DNA from: a virus
Lineage: Duplodnaviria > Caudoviricetes
Virus record (IMG/VR): IMGVR_UViG_3300027533_000034
Span: 1 to 48,526 of that record
Reading direction: 5' to 3' (one strand)
Length of the DNA: 48,526 nt
Shown here: positions 1-48,526 of the stretch, piece after piece
How the letters are laid out: the number at the start of each line of letters is the position of its first letter
Numbering within the stretch: position 1 is the stretch's first letter
Made by a program: the position numbers and the translations under genes
The notes under the pieces: generated by a model
What the model saw: only the letters and a program-made list of their open reading frames with translations
Databases searched by the model: none
Told to the model about the DNA's origin: nothing

Positions 1-183
1 AGCATCTGACCGCAATTTGGACAGAAATTGTTGCGATTTACGACCGGAGTGTCGGTATAAATCGACTTTTTGAAGGTTCCGAACTGTGTCGTGTCCTTAT
101 TTTCGTTGTAGGCGAACACAGTTCCGAAATTATAGAGGATGTAGAGTGCGCGAATGAAGATTAGCTGACCTTTGTTGCGCTTT
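1..183. repeat. Terminal direct repeat (left copy), matching 48344..48526; circular-assembly overlap
   Basis: Direct comparison shows 183 bp identical except at positions 15, 49, 50 and 57; 58..183 is an exact match. Confidence 0.95.
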
Positions 184-677
184 TGAATCAGCTCAGCGAG
201 TTTCGAGTAGGATTTTGCCGTGAAAACGTCGTCCTGGGAGTCTGCGTCATCGGGGAAGAAGCGGACATAGGGCAATCCGGCTGACAGCGCCGAGATTATA
301 GCCTGCCCATGAGCTTTGTAGACGTTGACAATCTTCGCGTATGACGCTGGATCGATTTCGAGGGAACTGTCTAGCTCTCTCATCTCGTCAGGAGTCCGCC
401 AATCACCTGAGAACTCATCCCAGATGATATACTGGCGATCGCGCCAGTAGTTCTCCATCTTCCTCCAGACTTTCACCATCAGTTCTCGGACAGTATCCTC
501 CCCCAACTCAAGCTGCTCGATGAGCGTGTTGAGTAAGCGACCCTCCCGAGTCTCCCACATTTCTAGTGGCTTCTCAGGAGTTACGGGAGCCAGAGCTTCT
601 TCGGGAGGAATCTCCTGGAAGTCAGTATCCAGGGGTTCCATCGGAAGCTCTTCTTCGAGAACTGGAACTTCGCCCAT
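1..677 (-). CDS. Portal protein, N-terminal part (continues across the circular junction into 48343..46609; about 803 aa in total)
   Basis: Hand translation from ATG 677 (MGEVPVLEEELP...NVYKAHGQAIISALSAGLPYVRFFPDDADSQDD...) is open to position 1 and joins the 46609..48462 frame. It lies between terL and the scaffold/capsid genes. Confidence 0.85.
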   Translation of the reverse strand, partial: MGEVPVLEEELPMEPLDTDFQEIPPEEALAPVTPEKPLEMWETREGRLLNTLIEQLELGEDTVRELMVKVWRKMENYWRDRQYIIWDEFSGDWRTPDEMRELDSSLEIDPASYAKIVNVYKAHGQAIISALSAGLPYVRFFPDDADSQDDVFTAKSYSKLAELIQKRNKGQLIFIRALYILYNFGTVFAYNENKDTTQFGTFKKSIYTDTPVVNRNNFCPNCGQM

Positions 678-827
678 TTACTTGATAACCTGTGAGAGCA
701 ACTGAGCAAGTGCCCACGCTGCGAGACCCGCCGCAACGAGACGATGCCAGTGAGGTTGAGTAGCGGGCGTCCACGTGCTGATAGCGAAGCACACGACAGC
801 TAACATCAATAACAGCATCGAGATCAT
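678..827 (-). CDS. Small two-TM membrane protein (49 aa), holin-like candidate
   Basis: Hand translation MISMLLLMLAVVCFAISTWTPATQPHWHRLVAAGLAAWALAQLLSQVIK. It has a GGAGG RBS, an ATGA overlap with the upstream ORF, and its stop abuts the portal ATG. Confidence 0.65.
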   Translation of the reverse strand: MISMLLLMLAVVCFAISTWTPATQPHWHRLVAAGLAAWALAQLLSQVIK

Positions 828-1225
828 TTATCCTCCGTTACCGGACTCGTCTCACTGGTCACAGCGTCAGCAGCCTTAGCTGCGCGCGCCTCCCAGTATT
901 TCTTCGTTCTCTCAGTCTCGATTCTCTGTGCTGCGGCATGAAATGGTTCCCTCTTTCGAGCGATGGGTTCCATCACTTTCTCAGCACCCTCTACCCGCTC
1001 AGGTATCACAATACCAAGCCGCTTTTGGTAAAGCTCGATCTGACCTCTGAGATACTTGATTTGCTCCAAGCTATCGATGAGACGCGCGATAGCTGAAGTC
1101 TTACGTTCAATCTCCTCGCCTAGCTCTTTCCGAAGTTCTTCGTTCTGACTCTGGAGAGCCTTAACAAACGACTCAACGGTTATGGGTCGCGACGTAAGAC
1201 CTTCCAGCCACGAAATGACGCCCAC
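824..1225 (-). CDS. Hypothetical coiled-coil protein
   Basis: 133-aa ORF overlapping the terL 3' end, heptad-like sequence. Confidence 0.6.
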   Translation of the reverse strand: MGVISWLEGLTSRPITVESFVKALQSQNEELRKELGEEIERKTSAIARLIDSLEQIKYLRGQIELYQKRLGIVIPERVEGAEKVMEPIARKREPFHAAAQRIETERTKKYWEARAAKAADAVTSETSPVTEDK

Positions 1226-2852
1226 GCTTCCTTCCTCTCCAGATGCCAGGGTTCGTATTTTGGTTCCCTTCGTAGCGAGCCATCTGTCGATAGAAGGTAT
1301 TCTGGTCGCCGGTCTGTGCTAGCTTCTCATGTATCTGAGCTAGCTCGGTACGCTTCGCAAACTCTTTCTTGACGCCTCTCGTAAACCTGTCAACTGCCTT
1401 CAGCAAGTATCGGAGACCATCATACGGGTCATCGCCAGGATGTTCTTCGGTGCCATTCCACTCGGCGACGTCCTCCGTCTGATGTCCGTCACGCTCCTTG
1501 TATACGCACAGTGGAATTGTGCGCCTGAGTTCCTGACAACTCCGAGTAATCTGAAGCCTCGGAATAGTTTTCGTTTCCGGGGGCTCAGGCTGAAACAAAT
1601 CGTAGTATTCTTGAGCAGCAGCCGACCCGCGATTCCGAAGCACCCATTGGAAAGTCTCGTGAGAGAAGCCGTCCTTCGGGACATACATCGGAGGCCGTGG
1701 CTTCCACCTCAGGAACTCATGAACCAGAATCTTCCCACCGATGCGGTCGTTGTCCGCGAGTTCCCAATCCGACCATCCCGTCGCTTCTATCAGCTGTTCA
1801 TATACCGATTTAACCCCGCGTTTCTGATTAGCTGACGGGTCAACAACCTTTGCCGCTATCGAAGTCAGCTCATACTGAGAAGCACGCCGTATGTTGGCTC
1901 CCCAGACAGATACGTCCTCTCGATTACGGCAGTATTCGCGATAAATAAAACAGCGTGAGTCCGGACTGATTGCGGCCCATCCGACCCATGTGTGAGCAGC
2001 ATATCCCCAGTCAGCTGCGATAATACGTGGCCACCAGGCAGGCGGCTCGAAGTCCTCGACAACGTGAGACGCGGTCGCTGGCTCGTCTGGGTATGGCTGC
2101 TCTCGATACTGGTCAAATACCTGCCCTGAAAATGTCCACCAATCTCCTTCGATCTTAGCCTTCTGCTCTGCGATTGGCAGTAGACGTAGACGGTAGATAT
2201 AGGTGGGGTCCTTCTCCATCAGCTGCGGGTTATCCGTCAGCTTGGCTGGAATGAAGATCCTTTTACTTCTTGCTATGCTGTCATAAAGAATCACGTTCCC
2301 ATCACGGGCCGGTGCTACGAACCTGTCACGCACCCAAACATGTCCGATGTTACCTGGGTTCGTTGCGCCTCGGATAATTGCTGGCACCCCTGTTAATGTT
2401 GACCTGACACGCGAAGTCAGGTATGTATACATGAACGAGGTGAATGCCGTTAGTTCGTCGAATCCGCAGTAATGATACTCAGCCGTGTCGTGGTCGCGCG
2501 CATCCTGGTCTTTGTCGAGATATGAGAAGTTTATGACTGCCCCCGATGGAAACGTCCAGAGATGCTTCGTGTCGTTGTATGTTGCGCCGAGATGTTTGTA
2601 GAACTCCCTGCTTCGTGGTATCAGAGACTCCTCAAGTTGAGGGAACGTCCTCCTAAACAGTATGCCTCTGAAGCCAGATATCTCATGAAACCCGTAAATG
2701 ATGGGAAGCATGAGCAAGAGCTCAGACTTCCCACCTCCAGCCGCCCCTCCGTAAAGTGCCTCGAAAACACTGAAAGGAATCTGAATGAAGTCAACCTGAC
2801 GAGGGTTGGGCTTCCAGATTTTCAGTGCTCTCGAGACTACTTCTAGAGCCAT
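1173..2852 (-). CDS. terL: Terminase large subunit
   Basis: Walker A YGGAAGGGKS, Walker B GFDELT, ATNPG coupling motif, nuclease acidic motifs (ADWG, DDPYDGLRY). Confidence 0.95.
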   Translation of the reverse strand: MALEVVSRALKIWKPNPRQVDFIQIPFSVFEALYGGAAGGGKSELLLMLPIIYGFHEISGFRGILFRRTFPQLEESLIPRSREFYKHLGATYNDTKHLWTFPSGAVINFSYLDKDQDARDHDTAEYHYCGFDELTAFTSFMYTYLTSRVRSTLTGVPAIIRGATNPGNIGHVWVRDRFVAPARDGNVILYDSIARSKRIFIPAKLTDNPQLMEKDPTYIYRLRLLPIAEQKAKIEGDWWTFSGQVFDQYREQPYPDEPATASHVVEDFEPPAWWPRIIAADWGYAAHTWVGWAAISPDSRCFIYREYCRNREDVSVWGANIRRASQYELTSIAAKVVDPSANQKRGVKSVYEQLIEATGWSDWELADNDRIGGKILVHEFLRWKPRPPMYVPKDGFSHETFQWVLRNRGSAAAQEYYDLFQPEPPETKTIPRLQITRSCQELRRTIPLCVYKERDGHQTEDVAEWNGTEEHPGDDPYDGLRYLLKAVDRFTRGVKKEFAKRTELAQIHEKLAQTGDQNTFYRQMARYEGNQNTNPGIWRGRKRGRHFVAGRSYVATHNR

Positions 2853-3098
2853 CTACTTCCTGACTGGCTTCGGACGCTCTGGGCTATTGTCACCGTAGCC
2901 CTTGTCATCCTGTCGTTCCACTTCGACAGCCACCCAGACGCCGGGCGCGTAAGCGACGACGATTCCACTCTCGCTCTCGGTGCCTTCGAGACTCGCTTCA
3001 CTCCAGAATGTGAGCGCGCCCGATTCCTCGACAGCGATGGACTTCGCCTTGATGTTTCGTTCCGCTCCGCTCGCTAACACTACGTGATAGTTTCGCAT
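2853..3098 (-). CDS. Hypothetical protein
   Basis: 81-aa ORF with a GGAG RBS, abutting the terL start. Confidence 0.7.
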   Translation of the reverse strand: MRNYHVVLASGAERNIKAKSIAVEESGALTFWSEASLEGTESESGIVVAYAPGVWVAVEVERQDDKGYGDNSPERPKPVRK

Positions 3099-3111
3099 CC
3101 CTGCTCCTTGT

Positions 3112-3378
3112 TCAGACTTTGTTCAGTCCTTCGACGCCCCTCGCCTCTCGGTCCAGCTTCCTCTTGAGAAGCCACAGGAGAGCCTCATCAAGTTTCGTGA
3201 TGCACATCGAGTTCTCACGACATGGGAAGTTGGCGTTGAAGCCCTCGATCTTCACCTTGGCCCATCGAATGACTTCGTCAATCTGCACCCCATTGACGCC
3301 GACTTCCTTTATGGGACCATCCTGGATGGTGAAGCTGACCGTCGTGTCCTTCTCGACGATGTATTCCGTATCTGTCAT
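3112..3378 (-). CDS. tad1: Tad1-like anti-defence nucleotide-signal sponge protein
   Basis: IQDGPIKEVGVNGV...FPCRENSMCITKLDEALLWLLKRKLDREARGVEG matches the Tad1 pattern FQxG..K...G V...F..REN..A.T..EEAL.W...R..DR..R.V.G as recalled from memory. Confidence 0.75.
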   Translation of the reverse strand: MTDTEYIVEKDTTVSFTIQDGPIKEVGVNGVQIDEVIRWAKVKIEGFNANFPCRENSMCITKLDEALLWLLKRKLDREARGVEGLNKV

Positions 3379-3443
3379 GTGTCCTCTCAGGGAACGTGGA
3401 GACGGAACCTTCGCACCGTCTCCACCGTCAGTTCGTTAGTTCG

Positions 3444-4217
3444 TCACTTCGTCTGGAGAATCTTCGACTTGCCCGACTCGTAGACCTTCTCCTTCGCAGA
3501 CTGGGCACCGAGTGTCCCGACGGCGACACCATCACCAGCCACCCATGCGGTCCCGTTCCACGATGCGTGACTCGCATCTCCGAGGATGACGTGCTGTCCG
3601 GTTGTCCACGGAGTGGGAGGGGTCGCGACAACGCTCGCCAGACCTGCGAGGTCTGCTGGTGCAGTTGCTCCCGATGGAGTGAATGTTCCGGGGGAACCCG
3701 CCGTCGCTCCGGTTGCCACGACTGGTGCTTCTCCTGGAGCAACGCCAGCCACCCATGCGGTTCCATCCCAGTATGCGGATGAACCGTCACCGAGGACGAC
3801 GTGCTGACCGTCGACCCATGCAGTGGTTGGTGATGCGACGACGCCGGTCATGTCAGCGAGAGTCAGCGGAGCTTCGGAGCCTTCAGGAGTCCAGACTCCA
3901 GCAGAATCGACGCCCGTCGCAGTTTCGAGGGTGACTCCGAGGGATTCCGCCGCATCGGGAGTGAGAACGAAGCGACAGATACGAGTGACTTCGACCTGTT
4001 CTCCCGGAGGGTCCAACTCTGCCTTCAGGATGTCGAACTCCTTGTCACCATACTTCGCCGGTCGCTTGGTGGTGACTTCGCATACGTGGTCTCCTGCAAA
4101 CGCCTTGCATTCTCCACGCTTCCCGTCCTCGTCGTCGAGCTTGATGATGGCGAAGCCGATGCCGACAAGCTTCCTGACCAGCCCTTCTCCTGTGATGGTT
4201 CTTGGTGTTCCTGGCAT
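3444..4217 (-). CDS. Hypothetical protein with two C-terminal Trp/Gly-rich ~70-aa repeats (possible virion decoration protein)
   Basis: AAGGAG RBS; duplicated unit LA...VVA.P.T.W..GQHV.LGD.S.A.W.GTAWVAG; the DNA copies are 210 nt apart. Confidence 0.75.
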   Translation of the reverse strand: MPGTPRTITGEGLVRKLVGIGFAIIKLDDEDGKRGECKAFAGDHVCEVTTKRPAKYGDKEFDILKAELDPPGEQVEVTRICRFVLTPDAAESLGVTLETATGVDSAGVWTPEGSEAPLTLADMTGVVASPTTAWVDGQHVVLGDGSSAYWDGTAWVAGVAPGEAPVVATGATAGSPGTFTPSGATAPADLAGLASVVATPPTPWTTGQHVILGDASHASWNGTAWVAGDGVAVGTLGAQSAKEKVYESGKSKILQTK

Positions 4218-4251
4218 GCTATCTCCTTTAACTGTTCACGCTCTGAAATGT

Positions 4252-4327
4252 TTTGAGCCCCCCGAATGTCCCATCAGATAGTTAGCTCGGGGCAAGCCTT
4301 CCATCCTTTTCATCCGAGGGACTCAAA
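4252..4327 (-). other. Long irregular RNA hairpin in the intergenic region
   Basis: On the minus strand UUUGAGUCCCUCGGAUG pairs with CAUUCGGGGGGCUCAAA (17 bp including G-U pairs), with two further internal stems. Confidence 0.55.
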
Positions 4328-5056
4328 TCATTGGTCGTGCGCGTCTAACTGATGCTGTGAAGCCAACTTCGTCGGCACCAAGTCGATGACTTCGTATGAT
4401 TGCTCCGGCCTGGCTTCTGGCCGAAAGACGTGGAAGTGGACCGACTGAGTATTGTTCTCAGCTTTAGGCGTCACCTTATCTACGATAGATGAGAGGTCCC
4501 GACCAACTCTAGCGAGCTTCGTAACGTCAGTTACCGCCTCAAGTTTCTCATCGTCCATCAAACCTAGCGTTTTGACGAGACGATTGAAAGCGAGATTGCG
4601 GATGGCATCCTGTTGGTCCTTAACTTCCAGGACCAAATCCTCTTTTACCTCTCCACCCACGCTGACTTTCCCCTGAGCGTAGGCGTAGGGCATTTGCGCG
4701 CCAGCATCAAAGAGCTGGTCTGTGGCGCGGCCACCGAGAACTTTTGAAGCCACTCCTATTGTGGCTCGTAGATTGTCGGACCTGTTATGCTGACCCTTCG
4801 GTCGTCCGCGGGGAGATGGTGGGATGAGGATATCGTCCAGGGCTTTGAGCGCGTCGGCGTCCAGCTTTGGTGAGGCTTCGACAGTTTCCTCTTCTTTTTC
4901 GACAGGTTGCGTGGGTGCCTCTGAAATAGGGGACCCGTTTCCATCTGAAGGAATCGGCGAAGCCGGTTTCGATGGCGCAGAGCGCCGATCTCTGATAGAC
5001 CACAAGTCTTTCGACTTATCGAGGCGAGATGTGCTCTCAGTTTCTGAGATAAACAT
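4328..5056 (-). CDS. Probable terminase small subunit or other DNA-binding protein
   Basis: First gene of the packaging operon, upstream of terL; RGRPKG motif, helical C-terminal half. Assignment is positional. Confidence 0.45.
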   Translation of the reverse strand: MFISETESTSRLDKSKDLWSIRDRRSAPSKPASPIPSDGNGSPISEAPTQPVEKEEETVEASPKLDADALKALDDILIPPSPRGRPKGQHNRSDNLRATIGVASKVLGGRATDQLFDAGAQMPYAYAQGKVSVGGEVKEDLVLEVKDQQDAIRNLAFNRLVKTLGLMDDEKLEAVTDVTKLARVGRDLSSIVDKVTPKAENNTQSVHFHVFRPEARPEQSYEVIDLVPTKLASQHQLDAHDQ

Positions 5057-5096
5057 AACGGGTTCGTTTATAAAAAAGTTCGGCGAAAGCCTTTAA

Positions 5097-5125
5097 AGCG
5101 TAATCGATCGAACACTTAATGTCAA
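5097..5125 (-). promoter_or_regulatory. Sigma70-type promoter for the packaging/structural operon
   Basis: TTGACA-17 nt-TACGCT on the minus strand, about 40 nt upstream of ATG 5056. Confidence 0.6.
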
Positions 5126-5324
5126 GAACTATTTTCATCGTTTTTCCTAATGATTTTAAGTGTTCACGCTGGATGGAAGCGTTCACGGCACCCCCCGATT
5201 TTTCACTTATACGGAGCTTTACGTTTTTCAAATGTTGACAGGCGCAGGCTTTATAAGTGCTTCGCCCTCCCCGGGTTACCGCATGGGACCCGTAAATATA
5301 CTGGTGGGGGGTATGCGGTCTGGT

Positions 5325-5404
5325 TGTATTGATGTCAATACATGTATGGAGTTGTATGGTTGTCAATACAAGTTAGGATGTCTACTTGTATTGATGTCAA
5401 TACA
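5325..5404. repeat. Three copies of an 18-bp palindrome TGTATTGA-TG-TCAATACA (operator-like)
   Basis: Exact copies at 5325..5342 and 5387..5404; a 2-mismatch copy at 5353..5370. Confidence 0.85.
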
Positions 5405-5419
5405 TGCTGGCGCATGCGT

Positions 5420-5449
5420 AAAAAAGCCCGGCATACGGGCCGGGCTTAG
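5420..5449 (-). terminator. Intrinsic terminator ending the small leftward operon
   Basis: Minus strand AAGCCCGGC-ccgtat-GCCGGGCTT followed by a T run, about 20 nt after the stop at 5471. Confidence 0.8.
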
Positions 5450-5470
5450 TCCAGGTCGATTAGTGGCAGG

Positions 5471-5659
5471 TCAGCCGCGCACGACGCGCCGCATGCTTAG
5501 TGCCATGCGTTCGAGTGCCAGCATGCGATCCTCGAACAGTTGACGGCACACCATACGCTCAGCCACTTCATACGGAATGTCAGCCGCGCAGAGTGTCACG
5601 ATAGCCTTGAGTGCTGCATGCTTCTCGGCTTGTGGCAGGTCCGCCAGAAACGGACTCAC
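5471..5659 (-). CDS. Hypothetical protein
   Basis: 62-aa ORF with a GTGA overlap with the upstream gene, followed by a terminator. Confidence 0.6.
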   Translation of the reverse strand: MSPFLADLPQAEKHAALKAIVTLCAADIPYEVAERMVCRQLFEDRMLALERMALSMRRVVRG

Positions 5660-5895
5660 TTGCTCACCTGCCGCATGCGCTGAATGACAATCTGCCGAGT
5701 CTCAGTGATAACGGCAGTCTCAATAACGGCCGCCGACATGAGGGAACCGGACGCGATATCCCGCGCTACCGTATGGATATCGCCCGCGTATCCGGCAGGA
5801 AAAGAGTAGGACGCGCGAACGCGCATACCGCGCGACTCGGCAGGGGAAATGGTGACTTGCTCTGAGGGACCGTCAACTAACTCGTATGCTTTCAT
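5656..5895 (-). CDS. Hypothetical protein (79 aa, MKAYELVDG...)
   Basis: Start re-called to ATG 5895, which follows an AGGAG RBS. Confidence 0.6.
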   Translation of the reverse strand: MKAYELVDGPSEQVTISPAESRGMRVRASYSFPAGYAGDIHTVARDIASGSLMSAAVIETAVITETRQIVIQRMRQVSK

Positions 5896-5960
5896 GCTCG
5901 TAACTCCTATCAGGGGTTTGAAGTGGGCCGGTCCCATCATAGGACCGGCCCCGTATGCGC

Positions 5961-6470
5961 CTACTTGCTGTAGACGTAATCCGCCGGAAGCTCTCCCTCT
6001 TCGATGAGTCCCGCGAGAACCGTCTTGATGGCTTTGGCTTCCGAGAAGCCAGCCGCCATAAGACCCTTGATCCCACGTTCGATCGCTTTCTCTGGACCCT
6101 CCGCCTTTTTCAGCAGGGCCGTGCGGACCAGACCACGACGGTAGAGATCCTCCGCATAGTTGAACCGTCCCATGCACGACGGCTTGGTTTCGTGCAACTC
6201 GTATACGCCATCCATGAGCGCAAGCTGACCGGCCGTTGTGAGTGCCTCGTATCGGACGTATTCGCCTGATACGGTTTTCTTCGTGTCGCCGGTTCCCGAT
6301 ACCTTGACGTCTACCGTATCGATAGACGCCCGGATATCGCCGGACTCCACGGAGGCGCGCAACTTCTCTTCGATGCGCTCATCGGTCGCCGCCAGATAGA
6401 CCACGGCTTTCGGGTCCACGGCAGTCTTTTCGACCTGCTCCACGTTCTGTTCCACTGTCTGTTCACTCAT
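5961..6470 (-). CDS. Hypothetical early protein (169 aa, MSEQTVEQ...)
   Basis: Start re-called to ATG 6470 after GGAGAG, directly downstream of a predicted promoter. Confidence 0.75.
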   Translation of the reverse strand: MSEQTVEQNVEQVEKTAVDPKAVVYLAATDERIEEKLRASVESGDIRASIDTVDVKVSGTGDTKKTVSGEYVRYEALTTAGQLALMDGVYELHETKPSCMGRFNYAEDLYRRGLVRTALLKKAEGPEKAIERGIKGLMAAGFSEAKAIKTVLAGLIEEGELPADYVYSK

Positions 6471-6534
6471 ATAAGTGTCTCTCTCCACTGTCGGTTTCCG
6501 CATGCGCCGAAGAGGATTCCCCGGCGACACAAGA

Positions 6535-6563
6535 ATTGTCTCATAGCGCGGCCCGTCTGTCAA
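6535..6563 (-). promoter_or_regulatory. Leftward sigma70-type promoter
   Basis: TTGACA-17 nt-GACAAT with an extended -10 TG. Confidence 0.6.
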
Positions 6564-7650
6564 CTGGGAAACGGTGCAAAAACAGGCGCAAAAACGCTAA
6601 TGTTCTCGTTCCAGGCACTCCCACGGGCCGCGCCCCAAAAACCACGTATAAATAGGCCTATTTCTGAGGGTCGCCGCGCATGCGAAGCCTAATATAAGCG
6701 GGGGACATGAGCGGGAGACGCCGTATATTTAACCCCTACGTATAAGGGTTTTGCCGTATATGTCCCTAGGTATTCGCCTAGAAAACTGTTCGAGGCACCT
6801 TAAAACCGTTCATTCGCGTTTTGCTACCTGGTCCCGCACTTCTGGCCGTTCCAGCCCACGCGCGCAATGAACGCTTTTAAAACTGTTCACGCTTCCGTAT
6901 ACGAAAACCCAACTTATGTGCTTTTTACGATATGGGATGTGAAATCGATGTCTCCTGTATGTGCTTTTTACTATAAGGGAAACCTGTAAGCCTTTTGTTT
7001 ATAACAACTTAAAAGTGTTCACGCCTGTATGGGGTATCCCTCTCCCTATCCGGTCCCCCTATGCCAGACCCCAAGTGTCTCCTTTTTAGGACAATTTCTT
7101 CCGTATGTTTTGTTTTTTTATAATTTTTTTTATTTTTTACAAACAAGAACTATACGGAAATGTATATACAAATGTATAACATGCGGAAACAGCCCTACCC
7201 ATATAGGGAGAGAGACTCCCCGGCTTCGCCGTGAACACTTTTTTCACCCTATAAACATTGGCGTGAACACTTTCCAGGCACCATAAAAAGCACATGCTTT
7301 TCACATGCGTATAAGTTAAATACCACATACTTTCGACATGCTTTATTTTGCAGCCCCCCACAAAAACCGTCTACTTTCAATACACCTAACTGTTCACTGT
7401 CCATTCTCGAAGTGTTCACGGATGTATAATGTAGTAAAACCCAACATATTTTATGCAATAACCTGGCATGAAACCGCAGAAACATGAATACTATTCACGA
7501 CGGTGCATACATATTCACATATATTTGCTCATTTATACGGAAATCTCGAGCGTATACGGTGAGCTACGTATGCGAAGCCTGAGACTAGGGGAAGTGTCCC
7601 ATTTTGAGACACGGTGCCGCAAGTCCTTTGTTTGCAGTAGTTTAGCAGGG
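6564..7650. other. About 1.1-kb AT-rich non-coding region between divergent promoters (candidate origin or physical genome end)
   Basis: No credible ORFs, long T tracts (7100-7140), clustered AA(G/C)TGTTCAC(G) repeats, an inverted repeat at 6800..6880 and TATGTGCTTTTTAC repeats. Confidence 0.65.
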
Positions 7651-7651
7651 C

Positions 7652-7681
7652 TTGACCTGGTGAACGGTTTCGTGGTAAGCT
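7652..7681 (+). promoter_or_regulatory. Rightward early promoter
   Basis: TTGACC-18 nt-TAAGCT with an extended -10 TG, 90 nt upstream of ORF 7771. Confidence 0.5.
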
Positions 7682-7770
7682 GAGTGCTGGCGCAAGCCAT
7701 ACGCCCACGTATACGAAGTTACCGCATACGAGGCGTCCACAGTAGCCTGATAGCTATACGGAGAGTGTAA

Positions 7771-8037
7771 ATGCCAATTGAGAATCGTGACGACCAGGAA
7801 ATCTCGCTGAACATCAGCATACGAGCAGGCGTTGTGCGCGAAACCATCGAGCGCGCCGACAGTTTCGGAGATTCATTCAGCGCATACGTCGAAATGGCGC
7901 TGAACCACTTCAATCAGGGCGCTATCACGATCGAACGCGCCAACTCTCAGATTGAAGCCGCGCATGAGGCGGGCCGCAAGCTGGGAAGCATCGAGCGCAT
8001 CATCAAGGTCGCGCAGGACGAAATCAACGCTCGGTAG
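7771..8037 (+). CDS. Putative ribbon-helix-helix DNA-binding protein
   Basis: SLNISI strand, then a helix, then GDSFSAYVEMAL, a pattern typical of RHH proteins; GGAGAG RBS; first gene of the early operon. Confidence 0.5.
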   Translation: MPIENRDDQEISLNISIRAGVVRETIERADSFGDSFSAYVEMALNHFNQGAITIERANSQIEAAHEAGRKLGSIERIIKVAQDEINAR

Positions 8038-8079
8038 TTTATACGCCCGGCATCTGAACGGTGCCGGGCAACTTTAGAG

Positions 8080-8307
8080 GTGATTCTCATGAGATTTGTC
8101 GATAGTGTGCTAGAGGAACTGGAGAAGCTCGAATATCCTGAGCTAGTCCTGGAATACGAGCCAACTGATGTTGCGCGCTCCACCGCTCGAACCATCGAGA
8201 TGTGCTACAAGCTCCACATCAGCCCGCGTATGACGGCCATCATCATCTGGTCGCTCACGATGGAGATGCAGATTATTGCCTCATCTCGCGATATGGTGAA
8301 GCACTAA
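8080..8307 (+). CDS. Hypothetical protein
   Basis: ORF with a GAGG RBS in the early operon; TAATG coupling to the next gene. Confidence 0.6.
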   Translation: MILMRFVDSVLEELEKLEYPELVLEYEPTDVARSTARTIEMCYKLHISPRMTAIIIWSLTMEMQIIASSRDMVKH

Positions 8308-8552
8308 TGGACATCTTCAAGGATCTCGTAAGCCCAATCGCGAGGGAAGAAATAGGCGACTGTCTCGTGATTTGGCGCGGTCAGTATGTGCATGGCACTC
8401 GTGGGCCGGGTGCGCGTGGGCACAATTTCAAGGGAAGCCTCGAAGCCTGTATCGCGTATATCAACGCTCAGCCTGAAGATGACCATCGGCATACGAGGAA
8501 GAATCTCGTAATCGTCGATATGCGTGGTCGCCTCGTTCCGTTCGTCCGATAA
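8307..8552 (+). CDS. Hypothetical protein (MDIFKDLV...)
   Basis: Start re-called to the TAATG overlap at 8307. Confidence 0.6.
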   Translation: MDIFKDLVSPIAREEIGDCLVIWRGQYVHGTRGPGARGHNFKGSLEACIAYINAQPEDDHRHTRKNLVIVDMRGRLVPFVR

Positions 8553-8576
8553 CCATTCCCTGATAGGAACTGATTT

Positions 8577-9428
8577 ATGAGCAAAGAAAAAGATTTCACT
8601 CTCGATGAGATGCTAGGCTTCGTGCGCGACGCCTCGATCCCCAATCCCGCCAACATCCCCGGCTTGGATATGGTGCCTGCTTCACAACTGAACAGCATCG
8701 GCCAGCCTCTCACTGATGAGGAGCGGGCTGAATACGAAGCTCTGAAGGCCGCCAAACTTCAGCAGCGTATCGCCGATATGGAAGCAGCGAATGCTCGTGC
8801 GCGCGTGGCGATCAGCGGCCCGAACTATATGAAGCCGGTCAACGAGCGCCTGACGCTCCCCATCCCCGAGCCTCTCGCTCACGTGGTCAACCCCGAAGAA
8901 CCCAGCTCCATCATCGCTCCGAAGCTCAACGATTTCAACTCGGGCCTCGATGTGAAAGAGCTTCTCGAATGGGCGTCCAAAGCTGAGACGCTCCCCGATG
9001 CTGGCTCCTACACTGAGGAGCCTGATGATGAATACGCGCAGGTGTTCAACGCATCTGTGGAAGCTGGCGCGCCCATGAGCCTCGAAAAGATCATGGCTCG
9101 TCGCCATCTTCTCAATCGCATGGTTCGTCGCTTCAAGATTCAAGACCTGGGCCTGAAGAAAGTCTATCAGGACAAGCTCCAGCATGCGACTCCCGCCGAA
9201 TTGAAGCTCCTGAGGGATAAGGACACCGAGTTCTACACTCTCAAGGGCAAGCCCAAAGCTCACAAGGCTCCCGCGAAGAAAAAGGAAGCACTCACGAAGC
9301 TCGAACAGATCGTGAAGACTTTCTGCGGCCTGAAGTTCAAGGATGCGGTCATCATCGAGAACCTCAAAGAAGAGGGAATCGAAGTTCCGGCCAACATCTC
9401 CGAAGTAATCGCGCGCTTCAGGAAATAG
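8577..9428 (+). CDS. Hypothetical protein (283 aa)
   Basis: Long ORF with phage-like codon use, co-oriented with the operon. Confidence 0.8.
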   Translation: MSKEKDFTLDEMLGFVRDASIPNPANIPGLDMVPASQLNSIGQPLTDEERAEYEALKAAKLQQRIADMEAANARARVAISGPNYMKPVNERLTLPIPEPLAHVVNPEEPSSIIAPKLNDFNSGLDVKELLEWASKAETLPDAGSYTEEPDDEYAQVFNASVEAGAPMSLEKIMARRHLLNRMVRRFKIQDLGLKKVYQDKLQHATPAELKLLRDKDTEFYTLKGKPKAHKAPAKKKEALTKLEQIVKTFCGLKFKDAVIIENLKEEGIEVPANISEVIARFRK

Positions 9429-9436
9429 TTCGAACC

Positions 9437-9628
9437 GTGAACACTTTCTCCATCGACTCATCGGATAAGCCCCTCGTGCGTCTGGCTGTGGCAACTTACT
9501 TGCTCGGCCAGATGCTTGAGACTCCCATCAACGCCAGACCTAACTCATCGGAGACACCGAAGGAACGCAAGGTAAAGGCGGCTATTGAATATGCCGACCT
9601 TCTCATCAACTTCATCATCACTGAATAA
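9437..9628 (+). CDS. Hypothetical protein
   Basis: 63-aa ORF filling the gap in the operon. Confidence 0.55.
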   Translation: MNTFSIDSSDKPLVRLAVATYLLGQMLETPINARPNSSETPKERKVKAAIEYADLLINFIITE

Positions 9629-9651
9629 CCTTCTGATAGAGGACTGACTAA

Positions 9652-9948
9652 ATGACTGACTACGCGATGCTCGAAGCTCTGTATAAGAAAGACCTGGCGG
9701 ATAAGTATCCGCAATACCAGCGCGTGCTCGATCGGGCCGCAAAGGTATACGTGCTCATGGCTACTCGGCGTTACTGTGTGCGCGCCTCGTGCTGGTATGA
9801 GAAGAACGATCTCGTGCTCGGCATCGGAGACCCGACCACGCGACCCTGGGCGCCTAAACAGACGTTCTGGCAAATCTACGCTCCCGCTCAGCAGGGTCTG
9901 TGCCTCGCGCCAGCCTCCCACTTTCAGGTTGTGAAGGTGGTGCGCTAA
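9652..9948 (+). CDS. Hypothetical protein
   Basis: 98-aa ORF, AGGA RBS, TAATG coupling to the helicase. Confidence 0.65.
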   Translation: MTDYAMLEALYKKDLADKYPQYQRVLDRAAKVYVLMATRRYCVRASCWYEKNDLVLGIGDPTTRPWAPKQTFWQIYAPAQQGLCLAPASHFQVVKVVR

Positions 9949-11519
9949 TGAGCAGCACGATTATCAAACTGAAGTGCCCACATTGTGGGAAGCCTGCGAT
10001 GCAGGAGCGGTCAACTCGCGTCATCAACGAGCTCTTCATCAAGCTCGCATGCGGACATACCATCATCCGTAACGCTCTGGCACCGCCGTCGCCTGAGGAA
10101 ATCATCTCAGAAGATGGTCGCCAGCTTTTCGACTACCAGATTAAGACGGTGGAGATGGTGGAAGCTGCTGGTGGCTCGGCCATCATCGCGCACGAGATGG
10201 GTCTCGGCAAAACGGTCTGCGATTTGGCCGTTCTCCTGCGAAACAAGGCCAAGATGCTTCCCGCTCTCTACATCGTCAAGAGCGGGCTCAGACTCCAGTG
10301 GCTGGGCGAGGTAGCGAGATGGGCTGGCTTGCCATCGCAGGTCATCTACACATCGAGCGAGAAGCCCTATACGAAAATCTTCAAGGTTGTCATCGTGTCC
10401 ATCGACATGGTGCGAAACTTGAAGTGGACCGAGGCGGAAATCGCGCAGTTCAAGTCTGTCACCATCGATGAGTGCCAGATGATTAAGAACTCCACGAGCC
10501 AGCGAACAATGGCTATCCGCAAGATGTTCTCGAAGGTGCCATACCGCCGTGGTTTGAGCGGCACGCCAATCAAGAACAATGCTGGCGAATACTTCAGCAT
10601 CTTGAACTTCGTCAATCCTACTCAGTTCCCGAGCGAGGCGAAGTTCCTTCGAGACGACGTGGTGTTTGATGGCTACAAAGCATACGGCCTGAAATACCCG
10701 AAGGCATTCGAGGCGAAGACGAAGGACTGGATCTTCAGATACCTCCGAGAAGAAGTGCTCCCTGATCTTCCACCGATTTTTCGGCAGTTCCGCAAGGTGG
10801 AGATGGAAGAGGGACTCGCTGAAGCATACAACGAGGTGGTGAAGGAGTTCTGCAAATACTACGAGGGTCTCGAAGAGGAGCCGGACTTCGGGGAGAGCAC
10901 GAACATCCTGGGCTACTTCGCTAAGATGCGCCACATCACGGGCATTGCGAAGTCACAGGCCGCCGTTGATTACGCCGAGGAGTTCTTGCTCAGCACAACG
11001 CGGAAGCTCACGATCTTCGTGCATCACAAGAGGGTGGGTGCGGCCGTTATCGCCAAGCTCAATAAGACCCTCGAAGATGGCGGCTTTGGCTCGGCGGCTG
11101 AGATTACTTCAGACATGCCTGTCGAGGAGCGCGCCCGGCAAGTTGAGAAGTTCCGTTCGCCTGAGTGCCGTGTGATGGTGGCTTCAACTCTGGCGGCTGG
11201 CGAAGGACTGAACCTCCAGTTTTGCTCAGACTGTCTGATACTGGAGCGCCAGTGGAACCCGGCTAACGAGGAGCAGGCTGAAGCGAGATTCCCACGGCCT
11301 GGAACTGAAATCAAGCGCTCGTTGGGTGGCGTGATAACCGCCGCCTACCTCATCGCAATTGGCACCATCGATGAGTGGCTCACTGAGCTGGTCGAGAAGA
11401 AGCGCAGCATCATGCAGCAGACTCTCGATGGTAAGAGTGTTCACTGGGAGCAGCAGAGTCTCATGAAGGAACTCGCTGATATCCTCTTTACCAAAGGTCG
11501 CTCAAACCGTATTCGGTGA
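9948..11519 (+). CDS. SNF2-family (SF2) helicase/ATPase with an N-terminal Zn-ribbon-like segment
   Basis: HEMGLGKT (motif I), IDECQ (II), LSGTP (III), AAGEGLNLQ and WNPANEEQAEAR (V/VI); N-terminal CPHC...CGH. Confidence 0.92.
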   Translation: MSSTIIKLKCPHCGKPAMQERSTRVINELFIKLACGHTIIRNALAPPSPEEIISEDGRQLFDYQIKTVEMVEAAGGSAIIAHEMGLGKTVCDLAVLLRNKAKMLPALYIVKSGLRLQWLGEVARWAGLPSQVIYTSSEKPYTKIFKVVIVSIDMVRNLKWTEAEIAQFKSVTIDECQMIKNSTSQRTMAIRKMFSKVPYRRGLSGTPIKNNAGEYFSILNFVNPTQFPSEAKFLRDDVVFDGYKAYGLKYPKAFEAKTKDWIFRYLREEVLPDLPPIFRQFRKVEMEEGLAEAYNEVVKEFCKYYEGLEEEPDFGESTNILGYFAKMRHITGIAKSQAAVDYAEEFLLSTTRKLTIFVHHKRVGAAVIAKLNKTLEDGGFGSAAEITSDMPVEERARQVEKFRSPECRVMVASTLAAGEGLNLQFCSDCLILERQWNPANEEQAEARFPRPGTEIKRSLGGVITAAYLIAIGTIDEWLTELVEKKRSIMQQTLDGKSVHWEQQSLMKELADILFTKGRSNRIR

Positions 11520-11525
11520 GAGTAT

Positions 11526-11592
11526 AGGGGCATCGGGTATTATCCCGGTGCCTCTCTTTCAGCCCTCATAGTGGAGAGTTGAAAGAGAGGCA
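11526..11592 (+). promoter_or_regulatory. Two overlapping, mutually exclusive hairpins downstream of the helicase
   Basis: Stem 1 pairs 11527-37 with 11544-54; stem 2 pairs 11549-67 with 11574-92 (18 of 19 positions pair). Confidence 0.55.
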
Positions 11593-11615
11593 TGAAGCTT
11601 CTCAAAAGGAGACAG

Positions 11616-11900
11616 ATGATGCTGAAGTTCATTGAAGCGGACAGAGGGTATTACGACATTATCGACGGAGAACTCGATGAGGGTCCGCACGTTGGAGCCA
11701 TCGAGATCGAGGGAACCGAGTTCTGGTTCAACTCCCGTGATATCGCTTACCAGTTCACGATGGCCGACCTCATCAGCATCGTGGAGTTCGCCCAGACCGA
11801 AGCGAAGAACCTCGCGGAGCGCCTCGCACGAGGAAACGAAGCGAACGATCGAAGGCTCGCGGAAGTCATCGAAGAAGCGAAGAAGGGCGGCAAGAAGTGA
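11616..11900 (+). CDS. Hypothetical protein
   Basis: Start re-called to ATG 11616 after AAGGAG. Confidence 0.7.
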   Translation: MMLKFIEADRGYYDIIDGELDEGPHVGAIEIEGTEFWFNSRDIAYQFTMADLISIVEFAQTEAKNLAERLARGNEANDRRLAEVIEEAKKGGKK

Positions 11901-12184
11901 AGGTGAACATCAGCAGACAGAACCGTTTCGGCCAGCTGTATAAGCTGACTGAGATCAGCGACGTGGAAACTCGCATCGCGCTCCTGAATAGGGATGCGAC
12001 CGAGAAGAGCTTCATGGTCGTCAAGGCAGAGATTCACGACCTGAGCACTGCATGGTTCCAGTGGCAGATGCGGGGCATGTTCATCCAGGACGCCTTCTAC
12101 TTCCTCAGCCCCGATGAGAGGGAGTTCCTGCTCACCGGCCTGCTCCCCGAGGAGTTCAAGGCTATCGTCGGAGAGGACGAGTAA
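11897..12184 (+). CDS. Conserved phage hypothetical protein
   Basis: Contains IQDAF..LSPDEREFLLTG..PEE, a motif I recall from small phage proteins; GTGA overlap. Confidence 0.7.
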   Translation: MKVNISRQNRFGQLYKLTEISDVETRIALLNRDATEKSFMVVKAEIHDLSTAWFQWQMRGMFIQDAFYFLSPDEREFLLTGLLPEEFKAIVGEDE

Positions 12185-12333
12185 TGTATTACATCGTCAA
12201 GATGTGGTTTCCCAACGGAAACGAGGTCACGGTAACTGTCGTGGCTAGGTCTGAGGGGGATGCCATCAACAAGGCTCGGAAGGGCTACCACGAGGCGACG
12301 AAGGTTGAGGTTCTGGGGAGTCATGGCGCATAA
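12184..12333 (+). CDS. Small hypothetical protein (49 aa, MYYIVKMWFPNG...)
   Basis: Hand-translated; TAATG coupling with the upstream gene. Confidence 0.55.
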   Translation: MYYIVKMWFPNGNEVTVTVVARSEGDAINKARKGYHEATKVEVLGSHGA

Positions 12334-12447
12334 CTGCCTCATGATTCTCGCCATCCCGACGGCATTCGCGCTCATCGGGTTGTTCATCGCTAACATCGGT
12401 CGAATCGATAGCGCAATCTATAGGTGGGAGAAAAAGAGAGGGCTGTG

Positions 12448-12594
12448 ATGTTGGAAGTTGATAAAACTTTTGACTTTCTAATCGGAGAGTGGCTGCGATT
12501 CAAGTCGATGGGATGGCACAAGATGGCGAATCAGTGCTTCATCGCCGCTCTCGCGCATTACCAGAGATACTACCAGCACGAAGGCTTGAAATGA
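12448..12594 (+). CDS. Small hypothetical protein (48 aa, MLEVDKTF...)
   Basis: Hand-translated; GAGG RBS; ATGA overlap with the next gene. Confidence 0.5.
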   Translation: MLEVDKTFDFLIGEWLRFKSMGWHKMANQCFIAALAHYQRYYQHEGLK

Positions 12595-13397
12595 TGAGCA
12601 CACCACAACTAGTAGCAGGGCTACTCAAGACAGGCGGGAAGCTACTCATCGTGGGTGGCGGGATGGCTGAGCTTCCCGATCCCATCGCCAATCATCCCCA
12701 GATACTGATCTGGGATGACCATGATGATGCAATCGGACGGCGTGAGGTGCCCACGAACGTCAAGGTTATCATGTATAACCGATGGGTATCGCATGCCACG
12801 GCTCGGAAACTTGGTGTCGCGGCTAACTCGCTGCGCGCCATCAAGTTTCCGATGCTCAAAACTCGGGAAATCAAAGAGTTGTTGTCCGAGTTCTTGCAGA
12901 CCGACGCTATCGAGGCGCCGAAACAAGAATTAGAGCGGGAGACGGAAGCTTTCATCGCATCTACGCCAATCGTAACTGAGGAAAAGCCGAGTGAATCGGC
13001 AATCGAGGAGACAGTAGTGGTTAATTCAAAGGATAGAGTGGGAGCTGGAGTTCTCAAGGACTTCATTGCACGGAAGTTCGACAGCGCCAAGAGCTACAAG
13101 GAGCGCGGCACCATCTCGAAGGAAGCTGAGCGCCTGTTCAAGCTCGCCAAGGGCGAAGGCATCCAGACCTCGAAGAACTCAATCGCTCAGGCAATCGGGA
13201 AGCTCTCCAAGACGGGTGGAAAGACGCATCACATTCCCACGCGGAACGTCAACGACGACTTCGAGCAGTTGGATGTGCTCATCAGCGACGCCATCGCTGC
13301 GATGAAGCTCGTTCAGGAGCATCTCCCGAAGGTTCGGAAGGAAACTGAGCGCCTCCGAGGGATGAAGGACCGGGTGCTGAAACTGTTCAGCGAGTGA
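12591..13397 (+). CDS. Hypothetical protein with an N-terminal alpha/beta domain and C-terminal coiled coil
   Basis: Start re-called to 12591; KLLIVGGG strand-loop at the N-terminus. Confidence 0.75.
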   Translation: MMSTPQLVAGLLKTGGKLLIVGGGMAELPDPIANHPQILIWDDHDDAIGRREVPTNVKVIMYNRWVSHATARKLGVAANSLRAIKFPMLKTREIKELLSEFLQTDAIEAPKQELERETEAFIASTPIVTEEKPSESAIEETVVVNSKDRVGAGVLKDFIARKFDSAKSYKERGTISKEAERLFKLAKGEGIQTSKNSIAQAIGKLSKTGGKTHHIPTRNVNDDFEQLDVLISDAIAAMKLVQEHLPKVRKETERLRGMKDRVLKLFSE

Positions 13398-13404
13398 ACA
13401 CTTA

Positions 13405-13737
13405 ATGATTCACTTCTGTTGCGGCTGTGGTAACCCATGTGATTGTTGGGCATTCGATCAGTCACATGGGGATGTCTGCGACAAGTGCTCAGACTGCCTT
13501 AACAACTTCGAGACCAAAATGAAACCGAGCGACTACATCTACATCAAAGCGTGGGGCATCATCATGAGCAGCCTTCCATACTATATCGAAGGGGAACAGT
13601 CAAAGGCTGCTACTGAGAATGCCCCCGGGGATGCCATCTACAAGAGCAGCAGGGGTGAGTGGGTGCGCCTCTCCACTTGCTCCGAAGGTGTCCAGGCTGA
13701 CGTGAAGAAGATTGTGAAGGGATTTCATGAGCGATAA
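13405..13737 (+). CDS. Hypothetical protein with a Cys-rich N-terminus
   Basis: CCGCGNPCDC...CDKCSDC; an alternative internal start at MKPSDY is possible. Confidence 0.55.
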   Translation: MIHFCCGCGNPCDCWAFDQSHGDVCDKCSDCLNNFETKMKPSDYIYIKAWGIIMSSLPYYIEGEQSKAATENAPGDAIYKSSRGEWVRLSTCSEGVQADVKKIVKGFHER

Positions 13738-13969
13738 CATCGTCAAGCATCAGATCCAGTGCATCCAGGATCACGGACTCAACCTCACAGAGTGGGAGGA
13801 GGAGTTCATCCGCTCCATCATACTTCAGCACAAAGCGGGACGAACGCTGAGTGAGAAGCAGGAAGCCATCGTGGAGCGTATCTACAACGCCAAGACACCG
13901 ACAGGGAGCAGATTTGGATATGAAGAAGGGAAGAAAACAACTCGTGTTCGAGAAGAAGGTCGCGAGTAG
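13727..13969 (+). CDS. Hypothetical protein
   Basis: LTEWEEEFIRSI...LSEKQ..IVERIY pattern seen in small phage proteins. Confidence 0.65.
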   Translation: MSDNIVKHQIQCIQDHGLNLTEWEEEFIRSIILQHKAGRTLSEKQEAIVERIYNAKTPTGSRFGYEEGKKTTRVREEGRE

Positions 13970-14129
13970 CACCAAGCGGAAGCATAGGCCTGAGTCAATC
14001 AGGATTCTATGCCATGACTGCGGTGAGTATGAGACGAGGAACCAGCTGACAATCTCGCGGTTCTTCTCATACGTGCTCCCTCATACGTGCGAACGCTGTC
14101 CCTGTGAAGCCGTGCGGGTGAGGACATGA
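13920..14129 (+). CDS. Small Zn-finger-like protein
   Basis: CHDC...CERC; ATGA overlap with the next gene. Confidence 0.45.
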   Translation: MKKGRKQLVFEKKVASSTKRKHRPESIRILCHDCGEYETRNQLTISRFFSYVLPHTCERCPCEAVRVRT

Positions 14130-14599
14130 GCGGGGAACCTTGGCACATGGACTGCGCCGACTTCCAGGTGGGCGCGTGTTGCACTGGCTGTCACGAATCG
14201 GGGTGGACTATCACGGTCTACCCCGAATCGGCATACTCAGAGAAGTATGCAACTGGGAAGCTCCCGGACCTGAGCTTGGGCATCTCGGGCCATGTTTGCT
14301 GCGGGAGATTCGAGGAAGTCAAGAGACTCCCAAGAGGTTGGTGGATTCGCCGATACGCTGAGAAGAAGGGATGGAAGGAGAATGATATCGCAATCGTCCT
14401 TGCAGCGTCTCCTGAGAAGTTTCTCACCGTCTGCGGAGAAATCTCCAGCAAATACTGGAGGGCCGAGCATCCCGATATCCAGGTCGCTCGACCTCAAGCA
14501 CCAAGAAAGGGTGTTAGAGCAGCAAGAGGAAATGATTGTCCAGGCTGCGGCAACAAGTGGGACGGTAACGTCTGTAACAACTGCGGGCACGCCGGTTAA
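14126..14599 (+). CDS. Cys-rich hypothetical protein with a C-terminal Zn ribbon
   Basis: CCTGCH, VCCG and CPGC...CNNCGH motifs. Confidence 0.7.
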   Translation: MSGEPWHMDCADFQVGACCTGCHESGWTITVYPESAYSEKYATGKLPDLSLGISGHVCCGRFEEVKRLPRGWWIRRYAEKKGWKENDIAIVLAASPEKFLTVCGEISSKYWRAEHPDIQVARPQAPRKGVRAARGNDCPGCGNKWDGNVCNNCGHAG

Positions 14600-14617
14600 A
14601 CGAGGAGGACGACGAAG

Positions 14618-14962
14618 ATGAGTGACCATCGTAAGGACTACCCGATCGACAAGCTCACCGAGGATCTTGAGAAGTATCAGATTCCCGGCTACATGCACGG
14701 CAGCATCATCAACTACGTCCGTAACGGATGGCCAGTTGGAGACTTCCTGCGTGCCATCATCGAGGGAGACTTCTTTAAGGCGTGCGCGCATGCTGACGAG
14801 GAGAACTTTGCAGTCATCGGGAACTATGCGCGGTTCTTCTTCAACTGCACTCCAGCGGGATGCTTCGGTCAGAAGGGCGTCGTGAAGGAGTGGAACGAGC
14901 ACAAGGGACTGCACTATACGGTGCTCCCGAAGGCTGAGAAGTCAACTCTCTCGACGAGGTAG
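14618..14962 (+). CDS. Conserved phage hypothetical protein
   Basis: GGAGGA RBS; Y...G.P.GDFLRAI...D...A...AD..N pattern. Confidence 0.75.
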   Translation: MSDHRKDYPIDKLTEDLEKYQIPGYMHGSIINYVRNGWPVGDFLRAIIEGDFFKACAHADEENFAVIGNYARFFFNCTPAGCFGQKGVVKEWNEHKGLHYTVLPKAEKSTLSTR

Positions 14963-14963
14963 T

Positions 14964-15272
14964 ATGCAGCAGGTCAGGCATAACAAATACGGGGTATTTA
15001 TGGGTGTGGCCCACGGCAAGGCGCACTTCCATAAAATCTCCGAGTGCTGTCATGGCCTGGGTGTCTACCAGTTTGTGCGCGACAGTCAGATTAAAGCATT
15101 CTTTGATCTTGCTGACTCGCCACATCTACCGGAGCGACTGAAGAAGGATGAGTTCACGGTTGAGCCGTGGGATTCTCGTTTGAATGAGTTCCTCGCAAAT
15201 GAAGGAACCCTACAAGACTGTGAAGATTTTTTAACTGCGTCATTGGCGCACTTTCCCATCTGTGTAAACTGA
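14964..15272 (+). CDS. Hypothetical protein
   Basis: 102-aa ORF tightly packed in the operon. Confidence 0.55.
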   Translation: MQQVRHNKYGVFMGVAHGKAHFHKISECCHGLGVYQFVRDSQIKAFFDLADSPHLPERLKKDEFTVEPWDSRLNEFLANEGTLQDCEDFLTASLAHFPICVN

Positions 15273-15278
15273 GGAGAC

Positions 15279-15533
15279 ATGAAGCACGTTCAACATCCAC
15301 CCGCAGTGGTGAAGCATACATTGATTGTTACCGTTCGAGACTTCATCGGCCTACTAACTCGTGACCGCAGCGTGCTGAACGGGCACACCGAGACGTTCAC
15401 TCAGAAGTTGCGAGAGTCACTCGCGACGGCTACGCAGTTTCAGGTTAGCCTGATTGCCAACTCGTCGCTCATGCCGCTCTCAAGCGTAGACCGCGATGAG
15501 GAGTTCATTCAGGTTGATTGGGAGGCAGAATGA
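15279..15533 (+). CDS. Hypothetical protein
   Basis: GAGGAG RBS; ATGA overlap with the nuclease gene. Confidence 0.65.
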   Translation: MKHVQHPPAVVKHTLIVTVRDFIGLLTRDRSVLNGHTETFTQKLRESLATATQFQVSLIANSSLMPLSSVDRDEEFIQVDWEAE

Positions 15534-16384
15534 GAACCATAGCATTGGACTCCCAGATTCTGAACACCTTGTGCTCATGCCCAAGGAAGGTCAGATTGGA
15601 GTTCCTACAGAACTGGAGACCGACAGAGAAGGCTGAAGCTCTGGAGAAGGGCGACCTCATGCACCGCATGTTGGCGCACTACTACCAGGGGCGCAAGGAT
15701 GGGCACAAGCCCTACGATACGGTCAACGAGGCCGTGGAGATTGCGCGCCGTGCATCAGTTGACATGGACCTGAACGAGTCCACGGTTGACGAGAACATCA
15801 AGCAGTTCAAGTCATACGCGCTGTGGTATCAGAGCGATGGCTGGGAGCCGCTTGAGATAGAGAGACCGTTCTCCAAGGTGCTCTATGAGAGAGAAGATGT
15901 CGAAGGCAAAGAAGGTCTGCGGGTTCTGTATGAGGGAGTCATTGATCTCATCACTAAGACCCCACATGGAATCTTTGTTACTGACCATAAAACTGCGTCA
16001 AGGCGATCAACTCCCAGCAAGCTGTCCAATCAGTTCATGGGATACGCATGGGCAACCGATTCGAGCAACTTCATCGTCAATCGCATCGGCTTCCAGAAAA
16101 CGCTCGGGGAACAAGAGAGGTTCCAGAGGGTAATGCTCTCCTACAACTCACCCATCATCGAGGAATGGAAAGAGCAGGCAATCTACTGGACTCGGGTGCT
16201 CGTCAACTACATCGACACGGGATACTTCCCGCCGAACTTTACATCGTGCGACAAATACTCGGGATGCATATTCCAGAAGGTCTGCGAAGCCATCCCCGAG
16301 GTGCGCGAATTCAAATTGATGACCAACTTTTACGTCGGAGAACCGTGGAGTCCCCATACTCGGGATGCTGCGAAGGAAACATAA
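15530..16384 (+). CDS. PD-(D/E)XK exonuclease, Cas4/RecB-like
   Basis: N-terminal CPRK, G..MH, E..F, GVIDLI, DHKT, QF..Y and C-terminal CDKYSGCIFQKVC (split four-Cys Fe-S-type arrangement). Confidence 0.88.
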   Translation: MRTIALDSQILNTLCSCPRKVRLEFLQNWRPTEKAEALEKGDLMHRMLAHYYQGRKDGHKPYDTVNEAVEIARRASVDMDLNESTVDENIKQFKSYALWYQSDGWEPLEIERPFSKVLYEREDVEGKEGLRVLYEGVIDLITKTPHGIFVTDHKTASRRSTPSKLSNQFMGYAWATDSSNFIVNRIGFQKTLGEQERFQRVMLSYNSPIIEEWKEQAIYWTRVLVNYIDTGYFPPNFTSCDKYSGCIFQKVCEAIPEVREFKLMTNFYVGEPWSPHTRDAAKET

Positions 16385-16720
16385 ATGGCTAAGAGGAGAA
16401 AAGCGACTCACATTCACCAGTATCGGCGCTTCAACATTCGCAAGAGTGGAGAGGAGCCATACTTCATCTTCAAGTGCCAGATTGAAGGTTGCACCCATCA
16501 TGTCTCGCGGGAGATGGTGGTTGGCAACCAGTCAATCTGCTGGAACTGCACGGCTCCGTTCCAGATGTCCTACAAGGCAACTTACCTTGCGAAGCCTGTC
16601 TGCAACAATTGCAGGTCTCGGAAGTATAGTGACACGAAGGACGACGGAGCGAAGGAACAGCAGAAGGTCATGTCTATCGAGGACAGGCTCGATGAGATTC
16701 TTGGGAGGGATCTCTTCTGA
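16385..16720 (+). CDS. Zn-finger protein
   Basis: HIHQY, CQIEGCTH, CWNC and CNNC motifs; AAGGA RBS. Confidence 0.75.
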   Translation: MAKRRKATHIHQYRRFNIRKSGEEPYFIFKCQIEGCTHHVSREMVVGNQSICWNCTAPFQMSYKATYLAKPVCNNCRSRKYSDTKDDGAKEQQKVMSIEDRLDEILGRDLF

Positions 16721-16987
16721 AGCTTCGATTCGGTGACAAGAACTTCGGTGAGCTTGAAGACAGGCAGCTGCGCATACCAAAGCCTAAATTGCCCAGCGCC
16801 GTCGATGGCATCATCTACTCCATCCAGAGGACATACCTCCACGATGAGGACATAGTGCGCCTCCTGCGCGTAATATGGTATCGAGCGCAGGGTGGAACCT
16901 GTCGGGAGTGTGGAAAGAGGAAGGACAAACGAGGAGGCTGGTCAGTTTTCATCTGTAAAGAGTGCTACCCGAAGAAGGAGACAAGGG

Positions 16988-17449
16988 ATGATTTACATTC
17001 AGAAGAGTCAGACAGCGGACACAAGAACGTGCGACTACACCAAGGTGACAAGGAACCAGCTTCTCGCAAGCTCACTCCAGCATCTCGGCGACGTTCATCA
17101 GGGACTCGCGTTCTTCGCAGCGGAAATCGTGCGCGCAGCAGGTCGTCATGACTTCGACAAACTGTCGGACATCGACGGATTCCATCGGGACTTCGTGACT
17201 GGGTTCACCCAGACAACGTGGTGGGATGCACATCGCATGCTCAATCGTCACCACCTGTTCCAGGCGGACGGCATCCCGAAGGACGTGAACCTCATCGACG
17301 TGCTCGACCTCATCGTCGATTGCGTCATGGCTGGCATGGGACGTTCGGGAACCGTATACAAGCTCGAACCCTCGCCGGAGTTGCTGGAGCGCGCGTTCCA
17401 GAACACCGTCGAACTTCTCAAGGCTCAGGTTGTTGTGGGGGACAAATGA
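16988..17449 (+). CDS. HD-like metal-dependent phosphohydrolase-fold protein (DUF5662-like)
   Basis: H...V, HDFDK, H...NRHH, D..D...D pattern; start re-called after AAGGAG. Confidence 0.6.
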   Translation: MIYIQKSQTADTRTCDYTKVTRNQLLASSLQHLGDVHQGLAFFAAEIVRAAGRHDFDKLSDIDGFHRDFVTGFTQTTWWDAHRMLNRHHLFQADGIPKDVNLIDVLDLIVDCVMAGMGRSGTVYKLEPSPELLERAFQNTVELLKAQVVVGDK

Positions 17450-17649
17450 AACAGAAAATCTGGACGTGCAAGATTGATGAGGTCGCCGACTTGCCAGATG
17501 GTTCAGACCGGCCCATGCGAGAGGCTGTCGTGGAAGCCTATCGTAAGCTCACAGGTAGGGAGCCAGTCTTCTGCTTCAGTGGATGGGGCGGGGAACTGAC
17601 GAAGGTCGAGCGCGAAGTGGCAGAGGAGTATCGTGCCAAGGACAAGTGA
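17446..17649 (+). CDS. Hypothetical protein (MKQKIWTCKI...)
   Basis: ATGA overlap with the upstream gene; 67 aa. Confidence 0.6.
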   Translation: MKQKIWTCKIDEVADLPDGSDRPMREAVVEAYRKLTGREPVFCFSGWGGELTKVEREVAEEYRAKDK

Positions 17650-18532
17650 CATCGTGCTAGGTGGACGCCTCATGCTCATGCTGAAGGGCGATAACGGAGT
17701 CGGGAAGACTGTGCTCGCTGGCAGTTTCCCCGGCCCTGTCAAGTTCTTCATGTTCGACGGCTCGAAACTTGACGTGCTCAAGTTATTCTTCCCCAAGCGA
17801 ACGGATATTGAATACGATATCTATGGCGCAAGGGAGACCAAGTTCAAGGATGCCAACGGCCAGCCCGTCCACATCAAGGACTTGATCCAGTTCGCTGACG
17901 AGTTCAACGCGCTTCAGGACTACTGCCCATATGCGACGGTGGTTCTGGATAGCTTCACCTCGTTCTCAGTCACATGCGTGACGTTCCAGTTGGATGTGCG
18001 CTCCGCATCAGCACAAGCCAACAAGAATCCGCTGAAGTCCAAGGGCGGCTTGGTTGTCCCCGACTTCGACGAGTATAAGGGTGAGACAACACTGGTTACG
18101 CAGACGTTGGATGTGTCCAAAGTTCTGCCATGCCATGTGATTTGGACCGCTCACCCGCTCCCCAAACTTGAGACAAGCGGGAGTGGCAACAGCATGAAAG
18201 TCTCGAAGTCATCGTCGATTGCAGCCTACGGTGCTAAGACGGCTGCGATGGCACCAAGCTACTTCAACGAGATTTGGCATCTGGAAACTCGCGCTGCGAA
18301 TGACTCCGCTGGAACGCGCCAGCGTATCGTTCATACGCAGACAACGGGGGACCAGTTCGCCAAGACTGCACTTCCACTTCCCGTGTCGTTCGATGTCACG
18401 ATGAAGAATGGCTTCCAGGAAGTGCAGAAATACCTCGCAGAGCATCGCATCAAGCTCCAAGAGGCGGCGTCTGCGAGGGAAGCTCAAACAGCGGCCAACG
18501 AAGAAAGAGAGGCAATCAGAAAGCTGGTGTAA
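17633..18532 (+). CDS. P-loop ATPase (AAA_24/Sak4-like recombination protein)
   Basis: Walker A GDNGVGKT, Walker B VVLDS, VIWTAH; located between a nuclease and an SSB-like gene. Confidence 0.8.
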   Translation: MPRTSDIVLGGRLMLMLKGDNGVGKTVLAGSFPGPVKFFMFDGSKLDVLKLFFPKRTDIEYDIYGARETKFKDANGQPVHIKDLIQFADEFNALQDYCPYATVVLDSFTSFSVTCVTFQLDVRSASAQANKNPLKSKGGLVVPDFDEYKGETTLVTQTLDVSKVLPCHVIWTAHPLPKLETSGSGNSMKVSKSSSIAAYGAKTAAMAPSYFNEIWHLETRAANDSAGTRQRIVHTQTTGDQFAKTALPLPVSFDVTMKNGFQEVQKYLAEHRIKLQEAASAREAQTAANEEREAIRKLV

Positions 18533-18610
18533 CGGGTAATACCCCCGCTGATATAAAAGGCATCGGGGTCATAACGGCACTATGTGCCATCACTTGAAGG
18601 TAGGTAAGAA

Positions 18611-19039
18611 ATGGGTATGCGTTTTCAGGTTACTCCGCAGGACGTCAAGCGCTCCAAGACGGTGCGCCCCGGTTGGTATCTCGCGACGGTGACGAAGGTC
18701 GCCCTCGAGGATTCCAAGGACGGACAGTCCAAGAACATCGTCATCGACCTGCTCGGCAACGAGGGAGACGCTGATGGCGTTCCCTTCAAGACTTGGGTGT
18801 CCGAGAAGGCTCCCGGTCTCGCGGTCCCCATCATCAAGGCCTTCGGGGGGAAGGTGACGGAAGAGGAAGGCTCGGACTTCGACTTCGAGACCATCCGCGG
18901 GAAGTCCGTCCGCATCGAGGTCGTGACCGACAAGTATCAGGGTCGGCCCACGAACAAGATCAACGATTGGGCGCCGACTGCCCTGTCGGGTGACTCGGGT
19001 GCGGCTCCCTCGTCGATTCCCGTCGAAGGCCTGGGCTAG
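18611..19039 (+). CDS. Single-stranded DNA-binding protein-like (DUF669-like)
   Basis: PGWY.ATVTKV...SKDG and GK.V.IEV..DKYQGR..NKI pattern; follows the Sak4-like ATPase. Confidence 0.7.
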   Translation: MGMRFQVTPQDVKRSKTVRPGWYLATVTKVALEDSKDGQSKNIVIDLLGNEGDADGVPFKTWVSEKAPGLAVPIIKAFGGKVTEEEGSDFDFETIRGKSVRIEVVTDKYQGRPTNKINDWAPTALSGDSGAAPSSIPVEGLG

Positions 19040-19150
19040 ACAGTTCGGTTCGCCACTAGCCTCTTGAGGAGGTGAACTGTCGCGGGTTGCACGGCCCCCC
19101 TTCCCGTGTGGCGCAATACGGGGGGCCACTAATTGACAGTAGGAGTAATC

Positions 19151-19318
19151 ATGAACGAGAAGATGATCGACCCGAAGGATATCGAGGAACAGCAGGACAA
19201 GGAACGCGCTGACCTCGACAAGGAACTCGAAGAACTCGACGCCGCTCTCACAGGTGAGGCTGACGAGGACGACGACGAGGACGAAGACGACGACGAAGAT
19301 AAGGACGACGAGGAGTAA
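19151..19318 (+). CDS. Very acidic small protein (55 aa)
   Basis: AGGAG RBS before ATG 19151; C-terminus EADEDDDEDEDDDEDKDDEE; followed by a terminator. Confidence 0.75.
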   Translation: MNEKMIDPKDIEEQQDKERADLDKELEELDAALTGEADEDDDEDEDDDEDKDDEE

Positions 19319-19321
19319 GGT

Positions 19322-19357
19322 CTTGGGGGTGGGTTGAGAGATTCACCCCCAAGTTTT
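19322..19357 (+). terminator. Intrinsic terminator
   Basis: CTTGGGGGTGGG...TTCACCCCCAAG followed by TTTT. Confidence 0.7.
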
Positions 19358-19365
19358 ACGAGGTT

Positions 19366-19548
19366 GTGATGGAGAAAAAGAAATACTGCAAGTTCTGTAA
19401 GAAGCTCATGGACATGAGCAAGCATTCTTCGTCATCCCTCAGATCAGATGGATACTGCACAGCCAAGTGCAAGAGGAAAGACCGCAACGAATACTACAAG
19501 GATCTGGACAGACTGCGAGTCTGCGACCCGGATACGGGATGGTTTTGA
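19366..19548 (+). CDS. Small Cys-containing protein
   Basis: CKFC...YCTAKC; TGATG coupling to the next gene. Confidence 0.55.
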   Translation: MMEKKKYCKFCKKLMDMSKHSSSSLRSDGYCTAKCKRKDRNEYYKDLDRLRVCDPDTGWF

Positions 19549-20819
19549 TGAAGATAAAAATCACAGAAATCACGCTCCCCTCGACAGAGGATGAGATAGC
19601 TGAGCGCGTCGCGGACCAGCTCACTGAGATTGCTGCATCCATGAAGGAGCAGGGACAGCTACAACCGATATCCGTTCGTTCGGTGAACGGTTCTTACGTC
19701 CTCAACTTCGGTGAGAAGCGGGTCCGCGCGGCCCAACTCATCGGGTGGACTGAGATTGAAGCCGTCATCGAGGATGTCTCAGAGAAGCAGGCGCACATCC
19801 TCCGTTGCCACGAGAATCTCAAGCGTTTCAATTTGCCATGGGATGAGCAGGCGCTCCTCACAGAGAAGCTGCACATCCTCAGACAGGAGGAACATGGCTT
19901 TGTTCCCAGTGGACGACCTAAGAGAGATGTCGAGAAAAAAGGATGGTCAGTCAGGGATACAGCCGATGAGCTTGGAGCGGCGCTGGGACTCGTTTCGGAG
20001 AACATCAACCTTGCCCGAGCAGTCCGAAACAACCCCGCACTGCGAGCCATCAAAGACAGAAAGACTGCAATCAAGCTTGTTCGACAAGAAGCACAGCGGG
20101 AGCTTGATAGAGTTGAGTCGACTGACCGGAAGAAGATTGATTCGAACGAGATATACCTGGGCGACGCCACTGCGGTATTGTCAACCTTCCCTGACCATTC
20201 GATTGACGGCGTTATCACGGACCCGCCGTGGCTGAACTTCTTCGACCCCTCCCTCAAGCGAGACGCGCGCACCTTCCCGGTGTTCAAGGAAATGTATCGC
20301 GTCCTCAAATACAACAGCATCTCCTACATCTTCGTCGGGATGGAGGACTATCCACATTACGTAGGCTGGGAAAGAATCGAGGAAGATGGCTCAACATTCC
20401 ACGTCAAGGGTGAACTCGAGAAAATTGGGTTCTCCGTCGCAAAAACCCCCCTCATCTGGCGAAAGACCGGCTCCCTCTCTCGTCGTGGAGTTAAAAGCTG
20501 GGAGTATGACCGCGACTTCGAGTTTATCATTGTCGCAGCGAAAGGCACTCCGGTCCTTACTTCGCCAACCCGGTTATCAGGCGTCAAAAGTTTCGCCGCA
20601 GTTCCTCCAGCAAGTCTTATCCATCCTAACGAAAAGCCAGTGGACCTGGTCAAGGACATACTCGAGGACTGCTCGCACAAACAGAACATTATTCTCGATC
20701 CGTTTGCGGGAAGTGGAGTTCTCGGATCGGCTTGCCTTGAAACAGGCCGTCGGTTCATCCTCATCGAACGCGAGCGGGAACGTTATGAGAAGATTGTCAA
20801 AAGGCTCAAGGGGGAGTAA
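19548..20819 (+). CDS. ParB-like domain fused to a beta-class N6A/N4C DNA methyltransferase
   Basis: GQLQPI.V...GEKRVRAA...ENLKR (ParB/Srx) plus HTH; ITDPPW (motif IV), HPNEKP, ILDPFAGSG (motif I). Confidence 0.9.
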   Translation: MKIKITEITLPSTEDEIAERVADQLTEIAASMKEQGQLQPISVRSVNGSYVLNFGEKRVRAAQLIGWTEIEAVIEDVSEKQAHILRCHENLKRFNLPWDEQALLTEKLHILRQEEHGFVPSGRPKRDVEKKGWSVRDTADELGAALGLVSENINLARAVRNNPALRAIKDRKTAIKLVRQEAQRELDRVESTDRKKIDSNEIYLGDATAVLSTFPDHSIDGVITDPPWLNFFDPSLKRDARTFPVFKEMYRVLKYNSISYIFVGMEDYPHYVGWERIEEDGSTFHVKGELEKIGFSVAKTPLIWRKTGSLSRRGVKSWEYDRDFEFIIVAAKGTPVLTSPTRLSGVKSFAAVPPASLIHPNEKPVDLVKDILEDCSHKQNIILDPFAGSGVLGSACLETGRRFILIERERERYEKIVKRLKGE

Positions 20820-21242
20820 ATGATTACAGTCTACCTCGCGTGTGACTCCAAGCTTCAGTCGGCCGCAAGAATGCTTCGAGAGAAGTTGGGCACGCGCGGC
20901 ATCATGGTTACTTCCCGTTGGCTCGACAACGACTTCGACCTCAACTGGACGACGGAAAAGCTCATCGAAGAAGCTGAGAAGGACTTGGTTGACATCGACG
21001 AGGCTCATTACTTCGTGCTCTACAATCCCAAGTCACATCATCGTGGCGGGACAGGCGGTCGGCACTTCGAGACGGGCTACGCCTACGCGCATGGCAAGCT
21101 CCTCATCTACTGCTCTGAGGAAGTGGAGAACGTGTTCCACAATCTGATAGACATTCACGTCGTGATGAAGGATAAGGAAACCTTCAACGACTTCGTTGAC
21201 ACTTTGGCGAACGTGATTCATTCAATCAAAGAGGATGAGTAA
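20820..21242 (+). CDS. Nucleoside 2-deoxyribosyltransferase-like / nucleotide N-hydrolase-fold protein
   Basis: VYLA, TSRW, DL.DIDEA..FV, GGRHFETGYAYA.GK, NVFH pattern. Confidence 0.7.
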   Translation: MITVYLACDSKLQSAARMLREKLGTRGIMVTSRWLDNDFDLNWTTEKLIEEAEKDLVDIDEAHYFVLYNPKSHHRGGTGGRHFETGYAYAHGKLLIYCSEEVENVFHNLIDIHVVMKDKETFNDFVDTLANVIHSIKEDE

Positions 21243-23718
21243 CTACGTCCCAGGTCAGGGTAATCCAAGCGCCAAACTGATGGTGGTTGGCGAAGCTCCG
21301 GGTGCGGTGGAGGATCAACTCCTCCGCCCATTCGCAGGCCCGTCTGGTAACTTGTTAAATGAGTTACTTGAGGAGGCCGGGACACATCGCAGAGAGGTCT
21401 ATGTGACGAATGTCGTCAAGTATAGGCCACCGCAGAATGATCTTCGACGCTTAGATCAGATCGGCCATAGCGTCGAGGAAGGGATGGTTCAGTTATGGGA
21501 GGAGATAAACGCGCTCAAGCCCAACTGCATCCTAGCTCTCGGGAACCTGTCCCTCAAAGCTCTAACGGGGATGGGAACCTACATCAAAAAATCGGGAAAG
21601 TATTCGGGCATCCTCACTTGGCGTGGCTCCATTTTGCGCGCCATGCAAGGGGACTATAAAGTCCTCCCAACTATCCATCCGGCCGCTTTACTTCGATCGG
21701 GGGACACTGAGGAGAAGGTGCTGTCATACAGCTCCCGCCTGTATATCTTGAATGATATCAAGCGGGCTGTAGCACAATCGCAGTTTCGTGAGTTCAGACT
21801 ACCACCTCGCACGCTCGAAATCGCTAGAAGCAGGGTGGATGTCTGGCGCTTCCTTGAGAAATACAAGCATCTCAAGAAAGTCTCGGTCGATATTGAGGTT
21901 CTCGCTGCGATACCCGTCTGCATCGCGTTGTCATTTAACACATGGCACGCTATGTCGATTCCTCTCATGGACATCTGGGCGCTCCAGAATAAGGAGTCTG
22001 GAATAGCCGACCACGAGTTTGATTACATGTGGCAGATGTTGATGGAGTTCTTAGGACAGCCTGACATTCAGGTCATCGGTCAGAACTTCAAGTTTGACGA
22101 TGAGAAACTCCGGCGCGCGTGTGGTATCGTTGTCAAGAACACCTGGTTCGACAACATGATGGCGGCTCATACCCTCCATTGTGAGCTTCCACGTAGCCAG
22201 GCATTCCTCACATCCATCTACACTGACGAGCCATACTATAAGGACGAAGGTAAAGAGTTCAACATCAAGAAGTCTCCCTGCGAGCAGTTGCTCTACTACA
22301 ATGCGAAGGACGCCGTTGTCGCCTTTGAGATTCACGAGCAGCTGTATGAGGCAATGGGGGAGATAAACCCACCCGGATTCCCCAACTGGCGTCAGTCATT
22401 CTTCTTCGACCATGTCATGCCCCTTCACGATCTTTACAGGGACATGGAGGATGAGGGATTCCCAGTCGATGAGGAGAAACGTAAGGAGCTGATTAAAGAC
22501 TATGAACAAAAAATTGTTGATGCAAAACGTGAGCTTGAAGCAATCGTTGGGTGGGACGTTAACCCAAACTCTCCAAAGCAGGTGGGGCTCTTACTCTATA
22601 AGGATTTCGCTCTCCCCGCGAGAGGCAAAAGAACTCCTGAAGGGATTAAAACAAGCACAGACGAAGATACCCTAACTGCATTACAGGCTAACGTCTGTAA
22701 GAAGCCTGAGCACAAGCGGGCTATCGACCTCATCCTCAAATTGAGGGGCTGGCATAAGGCTCTCGGCACGTATATCAAGGCTGCGTGTGATTTCGACGGG
22801 CGTATGAGAACGTCCATCCAGATTTGCGGCACGGAGACAGGTAGAAGCTCGAATAAGAAGCAAGAGGCACCCGTCAGACCGTTCAAAATGGGGCTTGCAT
22901 TTCAAACCATGTCAAAACATGGGGAGATGGGAGCAGAGCTTCGCAAGATGTTCATCGCTGAACCTGGGCACTCCATTATGGAGTTTGACTTGTCCCAGGC
23001 TGAGGCGCGCGTCGTAGCCCTGTTGGGACGTTCTGAGGAAACTCTTAGGCTGTTCAACACGACAGACATCCATAAGCTGACCTCCACATGGCTCTTCAAC
23101 TTCCCCATGAACCAAATCTCGAAGGAGATGCGGTTCGTCGGTAAGACATGCCGCCATGCGGGGAACTACGACATGCGGAAACGTCGGCTCATGGAAATCA
23201 TCAACACAGATGCCAAGAAATACAACATCGACATTAGTCCTGTCAGCGAGTGGAAGGCAGGGAAAATGCTGGACACTTTCCACGAGTTCTCACCGTGGAT
23301 TCGAGAGGTATTCCACAAGGAAATCGTCCAAGCTCTACAAGAGAACAACCTCACCCTCGTCAATCCGTTTGGCAGGGTTAGACAGTTCTGTGACCATTGG
23401 GGAGACGAGCTATGGCGCGAGGCTTATGCTCAGATACCTCAGTCAACCATCCCCGACCACATTCGGCGGGCCGCGATAAATCTGCGGCGAAGAGTTCCGG
23501 GTATTCGCATCATACTAGAAGCACACGATGCTCTAGTCTTTATGACGCCGAATCACCTAATCGAACCACACGCTAGAATTATTAAGGAGGAGTTCGAGAC
23601 ACCCATCGACTTCAGGCATTGCACGTTATCGCGTGGTGAGTTAATCATCCCCTGTGAGGCCAAGTTCGGTCAGAACTACAAGCAGTTGAATGACCTGGAC
23701 TTGAAACAGGTGGCATGA
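21235..23718 (+). CDS. polA: Family A DNA polymerase with an N-terminal uracil-DNA-glycosylase-like domain and 3'-5' exonuclease
   Basis: UDG family-4 motifs GEAPG..E...PF.G.SG, TNVVK.RPP and HPAALLR; exonuclease DIE, QNFKFD, YNAKD; polymerase TGR.S, DLSQAEAR (A), K...HAGNY (B), HDAL (C). Confidence 0.93.
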   Translation: MSNYVPGQGNPSAKLMVVGEAPGAVEDQLLRPFAGPSGNLLNELLEEAGTHRREVYVTNVVKYRPPQNDLRRLDQIGHSVEEGMVQLWEEINALKPNCILALGNLSLKALTGMGTYIKKSGKYSGILTWRGSILRAMQGDYKVLPTIHPAALLRSGDTEEKVLSYSSRLYILNDIKRAVAQSQFREFRLPPRTLEIARSRVDVWRFLEKYKHLKKVSVDIEVLAAIPVCIALSFNTWHAMSIPLMDIWALQNKESGIADHEFDYMWQMLMEFLGQPDIQVIGQNFKFDDEKLRRACGIVVKNTWFDNMMAAHTLHCELPRSQAFLTSIYTDEPYYKDEGKEFNIKKSPCEQLLYYNAKDAVVAFEIHEQLYEAMGEINPPGFPNWRQSFFFDHVMPLHDLYRDMEDEGFPVDEEKRKELIKDYEQKIVDAKRELEAIVGWDVNPNSPKQVGLLLYKDFALPARGKRTPEGIKTSTDEDTLTALQANVCKKPEHKRAIDLILKLRGWHKALGTYIKAACDFDGRMRTSIQICGTETGRSSNKKQEAPVRPFKMGLAFQTMSKHGEMGAELRKMFIAEPGHSIMEFDLSQAEARVVALLGRSEETLRLFNTTDIHKLTSTWLFNFPMNQISKEMRFVGKTCRHAGNYDMRKRRLMEIINTDAKKYNIDISPVSEWKAGKMLDTFHEFSPWIREVFHKEIVQALQENNLTLVNPFGRVRQFCDHWGDELWREAYAQIPQSTIPDHIRRAAINLRRRVPGIRIILEAHDALVFMTPNHLIEPHARIIKEEFETPIDFRHCTLSRGELIIPCEAKFGQNYKQLNDLDLKQVA

Positions 23719-23906
23719 TGAAGAACCTATCTGATATCGTAGCTGAGGAACTCGAAAAGGCGCTCAATTCTCCCAAGATGCGAGAGATATTAGACCTAAT
23801 GGATAATATCAATCCATCTGGGCTGTGCGTTCTTTGTGGGGTTCCAGTTGGGAAGGCGCACCTACTCTGCCCAACATGTTACGGAGCAGAAAAACTAAAG
23901 GAGTAA
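23715..23906 (+). CDS. Small Zn-finger protein
   Basis: CVLC...CPTC; ATGA overlap with the polymerase gene. Confidence 0.55.
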   Translation: MMKNLSDIVAEELEKALNSPKMREILDLMDNINPSGLCVLCGVPVGKAHLLCPTCYGAEKLKE

Positions 23907-23913
23907 CCATGAA

Positions 23914-25137
23914 GTGACCTGGATTGAAACCCTGCTCGCATCAACCGAGGGTTCTGAGAGTCCTCGTGAGTATTACTACTGGGCAGGTCTCGCGGCAATC
24001 TCTGCCGTCGTAGCAAACAACGTGTATCTGGATAGGTTCTACTATAAACTCTATCCCAACATTTACGTGTTGTTAGTCGGTAGGTCAGGGCTGAGAAAAG
24101 GGCCGCCAGTAGCATTGGCTAAGGCGTTAGTTGAAGAGGTAAATAGCACCAGGATATTCAGCGGGAGAACGACGATTGAGGGGATCATCAATGAGCTGTC
24201 CACTGCGAAAACGAAGAATAACGGTGGTCCCCCAATCCTGGACGCTCGTGGGATGTTGGTAGCGTCAGAGTTCGCGTCGTTCATCATTCAGAACGACTCG
24301 GCATTGACCATTCTGACGGACCTCTATGACAGGAACTACTACGAAAAGGCATGGGATTATGCAACCAAGGGGGGAGGGATACAAAGTCTGAAGTCTCCAT
24401 ATTTGACGTTACTAGGTGCGTCTAACGAAACACATTTCAAGGATGTGATTCCGCAGAACGCACTAGGTGGGGGCTTTATCGCAAGAACATTCGTAATCCA
24501 TGCCGACGTGAAGTCTAACTCGAATCCGCTGACTGAGAGACCCGAAGGTATAGTCTCAATCGAAAGTCTGTCGAAGCAACTAAAGGTGCTATCGCAGACT
24601 AAGGGTGAGTTCGTATGGTCAAAGACAGCGAAACAGCTTTACAATGACTGGTATAGGGAGTATGATAGTGGGACATATGATGACGACACCGGGATGCTTG
24701 AGCGCCTCGGTGATTCAGTCCTCAAGGTTGCCACTCTCGTATCACTGTCCAGAGATTGTAGTCTGGAGTTAAACGAACGGGATGTAGCAGAGGCGATACG
24801 CAAGTGCATGTCGTTTGTGCCCGGTGCGAGGAAGGTAGCACTCGGAGCGCAGGGCAAGTCGCCATCGAAGGAAGGCACAGCAGTAATTCTGAGATTTTTA
24901 CTGGCGCATCCAGAGCATTCTACGACGAAAACCAAGTTGTTGCAGAAGTTCTGGGGTCACTTCAATGCTGATGAGCTGAAGGTGATTGTCGATACGCTAG
25001 TCGTTGCGCGTGCGGTGAAAATCGAGCAGAAGCAGGTAATCGCGGGACGGGGTTTGGGCTATATCGAGGACTACATCACTTTGGTCCCCGAAGTTGTAGC
25101 CCGTTACAACAATCTACAACGGGAGGAAACAACATGA
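23914..25137 (+). CDS. Putative replicative helicase-like P-loop protein (DUF3987-like)
   Basis: PNIYVLLVGRSGLRKG, ASEF, LTDLYD, GGFIAR pattern; adjacent to the polymerase. Confidence 0.65.
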   Translation: MTWIETLLASTEGSESPREYYYWAGLAAISAVVANNVYLDRFYYKLYPNIYVLLVGRSGLRKGPPVALAKALVEEVNSTRIFSGRTTIEGIINELSTAKTKNNGGPPILDARGMLVASEFASFIIQNDSALTILTDLYDRNYYEKAWDYATKGGGIQSLKSPYLTLLGASNETHFKDVIPQNALGGGFIARTFVIHADVKSNSNPLTERPEGIVSIESLSKQLKVLSQTKGEFVWSKTAKQLYNDWYREYDSGTYDDDTGMLERLGDSVLKVATLVSLSRDCSLELNERDVAEAIRKCMSFVPGARKVALGAQGKSPSKEGTAVILRFLLAHPEHSTTKTKLLQKFWGHFNADELKVIVDTLVVARAVKIEQKQVIAGRGLGYIEDYITLVPEVVARYNNLQREETT

Positions 25138-25352
25138 AAGTGGAAATGACGAGAAAGATTGTGGCTGAGATTGGCGACTACCCCATTGATAGTTTCAAGA
25201 AGGTAGTCGCTGATGCTGACAACGAAGCAGCGGGTGATATCGAGAAGATTGGCTTTGATGAAGGTGGAGTATTGGTAGTCTACTCCACCATCAAGGTCGA
25301 AACCGATATCGTTGCTATCGCTGAGGTCGTCGAGGACGAGACGGACTCCTAG
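25134..25352 (+). CDS. Small acidic hypothetical protein
   Basis: GGAGG RBS, ATGA overlap; its 3' end overlaps the convergent gene by 38 nt. Confidence 0.6.
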   Translation: MKVEMTRKIVAEIGDYPIDSFKKVVADADNEAAGDIEKIGFDEGGVLVVYSTIKVETDIVAIAEVVEDETDS

Positions 25353-28300
25353 ACTTCTTACGTGTAGATTCTCGGGAGTATCGAACCGGACCCTCGATGC
25401 TCTCGAGAATCGCTTCCTCAACTCCAGCCCTACCCGTAGCAAAGTCCATTGGACCCCTCACATACGGGGGCGTGAATGGCTCGGTGACTTCCCTCCCCAA
25501 TCGACCTAACTGAGTAGCGCCAGACTGTGGACGACCAAACTTGTCAGGCCCGAGAATAGGCGCGCCAAAAGCATCAGTGTTTGAGATTCCGTGCATGACT
25601 GCTGATGCAGGTGGTGATAGCCTATTCTTGATCATCGTTTGGGGCTGTGAGAAGTCACCCTTTGCGATGCCCAAAGCAGCATCTACAGGCAGCCGTGCAA
25701 AGTCAGCAGCCGTCCCGAAGACTGGAACCCATCGAATCTTTCCATTCGTTTTTCCAGCCTGAATTTGCAGCGTGTGACCCGAGTCGTTCTCGTGCATGTA
25801 GTGGCCCGACAACTGCTTGTTCACGACAGTTGCAGCAGTATACTGAGCCACCATGTTCGCAGCCATTCGCTGATAGGCTTTGCCCTTCGGATTGCTGGGG
25901 TCACGTAACGCGCGCCCCATTCCCTTTGCAATCTTCTGATGACTCTCAAGCCAGTCGGGGGCGAGGATGAAGCTCTTGAGAGCATTTTGCAGGTTGCGCG
26001 ATCGCTGCGTAGCCTCCCAGTTGATGCCACCGTATTTGGCGTTGATAGTCTGAGCCGCAGTCCTACCAGCCTCAGTCTTGCTCATGCCACGCTTCATCAG
26101 GTCAGCTTTGAGCTCTGCCCAATCGCCGATCTTTAGAGCTGGCACGATGCGCTGGAACAGGGGGTCTTCAAAGAACTTCCCATGCTTTGCCAGCACCGCA
26201 TCGAGACCCTTCTTTGTCGCTTTCCCACCCTTACTGAGAGGCTTCCAATCCTTACCAGCAATATCTGCGATGAGCTTGCTAGATCCGGGCTTGATCAGGT
26301 CATGGCTCTCAGAAGTTGCGAGCAGACCATCTTCAGCAGCCTCAGTAGCACGGTGGATATGCTTCTCGAAGAACGTCTTGGCTGACTCCCACGGGGCAAC
26401 CTTCTCGATGAGTTTAGCTGGCGCACCAGCACCAAACCAACTCATACCCTCAGAACCACCAGGCTTGAGCATCCATCCGGCAGTTCTCAGGACATTCTTT
26501 GGCTTGGTCATGAGGTCACCGATGGCGCTCCGAGCCATGATATTGGTGCCATGACCGCTGATGCCAGTTCCAGGAACACCAGCCGATAGGCCAATGTTCT
26601 TCGTCAGTTCAACGCCGCCACCAGCAATCCTCCCAGCGCGCCCACCCTTCCCCATGTAGTTATTGATGGACTTAGCAATCTCCGGGGGAGCGAAATACTC
26701 CCGAGTCGAATGGACTGTGAATCCTCCAGGCTGCTTAGTCCTTATGTCGGTCACGATGCCCATGATTCCCAGATGCTTCGGGTCAATAGGCTCCCATCCA
26801 TGTGGCTGCTTACCCTTCGGTTTCAAGTTCTTGGTAGCCAGCAAAAACTTGCCCATGTTTCTCGTAGCTGCGTGCCCACGGGCATACTGCTCGAACCAGC
26901 CTACCATCTCAGCCGCGTTCTTGTATCGAGGCGTGAGACCGTGCTGGATTCCCTTCTGGTAGTTCTCCACGATACCAGCAAATGAGGTAGCTGGCTTGAT
27001 GTTCAACTGCTTACGTGCAGCAGCGGTGACATCAGGATGGTCTTCAAAGAGAGTCCCGAATGCACCCTCTTTGAACTTCACACCCTGCTTCTTAGTTCTC
27101 AGGAGCATCTTCTCAGCAGCCTTGATACTAGCTTGCGCGGCTGCATACTTACCAGCAGTCGAACCCTGCCGCAGATTGTCGATGCCCTGCAATCCATCAG
27201 CAGCAAGATCCTTGAACTCGTGACGCTTCGCAGCCTCCGAGACGCGCGCCGCATTTCGCCGATTGACGAATGTCTCAAACACCCTATCGAATAGGGGATT
27301 GATAGTTCGATGCAGTCCTGTGACATTCGAGAAACCTCGACCGAGCGAAGGCTTCTCGTAATCGACGCTCGTGATCTTGTTCTTGATATCCTTGCCAGCC
27401 TGGATGATGTCTCCGATGTTCAGGAAGCCAGCCTCTCCACCGGCCCTCTTTTCGGCTCCCTTAGCGGCGCTGGCCGAGGGAGCTTCGGTAGGGCGCGGTC
27501 CTACCTCTCCAGTCTTACCGATTGGACCAGATTGTCTGGCGCGCTCGAACATACGCTGAACTGCAACTTTGGGACGCGCCCCAGCTGCAAGCTCCTCCGC
27601 ATACACTTCGACCATTCCCTGCGCGAGATCCTCAGGGATGCCCTGCTCGATGAGCTTGGTTTTGACCGACTCGATGGCCTTGTTGCTCTTGATGGTCTTA
27701 GTCCCCGCTGGTTCTGTAACGGGAGCTTCTGTGACGGGTGCTTCGACAACTGGAGACTCAACAGTCGGGGCTTCGACCGCGAGCCCAGCCGCAGCCTGTC
27801 GAGCCTTCTGTTCTGCGATAGCGCCCTTGTTTCCACGAGCTACCATCGAAGCCAGATTCTTGTCATTCAGCTGCGAGTATAGGCCAGGCTTTGCTTTTGG
27901 TGCTGTCACAGGAGCTTCCACGACGGGAGCCTCAACAACAGGCGCACCAGCTTTCTTGGCCTTCTGAGCTTCGAGGGACGCCTTCAGTTGATCAACGATA
28001 GGCATGACCTCTGGGGGAATCTCCTCAGTTGCAGCAGCAGCCTTTTTACCTCTCCCCTTAGCCTTGGGCTTGACGGGAGCCTCCACAACGGGAGGTGCCT
28101 CAACCACAGGTGGAACGTATGGGGGAGGGGGCTGATACGGCTCCGGTCCAAATCGACTGAACGGAGGTGTTGGGGGTATCTGCCCACGGGGAGCTTCCCT
28201 CAGTCCAGACGGGGGTGCAACTACATCTCCCACGGGTGGTCCCATTCTCGGGGGAACCTGAACGGGAGGCAGCGGGATCTGTGGGCCATGCACGGGCAGT

Positions 28301-29316
28301 GGCTTCACAATCTCTGGCGTGGGTAGCGGACCCATCGTAGGCTCGACTCCCATAGGTATCCGCTGACGACGCAGAGCCTCCGTTCTCATGGCGTCAAAGT
28401 TGGGGTTAATTGGGATATTGGGAGTCGGTCGTTCAGGCCCGTATATCGCCTGCTCAGGACCGTGAAATCCCTTATCTCCAAACGTGGGAAGTCGTGGCCC
28501 CTGAGCTAGTGGGTCAAGTCCGACTTCAGGCAGACGTGGACCCTGAACTCCGAAGTCTGTGCCCAACTCGGGGAGTCTCGGACCCTCAACTCCAGGAGTT
28601 CCGAACTCGGGAGCGAATGGCCCATGCATCTCACCTTTGGGCTGCTCTGCGAGCCATTTACGACCGGCAGCCGCTGAACGTCCAGCCTTCGCACCTTGGT
28701 GAGTAGCCAGACCAATGCCAGCAGACATACCGAGCTTGCCAAGTGCGCGCCCGTAATTCCCCTCACCGAGGTCAGAACCAATGTCACGGAACGGGATACC
28801 TGACAGTTGCTCGCCACCGACAACGCTACCAGCCCACAACTTCCCACCGAGTGTAGGTTTGTCGGCTACGTAGTCGTAGTCCTGGCCCATTTGCTGAGCC
28901 TGCTGCATGATCATCATTTGCTTGTATTCGGGGCTGAATGTTCCCAGCACCGCTTCACCAGCAAACTTGCCCAGTCCCTTGACTACATCCTGAGCGCCAC
29001 CCTTGACTTCGTCAGTGAACTGATTGGCAGACTCAAGTCCGGTCTTGACAGCACCTAGACCACGCTTTATTGCGGGCGCAGCGTAGTCCCAACCCTTCTT
29101 GACGCCCCCAGTGACGGTGTCGTAGCTATCTTTCGCGAACCCTCCGATGCTATCCAGCATACCAGGGGGTTCGACAGGCTCACTAAGAGTGTCGTAGTAG
29201 TCCTGAAACGCTGAGCGTCTCGGAGCTGGAGTAGCACCACCAGAAGGCGCACCGACATCAGGACTGGCATAGTCCTGCCACCTCGTTCGTCGAGTTGGAG
29301 TAGTTTGCTGAGGCAT
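25315..29316 (-). CDS. Large internal virion / DNA-ejection protein (1333 aa)
   Basis: Last and largest gene of the structural operon; Pro-rich repeat region. Assigned by positional analogy to podovirus ejection proteins. Confidence 0.65.
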   Translation of the reverse strand: MPQQTTPTRRTRWQDYASPDVGAPSGGATPAPRRSAFQDYYDTLSEPVEPPGMLDSIGGFAKDSYDTVTGGVKKGWDYAAPAIKRGLGAVKTGLESANQFTDEVKGGAQDVVKGLGKFAGEAVLGTFSPEYKQMMIMQQAQQMGQDYDYVADKPTLGGKLWAGSVVGGEQLSGIPFRDIGSDLGEGNYGRALGKLGMSAGIGLATHQGAKAGRSAAAGRKWLAEQPKGEMHGPFAPEFGTPGVEGPRLPELGTDFGVQGPRLPEVGLDPLAQGPRLPTFGDKGFHGPEQAIYGPERPTPNIPINPNFDAMRTEALRRQRIPMGVEPTMGPLPTPEIVKPLPVHGPQIPLPPVQVPPRMGPPVGDVVAPPSGLREAPRGQIPPTPPFSRFGPEPYQPPPPYVPPVVEAPPVVEAPVKPKAKGRGKKAAAATEEIPPEVMPIVDQLKASLEAQKAKKAGAPVVEAPVVEAPVTAPKAKPGLYSQLNDKNLASMVARGNKGAIAEQKARQAAAGLAVEAPTVESPVVEAPVTEAPVTEPAGTKTIKSNKAIESVKTKLIEQGIPEDLAQGMVEVYAEELAAGARPKVAVQRMFERARQSGPIGKTGEVGPRPTEAPSASAAKGAEKRAGGEAGFLNIGDIIQAGKDIKNKITSVDYEKPSLGRGFSNVTGLHRTINPLFDRVFETFVNRRNAARVSEAAKRHEFKDLAADGLQGIDNLRQGSTAGKYAAAQASIKAAEKMLLRTKKQGVKFKEGAFGTLFEDHPDVTAAARKQLNIKPATSFAGIVENYQKGIQHGLTPRYKNAAEMVGWFEQYARGHAATRNMGKFLLATKNLKPKGKQPHGWEPIDPKHLGIMGIVTDIRTKQPGGFTVHSTREYFAPPEIAKSINNYMGKGGRAGRIAGGGVELTKNIGLSAGVPGTGISGHGTNIMARSAIGDLMTKPKNVLRTAGWMLKPGGSEGMSWFGAGAPAKLIEKVAPWESAKTFFEKHIHRATEAAEDGLLATSESHDLIKPGSSKLIADIAGKDWKPLSKGGKATKKGLDAVLAKHGKFFEDPLFQRIVPALKIGDWAELKADLMKRGMSKTEAGRTAAQTINAKYGGINWEATQRSRNLQNALKSFILAPDWLESHQKIAKGMGRALRDPSNPKGKAYQRMAANMVAQYTAATVVNKQLSGHYMHENDSGHTLQIQAGKTNGKIRWVPVFGTAADFARLPVDAALGIAKGDFSQPQTMIKNRLSPPASAVMHGISNTDAFGAPILGPDKFGRPQSGATQLGRLGREVTEPFTPPYVRGPMDFATGRAGVEEAILESIEGPVRYSRESTRKKSRSPSRPRRPQR

Positions 29317-30380
29317 TAGTATCCCCCACCTCGAAGTATTTCACCAGTTCTGAGCCTGACAGCATTATCGATAACTGCCTGCTCTTGTGGTGTTAGATCA
29401 GGTCTCGGTGCCCAATAACCGCTTGCATTTGTCATGAGACCCTTGAGTTTGGGCATCGTAGCAAACTCGTCGTATGCTAGCTCTTTAGCAGTCCTCTGAG
29501 CATTCGGACCCAGATTGGTTCCAGTCGGAGCCTTGCCAGGAGATCCTGCAATCTCCCATCCGAAGCGAGCACCCTCACGGTCAGAGTTAGCTTGGCTTAC
29601 TCCGAGCTGACCTTGACCAGTCGCAGCGTTCGTGCGGGACACGCCAAGTTGACCAGATTGCACAGATTTGCCACTAACGCTCCTGGGAGCACCAGTGGGA
29701 GTAATCCACTGCATGCTACCATCCTCCTGGGGAACCCACTGACCGCCAGCAGTTCCCTGACGAGTAGCTGCGTCAGTCACAGCAGCCTCACCACGCAGGA
29801 GGCCACCACGCGCGCTCATCGCACCAGAGGCAGCGGTAGCCTCTTTGTTGGCCTTGTCAGCGAGGAACTGCTGATACTTCAGGCCATGCTCACGCGCTGC
29901 CATGAGAGCTTTGACCCTCTCATTTTTGTCGGTGTCCTCCATCGACGCCAGGTCTTTCATGCCAGCACCGCGAGTAGCGTAATCCTGAATAGCATTACGA
30001 TACTTGCCAGTGTTGATCTCGTTGGCAACCTTCACACCGGATGAGGGATCTCGCATGCCAGCAGACGCGCCGGATAATGCGGCCGCGATGCGCGTCATGA
30101 CGCCCGGCTTGTAATCCTCCATCTTTGGAGTCTCCTGGAGATAGTTCTTCCAGGCATCCAGATGGGGAGTTTTCTGATTCAGTATATCCTGGTATGCACC
30201 ATAATACTGGTCAGACTCCGATGGTCCCTGCCTCTGAGGTGGCTCGTAGTCATCCACCTGAAAGCTCGGCGTGAGAATTTGCCGCTGTCGGATGCTGGAG
30301 ATGCTATCCTCCGTAAACGGATTACGGAAGGTAGGCTGTGACGCTCCCTGAGCAAACGGGTTTCTGTATGGCATCTTCAA
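29316..30380 (-). CDS. Probable internal virion / ejection protein
   Basis: Gly/Ala/Gln-rich; RIAAALSGASAG hydrophobic patch; TAATG coupled to the 1333-aa gene. Confidence 0.6.
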   Translation of the reverse strand: MKMPYRNPFAQGASQPTFRNPFTEDSISSIRQRQILTPSFQVDDYEPPQRQGPSESDQYYGAYQDILNQKTPHLDAWKNYLQETPKMEDYKPGVMTRIAAALSGASAGMRDPSSGVKVANEINTGKYRNAIQDYATRGAGMKDLASMEDTDKNERVKALMAAREHGLKYQQFLADKANKEATAASGAMSARGGLLRGEAAVTDAATRQGTAGGQWVPQEDGSMQWITPTGAPRSVSGKSVQSGQLGVSRTNAATGQGQLGVSQANSDREGARFGWEIAGSPGKAPTGTNLGPNAQRTAKELAYDEFATMPKLKGLMTNASGYWAPRPDLTPQEQAVIDNAVRLRTGEILRGGGY

Positions 30381-30383
30381 CTC

Positions 30384-31787
30384 CTATGAGGGACCCGTCC
30401 AGCTAACTCTACGAGATGGGAGAGGCTGCTGTTTGGCACCACCACCAAATCCGAGGCCGCCTGTCAGGGCACCGCCAGCAGCACCGGCCAACCCTGTCGC
30501 AAGACCAACCCAGTCAGTTTTGGGGTTATTTGACATGCGCTGATCGACGTAGCGACCACCGATGTCATTGTTGAGTCCGCGACCTGCCAGATTCTCATCA
30601 AGATACATCTTGACTTCTTCAGGACGCGAACCGTATAGGGACTGCATCCCCTCGAGGCCATACTGACGGCCACCCCTGTCAAACTCAGCTTGCCACTTCG
30701 CGTTGGCAGCTTGCTGAGCGGCTGTCATTGCACTCGCAGCGCCCGAAGCAGCAGAAGCTCGGGCAGCTCTGTCAGCCGCGCTCTCAGCCATGCCCTCCAG
30801 ACCCTGGGTGCCAAACATCTTGCCCTTCTGAATGACGCCCTGCATGCCGATCTCATTGCCCGCACCACCTGTCGCTGCACCAGTCCGGTTCTGTGCAATC
30901 GAGTTGAGCATGTTGGCTTCAGTAGACGATGCACCTGTCAAGCCAGCCAGCCGATTCTGCGACATGAGATTCTGGAGGGCACCCTCAGAGGTTGCCATCC
31001 CACCAGCACCCCACTGACGTCCCTTCGCCACCTGATCTGAGATACCCAACTCGGTATCCCTCGCAGCTGTCGCGGCAGCACCAGATTGCTCACGAGCCAT
31101 GCGTCCGAGGAGCGCCGACTGTCCGGGGCCATAGCCACCCTGAACTGCCGCACCGCGCTGAGCTTCATCACGCGCAGCTTGGTAGAAAGCGGGGATGCCG
31201 GAGTTTCCCCTAGCGCGCATGCGGGAGCGGTCCATGTCGCTGAGTCCACCAGTTTTGGCGAACTCATCGTAGACACCGCCACCACGCATACGAGCCTGAC
31301 CCTCGGCGTCAACTCCACCGCTCTTGGCGATGTCCTTGAAGCCCTGGATGTTCTGGTCCATCGAGGCTTTGCGACCAGCGTCCCACCCACCAGTCTCGCC
31401 AAGCTCTACGAGATTGCCCTGAAGTCTGTCAAAGGTGCCAGTGTTGACTCCACCACCACCCATGAAGTTACGGTATGAACCCTCTACTTCACCGAAGCGT
31501 GGGTCAGCACCCGCAGCACCAACACCACCAGGATCTCCACCCGCTCCACCTCCACCGCTGGTGAAGTCGTTGAGCTTCCCATACTTGGCGGCGTCATAGT
31601 CGCCAGCGCCGCCGACGAAGTTGTTGAGACCCCCGTAGAGGCTCCCATACATGTCAGAGGCACGGCTCTGCGCGCCACTCAGACCAGTGTTGACAGCCCC
31701 CATGAACTGATTGTGCTCAGATGTGGACTGCTTATTCTGAGTGTCAATCATAGCGTTGGTTTTCTTCTTTTCGCCACCGCCACCCAT
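30384..31787 (-). CDS. Probable internal virion / pilot protein
   Basis: MGGGG start, Gly/Ala-rich, C-terminal GLATGLAGAAGGALTGG segment. Confidence 0.6.
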   Translation of the reverse strand: MGGGGEKKKTNAMIDTQNKQSTSEHNQFMGAVNTGLSGAQSRASDMYGSLYGGLNNFVGGAGDYDAAKYGKLNDFTSGGGGAGGDPGGVGAAGADPRFGEVEGSYRNFMGGGGVNTGTFDRLQGNLVELGETGGWDAGRKASMDQNIQGFKDIAKSGGVDAEGQARMRGGGVYDEFAKTGGLSDMDRSRMRARGNSGIPAFYQAARDEAQRGAAVQGGYGPGQSALLGRMAREQSGAAATAARDTELGISDQVAKGRQWGAGGMATSEGALQNLMSQNRLAGLTGASSTEANMLNSIAQNRTGAATGGAGNEIGMQGVIQKGKMFGTQGLEGMAESAADRAARASAASGAASAMTAAQQAANAKWQAEFDRGGRQYGLEGMQSLYGSRPEEVKMYLDENLAGRGLNNDIGGRYVDQRMSNNPKTDWVGLATGLAGAAGGALTGGLGFGGGAKQQPLPSRRVSWTGPS

Positions 31788-31788
31788 G

Positions 31789-32172
31789 TTAGACCTCTTC
31801 TCTTAAGAGTAACTCGCCCTTGTCAACTATCTCAAAACCAAAGTGCTTGGAGATGAGAGTAGCGAACGCCGGATCTTTAATGAAAGCGTATACCTGGTGT
31901 ATCCCAGCTTGGTCACAGCCTCTGAAGGCCTCAGCCATCAGGAGCTTGATTGCTTCTACGCGCTGTTTCCGTGATGCAGAGAGGTCGAGGATGAGCATGG
32001 CCTCAGCGAACAGCTTAACCTGTCCATAGCCAATGATTTGCTCATTCTCCACCACCACTGCATCCACGATTTTATTCCGTCGATCAGGGACGGAAAAATC
32101 AGAACTGTGATGGTCCCGCCAAATCTTGTCGATAGCGGGAATGTCCTCATCCCGGAAGCTCCTGAGTATCAT
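31789..32172 (-). CDS. GNAT-fold acetyltransferase-like protein
   Basis: MILRSFRDEDIPAI, VVENEQIIGYG and HFGFE pattern; positioned just before the ejection genes, as is common in podoviruses. Confidence 0.6.
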   Translation of the reverse strand: MILRSFRDEDIPAIDKIWRDHHSSDFSVPDRRNKIVDAVVVENEQIIGYGQVKLFAEAMLILDLSASRKQRVEAIKLLMAEAFRGCDQAGIHQVYAFIKDPAFATLISKHFGFEIVDKGELLLREEV

Positions 32173-32715
32173 CTAGAACCGTGTGCCGGACCACTGGAGA
32201 TTCGCATCCAGACCTAGCACGTTCCATGCGAATGATGAATTGCCACAGTGGTCTACGATGACATCGACGCCCCACGCGCCGGTATTATCAGACGTAGCTC
32301 GGTATGCGATAACGTCCATGGAAATCGTTCCAGTATTGGACTTGATGACGTAACCCCAACGGGTGTCGCTGGCGCGTAGCGTCTTGACCAACCCATCCAT
32401 GAACTGCCAGCCAGCTTCGCCATAAAGCGCCACGCAGGATTTCGTCACGAGCAGAGGATTTGCCGTCGCGAATGCCTGAGCGATAGCCTGTGAACCTGAC
32501 GGGATACCGAGCGGCGTCTCAGTCCCACCCGTAGTCGGGTTGGGTAACGGAGCCGTCGGATTCGCGACCGGCGCGAAGTTGGTCAGGTCATGGATGTCAG
32601 TAATGTTCGTATTCGTGTTCGTGTTCGTGCTTGTGACGTTTACCGTCGGACCAGTCGTGTTGTATTCACACCCGATGGCGAACAGTAGCAGAACAGATGC
32701 TGCGAGTTTCTTCAT
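32173..32715 (-). CDS. Lipoprotein (180 aa)
   Basis: Start re-called to MKKLAASVLLLFAIG|C (type II signal peptide/lipobox) after AAGGAG; Thr/Asn/Pro linker followed by a globular domain. Confidence 0.8.
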   Translation of the reverse strand: MKKLAASVLLLFAIGCEYNTTGPTVNVTSTNTNTNTNITDIHDLTNFAPVANPTAPLPNPTTGGTETPLGIPSGSQAIAQAFATANPLLVTKSCVALYGEAGWQFMDGLVKTLRASDTRWGYVIKSNTGTISMDVIAYRATSDNTGAWGVDVIVDHCGNSSFAWNVLGLDANLQWSGTRF

Positions 32716-34121
32716 ACAATCTCCTTGAATTCCTCTAGGTTCATCGGACGCATCAGGGCTGCGCATGAGTTCTGACCACTTAGGAACTTCTCCAACACAA
32801 AGTCATTGGTCAATCCAATGTAACCCGTCCACACATCTGAAACGTATGTGTAGAAGATTACGTGGTCACAGTGGACTTTCAATCTTCTGAGGAGTTCTCG
32901 GGCTTGCTCAGGGCGCGCTTCAAAGAGTCGATTAACTGCAATGAGAGCAAGATAATAATGACCAGCCCAATAACTATGGTCAAAGATATCACACTGATGA
33001 ACAACACCATTGTGTCTACCGAGCCTTTTAACAGCCTTCTTATGGACTGGTTTATGTAGCTCAACCCCGACTGGAACTGCACCCGAGACATCACTGATGG
33101 CCTCTAGAAGTCGACCATTGCCGCAACCAAGATCAAGGACTTGTGTCCCTGGAGGAATCTTCAGAGCTAGTGCTGCCTCCACGATCATAGCGTGCGCGTT
33201 ATTCATGCCTTCTTGACTTTTGAAACCGTTGTCGGTGTAATCGTTCACCAACTGAACAGTTTCCTGAAATGGAAACGGGCCTCTACCACCCTCCGCTGGA
33301 TATGTAGAACCTTCCTTCGAAATCTCCACCCTCTCGCTGAGAGCATCAGTGTTGTAGACCAGCTTGAGAACAGGTGTCGTCAAGATGGCTACACCATGCA
33401 GTGATGACCACTTGAAGGGCCAGCTTAGAATCTCCTTCAGCCAGTGCATCTCTGCAATCATCTCCACTTTGCGCGTCACTGTGGCGAGCGCGTCTGCTAC
33501 CTTCACCGACTCTTGACATACCATCGAGCATGGAAGGTGCGACACCATCCTCAGCCCTAAGTGACGCAGGAAGACGTTGTTCTGATAGTTTCCTACGACC
33601 TGGAGTTGATGTTGAAAATCCAGAGTTTTACAATCTTCCATGCCAACAGTGGAAGTAATTGCAACATCTCTCCAACCTTGTTCTTTCCACGACCACTGGT
33701 AGAATTCACGACAACACTCCGGGAAGCCAAGCATTTCCCCGATCGCCCGGTCGTCACCCTCTTCCCACGCACTAATGAAGCGGGAGGCAAGCTCTGGTCT
33801 TGTCACGACTACCCTGTAGCTCCACGGGTGACCCTCGACGTATGCTGTCGACGCATTCTGATAGCCATTACCATTAGCCTGTCGACTCAGTGGAACTGCT
33901 ACTAGCCCTGCCCTGAGTGCCCACTTCGACAACTCAGCTAGGTATTCTGGACCTGCAACTTGAAGAGCAGCGGGCTTTACACCAGCTAGCACTGCAAATC
34001 TTTCAATCGTCTCCCAGACGCCGGAGATTCTCTGGAAGCGCGGCTCCCAAGTCTCACGAGCTACTGGGCTTGCCCAGATAGTTCTCATGAACTCCGGGAT
34101 GTTAATGTCTAGTCTCTCCAT
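32712..34121 (-). CDS. Fusion of a Cys-motif domain (DUF483-like) and a class I SAM-dependent methyltransferase
   Basis: GEMLGFPECC and SHLPCSMVC in the N-terminal domain; VLDLGCGNGRLL...GVE...CDIF in the C-terminal domain. Confidence 0.8.
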   Translation of the reverse strand: MERLDINIPEFMRTIWASPVARETWEPRFQRISGVWETIERFAVLAGVKPAALQVAGPEYLAELSKWALRAGLVAVPLSRQANGNGYQNASTAYVEGHPWSYRVVVTRPELASRFISAWEEGDDRAIGEMLGFPECCREFYQWSWKEQGWRDVAITSTVGMEDCKTLDFQHQLQVVGNYQNNVFLRHLGLRMVSHLPCSMVCQESVKVADALATVTRKVEMIAEMHWLKEILSWPFKWSSLHGVAILTTPVLKLVYNTDALSERVEISKEGSTYPAEGGRGPFPFQETVQLVNDYTDNGFKSQEGMNNAHAMIVEAALALKIPPGTQVLDLGCGNGRLLEAISDVSGAVPVGVELHKPVHKKAVKRLGRHNGVVHQCDIFDHSYWAGHYYLALIAVNRLFEARPEQARELLRRLKVHCDHVIFYTYVSDVWTGYIGLTNDFVLEKFLSGQNSCAALMRPMNLEEFKEIV

Positions 34122-35305
34122 ACGACGGGTATCCCTCTTTCGTCTGAATCTCCGTGTCCGTCACCGTGAGGGACATCGCCGTGACCATCGCCATGTGAGT
34201 CTCCGTGGCTGTCTCCGTGCTGTGCATCGCCATGACTCGAAGCATCATGAGTTGCGTCCTGAAATACCTGATGACGGACGCGCGCTCCTAAATCTTTCTC
34301 GATGATTGTGAAGAGGTGATACCAAAGTTCACAATCCGCGGTTCGGTTTCTCCAGTCACCATCGATGGCAGTTCCAGGACACTGCCCCTTGCAAAGATTG
34401 AGGTATCGACAATCCTTGCATCCACCGAACTGCTGTGGAACCTGTTGTAGAACCAAGAATCGCTCGTTACCAGGAGTATCCGCTTTGACCCAGTTGATGC
34501 CATCCTTGTTAGTCCTCCCACAGTTGCTCTGCGTTCCGTCAGGACCGACGCCGCGCACTGCTGCCGTTGTGAGTGGGTCGCAGTTGTTCCAGACGCATGA
34601 GACGTGAGGATTCTGCTCAGTCAACAACCGAGCTATGTCGTTGAATGGCATGATGTCGAGCTTGCTCACCTTCGAGAACTCGTAGAAATGAACGAAGGCA
34701 TCGATGGTCTTAGCCTGCGACATTTCCAGTCCGTTATGGCATGCTTCCTTCTCAAGTGTGTGCAGGTTGACATACTTGATGCCCATCTTTTGAAGTTTCT
34801 GCATCCAGTTCGTCATGTGAGCGAGTGCCCGGTCAGTCCCGGCATTCCAATCGTGAAGCGTCACAATCAGACTTGGCGGGAGTCCTGCTGCGCAGAGCTT
34901 TGCGATTGCTGACTCTGTTCTCGCCGTCGCGACTCCCGTCTCGCTGCCCATCTTTCGAGCATCATTAAGCTCTCCAGGGCCATCCACACTAATGCCAACG
35001 TAAGTGCGATATCGCTTAAAGAGAGCAATGTGCTCGTCAGTGATGAGACTGCCGTTGGTTTGTATACCGTTACGTCCAAACTGCTCCAAGCCAAACTTGA
35101 GAACCTCTTCGATATGTTCAATGGGAGCGAGCAGAGGTTCTCCGCCAAAAAGTGCGAAGTCCGAACCCTCTCTCATAAGTTGGACCTTTGCCCGCTCCCA
35201 ATCTCGGGGCACGCTGATATTGCCAGCATTCCTCATGGGGTCCTGATAACAGTAACCGCACTGAAGATTGCAAGCGATACCAACGGGCAAGTATTCTATC
35301 GACAT
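34109..35305 (-). CDS. Radical SAM/SPASM-domain enzyme (peptide/protein maturase type) with a C-terminal HGD-repeat tail
   Basis: CNLQCGYC (CxxxCxxC), FGGEPLL, IQTNGSLI, GISVDGP; SPASM-type CVWNNC..NC and CKDCRYLNLCKGQC...C. Confidence 0.93.
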   Translation of the reverse strand: MSIEYLPVGIACNLQCGYCYQDPMRNAGNISVPRDWERAKVQLMREGSDFALFGGEPLLAPIEHIEEVLKFGLEQFGRNGIQTNGSLITDEHIALFKRYRTYVGISVDGPGELNDARKMGSETGVATARTESAIAKLCAAGLPPSLIVTLHDWNAGTDRALAHMTNWMQKLQKMGIKYVNLHTLEKEACHNGLEMSQAKTIDAFVHFYEFSKVSKLDIMPFNDIARLLTEQNPHVSCVWNNCDPLTTAAVRGVGPDGTQSNCGRTNKDGINWVKADTPGNERFLVLQQVPQQFGGCKDCRYLNLCKGQCPGTAIDGDWRNRTADCELWYHLFTIIEKDLGARVRHQVFQDATHDASSHGDAQHGDSHGDSHGDGHGDVPHGDGHGDSDERGIPVVWRD

Positions 35306-36318
35306 TATGGTCCTACGTAAACAGGGTAGTCAGTGTGCGCGCCGTCAGTGTGAGTCGCTGGCACGTCCGTGTGCGTGTCGTCATGGGTATCGATATGAGC
35401 CGAGTCAGTATGTGCTAAGTCCCCATGACCGAAGTCGTAATGCGCGTCCTCATGAGCTCTGTCAGTGTGTGCATCAGAGTGACCCGAGTCACTATGGGGC
35501 GCACCATCCCCATGATTGTCGTTGTGTGACTGGTCCGTGTGTGCAACTACGGGAGGCGTATCCGTATGCACATCATCATGCACATCAGAGTGAACATCAT
35601 AATGAATATCATAATGTTGCGTTGGGCCACCCGCACTGTCGTTGTGGTCGAAGTGAGCATCCTGATGCCCTGGATTTGTCGGGTCTGTGTTTGTATAGTC
35701 ATAATGACCATCAAAATGATTCCCAACGCCATTGGCACTATAAGCACCATCCTCATGCCAATCGCTATGTGGGGTATCACCATGAGTATCGCTATGAGGA
35801 GTATCAGTATGAGTGTCACTATGCGCCGTGTCGTCATGCCAGTCAGTATGGGCTACGTCACCGTGAGGCACGTCACTGTGAGTGTCCTGATGAGCGAAGT
35901 CGTCATGCCAGTCGTTATGTGCAGCATCCGAGTGCGGCGTATCACTATGAGGCCCGTCAGCGTGTGTGTCTGTATGAGTATCGCTATGCGGGACACCGAT
36001 GCCGTCGATGTGAGCTATGTCAGTATGGGCCTGATACTTGTTACCGTTCGCAAGCCAGCTCGCGAGATTGTTCTCAATCCACATCGAGCCGGAGATGGAA
36101 CCAACCTTTGGGATTGGATTCACTGCTAGGACTATAACCTCAAGTAAACCCTCACTGATGTAATGAAGATCATTTCCCTCAATCCAGATAGAGCCAACTA
36201 AAGCTCCAGCAGGCGCAGCGATGTAGTTAATCGCAGGATAATACCACTCCTGCCCTGATCCATCGACATAGTGAAGGTCATTGCCTTCAATCCAAATTGA
36301 GCCTGTGACTTTAGGCAT
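35305..36318 (-). CDS. His-x-Asp repeat protein (45 HxD motifs); candidate tail-fibre needle and rSAM substrate
   Basis: Three N-terminal GS(I/M)WIE repeats; every His from residue 98 to 330 is in an H-x-D triplet; TAATG coupled on both sides. Confidence 0.85.
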   Translation of the reverse strand: MPKVTGSIWIEGNDLHYVDGSGQEWYYPAINYIAAPAGALVGSIWIEGNDLHYISEGLLEVIVLAVNPIPKVGSISGSMWIENNLASWLANGNKYQAHTDIAHIDGIGVPHSDTHTDTHADGPHSDTPHSDAAHNDWHDDFAHQDTHSDVPHGDVAHTDWHDDTAHSDTHTDTPHSDTHGDTPHSDWHEDGAYSANGVGNHFDGHYDYTNTDPTNPGHQDAHFDHNDSAGGPTQHYDIHYDVHSDVHDDVHTDTPPVVAHTDQSHNDNHGDGAPHSDSGHSDAHTDRAHEDAHYDFGHGDLAHTDSAHIDTHDDTHTDVPATHTDGAHTDYPVYVGP

Positions 36319-36794
36319 TAGCTCGTCGCGTATCTATCGACACCAAATGGAATCACGAGTGCTTCATGGATATAAACACGCCTAGCCTTTGCTGCATTGC
36401 TTCCGATATCGCAAGCTGCATGAGTATTGAAAATGATGGGGCAGTTTATCGTGAAGGCGGTAAGATTCATGATGGTTCCGCCTGAGATAGAAACAGCGTT
36501 CGAGTTCTGAACTCCCATCGTGCCAATGCCAAGATTGCCACGAGCTGTGGCTGGGTCGCCAGTTCCAGTTCCACCACCCGATACAGCAAGATATTTGAGA
36601 GCAAATCCTAAACCATTATATTCATGAAGTGCATAAGTCGCAGGAGTCAGGCGCACCATTTGAATGGCACCGACTGGAACTCCTCCAACCGGCGCGTTCA
36701 GACACAACGTGATAGCATCAACGTCCCTGTCTTTCGCCTCGTTAACAAAGACGTCATACTGCGTCGTAATGGTAGGATTTGACCAATTAGCCAT
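36318..36794 (-). CDS. Tail-associated protein
   Basis: LAVSGGGTG....ARGNLGIGTM motif typical of phage fibre/tail proteins. Confidence 0.7.
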   Translation of the reverse strand: MANWSNPTITTQYDVFVNEAKDRDVDAITLCLNAPVGGVPVGAIQMVRLTPATYALHEYNGLGFALKYLAVSGGGTGTGDPATARGNLGIGTMGVQNSNAVSISGGTIMNLTAFTINCPIIFNTHAACDIGSNAAKARRVYIHEALVIPFGVDRYATS

Positions 36795-37150
36795 TATCGT
36801 GCCTCAGGCACATCTTCGACGCCAGCCATGATGTTCCAGTCACTACGAATCTGAGCCTGAATGTCAGGGTCTCCAGCAGCACTCACTGTTGCACGTGAGG
36901 CAAAATCGTAAGTCGTCTCGAAGTTGATAACGTTGACTCGATTCACTAGCCACATTGCTGTCTGACCAGCAACTGTCTCGAGATTCGGAATCACTGAATG
37001 CCGTGCATAATCGACACGCTTTTTGTGATCCGGTGTAGTTGGGTCCTCTTCGATGACTTCCCACGCTACGATACTGAGAGCATCTTTCACTCTCCGTCGA
37101 AACGTGAGGTCTTCTGAGAGTGCTTGTTGAGAAGCTGAGTTATTTGGCAT
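36794..37150 (-). CDS. Hypothetical tail-module protein
   Basis: 118-aa ORF coupled to its neighbours. Confidence 0.7.
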   Translation of the reverse strand: MPNNSASQQALSEDLTFRRRVKDALSIVAWEVIEEDPTTPDHKKRVDYARHSVIPNLETVAGQTAMWLVNRVNVINFETTYDFASRATVSAAGDPDIQAQIRSDWNIMAGVEDVPEAR

Positions 37151-37328
37151 TTTCGCGCCTCAAGTCTACAACTCTCTCAGTTCCACGAAGCCGATCGATT
37201 TCCTCTTGCATCTCATTGATTTGCTTGAGGAGTGCCTGAATCTGCTGTTGCTGCTTGAATTTGATAAGCTCTCGCTCTCCGATGAGAAGGAGAAGCTCCT
37301 CGAGATTCGTTTGAATTGGCTCGTTCAT
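37140..37328 (-). CDS. Small coiled-coil protein
   Basis: 62 aa; ATGA overlap with the tail fibre stop. Confidence 0.6.
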   Translation of the reverse strand: MNEPIQTNLEELLLLIGERELIKFKQQQQIQALLKQINEMQEEIDRLRGTERVVDLRRENAK

Positions 37329-38296
37329 CGTTTTTCCAGTCTCTGCTCAAGCGCAGCAAGTCGAGATTCGTGGTCCTGGACTACAGGAACAATGTATGCC
37401 GGAACTCGGTCGTAGGTAACATAGTCAGGCAATCCATCTTTGTCATATGTTACCAATACTGGATCAAGCTCTGCGACTTCCTCTGCGCCGAAACCTGCAA
37501 ATCGACGCTTGTTATCATTCTCAGTCTTACCCCGATAGGTAATCCCGCGAAGTTTCTGAATTACCGCACGAGCAACATCAAGATCAATCGTTTCAATATC
37601 AGTTTTGAAACGTAATGATGAGGTGGAGAGGTAAAGAGGTGCTCCATCACCAGTCTGAACATTAGCAGCAGAGACAGTCCTGGGCCATGTGTTCATCGCG
37701 TAGCCACCAAATACAAAGAGATACCCATCTACCCTTAAGGTCATCTTTGTTTGAGGATTTGTCATATCCAAATCCCACGTTAAGGCATTATTATTTTTTA
37801 CTTGAGACCCCTCAGAATTTACCCAAGAGTTACCCGCCGCACTAAAGATAAAGCCCGCAGAAGAGAATGCACTATTTTCCTGGTTAACGGCAGCTAATGC
37901 AGTCGGATAGTTACGATTTGATACAGCAGCTAATCTAGCTCCATATCCAGTCGCAGCAGGTGCAACGCCCGAACCAATGATTACTGAGCCCTGCCCATCT
38001 ACACGGAAAAGATCAGAGCCTGCTGCACTACGAAGGAATAGACAAGAATCATCCGCTGTAGTTCCAGCCATGACAAACACGCCGAAACTTTGACCGCTAG
38101 CAGTTGTGAGATTACGAAAATCACAAACGTAGTTATTCGGAACTGCACCCGCTAGTGCTATGTTAACAATCCTAGCAGCAAGAGTTATCGAACCTTGTGT
38201 CAGGATAGAAGCATCAAGTCCAAGGGGAGTCCAGACAACTCCATTGTCACTTGACTTCTCAAAGATTTTCGTAGTTCCGTTCCATCGCTGCCACAT
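37325..38296 (-). CDS. Tail fibre/spike with a C-terminal intramolecular chaperone (peptidase S74-like) domain
   Basis: SSLRFKTDIETI...GFGAEEV..L.P.LV.Y...V.YDR...RLAALEQRL; start re-called to the TAATG overlap at 38296. Confidence 0.85.
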   Translation of the reverse strand: MWQRWNGTTKIFEKSSDNGVVWTPLGLDASILTQGSITLAARIVNIALAGAVPNNYVCDFRNLTTASGQSFGVFVMAGTTADDSCLFLRSAAGSDLFRVDGQGSVIIGSGVAPAATGYGARLAAVSNRNYPTALAAVNQENSAFSSAGFIFSAAGNSWVNSEGSQVKNNNALTWDLDMTNPQTKMTLRVDGYLFVFGGYAMNTWPRTVSAANVQTGDGAPLYLSTSSLRFKTDIETIDLDVARAVIQKLRGITYRGKTENDNKRRFAGFGAEEVAELDPVLVTYDKDGLPDYVTYDRVPAYIVPVVQDHESRLAALEQRLEKR

Positions 38297-39828
38297 TAGA
38301 TTATCCCCCTCGCCTTCCAACTCATAGGATATGAGACGCGATTTCCTGAGGAGTCGAGAGCGAATACTCTGAAATAGGTCGGATTCGGTTGGTCAAGAAA
38401 GTCGTAAATTGCCGTGACTGGTTCCTTCGATTCAACGGCAAGCGTTATCGAATCAACATCCTTAAACGCCTTGTTGAAGAAGACTTGCGTTCCGTAGTAG
38501 TCACTAGCTAATGCATCCACGATTCCTGAATCAAGTTCTTTCTTGACGCTCAAACTAATTGTGAGTTGGAACACCTCATGGATAGCCTTGTCGTTCTCAA
38601 GAGTAAACTCCAGTTTCAGCTTCATGAAACGGATACTCTCATAGAACTGCGAGGCACCTTCTACATATGGGGTGTAAGTCACACCATCTAACGACACTGC
38701 CATCCTCACAACGGTAGTCATTCCATATGAGGTCAGTGGTTGTTCAGTCCATGAAACCGTAACAATGTTATTGTTAAACACAGCCCCGTAGTCGTAGGTT
38801 TCCTCATAATACCCAGTCAGCACACCTGGCTGGATATAGATAGGATAACCTGCATCGACTTGGTCCTTTGGGTCAAGCCATGAGCGACTTGTGAAATGTG
38901 TCTGCCAATCTTGTATTGCCCAGCAACAGAGCAGCTTCGGACCTGGCATCCGAACTACCTGATACAGAGTTGATGAGACTGTCAACTCCGCAAAATAGAA
39001 ATGTGGATCTGCTACCTCAAAACCAGGGCGAGGTGCATACTGATAGTTCACATCACCAAATGAAGCAAGTAGCTGAAGATAAACGTAGTGTGGTGGACCG
39101 CTTGTATAAGCACCGAGAGTGCTCACGCGCACAGCTTCGAGTATGAAGTCGGGTGGTGTTGTAAGCGTCGCGCTGACGATACCAATACCACCAGCATTTC
39201 CAGCTACGTCAAACGCCTGAACTGAGTATGTGTAGACCCCACCAATCATCTCAAACCAGACGGTAAAGTTTCCCTTCAACCGCCCAATCTCAGACTCACC
39301 CCGCCTGAGGATGTAGTAATCGATAGCAAACGCGCTACTCGGGACTGTCCAATTCAGCAGGACGTTGTTATCAATAACCTGCGCCGTGACCGAGGGTGCT
39401 CCTCCGACTGGAATCACAACGGTAAGCGTCGTCATATCGAGAGAGTATAACCCACCAGCGGATATACTCTTCAACATGAAGTAGTGAGTGCCCTCAAGCA
39501 TCGGGGGAAGGTCAGCCTGTTGTGAAGTTGTCCTCACAGCAAAGAAGCCAGTATCCCACTCCGTGCCTTCACGAATCTCGTATCGAGGTGCTCCCTCTAC
39601 CTGGTTCCACTTCATCCTGACCGTGAGCGGGGTCAGTTCGTAGATGAATCCAGTGGGAGCAACTGGTGGGACATCAGCAAGCTCTTGGTCCTCAGATTGC
39701 CGGACGAGTGGAAAGAGGTCGTTTTCGACCGTCAACATCCGCTCGTTCAATAGCATAAGAGCTTGATAGAGTTTGGGGTCCTCTATCTGTAGCCCTGCTA
39801 TGAGGGTTGTGATGTCCTGATTAGCCAT
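38296..39828 (-). CDS. Tail protein with fibronectin-III-like domains
   Basis: PP.APTG...MKWNQV...YEIR and LLNWTVP...YYILR...YTYSVQAFDVAGN patterns. Confidence 0.7.
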   Translation of the reverse strand: MANQDITTLIAGLQIEDPKLYQALMLLNERMLTVENDLFPLVRQSEDQELADVPPVAPTGFIYELTPLTVRMKWNQVEGAPRYEIREGTEWDTGFFAVRTTSQQADLPPMLEGTHYFMLKSISAGGLYSLDMTTLTVVIPVGGAPSVTAQVIDNNVLLNWTVPSSAFAIDYYILRRGESEIGRLKGNFTVWFEMIGGVYTYSVQAFDVAGNAGGIGIVSATLTTPPDFILEAVRVSTLGAYTSGPPHYVYLQLLASFGDVNYQYAPRPGFEVADPHFYFAELTVSSTLYQVVRMPGPKLLCCWAIQDWQTHFTSRSWLDPKDQVDAGYPIYIQPGVLTGYYEETYDYGAVFNNNIVTVSWTEQPLTSYGMTTVVRMAVSLDGVTYTPYVEGASQFYESIRFMKLKLEFTLENDKAIHEVFQLTISLSVKKELDSGIVDALASDYYGTQVFFNKAFKDVDSITLAVESKEPVTAIYDFLDQPNPTYFRVFALDSSGNRVSYPMSWKARGII

Positions 39829-41670
39829 CTATTCAGGTCTCGTTTCCCACTCGACTGACCCATACAAACAGTATTTTGTCAGTCGGAACTTCTCACCGAA
39901 GCCATCCACCCCAAACTTTACACTTGCCCGTTCGTTGACGAAATTGAACCCCCTGAACAGTCCCCGACCGGGTGCGACTGATAGTAACAGCGAGGGAGGA
40001 AACTGAGTTTGCACTCCATCCTCACCAGACACCATTATATCTAGAACACCAATTCCCTTTGCTCGGATGCGGGTGCCGGTAAAGTGCCAGACTCGCTCGT
40101 CATCCTCTTGGGGTAGATGACCGAACTGCACATACGAATTGATAGCGACGTTGTTATCGTCTGTGCGCGTCAGGTCGAGTTTGTAAATCTTCCCGTTAAG
40201 CGAACCAAACTTGAACAGTCCCTCTTTTTTCACTTCATCCAGATCAACGATGACCGTCGTCGGGAAGGTGGGGAATGTCCAGGTAGTCCACTTTATTTTG
40301 TCCATACCCTCCTGATAATCTCCCACGAGCAGATGACTAGGAGAAGTGGCACTATCCAGTGGGACTGCGCAAAAAACCAGGTAAGCATACGGGTCTACCA
40401 CTACTTCGATGGTGTGGAAGTATCTCTTATTGATTTTCGCCCACAGCGTATCGATGTCAAAGCTGATGACGGCATCGGAGAATGTGCCGTTAAAGAGCTG
40501 GAGACCCTGTCGGTTGGCAACGAAAAGTCTATCTTCTGTCCCGTCGCCAAAGTCCCTAATCTTTCCGAGAGCGTGGCATGAGCACCCCATTGAGGGGTCA
40601 ATGTCATCGACTTTCCAGAACGCCGCGTTAAAACCGTTGTCCATCGTGACATAGGTGCGCTCGTCTTTGAAGCAGATAAGCTGCGTCCGGTATGTCGCGA
40701 GGTTGGTTACTCCACCTCCAGAATCTCCTGGATTAACCGTGACGTAGCCTTCAATTGCATCGTGAGATTCTGGACTACCGACGTTTGAAACTCTGACAAT
40801 GGCCGGGCTGAGATTTTCTCCAGCAACACAGAGGCGTCCCCGATAGTTTCGGATACACACTCCAGCCGGAATTTCTCCAAGTTGGTCCAATAGAAAATCG
40901 GCTGATGCTTGGAGGTCAGCGTCGAAGAAGGAAACGGTAGCGGTAGTTGTGACGTTTCCAGTAATCCGTCCACCGGGGATGAAGAAGTATTCTTGGTTCT
41001 GGTAGTCACCTTTATAATCCTCAATCATCTTGGTGGCAACCAACACTCTGGCTACGGTGCCAGTGGGACCGGGCTGGATGTTGGAGACGTCTACCTTTTT
41101 CTCACCAACTGGACTGAACGCAGAGAATCCACCCGGTTTAGACAGAAAACCACTAACGGTCTCATTACATACAGCGAAGACGTGCGTGCCCGGCTCACAG
41201 AATCCCGAATCCGCAGAATCGGCCAACGACAAGGTAAAACCACTTGGAGCGTTTCCACCCGCGGGACGGGCCAGTCCGGAACCTTCATATACATAGACAC
41301 GTTCTCCCGGCAGTCCCGTTACGCCGTTGTGTGGAGTGATGTAAGCGCGGTTATACATCGTCTCCATTGAGAAGTCTGTCATCGCGACGATAGAGAGGAT
41401 AGGGGCACCCATGTTTACCGAGTCCCAAAGGTTCCCACCGATGTCAAGAATCAGTAAACGCTGAGCTTCCCCTATCCTTTTGTAGATGGCTATGCGACGA
41501 ATGCCATCCTTATCTAGGTCGACACTAGTCCCCTCACGAGTCTCTACCGCGTTCGTCAAGAAACGAACATTCCGGGAATCCTTGAAGTATCCCGGTGGCA
41601 CAGAATCATCCTCTCCCCGGTCAAACGTCCCGAGGAACTGGCGAATCGTGATGGGTTCGTGGTCTCTCAT
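39829..41670 (-). CDS. Tail tubular/nozzle (stabilisation) protein
   Basis: About 613 aa, beta-rich, follows the adaptor gene; start re-called to MRDHEP at 41670. Confidence 0.65.
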   Translation of the reverse strand: MRDHEPITIRQFLGTFDRGEDDSVPPGYFKDSRNVRFLTNAVETREGTSVDLDKDGIRRIAIYKRIGEAQRLLILDIGGNLWDSVNMGAPILSIVAMTDFSMETMYNRAYITPHNGVTGLPGERVYVYEGSGLARPAGGNAPSGFTLSLADSADSGFCEPGTHVFAVCNETVSGFLSKPGGFSAFSPVGEKKVDVSNIQPGPTGTVARVLVATKMIEDYKGDYQNQEYFFIPGGRITGNVTTTATVSFFDADLQASADFLLDQLGEIPAGVCIRNYRGRLCVAGENLSPAIVRVSNVGSPESHDAIEGYVTVNPGDSGGGVTNLATYRTQLICFKDERTYVTMDNGFNAAFWKVDDIDPSMGCSCHALGKIRDFGDGTEDRLFVANRQGLQLFNGTFSDAVISFDIDTLWAKINKRYFHTIEVVVDPYAYLVFCAVPLDSATSPSHLLVGDYQEGMDKIKWTTWTFPTFPTTVIVDLDEVKKEGLFKFGSLNGKIYKLDLTRTDDNNVAINSYVQFGHLPQEDDERVWHFTGTRIRAKGIGVLDIMVSGEDGVQTQFPPSLLLSVAPGRGLFRGFNFVNERASVKFGVDGFGEKFRLTKYCLYGSVEWETRPE

Positions 41671-41671
41671 G

Positions 41672-41962
41672 CTACAGCCCTGAGACGATAGACCATTTTC
41701 CGAGCGAACGCACCCATACGAGAATCGTGGGACGATTCGCAACCGTCGTCAGGCCGACGAGAATGTTCCCCGAAGTTCCGAGGACGACTGGAACTGCCGT
41801 GAACAGGATGAGCTGCTGGCACTGGCTGATACCAACCCCCTTGGGGATGATGGTATTGATAGCTACCGCACCCGTAGCTATGACGATGTCGGTGGCTGCC
41901 TCAATCGTAGCTGCCGCTACGACTGTCGATTCGGACAGCCTTGCAGTTTTTCCAGGAATCAT
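41672..41962 (-). CDS. Small virion-associated protein
   Basis: 96 aa, GGAGG RBS, hydrophobic beta-type composition. Confidence 0.65.
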   Translation of the reverse strand: MIPGKTARLSESTVVAAATIEAATDIVIATGAVAINTIIPKGVGISQCQQLILFTAVPVVLGTSGNILVGLTTVANRPTILVWVRSLGKWSIVSGL

Positions 41963-41995
41963 TTTTTACCCTCCACCACCTAATGATTCAGTTAT

Positions 41996-42646
41996 CTAAC
42001 GACGGTATCTGTTAACGCCCCTCCTAACACCGATACCCTGTTGGCGCTTTGCCAGGATACCGATAAGTTCGTCGAGAGCGCCACCTGCATCAGCCCCTAG
42101 AGCATTCGCTCTTTGAGGATTTGCTCCGAGCGTAAGAGCAGCGAGAGCCGCTGTCCGTGATGCAAGAAACGTCACGGCGTTGTTGACGAGAATCACACTC
42201 CCTACAGCTGTAATTCTCGGGAACCCCTTCATGAAGCGAATCTTGACTTCGCGGGGCACCGTAGCACCCACGAATTTAATCTCCTCTTCACGCCAGCTCC
42301 AGAATCCCAGCGTGTTTCCAGGTTTCGTCTCTTTCTCCCAGAAGGTTTCCGTCATGGGAGAGTAAAGAGCCGTTGACCCAGCAGCACGCTCTGCCAGTTC
42401 TGTAGGATAGACCAGACTATCTGGTAGTCCAGCTCCGTCCGCAAGCTGCGTCACACCCGCTGCTACCGGAACCGCTGCAACTGACTCCTTCAGAACTGGC
42501 AGACTGTTCAGCATCATCCGAGTTTGAAGCTCGCGATATGCCTTCTGCATCAGCGGCAACACCTTGTCATCTGGGTAGATTGTCCCAGATGGGTCGTTGA
42601 GCAGCACCTTACACTCGGTAAGGGGTTCCTGTGCAGTGTAAGCCAT
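41996..42646 (-). CDS. Head-tail adaptor / tail tubular protein A-like
   Basis: 216 aa; position downstream of the capsid and upstream of the nozzle gene. Confidence 0.6.
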   Translation of the reverse strand: MAYTAQEPLTECKVLLNDPSGTIYPDDKVLPLMQKAYRELQTRMMLNSLPVLKESVAAVPVAAGVTQLADGAGLPDSLVYPTELAERAAGSTALYSPMTETFWEKETKPGNTLGFWSWREEEIKFVGATVPREVKIRFMKGFPRITAVGSVILVNNAVTFLASRTAALAALTLGANPQRANALGADAGGALDELIGILAKRQQGIGVRRGVNRYRR

Positions 42647-42648
42647 TG

Positions 42649-43293
42649 TTAGCTCGCCTGTGCAAACTTCCGCTTTTTGTATTCTTCTTCATTGAGAATC
42701 GCGTTGCAGGAGCGGCAGACGAGAGCCTTCGGATGCACCTTGCCAAAGCATACGGGGCACTCGCTCATGGAAGCCGTAACTTCCGCGTCGATGAGCCACT
42801 CTCGTTCGAGTTTCAGCTCCATCGCTGCAATCTTCTGCATCTTGGAGACCATCGAGCGCTGCTTGAACTTGCTCCACACGTCATCTGCGAGCGCCACGCA
42901 CGACTTGAACCAGTTGATCTGCTTCGCGTGCGCGTCTCGAAACTCAGCCTGATGACGCGCGACGAGTTCCTTGTGCTTGTCAACGTGCTGGAAGTCTCCG
43001 GGCACCCAGAACAAGCCCGGTTCAGCCTCGCCGACAACCAGACCGAGCTGACCTCTCTTATAATCGTAGCAGATGGCCTCCGCTACTTCCTCGGGCGACG
43101 TTGGCACCACGAGAACCGGCCTGAACTCATCCAGGTAAACTCCGTGGCGACAGCCAGTCACGAGAAGCGCCGAGAACAAGCCCTTCGGAGCAGGCTCGAT
43201 GTAGAAACGTGAGGGAGTCATCCCCGGTTTCGACTCGTCGATGAGAAATGGGACGAGCGAAACAACTGTCGCTGCGTTATCGGGCATCGGCAA
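42649..43293 (-). CDS. Hypothetical protein with a C-terminal Zn ribbon
   Basis: CPVC...CRSC near the C-terminus. Confidence 0.75.
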   Translation of the reverse strand: MPMPDNAATVVSLVPFLIDESKPGMTPSRFYIEPAPKGLFSALLVTGCRHGVYLDEFRPVLVVPTSPEEVAEAICYDYKRGQLGLVVGEAEPGLFWVPGDFQHVDKHKELVARHQAEFRDAHAKQINWFKSCVALADDVWSKFKQRSMVSKMQKIAAMELKLEREWLIDAEVTASMSECPVCFGKVHPKALVCRSCNAILNEEEYKKRKFAQAS

Positions 43294-43813
43294 ACCTCTT
43301 TGTTGAGTCTATAAAGGCACTATTCTCGGATGCAAACAGAGGAGAGCGGCCTTGGTCCGCTAAAACGTCCTCGAAGTAGGCAACTTCGCTCTCTTTTATC
43401 TTCTCATCTTGCGCTTTCCAGTCAGCATCGGTCAATTTGATGCCCATAGGCTTTGCCTCGGCAAAATCAACGACCAAACTGACCGCTCTCCAGTTGAGCG
43501 GGAGGAACTGGCCCTCAGAATCCTTCAGGATGTAGATTGGCTCGTAACTTCCCGCTTTTTCAGAGATAATCTCCTTATTCGGGATGTAAAATAGCCGTTC
43601 TATGACCCATCTGTCCTTATCGTATGGGTATTTCGGGACATCCTGTATCCCGATAGTCTTCCGTAGAAAGATGGACCCGTAAAACTCGTTAAATTCCCCG
43701 AACCTCCTCTCGATTTGAGAGGAAGTCCAGGAAACTCGGAAACGAGGACGACCGTCTAGCTCACTACCGTAGTAGAGAGCCAGACGTTCGTTGATTATCT
43801 CCAACTCGGTCAT
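43277..43813 (-). CDS. Hypothetical protein downstream of the capsid gene
   Basis: 178-aa ORF in the structural operon. Confidence 0.75.
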   Translation of the reverse strand: MTELEIINERLALYYGSELDGRPRFRVSWTSSQIERRFGEFNEFYGSIFLRKTIGIQDVPKYPYDKDRWVIERLFYIPNKEIISEKAGSYEPIYILKDSEGQFLPLNWRAVSLVVDFAEAKPMGIKLTDADWKAQDEKIKESEVAYFEDVLADQGRSPLFASENSAFIDSTKRFADAR

Positions 43814-43822
43814 GACGCTCGA

Positions 43823-45076
43823 CTAGTAGCCGCTCGGGACGGCCAAGTTGTCGATGTAGACACCCTGGGTCGGGTTCTTCATGAACAGGTTGAACGAGCA
43901 CACGATGTAGAAGATCGAGGCCGCCGCGACACCACCAGAGAGGCCACGCAGCTCGAAAATCTTCCGCCCACCTTCCGTGTAGAAGCCCGCGGGATGCATT
44001 TCTGCACGACCCCAGGCCTCGTTCACGATGAGGTCAATCCGACGCTTGTCCCACGAGTAGGACTTGCGAATCGGGATGCCAGCAAGCTGCTGGACATCGA
44101 AGTAGAGGTCGAGTCCCTCCTGCTTCGCAGTCTTGTTGATGATTGAGACCTGCTGTCCCAGATCCTCGTAAGCCTGCTGTTGGCACGGGTGCATCCATGC
44201 CTGGAACTTCATCCCATTCTCGATTCCCACACGGTCCCCGATCTTGTTTACCGCAAGACGGGGGAACGGGAGTGAGAGTGGCGATGAGTTTGCGTTCACA
44301 CGAGAGCAACGAATCTCGGGGATCGTTGCGCGATCCAAGCCAAGCCACGTCCCAGTGGAGGCGTTGTTCATGTGATACGGGACGCCGAGGAGACTTGTCG
44401 GTGACGCCCCTGAGAGACCCGACAGGAGAACGACCTGCCCCGGAGCCGCGCCGGTGACAGTCGCGACCTTGATCTGTTTGTTCTCCAGATCAAGGTAGGT
44501 GATGGGGGTTTCCACGCCCGTCGAGTGAACCGGCGCAGAGAGGTTCGCCGCGTAGATGTTGACCTTCTGGCCGTGGCGCATGAGACGCGCACCGAAGCCA
44601 TCCGTGTTCAACGTATACGTGTCGAAGCCACCTGCGTTGGAGACTGCCGAGATGGTGCCCAAGACACCGTTCCCGGCGGTCATCATGAGGCTGTCCACGT
44701 GACGACGGAACTCCGACATCGACTTCGCGAGAAGGTGACGGAACGTGTTGACGACAGCCTTTCGAGCGTCGTCAGTCGCCCACTCCGCCTTCTTGTGCCA
44801 TTCCACCGCATGCTTCAGGTGGACCGTGTTGATGAGAGCCTTGTCGAAGCTCGGTCCCTCACCGCGTCCCATGTCGCCGCCTGCTGGGTCGTAGTGACCG
44901 AACAGACCGCCAGGGCGCAGTTCGAGCGGGATACGCATATCCCGGTTCGAGACCTTTTCGACAGGGCGCTTTTCGATGTTCGCATAGAACACCGAGTCGC
45001 GATCGAACAGCGTGGGGACAGTGGGTTCCACTCTCTCCAGCTCGTTCGCTACGACCTGAGTTTCAGCAAGTGCCAT
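43823..45076 (-). CDS. Major capsid protein (HK97-fold, inferred)
   Basis: 417 aa from MALAETQ after GGAGG; strongly biased codon use; follows the scaffold-like gene. Confidence 0.8.
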   Translation of the reverse strand: MALAETQVVANELERVEPTVPTLFDRDSVFYANIEKRPVEKVSNRDMRIPLELRPGGLFGHYDPAGGDMGRGEGPSFDKALINTVHLKHAVEWHKKAEWATDDARKAVVNTFRHLLAKSMSEFRRHVDSLMMTAGNGVLGTISAVSNAGGFDTYTLNTDGFGARLMRHGQKVNIYAANLSAPVHSTGVETPITYLDLENKQIKVATVTGAAPGQVVLLSGLSGASPTSLLGVPYHMNNASTGTWLGLDRATIPEIRCSRVNANSSPLSLPFPRLAVNKIGDRVGIENGMKFQAWMHPCQQQAYEDLGQQVSIINKTAKQEGLDLYFDVQQLAGIPIRKSYSWDKRRIDLIVNEAWGRAEMHPAGFYTEGGRKIFELRGLSGGVAAASIFYIVCSFNLFMKNPTQGVYIDNLAVPSGY

Positions 45077-45077
45077 G

Positions 45078-46361
45078 TTACTTCCTCCGGGTGAACCGAC
45101 CCTCAATCAGGTCCATGTCGCTCGTCTTCGTGAAGTCAACATCACGAGACGACGGGGGTTTCGTAGCTTTCCCTGAAGAAGACCCCCCAGATTCCTGATT
45201 GAAGCGCTTCTTTCCCAGGGAAGACTCTTTTCCGTTGGCCTTCGAATCAGTCTTCTTCATTGATTTTTCTCCAAACCATTCCGCACGTAGACGACTTCGG
45301 ACTCCGGGGACCAGAGCTTTAGCGCGCGCCAGGAACGCGGATTTTATGCTGGCTCTCTGATCACGCGGGTAGTTCGCAGTCGAAGCTCGCTGCCACAAAC
45401 CCCTCATCTGACGACGGAAAGCATCGTCTTTTGAGAGATTTGCGTCAATCTCGTCTTTGATGTCTCGAATCAGCCTCGAACGCTGTCTCTCAGACATCTT
45501 CTTATCAGGGTCGAGTCCCTTGAGAATCTCAGCCTCAAGTTCATGGTCAATTTCGAGGCTGACCTCTTGACTCGTCTCTTGGAACCTTGTCTGAGCCCAG
45601 ACCCGCCGCTCATGTTCCAGTTTCTGCTCAGCGGGATGTGGACCGGCAGGCTGCCCACGTCGCGAGGGGTCTGGGATATCAAATTTGCCGAAGATGAAGT
45701 TTGCAGCATGCTGCATCGACCTCATCAGATTCGCGTTGTTCGTCGACTTCCCGTGTTCGTAGCCAGCACTGAGGAACTGCTCGATAACGGGAATCGTCGC
45801 CTTGATGTATAAATCCTGACTCTTCTTGGCCAACTGTGGGAGGAAGTTCTCCACCATAGAGGCCAGCGCGTCGGGTGCATTCTGCCCGAGTTGTTCGATG
45901 ATAGGAGTGCTGTCTCCCGCGAGGAGCGCTGCTTCTATCGTATCGAAGTTCTGAACTTTTGAAGAAGCTTCTTGAGCTTCCTCGACGCTTCCAAAAGCCT
46001 CTGAGAACTTTTGCTCTCTAAAGAGGACTTCACGGAGTTCCGGGAACTCCTTGAAGATTTTCGGATACTTCGCTTTGACATCAGTTAGGGTAGGACGACC
46101 TTGAAAGACTTCTTTGTCTTCTTCAGATTCTTCTTCCTTTTCAGTCTCCTCTTCGTCCTCGCTCTTTTCTCCTTCTTCTTCAGGTTCTGTGTCATCTTCG
46201 GCTTCTTCTTCGGCAGGAGCTTCGTCGAAGGTTTCCTCAGAGCCTTCAGTATCGTCCGTAGCATCACCATCGGCTTCAGTTCCCTCTGTCCCGTCATCAG
46301 AGCCTTCCCCTGTTCCTGGGGAGTCATCGGGACTATAGAGGAGTAAGAGATCTTTCGGCAT
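45078..46361 (-). CDS. Probable scaffolding protein
   Basis: Very acidic disordered N-terminus and helical body; lies between portal and capsid genes. Confidence 0.65.
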   Translation of the reverse strand: MPKDLLLLYSPDDSPGTGEGSDDGTEGTEADGDATDDTEGSEETFDEAPAEEEAEDDTEPEEEGEKSEDEEETEKEEESEEDKEVFQGRPTLTDVKAKYPKIFKEFPELREVLFREQKFSEAFGSVEEAQEASSKVQNFDTIEAALLAGDSTPIIEQLGQNAPDALASMVENFLPQLAKKSQDLYIKATIPVIEQFLSAGYEHGKSTNNANLMRSMQHAANFIFGKFDIPDPSRRGQPAGPHPAEQKLEHERRVWAQTRFQETSQEVSLEIDHELEAEILKGLDPDKKMSERQRSRLIRDIKDEIDANLSKDDAFRRQMRGLWQRASTANYPRDQRASIKSAFLARAKALVPGVRSRLRAEWFGEKSMKKTDSKANGKESSLGKKRFNQESGGSSSGKATKPPSSRDVDFTKTSDMDLIEGRFTRRK

Positions 46362-46369
46362 ACAACTCC

Positions 46370-46609
46370 TTAGTGCGGTTTCACGACGACGGGGGTATCC
46401 GCGGTTGCCTTGATGAATCCCCCTGCAACTTCCATCTGACCGTTTGTGAGGACCACTGCGATAGTGGTTGCAAATGCCGGGTCATTCGACATAGCAAGTG
46501 CCGGAGCGCCCGCTGAACAAAAGAGCAGGCATCTTTTGGCCGGGAGCGCGTAGACTATCCCTGCGAGCAGGGTAGTGATCACACCGAGTGGGAGCACATA
46601 AGTTGGCAT
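46370..46609 (-). CDS. Small hypothetical protein
   Basis: 79 aa; TAATG coupled to the portal stop. Confidence 0.65.
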   Translation of the reverse strand: MPTYVLPLGVITTLLAGIVYALPAKRCLLFCSAGAPALAMSNDPAFATTIAVVLTNGQMEVAGGFIKATADTPVVVKPH

Positions 46610-48526
46610 TATTCTCCACCTTCATTTGATGGCGGCTTGTTCTCGTCGCCTTCTTCTTCAGACTCAGCTTCAGCTTGAGCAGCCATCTGAACCTGATAAT
46701 CATGCATCTGCATGTGGCTCACCACGTTCATGTAGCCAGCGGGATTCGTCTCCTTCGCATCGAGGCCAACCTCAGACTTGAGCCAAGCCTTACAAGTTTC
46801 AGCCTCGACAGGATGGTTCTCCCACAGAGCAATCGGAATCGTAGGCTGTAGAACTTCCTGCCCATCAGGTCCAGCAATGCCCGTCGGAGTGGGCTGCGCC
46901 ATGATGAGCTGGGAGATTTCATACAGCTGTTTGTTGCGGTCGTCATCTCCAGGGATGTAGAGATCAGGGAAGCCAACCGTCGCAGCAATGATTCCTGAGT
47001 TCTCAGGGTGCTGGAACACAGCCTCGATCATGGGATTCTTCATCGCGATGAGTCCCATGAGAATGTCACGCTTCTGCGCCCACGAGATCGGGAATGCCTC
47101 GTTGATATCAGCCTCGACCTGACCCACCTTCCCATTCATCTCAGCCCGACGAATCCAGACGTTGATGAAGGAGCTTCCCTTCTTTTGAACGTATCTCTCG
47201 TCATCCTTCATGTTGACGGCGAAGCTTCTGACGCTCTTGCTCATCAGCTCCGACCACCATGTCTTGATGTTTATCCACGAGAGGTTCAGACGCTGGAGAG
47301 CCATCGCACGGGACGACTCATATTCTTTGGCAGTCCCACCACCGCCCTCCATCGCACCACCCCAAATCGTCGGGAAGGCGCCACTGACGAACTGACCAGC
47401 CTGCGTCATTCGGTCAGCAAACGTATCAACTTCCTGGGAGAGGGCTGACGCTTTGATGGTATGGAACGAGGAGTCAAGACCCATCTGAGGCCGACTCTTT
47501 GCGGGATAAAGCATCCCCGGTCTGGCTTCGGACTTTTTGTATTGCTCGGCGTCGAGGGCGTCTGACTCATAGAAAGTTTCGGGGATACCAAACTCAATCG
47601 TTTCGAGAGTAAGGTTCGTCAGTTCGTTCGTGATGTCCTGGACCGGCACTAGGGACTGTGCAAGGGGGTCTGCATGAAGATGACTTGAGGTCGGGTCGAT
47701 TGTGATGGTCCAGTGATCATCCAGCCGGTCTTCGAGCGCCTCAACGACGAGATCCTCGATTCTGGCGACGTAGACCCCGCTCGGGTAGAGGCTCTTGAGA
47801 TAAGCCACATCATCTGGGCTTCCGAGAGCGTTGAAGGCCCAGGGTCGTATCCAACTACGACGGAAGGTGGAGAGATCACGGGGAGTTTCGCCTCGGTAAT
47901 CCGCATTGCGGCGACCCATCCTATCGCCCGTGGTGTCATCACCAGTTGGCGTGACCTTTTCACCTGCCTCAGGATAGACTTCTTTGAGGTATGCGGTGTG
48001 CTCCTCAGTTTCGAGCGTGAGTAGAGGAATCTGAGTCTGCGAAGTGCACCAATGAGGCACCTTGACATGAAGTGCCGAGAAAACTTCGATGCTTTCATGA
48101 GATTTCGGCTCTTCAGTCGTTCCTGTGATGCGAGAAATGATTTCTTCGTAGTCCTCGAAGTCTGGGGGAGCTTCAATGCCGCAATTTGGGCAAACCTGAG
48201 AACCGTTCGGCGGCTGAACAGTTTCTGGACCCATTTGAGGAGGCTCGACTTGAGCGGGAGCGGGTCCAAAGCTCTCTTGACCCATCATCGAGGGGTTTGG
48301 GGGAGTTGCCGGCGCAGACGGCAAGTCGAATTGCTCAGAACCGAGCATCTGACCGCAGTTTGGACAGAAATTGTTGCGATTTACGACCGGAACGTCGGTG
48401 TAAATCGACTTTTTGAAGGTTCCGAACTGTGTCGTGTCCTTATTTTCGTTGTAGGCGAACACAGTTCCGAAATTATAGAGGATGTAGAGTGCGCGAATGA
48501 AGATTAGCTGACCTTTGTTGCGCTTT
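46609..48526 (-). CDS. Portal protein, C-terminal part
   Basis: Frame is open through the end overlap and joins 1..677; LVPVQDITNELTNL and TAKEY...R..ALQRL portal-like segments. Confidence 0.85.
   Translation of the reverse strand, partial: KRNKGQLIFIRALYILYNFGTVFAYNENKDTTQFGTFKKSIYTDVPVVNRNNFCPNCGQMLGSEQFDLPSAPATPPNPSMMGQESFGPAPAQVEPPQMGPETVQPPNGSQVCPNCGIEAPPDFEDYEEIISRITGTTEEPKSHESIEVFSALHVKVPHWCTSQTQIPLLTLETEEHTAYLKEVYPEAGEKVTPTGDDTTGDRMGRRNADYRGETPRDLSTFRRSWIRPWAFNALGSPDDVAYLKSLYPSGVYVARIEDLVVEALEDRLDDHWTITIDPTSSHLHADPLAQSLVPVQDITNELTNLTLETIEFGIPETFYESDALDAEQYKKSEARPGMLYPAKSRPQMGLDSSFHTIKASALSQEVDTFADRMTQAGQFVSGAFPTIWGGAMEGGGGTAKEYESSRAMALQRLNLSWINIKTWWSELMSKSVRSFAVNMKDDERYVQKKGSSFINVWIRRAEMNGKVGQVEADINEAFPISWAQKRDILMGLIAMKNPMIEAVFQHPENSGIIAATVGFPDLYIPGDDDRNKQLYEISQLIMAQPTPTGIAGPDGQEVLQPTIPIALWENHPVEAETCKAWLKSEVGLDAKETNPAGYMNVVSHMQMHDYQVQMAAQAEAESEEEGDENKPPSNEGGE
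48344..48526. repeat. Terminal direct repeat (right copy)
   Basis: Matches 1..183 with 4 mismatches. Confidence 0.95.

Follow-up and report, generated by a model that had tools for sequence, protein, structure and literature searches.

The viral sequence analysed here, a 48,526-nucleotide stretch that we refer to as the window, contains a conserved core of three genes, which encode a protein dense in H-x-D triplets (the array protein), a radical SAM (rSAM)/SPASM enzyme and a DUF483-like partner. The explanation towards which we lean is that these genes form a three-part module in which the enzyme joins the His ring to the Asp beta-carbon of each triplet, with the chain forming a long two-stranded hairpin fibre on the tail. 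The four minus-strand ORFs of the region (32173..36318) lie where a preliminary description of this DNA had placed them, and the couplings it gave can be read from the sequence: TAATG at 36318 and 35305, a 13-nt overlap at 34109-34121 and ATGA at 32712-32715. That description treated all four genes as one system; the array protein, the rSAM enzyme and the third gene keep their place in it, while the lipoprotein only rides along and the methyltransferase is an optional extra. The features are as follows.

36318..36794, minus strand: upstream fibre-like protein, TAATG-coupled, given as context (weak PHROG tail fibre matches, E 9e-5)
35305..36318, minus strand: H-x-D array protein, 337 aa, predicted substrate and putative virion fibre (45 HxD among 47 His; same architecture in homologues)
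36028..36318, minus strand: all-beta head domain, aa 1-97, with three GSxWxEG repeats, putative anchor (AF2; homologue search)
35749..36027, minus strand: outgoing arm, aa 98-190, 20 HxD motifs, spacing mostly 4-5 aa (mirrored by the return arm)
35593..35748, minus strand: variable tip segment, aa 191-242, putative turn that may contact the receptor (alignment most gapped here)
35308..35592, minus strand: return arm and closing strand, aa 243-337 (AF2; end predicted to dock on the head)
34109..35305, minus strand: radical SAM/SPASM enzyme, 398 aa, without an N-terminal RRE extension (PF04055)
34148..34234, minus strand: C-terminal set of seven H-G-D triplets in the rSAM enzyme itself (sequence)
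33252..34121, minus strand: DUF483-like domain, aa 1-290 of the third gene, putative metal-binding obligate partner (homologues; AF2)
32712..33251, minus strand: class I SAM methyltransferase domain (VLDLGCGNG), candidate optional tailoring domain (Methyltransf_25)
32173..32715, minus strand: lipoprotein-like ORF, 180 aa, signal peptide with Cys16, outside the conserved module (homologue slots)

The neighbouring stretch at 31789-32172, previously labelled GNAT, had no match in Pfam, NCBIfam or PHROG.

The count of 45 H-x-D triplets in the first gene proved correct, and the two His residues outside the triplets lie in the N-terminal domain. By comparison, 10,000 shuffles of residues 97-337 gave a mean of 9.3 triplets (sd 2.4, maximum 19). 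In the array His is encoded by both of its codons (30/15) and Asp likewise (27/18), and TRF reported only short repeats of 2-4 copies in the gene, indicating that the array is a protein-level motif and not a DNA repeat. The protein has no PHROG match, and its architecture is common to 48 distinct homologues and to Cumys_13/phiMa_29 of the Thermus phages discussed below.

More generally, the array motif is aromatic-x-(Asp/Asn). Across 87 arrays, Asp or Asn is found two residues after 96% of His, 47% of Phe, 37% of Tyr and 39% of Trp, compared with 22-24% in shuffles, so that more than half of the Phe, Tyr and Trp positions have no Asp or Asn at this distance. Variants include H-x-N, F-x-N, Y-x-D and W-x-D, with one array (L057) composed of 37 F-x-N motifs and four others (L019, L020, L172 and L175) carrying 20-22 H-x-N. 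T265 of the rSAM enzyme is changed in each of four separate Asn-rich lineages, an association that is suggestive only. What defines a triceptide is an aromatic-to-C-beta link within a three-residue motif, and the synthase HtkB tolerates a His-to-Phe change (PMC11499958). The enrichment of H/F/Y/W-x-D/N shows that the linked substrate here carries such an aromatic-X2-X3 motif, and from sequence the variants appear to agree more closely with the aromatic-x-Asx rule of three-residue cyclophanes than with metal binding.

AF2 modelled the head domain with a pLDDT of 84-96 and 11 strands. A search with this domain returned 534 representatives at E<=0.001, and it also occurs on proteins with unrelated C-termini and no arrays. 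The best structural match was LlpA, a beta-prism II lectin, though this match is weak and below the trust level of the tool (Z 4.9, rmsd 3.5, 85 aligned). The 11 head strands and the C-terminal strand add up to 12, and the beta-prism II fold (monocot mannose-binding type) is made of three four-stranded sheets. Strand 333-336 was modelled together with the head, the last block reaching a pLDDT of 88 compared with 39-54 for aa 101-320, and P332 is invariant in the homologue alignment. The last residues are thus predicted by the model to dock on the head, which the C-terminal strand would complete, while the unmodified array is predicted to have no confident fold and the chain to run as an out-and-back hairpin.

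Statistically, the motif spacing in the first half of phage arrays mirrors that in the second half. For the array protein of the window, 12 of 14 spacings are mirrored between the outgoing and return arms (p=0.00035), and of 64 viral arrays 31 are symmetric at p<0.05, as against 1 of the 25 cellular ones, with the caveat that related phages are not independent in these statistics. Arm spans covary among 35 related proteins (Spearman 0.50), and the homologue alignment contains paired insertions. The tip segment is the most gapped region in an alignment of 35 homologues, several of which have Cys pairs or aromatic loops there.

The second gene had been described as a complete rSAM/SPASM enzyme, and this is borne out by its CxxxCxxC motif (C12, C16 and C19), its SPASM-type cysteines (C237, C242, C262, C296, C299, C305, C309 and C325) and a score of 57.5 bits against PF04055 (Radical_SAM; cut-off 29.5). 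Invariant across 120 homologues are the cysteines, including seven of the eight of SPASM type, together with H182, E185, R264 and K267. The enzyme reaches no NCBIfam family cut-off, the best score being that for DynA (80.6 of 450), and it falls below the cut-offs of the curated triceptide synthases AmcB (74.4/425 bits), GrrM/OscB (55.2/310), YhhB (54.6/445) and XyeB (41.2/450). Its top cyclophane-synthase scores are 50-80 bits against cut-offs of 300-650, and anaerobic sulfatase maturase scores equally high, both of which weigh against the explanation we favour. The top scores overall went to peptide-maturase and sulfatase-maturase SPASM families. The terminal H-G-D triplets, absent from the preliminary description, are a common feature of the viral enzymes: counting within the final 110 aa, 50 of 55 viral rSAMs have at least three HxD, as do 15 of 80 cellular ones.

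The co-occurrence of rSAM genes and HxD ORFs, which had been proposed as a check, is tight in both directions. Among loci with 3 kb flanks, all 35 of the viral ones and 43 of the 61 cellular ones have an array within 3 kb of the rSAM gene, compared with 0 of 821 distant control ORFs; among the 18 cellular loci without an array call, 16 have shorter HxD-bearing neighbours when judged by eye. Conversely, when arrays were sought by DNA pattern alone, 52 of the 61 recovered had an rSAM gene (41 of 42 with 3 kb flanks), and the nine arrays without one are all in records that are 2-25% complete. Viral and cellular genomes alike keep the three genes together, and the module is thus not restricted to phages. 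Its cellular neighbourhoods include PqqD (5 loci), aKG-HExxH hydroxylases (all 5 of the 5 candidates tested score above the cut-off, and 3 carry a fusion to a DUF483-like domain) and, beside one copy, an NHLP leader peptide. Some cellular copies have short leader-type precursors, some of these with one terminal H-I-D. These neighbours argue for modification of peptides rather than DNA.

The conserved third member of the module is the DUF483-like domain that makes up the N-terminal 290 aa of the third gene, an addition to the earlier reading of this protein as a methyltransferase fusion. The match to DUF483 (PF04467) is weak, at 21.4 bits against a gathering score of 25; a similarly weak Pfam match is seen at E<=0.01 in 75 of 124 homologues, and DUF483 occurs in 16-20% of members of the Atlas clusters. 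The domain has a set of conserved residues (C136, C137, H195, C198, C202 and H242) and an AF2 pLDDT of 94.7, and a structure search found no characterised structural match to it. A Cys/His partner of this kind could change the chemistry, a point counter to the explanation we favour. Where the flanks were long enough, 50 of 51 viral loci and 73 of 75 cellular loci carry the domain, and it is fused to the rSAM enzyme in 15 of 80; fusions of DUF483 to rSAM and to methyltransferase are also noted in the passages searched of PMC11437467.

The methyltransferase domain scores 27.4 bits against Methyltransf_25 (cut-off 27), and its motif was found in 54 of the 63 partner proteins from viruses and 34 of the 70 from cells. 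The domain is missing from Cumys/phiMa and from about half of the cellular loci and is not supported as an essential part. PIMT scores 15.9 of 159 bits and is not among the 25 families listed for 65 homologues, while the closest PDB structures, plantazolicin methyltransferases, align over the SAM-binding part alone. Similarly, the lipoprotein does not belong to the module: besides its own record it has homologues only in two close relatives, L146 and L147, and of 35 related phages 17 have nothing in its slot and most others have unrelated genes there. Its start is most likely at 32715 (180 aa) rather than at the longest-ORF start at 32766, given an RBS-like AAGGAG and agreement with the starts of two homologues.

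The location of arrays in the tail module is supported by fusions and gene context, which place them in or on tail proteins. In L037 the array is inside a central tail fibre J protein (E 1e-45), in Cumys the array gene follows baseplate and collar-fibre genes, and arrays are also fused to other tail-block proteins within the late structural operon. In L040, L043, L044, L045 and L056 a segment with an LP(V/I)GADK-type motif at its end, similar to that of the upstream fibre-like protein, is fused, as judged by eye, in frame to the head domain. On this basis, the array protein is predicted to sit on the virion tail.

By analogy with triceptide chemistry, a 5'-deoxyadenosyl radical would take a hydrogen from the Asp/Asn beta-carbon, which would then couple to the ring two residues upstream, giving -2 Da per motif and up to about -90 Da for the array protein. 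Cyclophane rings hold peptides in beta-strand shape (10.1101/2024.12.16.628070), and such rings could keep the chain extended so that the two modified arms, each ~90 aa, would zip together as a rod roughly 30 nm long whose far end, the variable tip, would probably contact the host. The DUF483-like domain may be a metal-binding partner that presents or tailors the substrate, and the methyltransferase, as a candidate tailoring step, may add an optional methyl. A broader proposal, which we hold tentatively and with a little less than even confidence, is that in many unrelated tailed viruses fibre rigidity comes from dozens of cyclophane rings and not from a protein fold, with a single-chain antiparallel hairpin tens of nm long, a RiPP-type polymer as virion material, and a leaderless, processive rSAM-DUF483 machine. 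The literature searched held no precedent for 45 rings on an uncleaved protein.

Among the alternatives, the one that survives best, though we consider it unlikely, retains the substrate and place and changes the chemistry: HxsA-like carbon insertion, Asp beta-methylation or hydroxylation, epimerisation, decarboxylation, or a covalent His-Asp ladder between the arms. The studied His-x-X repeat protein HxsA shows +8 Da, not -2 Da, at one motif (SHRSS) with two rSAMs (PMC13128918), repeats can be modified without an inter-residue crosslink (cyclopropylglycine on TVGG; PMC9062424), and partner domains interchange among methyltransferase, aKG-HExxH and DUF364. However, free H/F/Y/W at position 1 with a fixed +2 spacing is the three-residue cyclophane pattern. 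For the ladder, mirror symmetry sets His residues of one arm opposite Asp residues in its counterpart, and pairs of facing Asn motifs are fewer than chance predicts (12 vs 17.5 +/- 2.0, from few lineages), but the lack of symmetry in cellular arrays of the same enzyme family and the precursors with a single terminal H-I-D indicate that the enzyme likely acts within one motif.

It is improbable that the modified protein instead acts off the virion, in the envelope of the infected cell, where it might serve superinfection exclusion. HxsA, which blocks phage DNA entry, is a precedent, many cellular arrays lie downstream of a twin-arginine-like, sometimes lipoprotein-like N-terminus (regex and by eye), and Cumys/phiMa-like phages are temperate according to the passages searched of PMC11437467. 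On the other hand, the phage array protein has no signal peptide, and the tail-protein fusions and late structural operon speak for a place on the virion. Slightly less probable still is an unmodified, metal-bridged hairpin with His/Asp ligands and an rSAM enzyme linked for other reasons. Facing motifs could offer two residues each of His and Asp, three cellular loci contain DUF364 ("heavy-metal chelation"), and HxH iron-binding fibres are a precedent; yet F-x-N and W/Y-x-D arrays (L057, P0254 and P0165) lack those ligands, non-ligand motifs are not paired with each other, and the near-perfect two-way enzyme linkage would be left unexplained. A modified array that binds metal is possible. Modification of phage DNA, as proposed for Cumys/phiMa in PMC11437467, where the passages searched place cyanobacterial homologues near deazapurine genes, is very improbable: apart from one QueA-type gene adjoining L121, no Que/Dpd family was found in 136 neighbour proteins/segments, in which PqqD, HExxH and leader-peptide matches recur, the tail operon is where the module lies, and what that report lists as an unknown third gene is the HxD array.

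If the cyclophane fibre we favour is real, fibre construction would gain a new route, and host range or stability a new level of control. DUF483 would then have a function, and there would be an enzyme that, without a leader, puts dozens of rings on arrays grafted to very different proteins, which would be useful in peptide engineering. Our literature search, in which subscription papers were mostly outside coverage, found no description of a phage rSAM peptide maturase acting on a virion protein, and cyclophane-type chemistry on a virion fibre would be a new use of chemistry of the antibiotic-peptide type.

The triceptide synthases (HaaB, YhhB, HtkB, GrrM/OscB, XyeB, FxsB and ChlB) resemble the enzyme described here in being SPASM rSAM proteins that act on aromatic-x-X with exchangeable H/F/Y/W and, in cellular copies of the module, in their aKG-HExxH and PqqD accessory genes. 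They differ in that our enzyme is far below every family cut-off and needs a DUF483-like partner. Characterised triceptides are short and released by proteolysis (PMC12912966), whereas the predicted phage substrate is an entire protein that carries 20-90 motifs, X3 being almost always Asp/Asn, and the 337-aa protein of the window has no leader, linked protease or exporter. The HXS system (HxsA-D; PMC13128918) shares His-x-X repeats on a working protein, maturation by dedicated rSAM enzymes and a place at the phage-host envelope interface, but is a bacterial anti-phage system with two rSAMs, HxsD and five HxS repeats. Here there is one rSAM enzyme, which scores 36.8 of 370 against HxsB (TIGR03978), the array protein has no HxS motif, and HxsD had no match in nine proteins scanned. 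Periodic His motifs also occur in the tail fibres of T4 gp37 type, whose tips bind iron through HxH; the motif here, by contrast, is H-x-D/N, tolerates F/Y/W, is linked to an rSAM gene and is mirror-symmetric within one chain.

The closest relative is that of Cumys/phiMa, published in 2024 as an "rSAM module" of Thermus phages with its function open and DNA modification as a guess (PMC11437467). Thermus thermophilus HB8 serves as a host on which Cumys, phiMa and phiLo grow. The earlier statement that no such phage system had been described therefore stands only in part: the gene trio was in print, while the passages of that report that were searched offer just the DNA-modification guess and do not mention the His repeats, and the word histidine is absent from its main text. 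The three proteins described here all match the Cumys and phiMa genes and so correspond to the parts of that module (rSAM, DUF483 and an upstream conserved protein). Cumys_13/12/11 are the same three genes in the same order, with identities of 38% for the head, 48% for the rSAM enzyme and 32% for the DUF483 protein, but the Cumys/phiMa copies lack the methyltransferase that the third gene has here, and their genomes are myovirus-like with baseplate genes, whereas the genome studied here looks podovirus-like from its gene order.

The module in the window is real, widespread and uncharacterised. It lies in a viral record with a completeness rating of 100%, where Pfam/PHROG-type family scans find terminase, PolA, helicase and tail-fibre matches, and it occupies the following block:

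32173..36318, minus strand: four-gene block, flanked by fibre-like genes and by three genes read as ejection proteins in the preliminary description
35305..36318, minus strand: array protein, 337 aa (head, aa 1-97, followed by an array of H-x-D motifs, HxD)
34109..35305, minus strand: radical SAM/SPASM enzyme (rSAM), 398 aa
33252..34121, minus strand: DUF483-like domain (the partner), fused to a methyltransferase at 32712..33251
probable start at 32715, minus strand: fourth gene, lipoprotein-like

The gene coordinates and translational couplings of the preliminary description agree with the sequence, as does its reading of the second gene as a radical SAM/SPASM enzyme. This enzyme reaches no NCBIfam family cut-off, its top scores (74-81 bits) being to DynA, anaerobic sulfatase maturase and AmcB, while the third gene encodes the DUF483-like domain and a class I methyltransferase in one protein. 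The 45 H-x-D triplets reported for the first protein, which has 47 His in 337 aa, were likewise recovered (shuffles, mean 9.3 and maximum 19), and codon use and TRF rule out a DNA tandem-repeat artefact as their source. Promoter and terminator scans gave matches near chance level. Elsewhere in the window, Pfam places a uracil-DNA-glycosylase domain at the N-terminus of PolA (21235-23718) and a ParB-N domain in fusion with an N6/N4 DNA methylase (19467-20819). The last 100 bases (48427-48526) are repeated at 84-183 in this record classed as linear, which suggests a terminal repeat or circular overlap at the window ends.

To assess which genes travel together, we used loci gathered with a 120-sequence rSAM alignment (55 viral, 80 genome loci as the best 80 of 217, and 80 metagenome loci as the best 80 of 392), with near-identical contigs included in the linkage, methyltransferase and tree counts. 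The proposed linkage of rSAM and array held: among loci flanked by 3 kb on either side, an array lay within 3 kb of the rSAM in 35/35 viral, 43/61 cellular (from the best 80 of 217) and 20/24 metagenomic cases (from the best 80 of 392), and in none of 821 control ORFs more than 5 kb away. The 18 cellular loci without an array were inspected by eye: in 16 a neighbouring protein bears HxD motifs that are fewer or more widely spaced, in some cases a lone H-I-D at the terminus, and no HxD-bearing neighbour was seen in the other two (L091, L128). Given 1 kb downstream, the DUF483-like domain was present in 50/51 viral, 73/75 cellular and 51/52 metagenomic loci (the latter two from the best 80 of 217 and of 392), and in 15 cellular loci, out of the best 80 of 217, domain and rSAM form a single protein. 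The association also holds in reverse. A search with a DNA pattern encoding four HxD triplets returned 114 stretches, of which the 80 with flanks, on 73 contigs, were used; 61 were true arrays, 52 of them with an rSAM (41/42 given full flanks), and the nine arrays lacking one all came from records 2-25% complete. Eleven others, none with an rSAM, proved to be off-frame matches or His/Asp stretches of low complexity, and one fell under the array cut-off yet had an rSAM.

Two members of the originally proposed system fall outside the core. A methyltransferase motif follows the partner in 54/63 viral versus 34/70 cellular cases and is thus not essential, and the lipoprotein, found only in the window record and two close relatives, is not a system member; its slot is empty in 17/35 related phages. 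In related phages the slot corresponding to window 32173-32715, from the partner gene to a 127-aa gene, is an insertion hot spot, where unrelated genes coding for 100-560 aa are found. Because of the linkage counts, the optional methyltransferase and the confinement of the lipoprotein to three records, the core of the module is array, rSAM and DUF483-like domain. Viral and cellular sequences fall apart in the rSAM tree, from which we draw no direction of transfer because of midpoint rooting and sampling biased to best matches.

The composition of the arrays bears on what the enzyme does. In 48 distinct head-domain proteins from the loci the array is mostly H-x-D, with 20-22 H-x-N in four proteins and 37 F-x-N in L057. 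The best 150 of 534 head-domain representatives comprised 87 with an array, 43 that were too short and 20 outside the array cut-off (three still with HxD, most others with Cys-rich or other tails). Across the 87 arrays, D or N stands at +2 after 96% of H, 47% of F, 37% of Y and 39% of W, against 22-24% in shuffles. Triceptides are defined by an aromatic-X2-X3 pattern, and their His-specific synthase HtkB takes Phe too (PMC11499958); the array motif shows this same pattern. The rSAM very probably modifies the array, and on balance we favour the joint proposal that the modification consists of cyclophanes within single motifs, formed on a hairpin fibre of the virion. A modification other than a simple -2 Da per motif is the alternative with most in its favour: HxsA of the bacterial HXS defence system carries +8 Da (PMC13128918), and some other repeats are modified inside one residue (PMC9062424). 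A His/Asp metal site would not permit the observed spread of H, F, Y and W at the first position.

In each of four separate Asn-rich lineages T265 of the rSAM is replaced, and it is retained in 103/112 rSAMs with nearly pure H-x-D arrays; these few events hint at enzyme-substrate matching. Phages with T4-like neck genes (L253, L255, L263, L304) combine several arrays of mixed H-x-D/F-x-N type with a tandem pair of rSAM paralogues. T265-N266 is retained in one paralogue of the pair and lost from the other, a hint that the paralogues may split the work by motif. The window rSAM itself carries seven H-G-D triplets at its C-terminus (34148-34234), and such a tail occurs on 50/55 viral versus 15/80 cellular copies (best 80 of 217). 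In some larger phages, L263 and L255 among them, the rSAM bears about 30 HxD motifs. Candidate roles for the tail are self-substrate, decoy or metal site.

The spacing of the motifs in the window protein is mirror-symmetric. The first 14 spacings of the window array (5,8,4,4,5,5,5,4,5,4,5,5,4,5) match the last 14 reversed (5,7,4,4,5,5,5,4,5,4,5,6,4,5) at 12/14 positions (p=0.00035, within-arm shuffling), and among dereplicated arrays symmetry reached p<0.05 in 31/64 viral, 11/22 metagenomic and 1/25 cellular cases. Head-to-tail duplication was rejected as the cause, a parallel-repeat control being significant in 4/64, 0/22 and 1/25, respectively. In five proteins an insertion near the array start is paired with one near the array end, other proteins having neither. 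The spans of the two arms also vary together (Spearman 0.50 over 35 related sequences); the middle of the array is its most variable stretch. AlphaFold2 with 35 sequences modelled aa 1-97 confidently as a head of 11 strands and residues 333-336 confidently as a further strand, with no confident fold for the array. We infer from this model that strand 333-336 docks on the head, which would bring the chain back to its start. The arms of the modified array would then pair into a stiff out-and-back hairpin starting and ending at the head, roughly 30 nm long by our own estimate from about 90 residues per arm and textbook strand rise. Three- and four-residue cyclophanes fix peptides in beta-strand shape (10.1101/2024.12.16.628070), a reason why the modified rather than the unmodified array could form such a hairpin. 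Like-with-like pairing across the hairpin was not found (non-His pairs 4 versus 5.6 expected; same middle residue 65 versus 73), and Asn motifs lie opposite one another less often than expected.

The proteins that carry arrays differ widely. In L037 an array lies within a homologue of the central tail fibre J; other arrays form the C-terminus of tail-block proteins of 700-1470 aa, most without family matches, or follow the head domain, a domain that in other proteins bears unrelated C-termini. This grafting onto differing tail proteins points to the array as a putative portable surface module on virions. The head is in turn a modular carrier, since Cys-rich, array-less C-termini also occur behind it; in representatives P0134, P0156, P0169, P0185, P0201, P0203 and P0204 it precedes Cys-rich globular domains. 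Some phages encode a second HxD protein: in phiLo (L227:13807-16935) the opposite strand carries two long arrays, in L037 the second HxD protein is the central fibre with its internal array, and downstream of the module L022:10879-12330 encodes a 483-aa protein with 8 HxD.

In cells, arrays frequently follow a twin-arginine-like N-terminus (pattern only) or terminate large proteins of no assigned family. Six precursors tested gave no NCBIfam Tat-signal match, which leaves a leader as another possible reading of the motif. We scanned 136 neighbour proteins or segments, a hand-picked subset of 180 script candidates to which a few partner tails and N-termini of array proteins were added. Five loci carry PqqD and four carry NTP_transf_5, an aKG-HExxH hydroxylase was confirmed in 5/5 candidates, and there was one NHLP leader; as judged from sequence, the cellular neighbours are RiPP-type. 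Short leader-type precursors with one or two HxD at the end (L104:4713-4952, L118:10230-10508, L129:6672-6905, L132:6660-6893, L098:4440-4742) occur as well, several adjoining additional radical SAM or B12-binding genes. An HxD array also forms the C-terminus of bacterial proteins 900-1900 aa long (L088, L090, L106, L111, L113, L119, L120, L121, L124, L126, L136), with no Pfam or NCBIfam match in those scanned, and in L067, L070, L076, L086, L093 and L102 (an archaeal bin) cellular arrays are followed by a coiled coil predicted by eye.

The DUF483-like domain is modelled confidently (pLDDT 94.7), with C136, C137 and C202 invariant and H195, C198 and H242 nearly so. Fold searches with Foldseek (no match at E<=0.001) and VIA found no characterised structural relative, the top VIA match, over residues 30-149, being the functionally unassigned protein 2guk (Z 9.0, rmsd 3.1, 104 aligned). 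Searching the PDB by sequence, with profiles of the partner and of the head, yielded no useful match. The varied fusions of the DUF483-like domain, to rSAM, methyltransferase, aKG-HExxH or DUF364, suggest that the domain may be an adaptor or metallo-partner.

Among 50,697 annotated phage records, the close rSAM and close partner matches are the Thermus phages phiLo, phiMa and Cumys, and the head domain matches the latter two. The array protein had no usable match in Atlas and one strong match in BFVD, a 342-aa protein that is, from its length, probably phiMa_29, the array protein of phiMa. Array-only tblastn in cultured phages, with the low-complexity filter on, returned nothing, and searching for loci by head domain returned one. 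PMC11437467 describes a three-gene 'rSAM module', notes DUF483 fusions as well as a deazapurine setting in cyanobacteria, and suggests that the module modifies DNA; a single QueA-type gene was the sole queuosine-related match among our 136 neighbour proteins or segments. Similar loci are listed in its Figure 3B, so part of the module's distribution may already be in print. The preliminary description knew of no such phage system. This stands for the HxD repeat and a virion-directed role, for which our literature searches, including the accessible part of that paper, found no further phage rSAM system, and fails for the locus, which is published for Thermus phages. The third protein of the published module is an HxD array encoded immediately after baseplate and collar-fibre genes, making it the same trio as in the window, array, rSAM and DUF483 protein. 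As far as our searches reach, the locus is thus already published, and the substrate motif and likely function are new.

Follow-up and report, generated by a model that had tools for sequence, protein, structure and literature searches.

A mirror-symmetric His-x-Asp array beside a radical SAM enzyme: a candidate fold-back, cross-linked needle in phage virions

Overview

A 337-aa protein encoded in the virus record IMGVR_UViG_3300027533_000034 (Duplodnaviria; Caudoviricetes) carries 45 His-x-Asp (HxD) motifs whose positions are mirror symmetric about the middle of the array. The explanation that we consider best, and to which we give an even chance, is a virion needle that folds back on itself, with its triplets probably cross-linked by an enzyme and paired across the two arms, and with a variable, host-binding tip. 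This reading builds on the observed mirror register, the conservation of the register in relatives of different spacing, the coupling of the genes and the interchange of aromatic-x-Asp/Asn triplets.

The DNA analysed here is the whole record of 48,526 nucleotides (the window). This 48.5-kb record encodes terminase, DNA polymerase, helicase and tail genes; its family A DNA polymerase (21235-23718, plus strand) has an N-terminal uracil-DNA glycosylase-like domain. The HxD gene sits between fibre and large late genes, in the order tail-specificity, S74-chaperone fibre, 158-aa fibre-like, HxD, radical SAM and DUF483-like/methyltransferase gene.

Mirror Register of the Window Protein

35305..36318, minus strand: HxD protein gene, 337 aa, with a three-repeat head, HxD array and C-terminal closing strand (ORF list)
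35329..36027, minus strand: HxD array, aa 98-330 (exact span of the 45 HxD motifs)
35698..36027, minus strand: putative outgoing arm, aa 98-207, HxD motifs 1-22 (motif positions, register)
35659..35697, minus strand: putative apex, aa 208-220, with the turn centred on residues 212-215 (mirror centre 426/2)
35329..35658, minus strand: putative returning arm, aa 221-330, HxD motifs 24-45 (motif positions, register)

Every His after residue 95 is followed by Asp at +2, and the array holds 45 such motifs by sequence count. A first-pass annotation had proposed that the spacer lengths between motifs mirror each other. A recount confirms its series of 14 spacers from either end, of which 12 are identical and two differ by one, as well as the central position of the longest loops (10, 10 and 7 aa). 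The two differences (5/4, then 2/3) are +1 and then -1 and cancel out. In the permutation check that the annotation suggested, the symmetry exceeds chance expectation (p = 5e-6 with full permutation). It also does so when spacers are shuffled within arms (p = 1.3e-4), against a Markov null that keeps spacer transitions (p = 0.004) and when any offset is allowed (p = 0.008).

Judged by residue positions, the mirror extends over the entire array and is thus wider than first reported. The positions of paired His residues sum to 426 or 427 in 21 of 22 possible pairs, 426 being the sum of the first and last His, and shuffled arrays reach a mean of 14.4-14.6 pairs (p = 1e-4 with all spacers shuffled, p = 5e-5 with long spacers fixed; 20,000 shuffles each). 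The proposed pairing of motif i with motif 46-i holds for motifs 1-15 and 21-22 but not for motifs 16-20 and 23. Motifs 17-20 pair by 47-i, motifs 16 (H170) and 26 (H235) have no partner, and motif 23 (H218-x-Asp) faces Tyr208-x-Asn210 instead of an HxD. The 10-aa loop 191-200 lies opposite segment 228-238 in this register. An inverted DNA duplication between the arms was considered and rejected: the best ungapped scores are 7 for reverse-complement, 10 for reversed and 14 for direct orientation, and in the absence of a long inverted copy such a duplication does not explain the mirror. In all likelihood, the chain runs out and folds back at residues 212-215 as a long needle.

Head Closure and Tip

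36028..36318, minus strand: N-terminal head, aa 1-97, three GSxW repeats, predicted all-beta with three sheets (AlphaFold pLDDT 87-97)
35305..35328, minus strand: C-terminal strand, aa 331-337, predicted to dock on the head (AlphaFold, homologs)
35596..35757, minus strand: variable tip zone, aa 188-241, holding the long loops (comparison with relative L016)

Relatives were pooled from 84 homologous proteins, the complete array ORFs of 87 loci and the window protein, giving 177 sequences, of which 154 have 16 or more motifs and 109 remain after dereplication. A full-length alignment was too variable to seed the locus search; loci were found via the enzyme and via a DNA pattern.

Residues W9, W45 and W80 of the head are nearly invariant among homologs. 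AlphaFold leaves the stalk unmodelled in the window protein (pLDDT mostly below 60) and in a 170-aa homolog, and we therefore infer the hairpin geometry. At the far end of the chain, strand 333-336 is predicted with pLDDT 94 in the last block, and likewise in the 170-aa homolog. Blade-sized structural alignments spanning residues 4 to 337 suggest that this last strand lies in one sheet with N-terminal strands. Moreover, the C-terminal tail motif is present in 60/67 head-bearing vs 3/33 headless arrays, a count that excludes the 9 of 109 proteins with a single head repeat. The docked strand and the co-occurrence of tail and head suggest that the array interrupts the head as an insertion, the chain departing from the head and coming back to it, and the C-terminal strand is predicted to close the base of the needle by docking on the head. 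The out-and-back hairpin with in-register pairing of the first-pass annotation is thus supported by the register and by the strand on the head, while its exact pairing rule fails near the centre.

The HxD protein has no family in Pfam, NCBIfam and PHROGs and no usable match in the ESM Atlas, and a sequence search of the PDB returned only a chance pilin match (E 0.7). No PDB entry reached E<=0.001 in Foldseek searches with the window or the homolog model. BFVD gave one significant match, a 342-aa protein that is, judging by its length, probably the phiMa homolog. A lectin head was considered as well: the best VIA-align match is the beta-prism-II lectin LlpA (Z 4.4 and 4.0; Z 4.4 with rmsd 4.5 over 90 aligned residues for the head), which lies under the level that VIA-align calls meaningful, so the head is not filed as a lectin. 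In a 418-aa protein the GSxW head forms the C-terminus with no array attached, and elsewhere it has an inserted LamG domain (P0083, P0001); it hence appears to be a portable domain.

A variable centre in homologs had been anticipated and is indeed found. In the one pair compared, with L016, the tip is identical at 16/54 positions vs 72/90 and 66/96 in the arms. Across the relatives, aromatics and Cys are most frequent in the central deciles, where motif density is lowered. The variable loops at the turn probably bind the host receptor, a role we hold with modest confidence.

Fibre Context and Attachment

36318..36794, minus strand: 158-aa tail-fibre-like gene directly upstream of the HxD gene (weak PHROG tail fibre matches, E 9e-5 and 4e-4)
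36318..36359, minus strand: LVIP(V/F)G motif at the fibre C-terminus, candidate head-docking site (upstream ORFs of relatives)

The slot upstream of the HxD gene is conserved as that of a fibre-like gene. Among the ORF rows upstream of head-bearing arrays, 32/44 end in LVIP(V/F)G, including those of otherwise unrelated fibres, and in 11/109 proteins the motif is fused ahead of the head. From these sequences we infer that the head docks on the fibre tip through LVIP(V/F)G. The fusion of fibre and head in 11 relatives further suggests one HxD protein copy per fibre chain, which is more likely than a single cap as formed by gp38. Headless arrays are fused to collagen fibre, LamG or tail proteins, and the collagen fusion would imply a trimer in one relative. 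In phage Cumys, the HxD gene comes after baseplate and collar-fibre genes. Taken as a whole, the HxD protein is very probably a virion fibre.

Motif Chemistry

In the relatives, the residue at +2 of the array His (n = 3528) is Asp in 3275, Asn in 179, His in 13, Glu in 4 and Cys in 0 cases. Furthermore, Asp or Asn follows at +2 after 137/194 free Phe, 126/309 free Tyr and 12/52 free Trp residues, and after 243/3184 non-aromatic residues. The enrichment of Phe and Tyr ahead of x-Asp/Asn indicates that the motif is aromatic-x-Asp/Asn. One relative, L110, carries seven Phe-Val-Asn motifs opposite HxD/N partners, although the register of L110 itself falls short of significance (p 0.07). A His partner stands opposite His motifs in 1156/1350 cases, opposite aromatic-x-Asp/Asn in 28/76, opposite other x-Asp/Asn in 21/88 (p 0.09 vs aromatics) and opposite free positions in 175/1191. 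The aromatic motifs exceed free positions in this respect but do not significantly exceed other x-Asp/Asn, which speaks against the preferred reading.

These numbers bear on a needle that is zipped by metal, in which paired HxD/DxH motifs (a His2Asp2 hairpin or a His3Asp3 trimer) would bind Zn, Fe or Mn along the axis and the triplets would undergo no covalent change. With in-register pairing, one face would carry two His and two Asp, His motifs have partners more often than their aromatic substitutes do, and there is a precedent in gp37, where seven His-bound irons are described along a fold-back needle (PMC6957217). However, the enriched Phe/Tyr and Asn substitutes cannot form such a site, residues other than Asp at +2 of His are far more often Asn than Glu, His or Cys, and the enzyme gene at 51/60 arrays is left unexplained. 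We regard this alternative as unlikely, and metal could also be present in addition to cross-links.

The metal motif of T4 gp37 is His-x-His. The first-pass annotation had drawn on this hallmark, which is absent from the window array and accounts for 13/3528 array His residues in the relatives, vs 3454 in HxD/N. Its suggestion of metal ions or crosslinks as the means of pairing divides accordingly: Phe/Tyr-x-Asp/Asn triplets in motif slots and the radical SAM gene beside the arrays disfavour metal as the main principle, and putative crosslinks fit better. Both the aromatic-x-Asp/Asn interchange and the near absence of HxH are sequence features favouring an enzyme motif over gp37-type iron sites.

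Triceptide synthases are described to join an aromatic ring to Cβ of residue 3 of the motif, and one of them, HtkB, to tolerate His-to-Phe swaps (PMC11499958). Aromatic-to-Cβ cyclophanes are reported to constrain peptides to β-strands (10.1101/2024.12.16.628070). Thus, a cyclophane within each triplet, with His-to-Asp cross-links, is the chemistry towards which we lean slightly.

Radical SAM Enzyme and Its Locus

34109..35305, minus strand: radical SAM enzyme with a SPASM-type Cys set, candidate maturase (PF04055, E 2e-15)
34148..34234, minus strand: seven HGD motifs in the C-terminal tail of the radical SAM enzyme (sequence)
32712..34121, minus strand: DUF483-like domain fused to a SAM methyltransferase, 469 aa (PF04467, E 7e-4, below cut-off; PF13649, E 6e-6)

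The HxD gene shares one base with each neighbour: its start overlaps the stop of the upstream fibre gene, and the radical SAM gene begins within its stop codon. Cysteines C12/16/19 of the enzyme and eight further Cys are invariant in seven sequences; the auxiliary set, judged by its Cys spacing, is presumably of SPASM type. In the tail, H375, D377, H380 and D382 are invariant in the seven sequences. A short HxD tail occurs on the enzyme in most relatives and is missing in several; it might serve as self-substrate, as decoy or to hold metal. The best NCBIfam matches of the enzyme are peptide or protein maturases, all under their cut-offs of 310-450 bits (DynA 81, AmcB 74, GrrM 55, YhhB 55, XyeB 41), so that in this profile search the enzyme falls outside every characterised cyclophane-synthase family. 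Its nearest solved relative is an anaerobic sulfatase maturase, and homologs are found in the cultured Thermus phages phiMa, Cumys and phiLo.

At 60 array loci found by a DNA pattern that is blind to the enzyme and partly redundant, the enzyme lies within 5 kb in 51/60 and the DUF483 partner in 46/60. Of the nine loci without the enzyme, five are truncated by a contig end, two lack a real array, and the remaining two are on 2%- and 30%-complete records. Five enzyme-less loci have no enzyme match anywhere in the record, but these records are 2-39% complete, so that the negative result carries no weight. The link between array and enzyme holds in both directions (75/87 and 51/60 loci), and it is very likely that the neighbouring radical SAM enzyme acts on the HxD motifs.

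If so, it might still do something other than close a ring within the triplet: links between His and Asp of opposite arms, or epimerisation or oxidation of the triplet, together with a methyltransferase step, are conceivable in a fold-back fibre. Inter-arm links would directly explain the strict register, the enzyme belongs to no characterised family, and a methyltransferase is fused to the partner in the window. On the other hand, the identical triplet in the short tail of the enzyme and in non-hairpin contexts points to a linear motif, and co-variation of motif type between partners (His/aromatic or Asp/Asn) was not found across the relatives, in a comparison of low power. We consider such chemistry improbable.

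A third proposal keeps the enzyme and drops the fibre, taking the array as a multi-core RiPP precursor that, once modified, would be cleaved into numerous short cyclophane peptides. The triplets fit the aromatic-x-x pattern of triceptides and a maturase-type enzyme adjoins the array gene. Yet peptides destined for cleavage would have no need of a closing strand or of a mirror register that spans as many as 765 residues, collagen and tail proteins occur as fusion partners of arrays, and no peptide-release protease or exporter/transporter family was found among the neighbour genes scanned, except the S74 fibre chaperone. This makes a precursor very improbable, and the preference of the first-pass annotation for a structural fibre over a cleaved multi-core precursor stands on the closing strand, the mirror register and the fusions to fibre and tail proteins.

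Modification of DNA by the enzyme and its DUF483 partner, with the HxD protein as a mere neighbour, has been proposed for Cumys and phiMa from cyanobacterial gene contexts (10.1101/2024.08.14.607894, PMC11437467). This is hard to credit with genes that lie in tail operons with overlapping stop and start codons, an enzyme whose own tail bears the triplet and an array-enzyme link that holds both ways. Our preferred reading remains a needle whose triplets are modified by the neighbouring enzyme.

Several further observations concern the locus. A 197-aa gene (32173-32766, minus strand) after the methyltransferase gene contains a Thr/Asn run as well as a lipoprotein-like signal that ends in Cys, with no family match; its slot is taken by an unrelated 557-aa gene in L002 and is empty in L001. 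In phiLo (L010:12807-15026), headless arrays of 75 and at least 39 motifs are encoded over 4 kb away from the enzyme gene, and on the other strand. At the bacterial loci L086, L089, L090, L093 and L096, the same enzyme stands beside proteins of 990-1650 aa whose arrays repeat about every 8 residues, and a short second array gene is present at two of these loci.

Mirror Register and Contact Between Arms in Relatives

In the relatives, an end-anchored count of identical spacers missed many arrays because a single lost motif breaks the count, and it was replaced by position-based tests. The rigid position test reaches p<=0.05 in 41/97 dereplicated arrays (20 or more motifs, window included), and 56/97 arrays miss this level. 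Of the 41 significant arrays, 31 are anchored on the first and last motif, with array lengths of 106-765 aa, which implies that length changes must be matched in both arms. In L035, 46/48 pairs are in register across 765 residues. Over all 97 arrays, the best mirror centre equals first plus last in 47, vs 9.6% of shuffles. Relatives with different spacings thus keep the mirror, as the homolog check of the annotation had called for. A gap-tolerant score, applied to 93 arrays of 20-65 motifs, favours the mirror over the direct repeat in 52 arrays, ties in 20 and loses in 21, and reaches p<=0.05 in 47/93 arrays for the mirror vs 19/93 for the direct orientation.

The arms of one protein match each other better than foreign arms (6.8 vs 3.5; 34 distinct patterns, p 5e-5). 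Matching is also raised in direct orientation (5.5 vs 3.5) and is thus due in part to shared composition and internal duplication. Among 17 fresh arrays, seven are significant on His alone and two of these seven are end-anchored. The mirror register is hence common among the relatives, which are not independent of each other, and it is neither universal nor always rigid.

The residues in the middle of facing motifs co-vary. In the 37/92 arrays significant on His alone, Gly faces Ser/Thr in 112/615 pairs, with 84 expected under a within-protein null and 95 under a context-matched null (z 3.4), vs 78/601 and 88/584 with the register slid. Gly-Gly partners are depleted (12 vs 19 expected in the 615 pairs). 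An excess of Asp/Glu facing Asp/Glu was discarded after it disappeared under the within-protein context-matched null.

It is extremely improbable that tandem duplication and a spacer alphabet of two letters produced the symmetry without fold-back: most spacers are 1 or 2, some arrays score in direct orientation and over half miss the significance level, but this idea is contradicted by all shuffle nulls, by the frequency of end-anchoring, by residue co-variation that is specific to the register and by head/tail docking, which is independent of spacing.

Variants of the array occur in several loci. In phiMa gp29 (L011:5964-6992), three abutting motifs apparently face two motifs with a 3-residue spacer according to the spacer list, and length, not motif number, seems conserved between the arms. 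At L068-L076 and L032-L035, each locus holds several array genes, in which spacers of 4 and 6 occur and His-x-Asn or Phe-x-Asn motifs are frequent; some of these arrays begin at residue 3 and finish in Cys-rich tails. L106:2964-5210 is a variant array rich in His-x-Glu and Tyr-x-Asp/Asn triplets and useful for enzyme specificity.

Comparison With Known Systems

The accessible account of T4 gp37 describes D11 as an insertion that leaves and re-enters the base domain D10 (PMC6957217). The two proteins share an elongated, His-rich out-and-back insertion in a base domain built from both chain ends, with a tip inserted at the turn and a place at the end of a fibre (PMC6957217); for the window protein, the sequence and partial models suggest this arrangement. 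The gp37 needle is trimeric, with 50-residue stem arms and seven iron atoms held by His (PMC6957217). The window protein, with about 110 residues in each arm, has an HxD motif every 4-5 residues along both arms, 45 in all, as well as Phe/Tyr/Asn substitutions in its family and a dedicated radical SAM gene. No match between gp37 and the HxD protein was found by sequence, profile or fold, the stalk lying outside the confident model.

With the triceptide systems (HtkB, HaaB, YhhB, ChlB, XncB), as far as their description extends (PMC11499958), the array shares the aromatic-x-x motif, the interchange of His, Phe, Tyr and Trp, a radical SAM/SPASM neighbour and several motifs per substrate. Unlike triceptide substrates, the HxD protein belongs to the tail module, is 337 aa long (relatives up to ~1470 aa) and combines a folded head with dozens of motifs in mirror register. 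Neither a Gly-Gly leader nor a protease or exporter was seen, and the enzyme scores under all family cut-offs. The HxD system is therefore gp37-like in topology and triceptide-like in motif, and departs from each in a defining respect.

The same three genes make up the 'rSAM module' of Cumys and phiMa, whose enzyme is 48% identical to that of the window (10.1101/2024.08.14.607894; PMC11437467). Cumys gp13 and phiMa gp29 are homologs of the HxD protein, and the DUF483 partner has 312 aa in that module vs 469 aa in the window. In the published description, as far as it is accessible, the third gene is without an assigned function, DNA modification is suggested, and an HxD array, its symmetry or a fibre role are not mentioned (10.1101/2024.08.14.607894; PMC11437467).

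The gp38 adhesin of S16 resembles the HxD protein in being small, in having its own gene next to that of the fibre, and in combining variable distal loops with an N-terminal part that contains three conserved Trp (PMC6851490). In the same account, gp38 has a helical attachment domain, a polyglycine sandwich and one copy per gp37 trimer (PMC6851490). In contrast, the window head is predicted to be all-beta, and the fusions in relatives speak for one copy per chain.

A Model for the Needle

In the proposed mechanism, the enzyme, aided by its DUF483 partner, would read each aromatic-x-Asp/Asn triplet on the unfolded chain and, in the manner of triceptide synthases, link its ring to Cβ of residue 3. 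The resulting cyclophane rings would lock each triplet in a β-strand shape, and the locked triplets would pair motif against motif across the arms, so that spacer lengths must match and indels must be compensated. An extended chain rises 3.3 Å per residue, and arms of ~115 residues, if fully extended, would measure roughly 35-38 nm. The head would bind the C-terminal motif of the fibre, probably in three copies per trimeric fibre, and the variable loops at the turn would contact the host. A cross-linked needle leaves the role of the methyltransferase unexplained.

Implications

In the literature searched, only the Cumys/phiMa 'rSAM module' was found; subscription papers lay mostly outside this search, and supplementary genome-mining tables may list such enzymes. 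Within the same scope, we found no virion structural protein that is matured at dozens of sites by a dedicated radical SAM enzyme, and no chemical or virion-proteomic data on the HxD protein.

As a tentative generalisation, to which we give somewhat less than an even chance, many unrelated phages build a receptor-reaching needle as a ribosomal 'poly-cyclophane' rod that is zipped back on itself in a mirror register encoded in the sequence. A phage enzyme would install dozens of His/Phe/Tyr-to-Asp/Asn rings along a virion protein. If this is true, phages would possess a stiff, portable needle, ~30 to >100 nm long and suited for grafting on tail fibres, collagen fibres or tail tips, and the sequence of such a fibre would reveal its register. 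RiPP chemistry of the antibiotic type would serve as structural material, and the cross-linking enzyme would have to be processive and handle substrates hundreds of residues long. The 'rSAM module' of Cumys and phiMa would move from DNA to protein modification and a recurring orphan gene trio would be explained. The homologs in these cultured Thermus phages make the reading directly testable.
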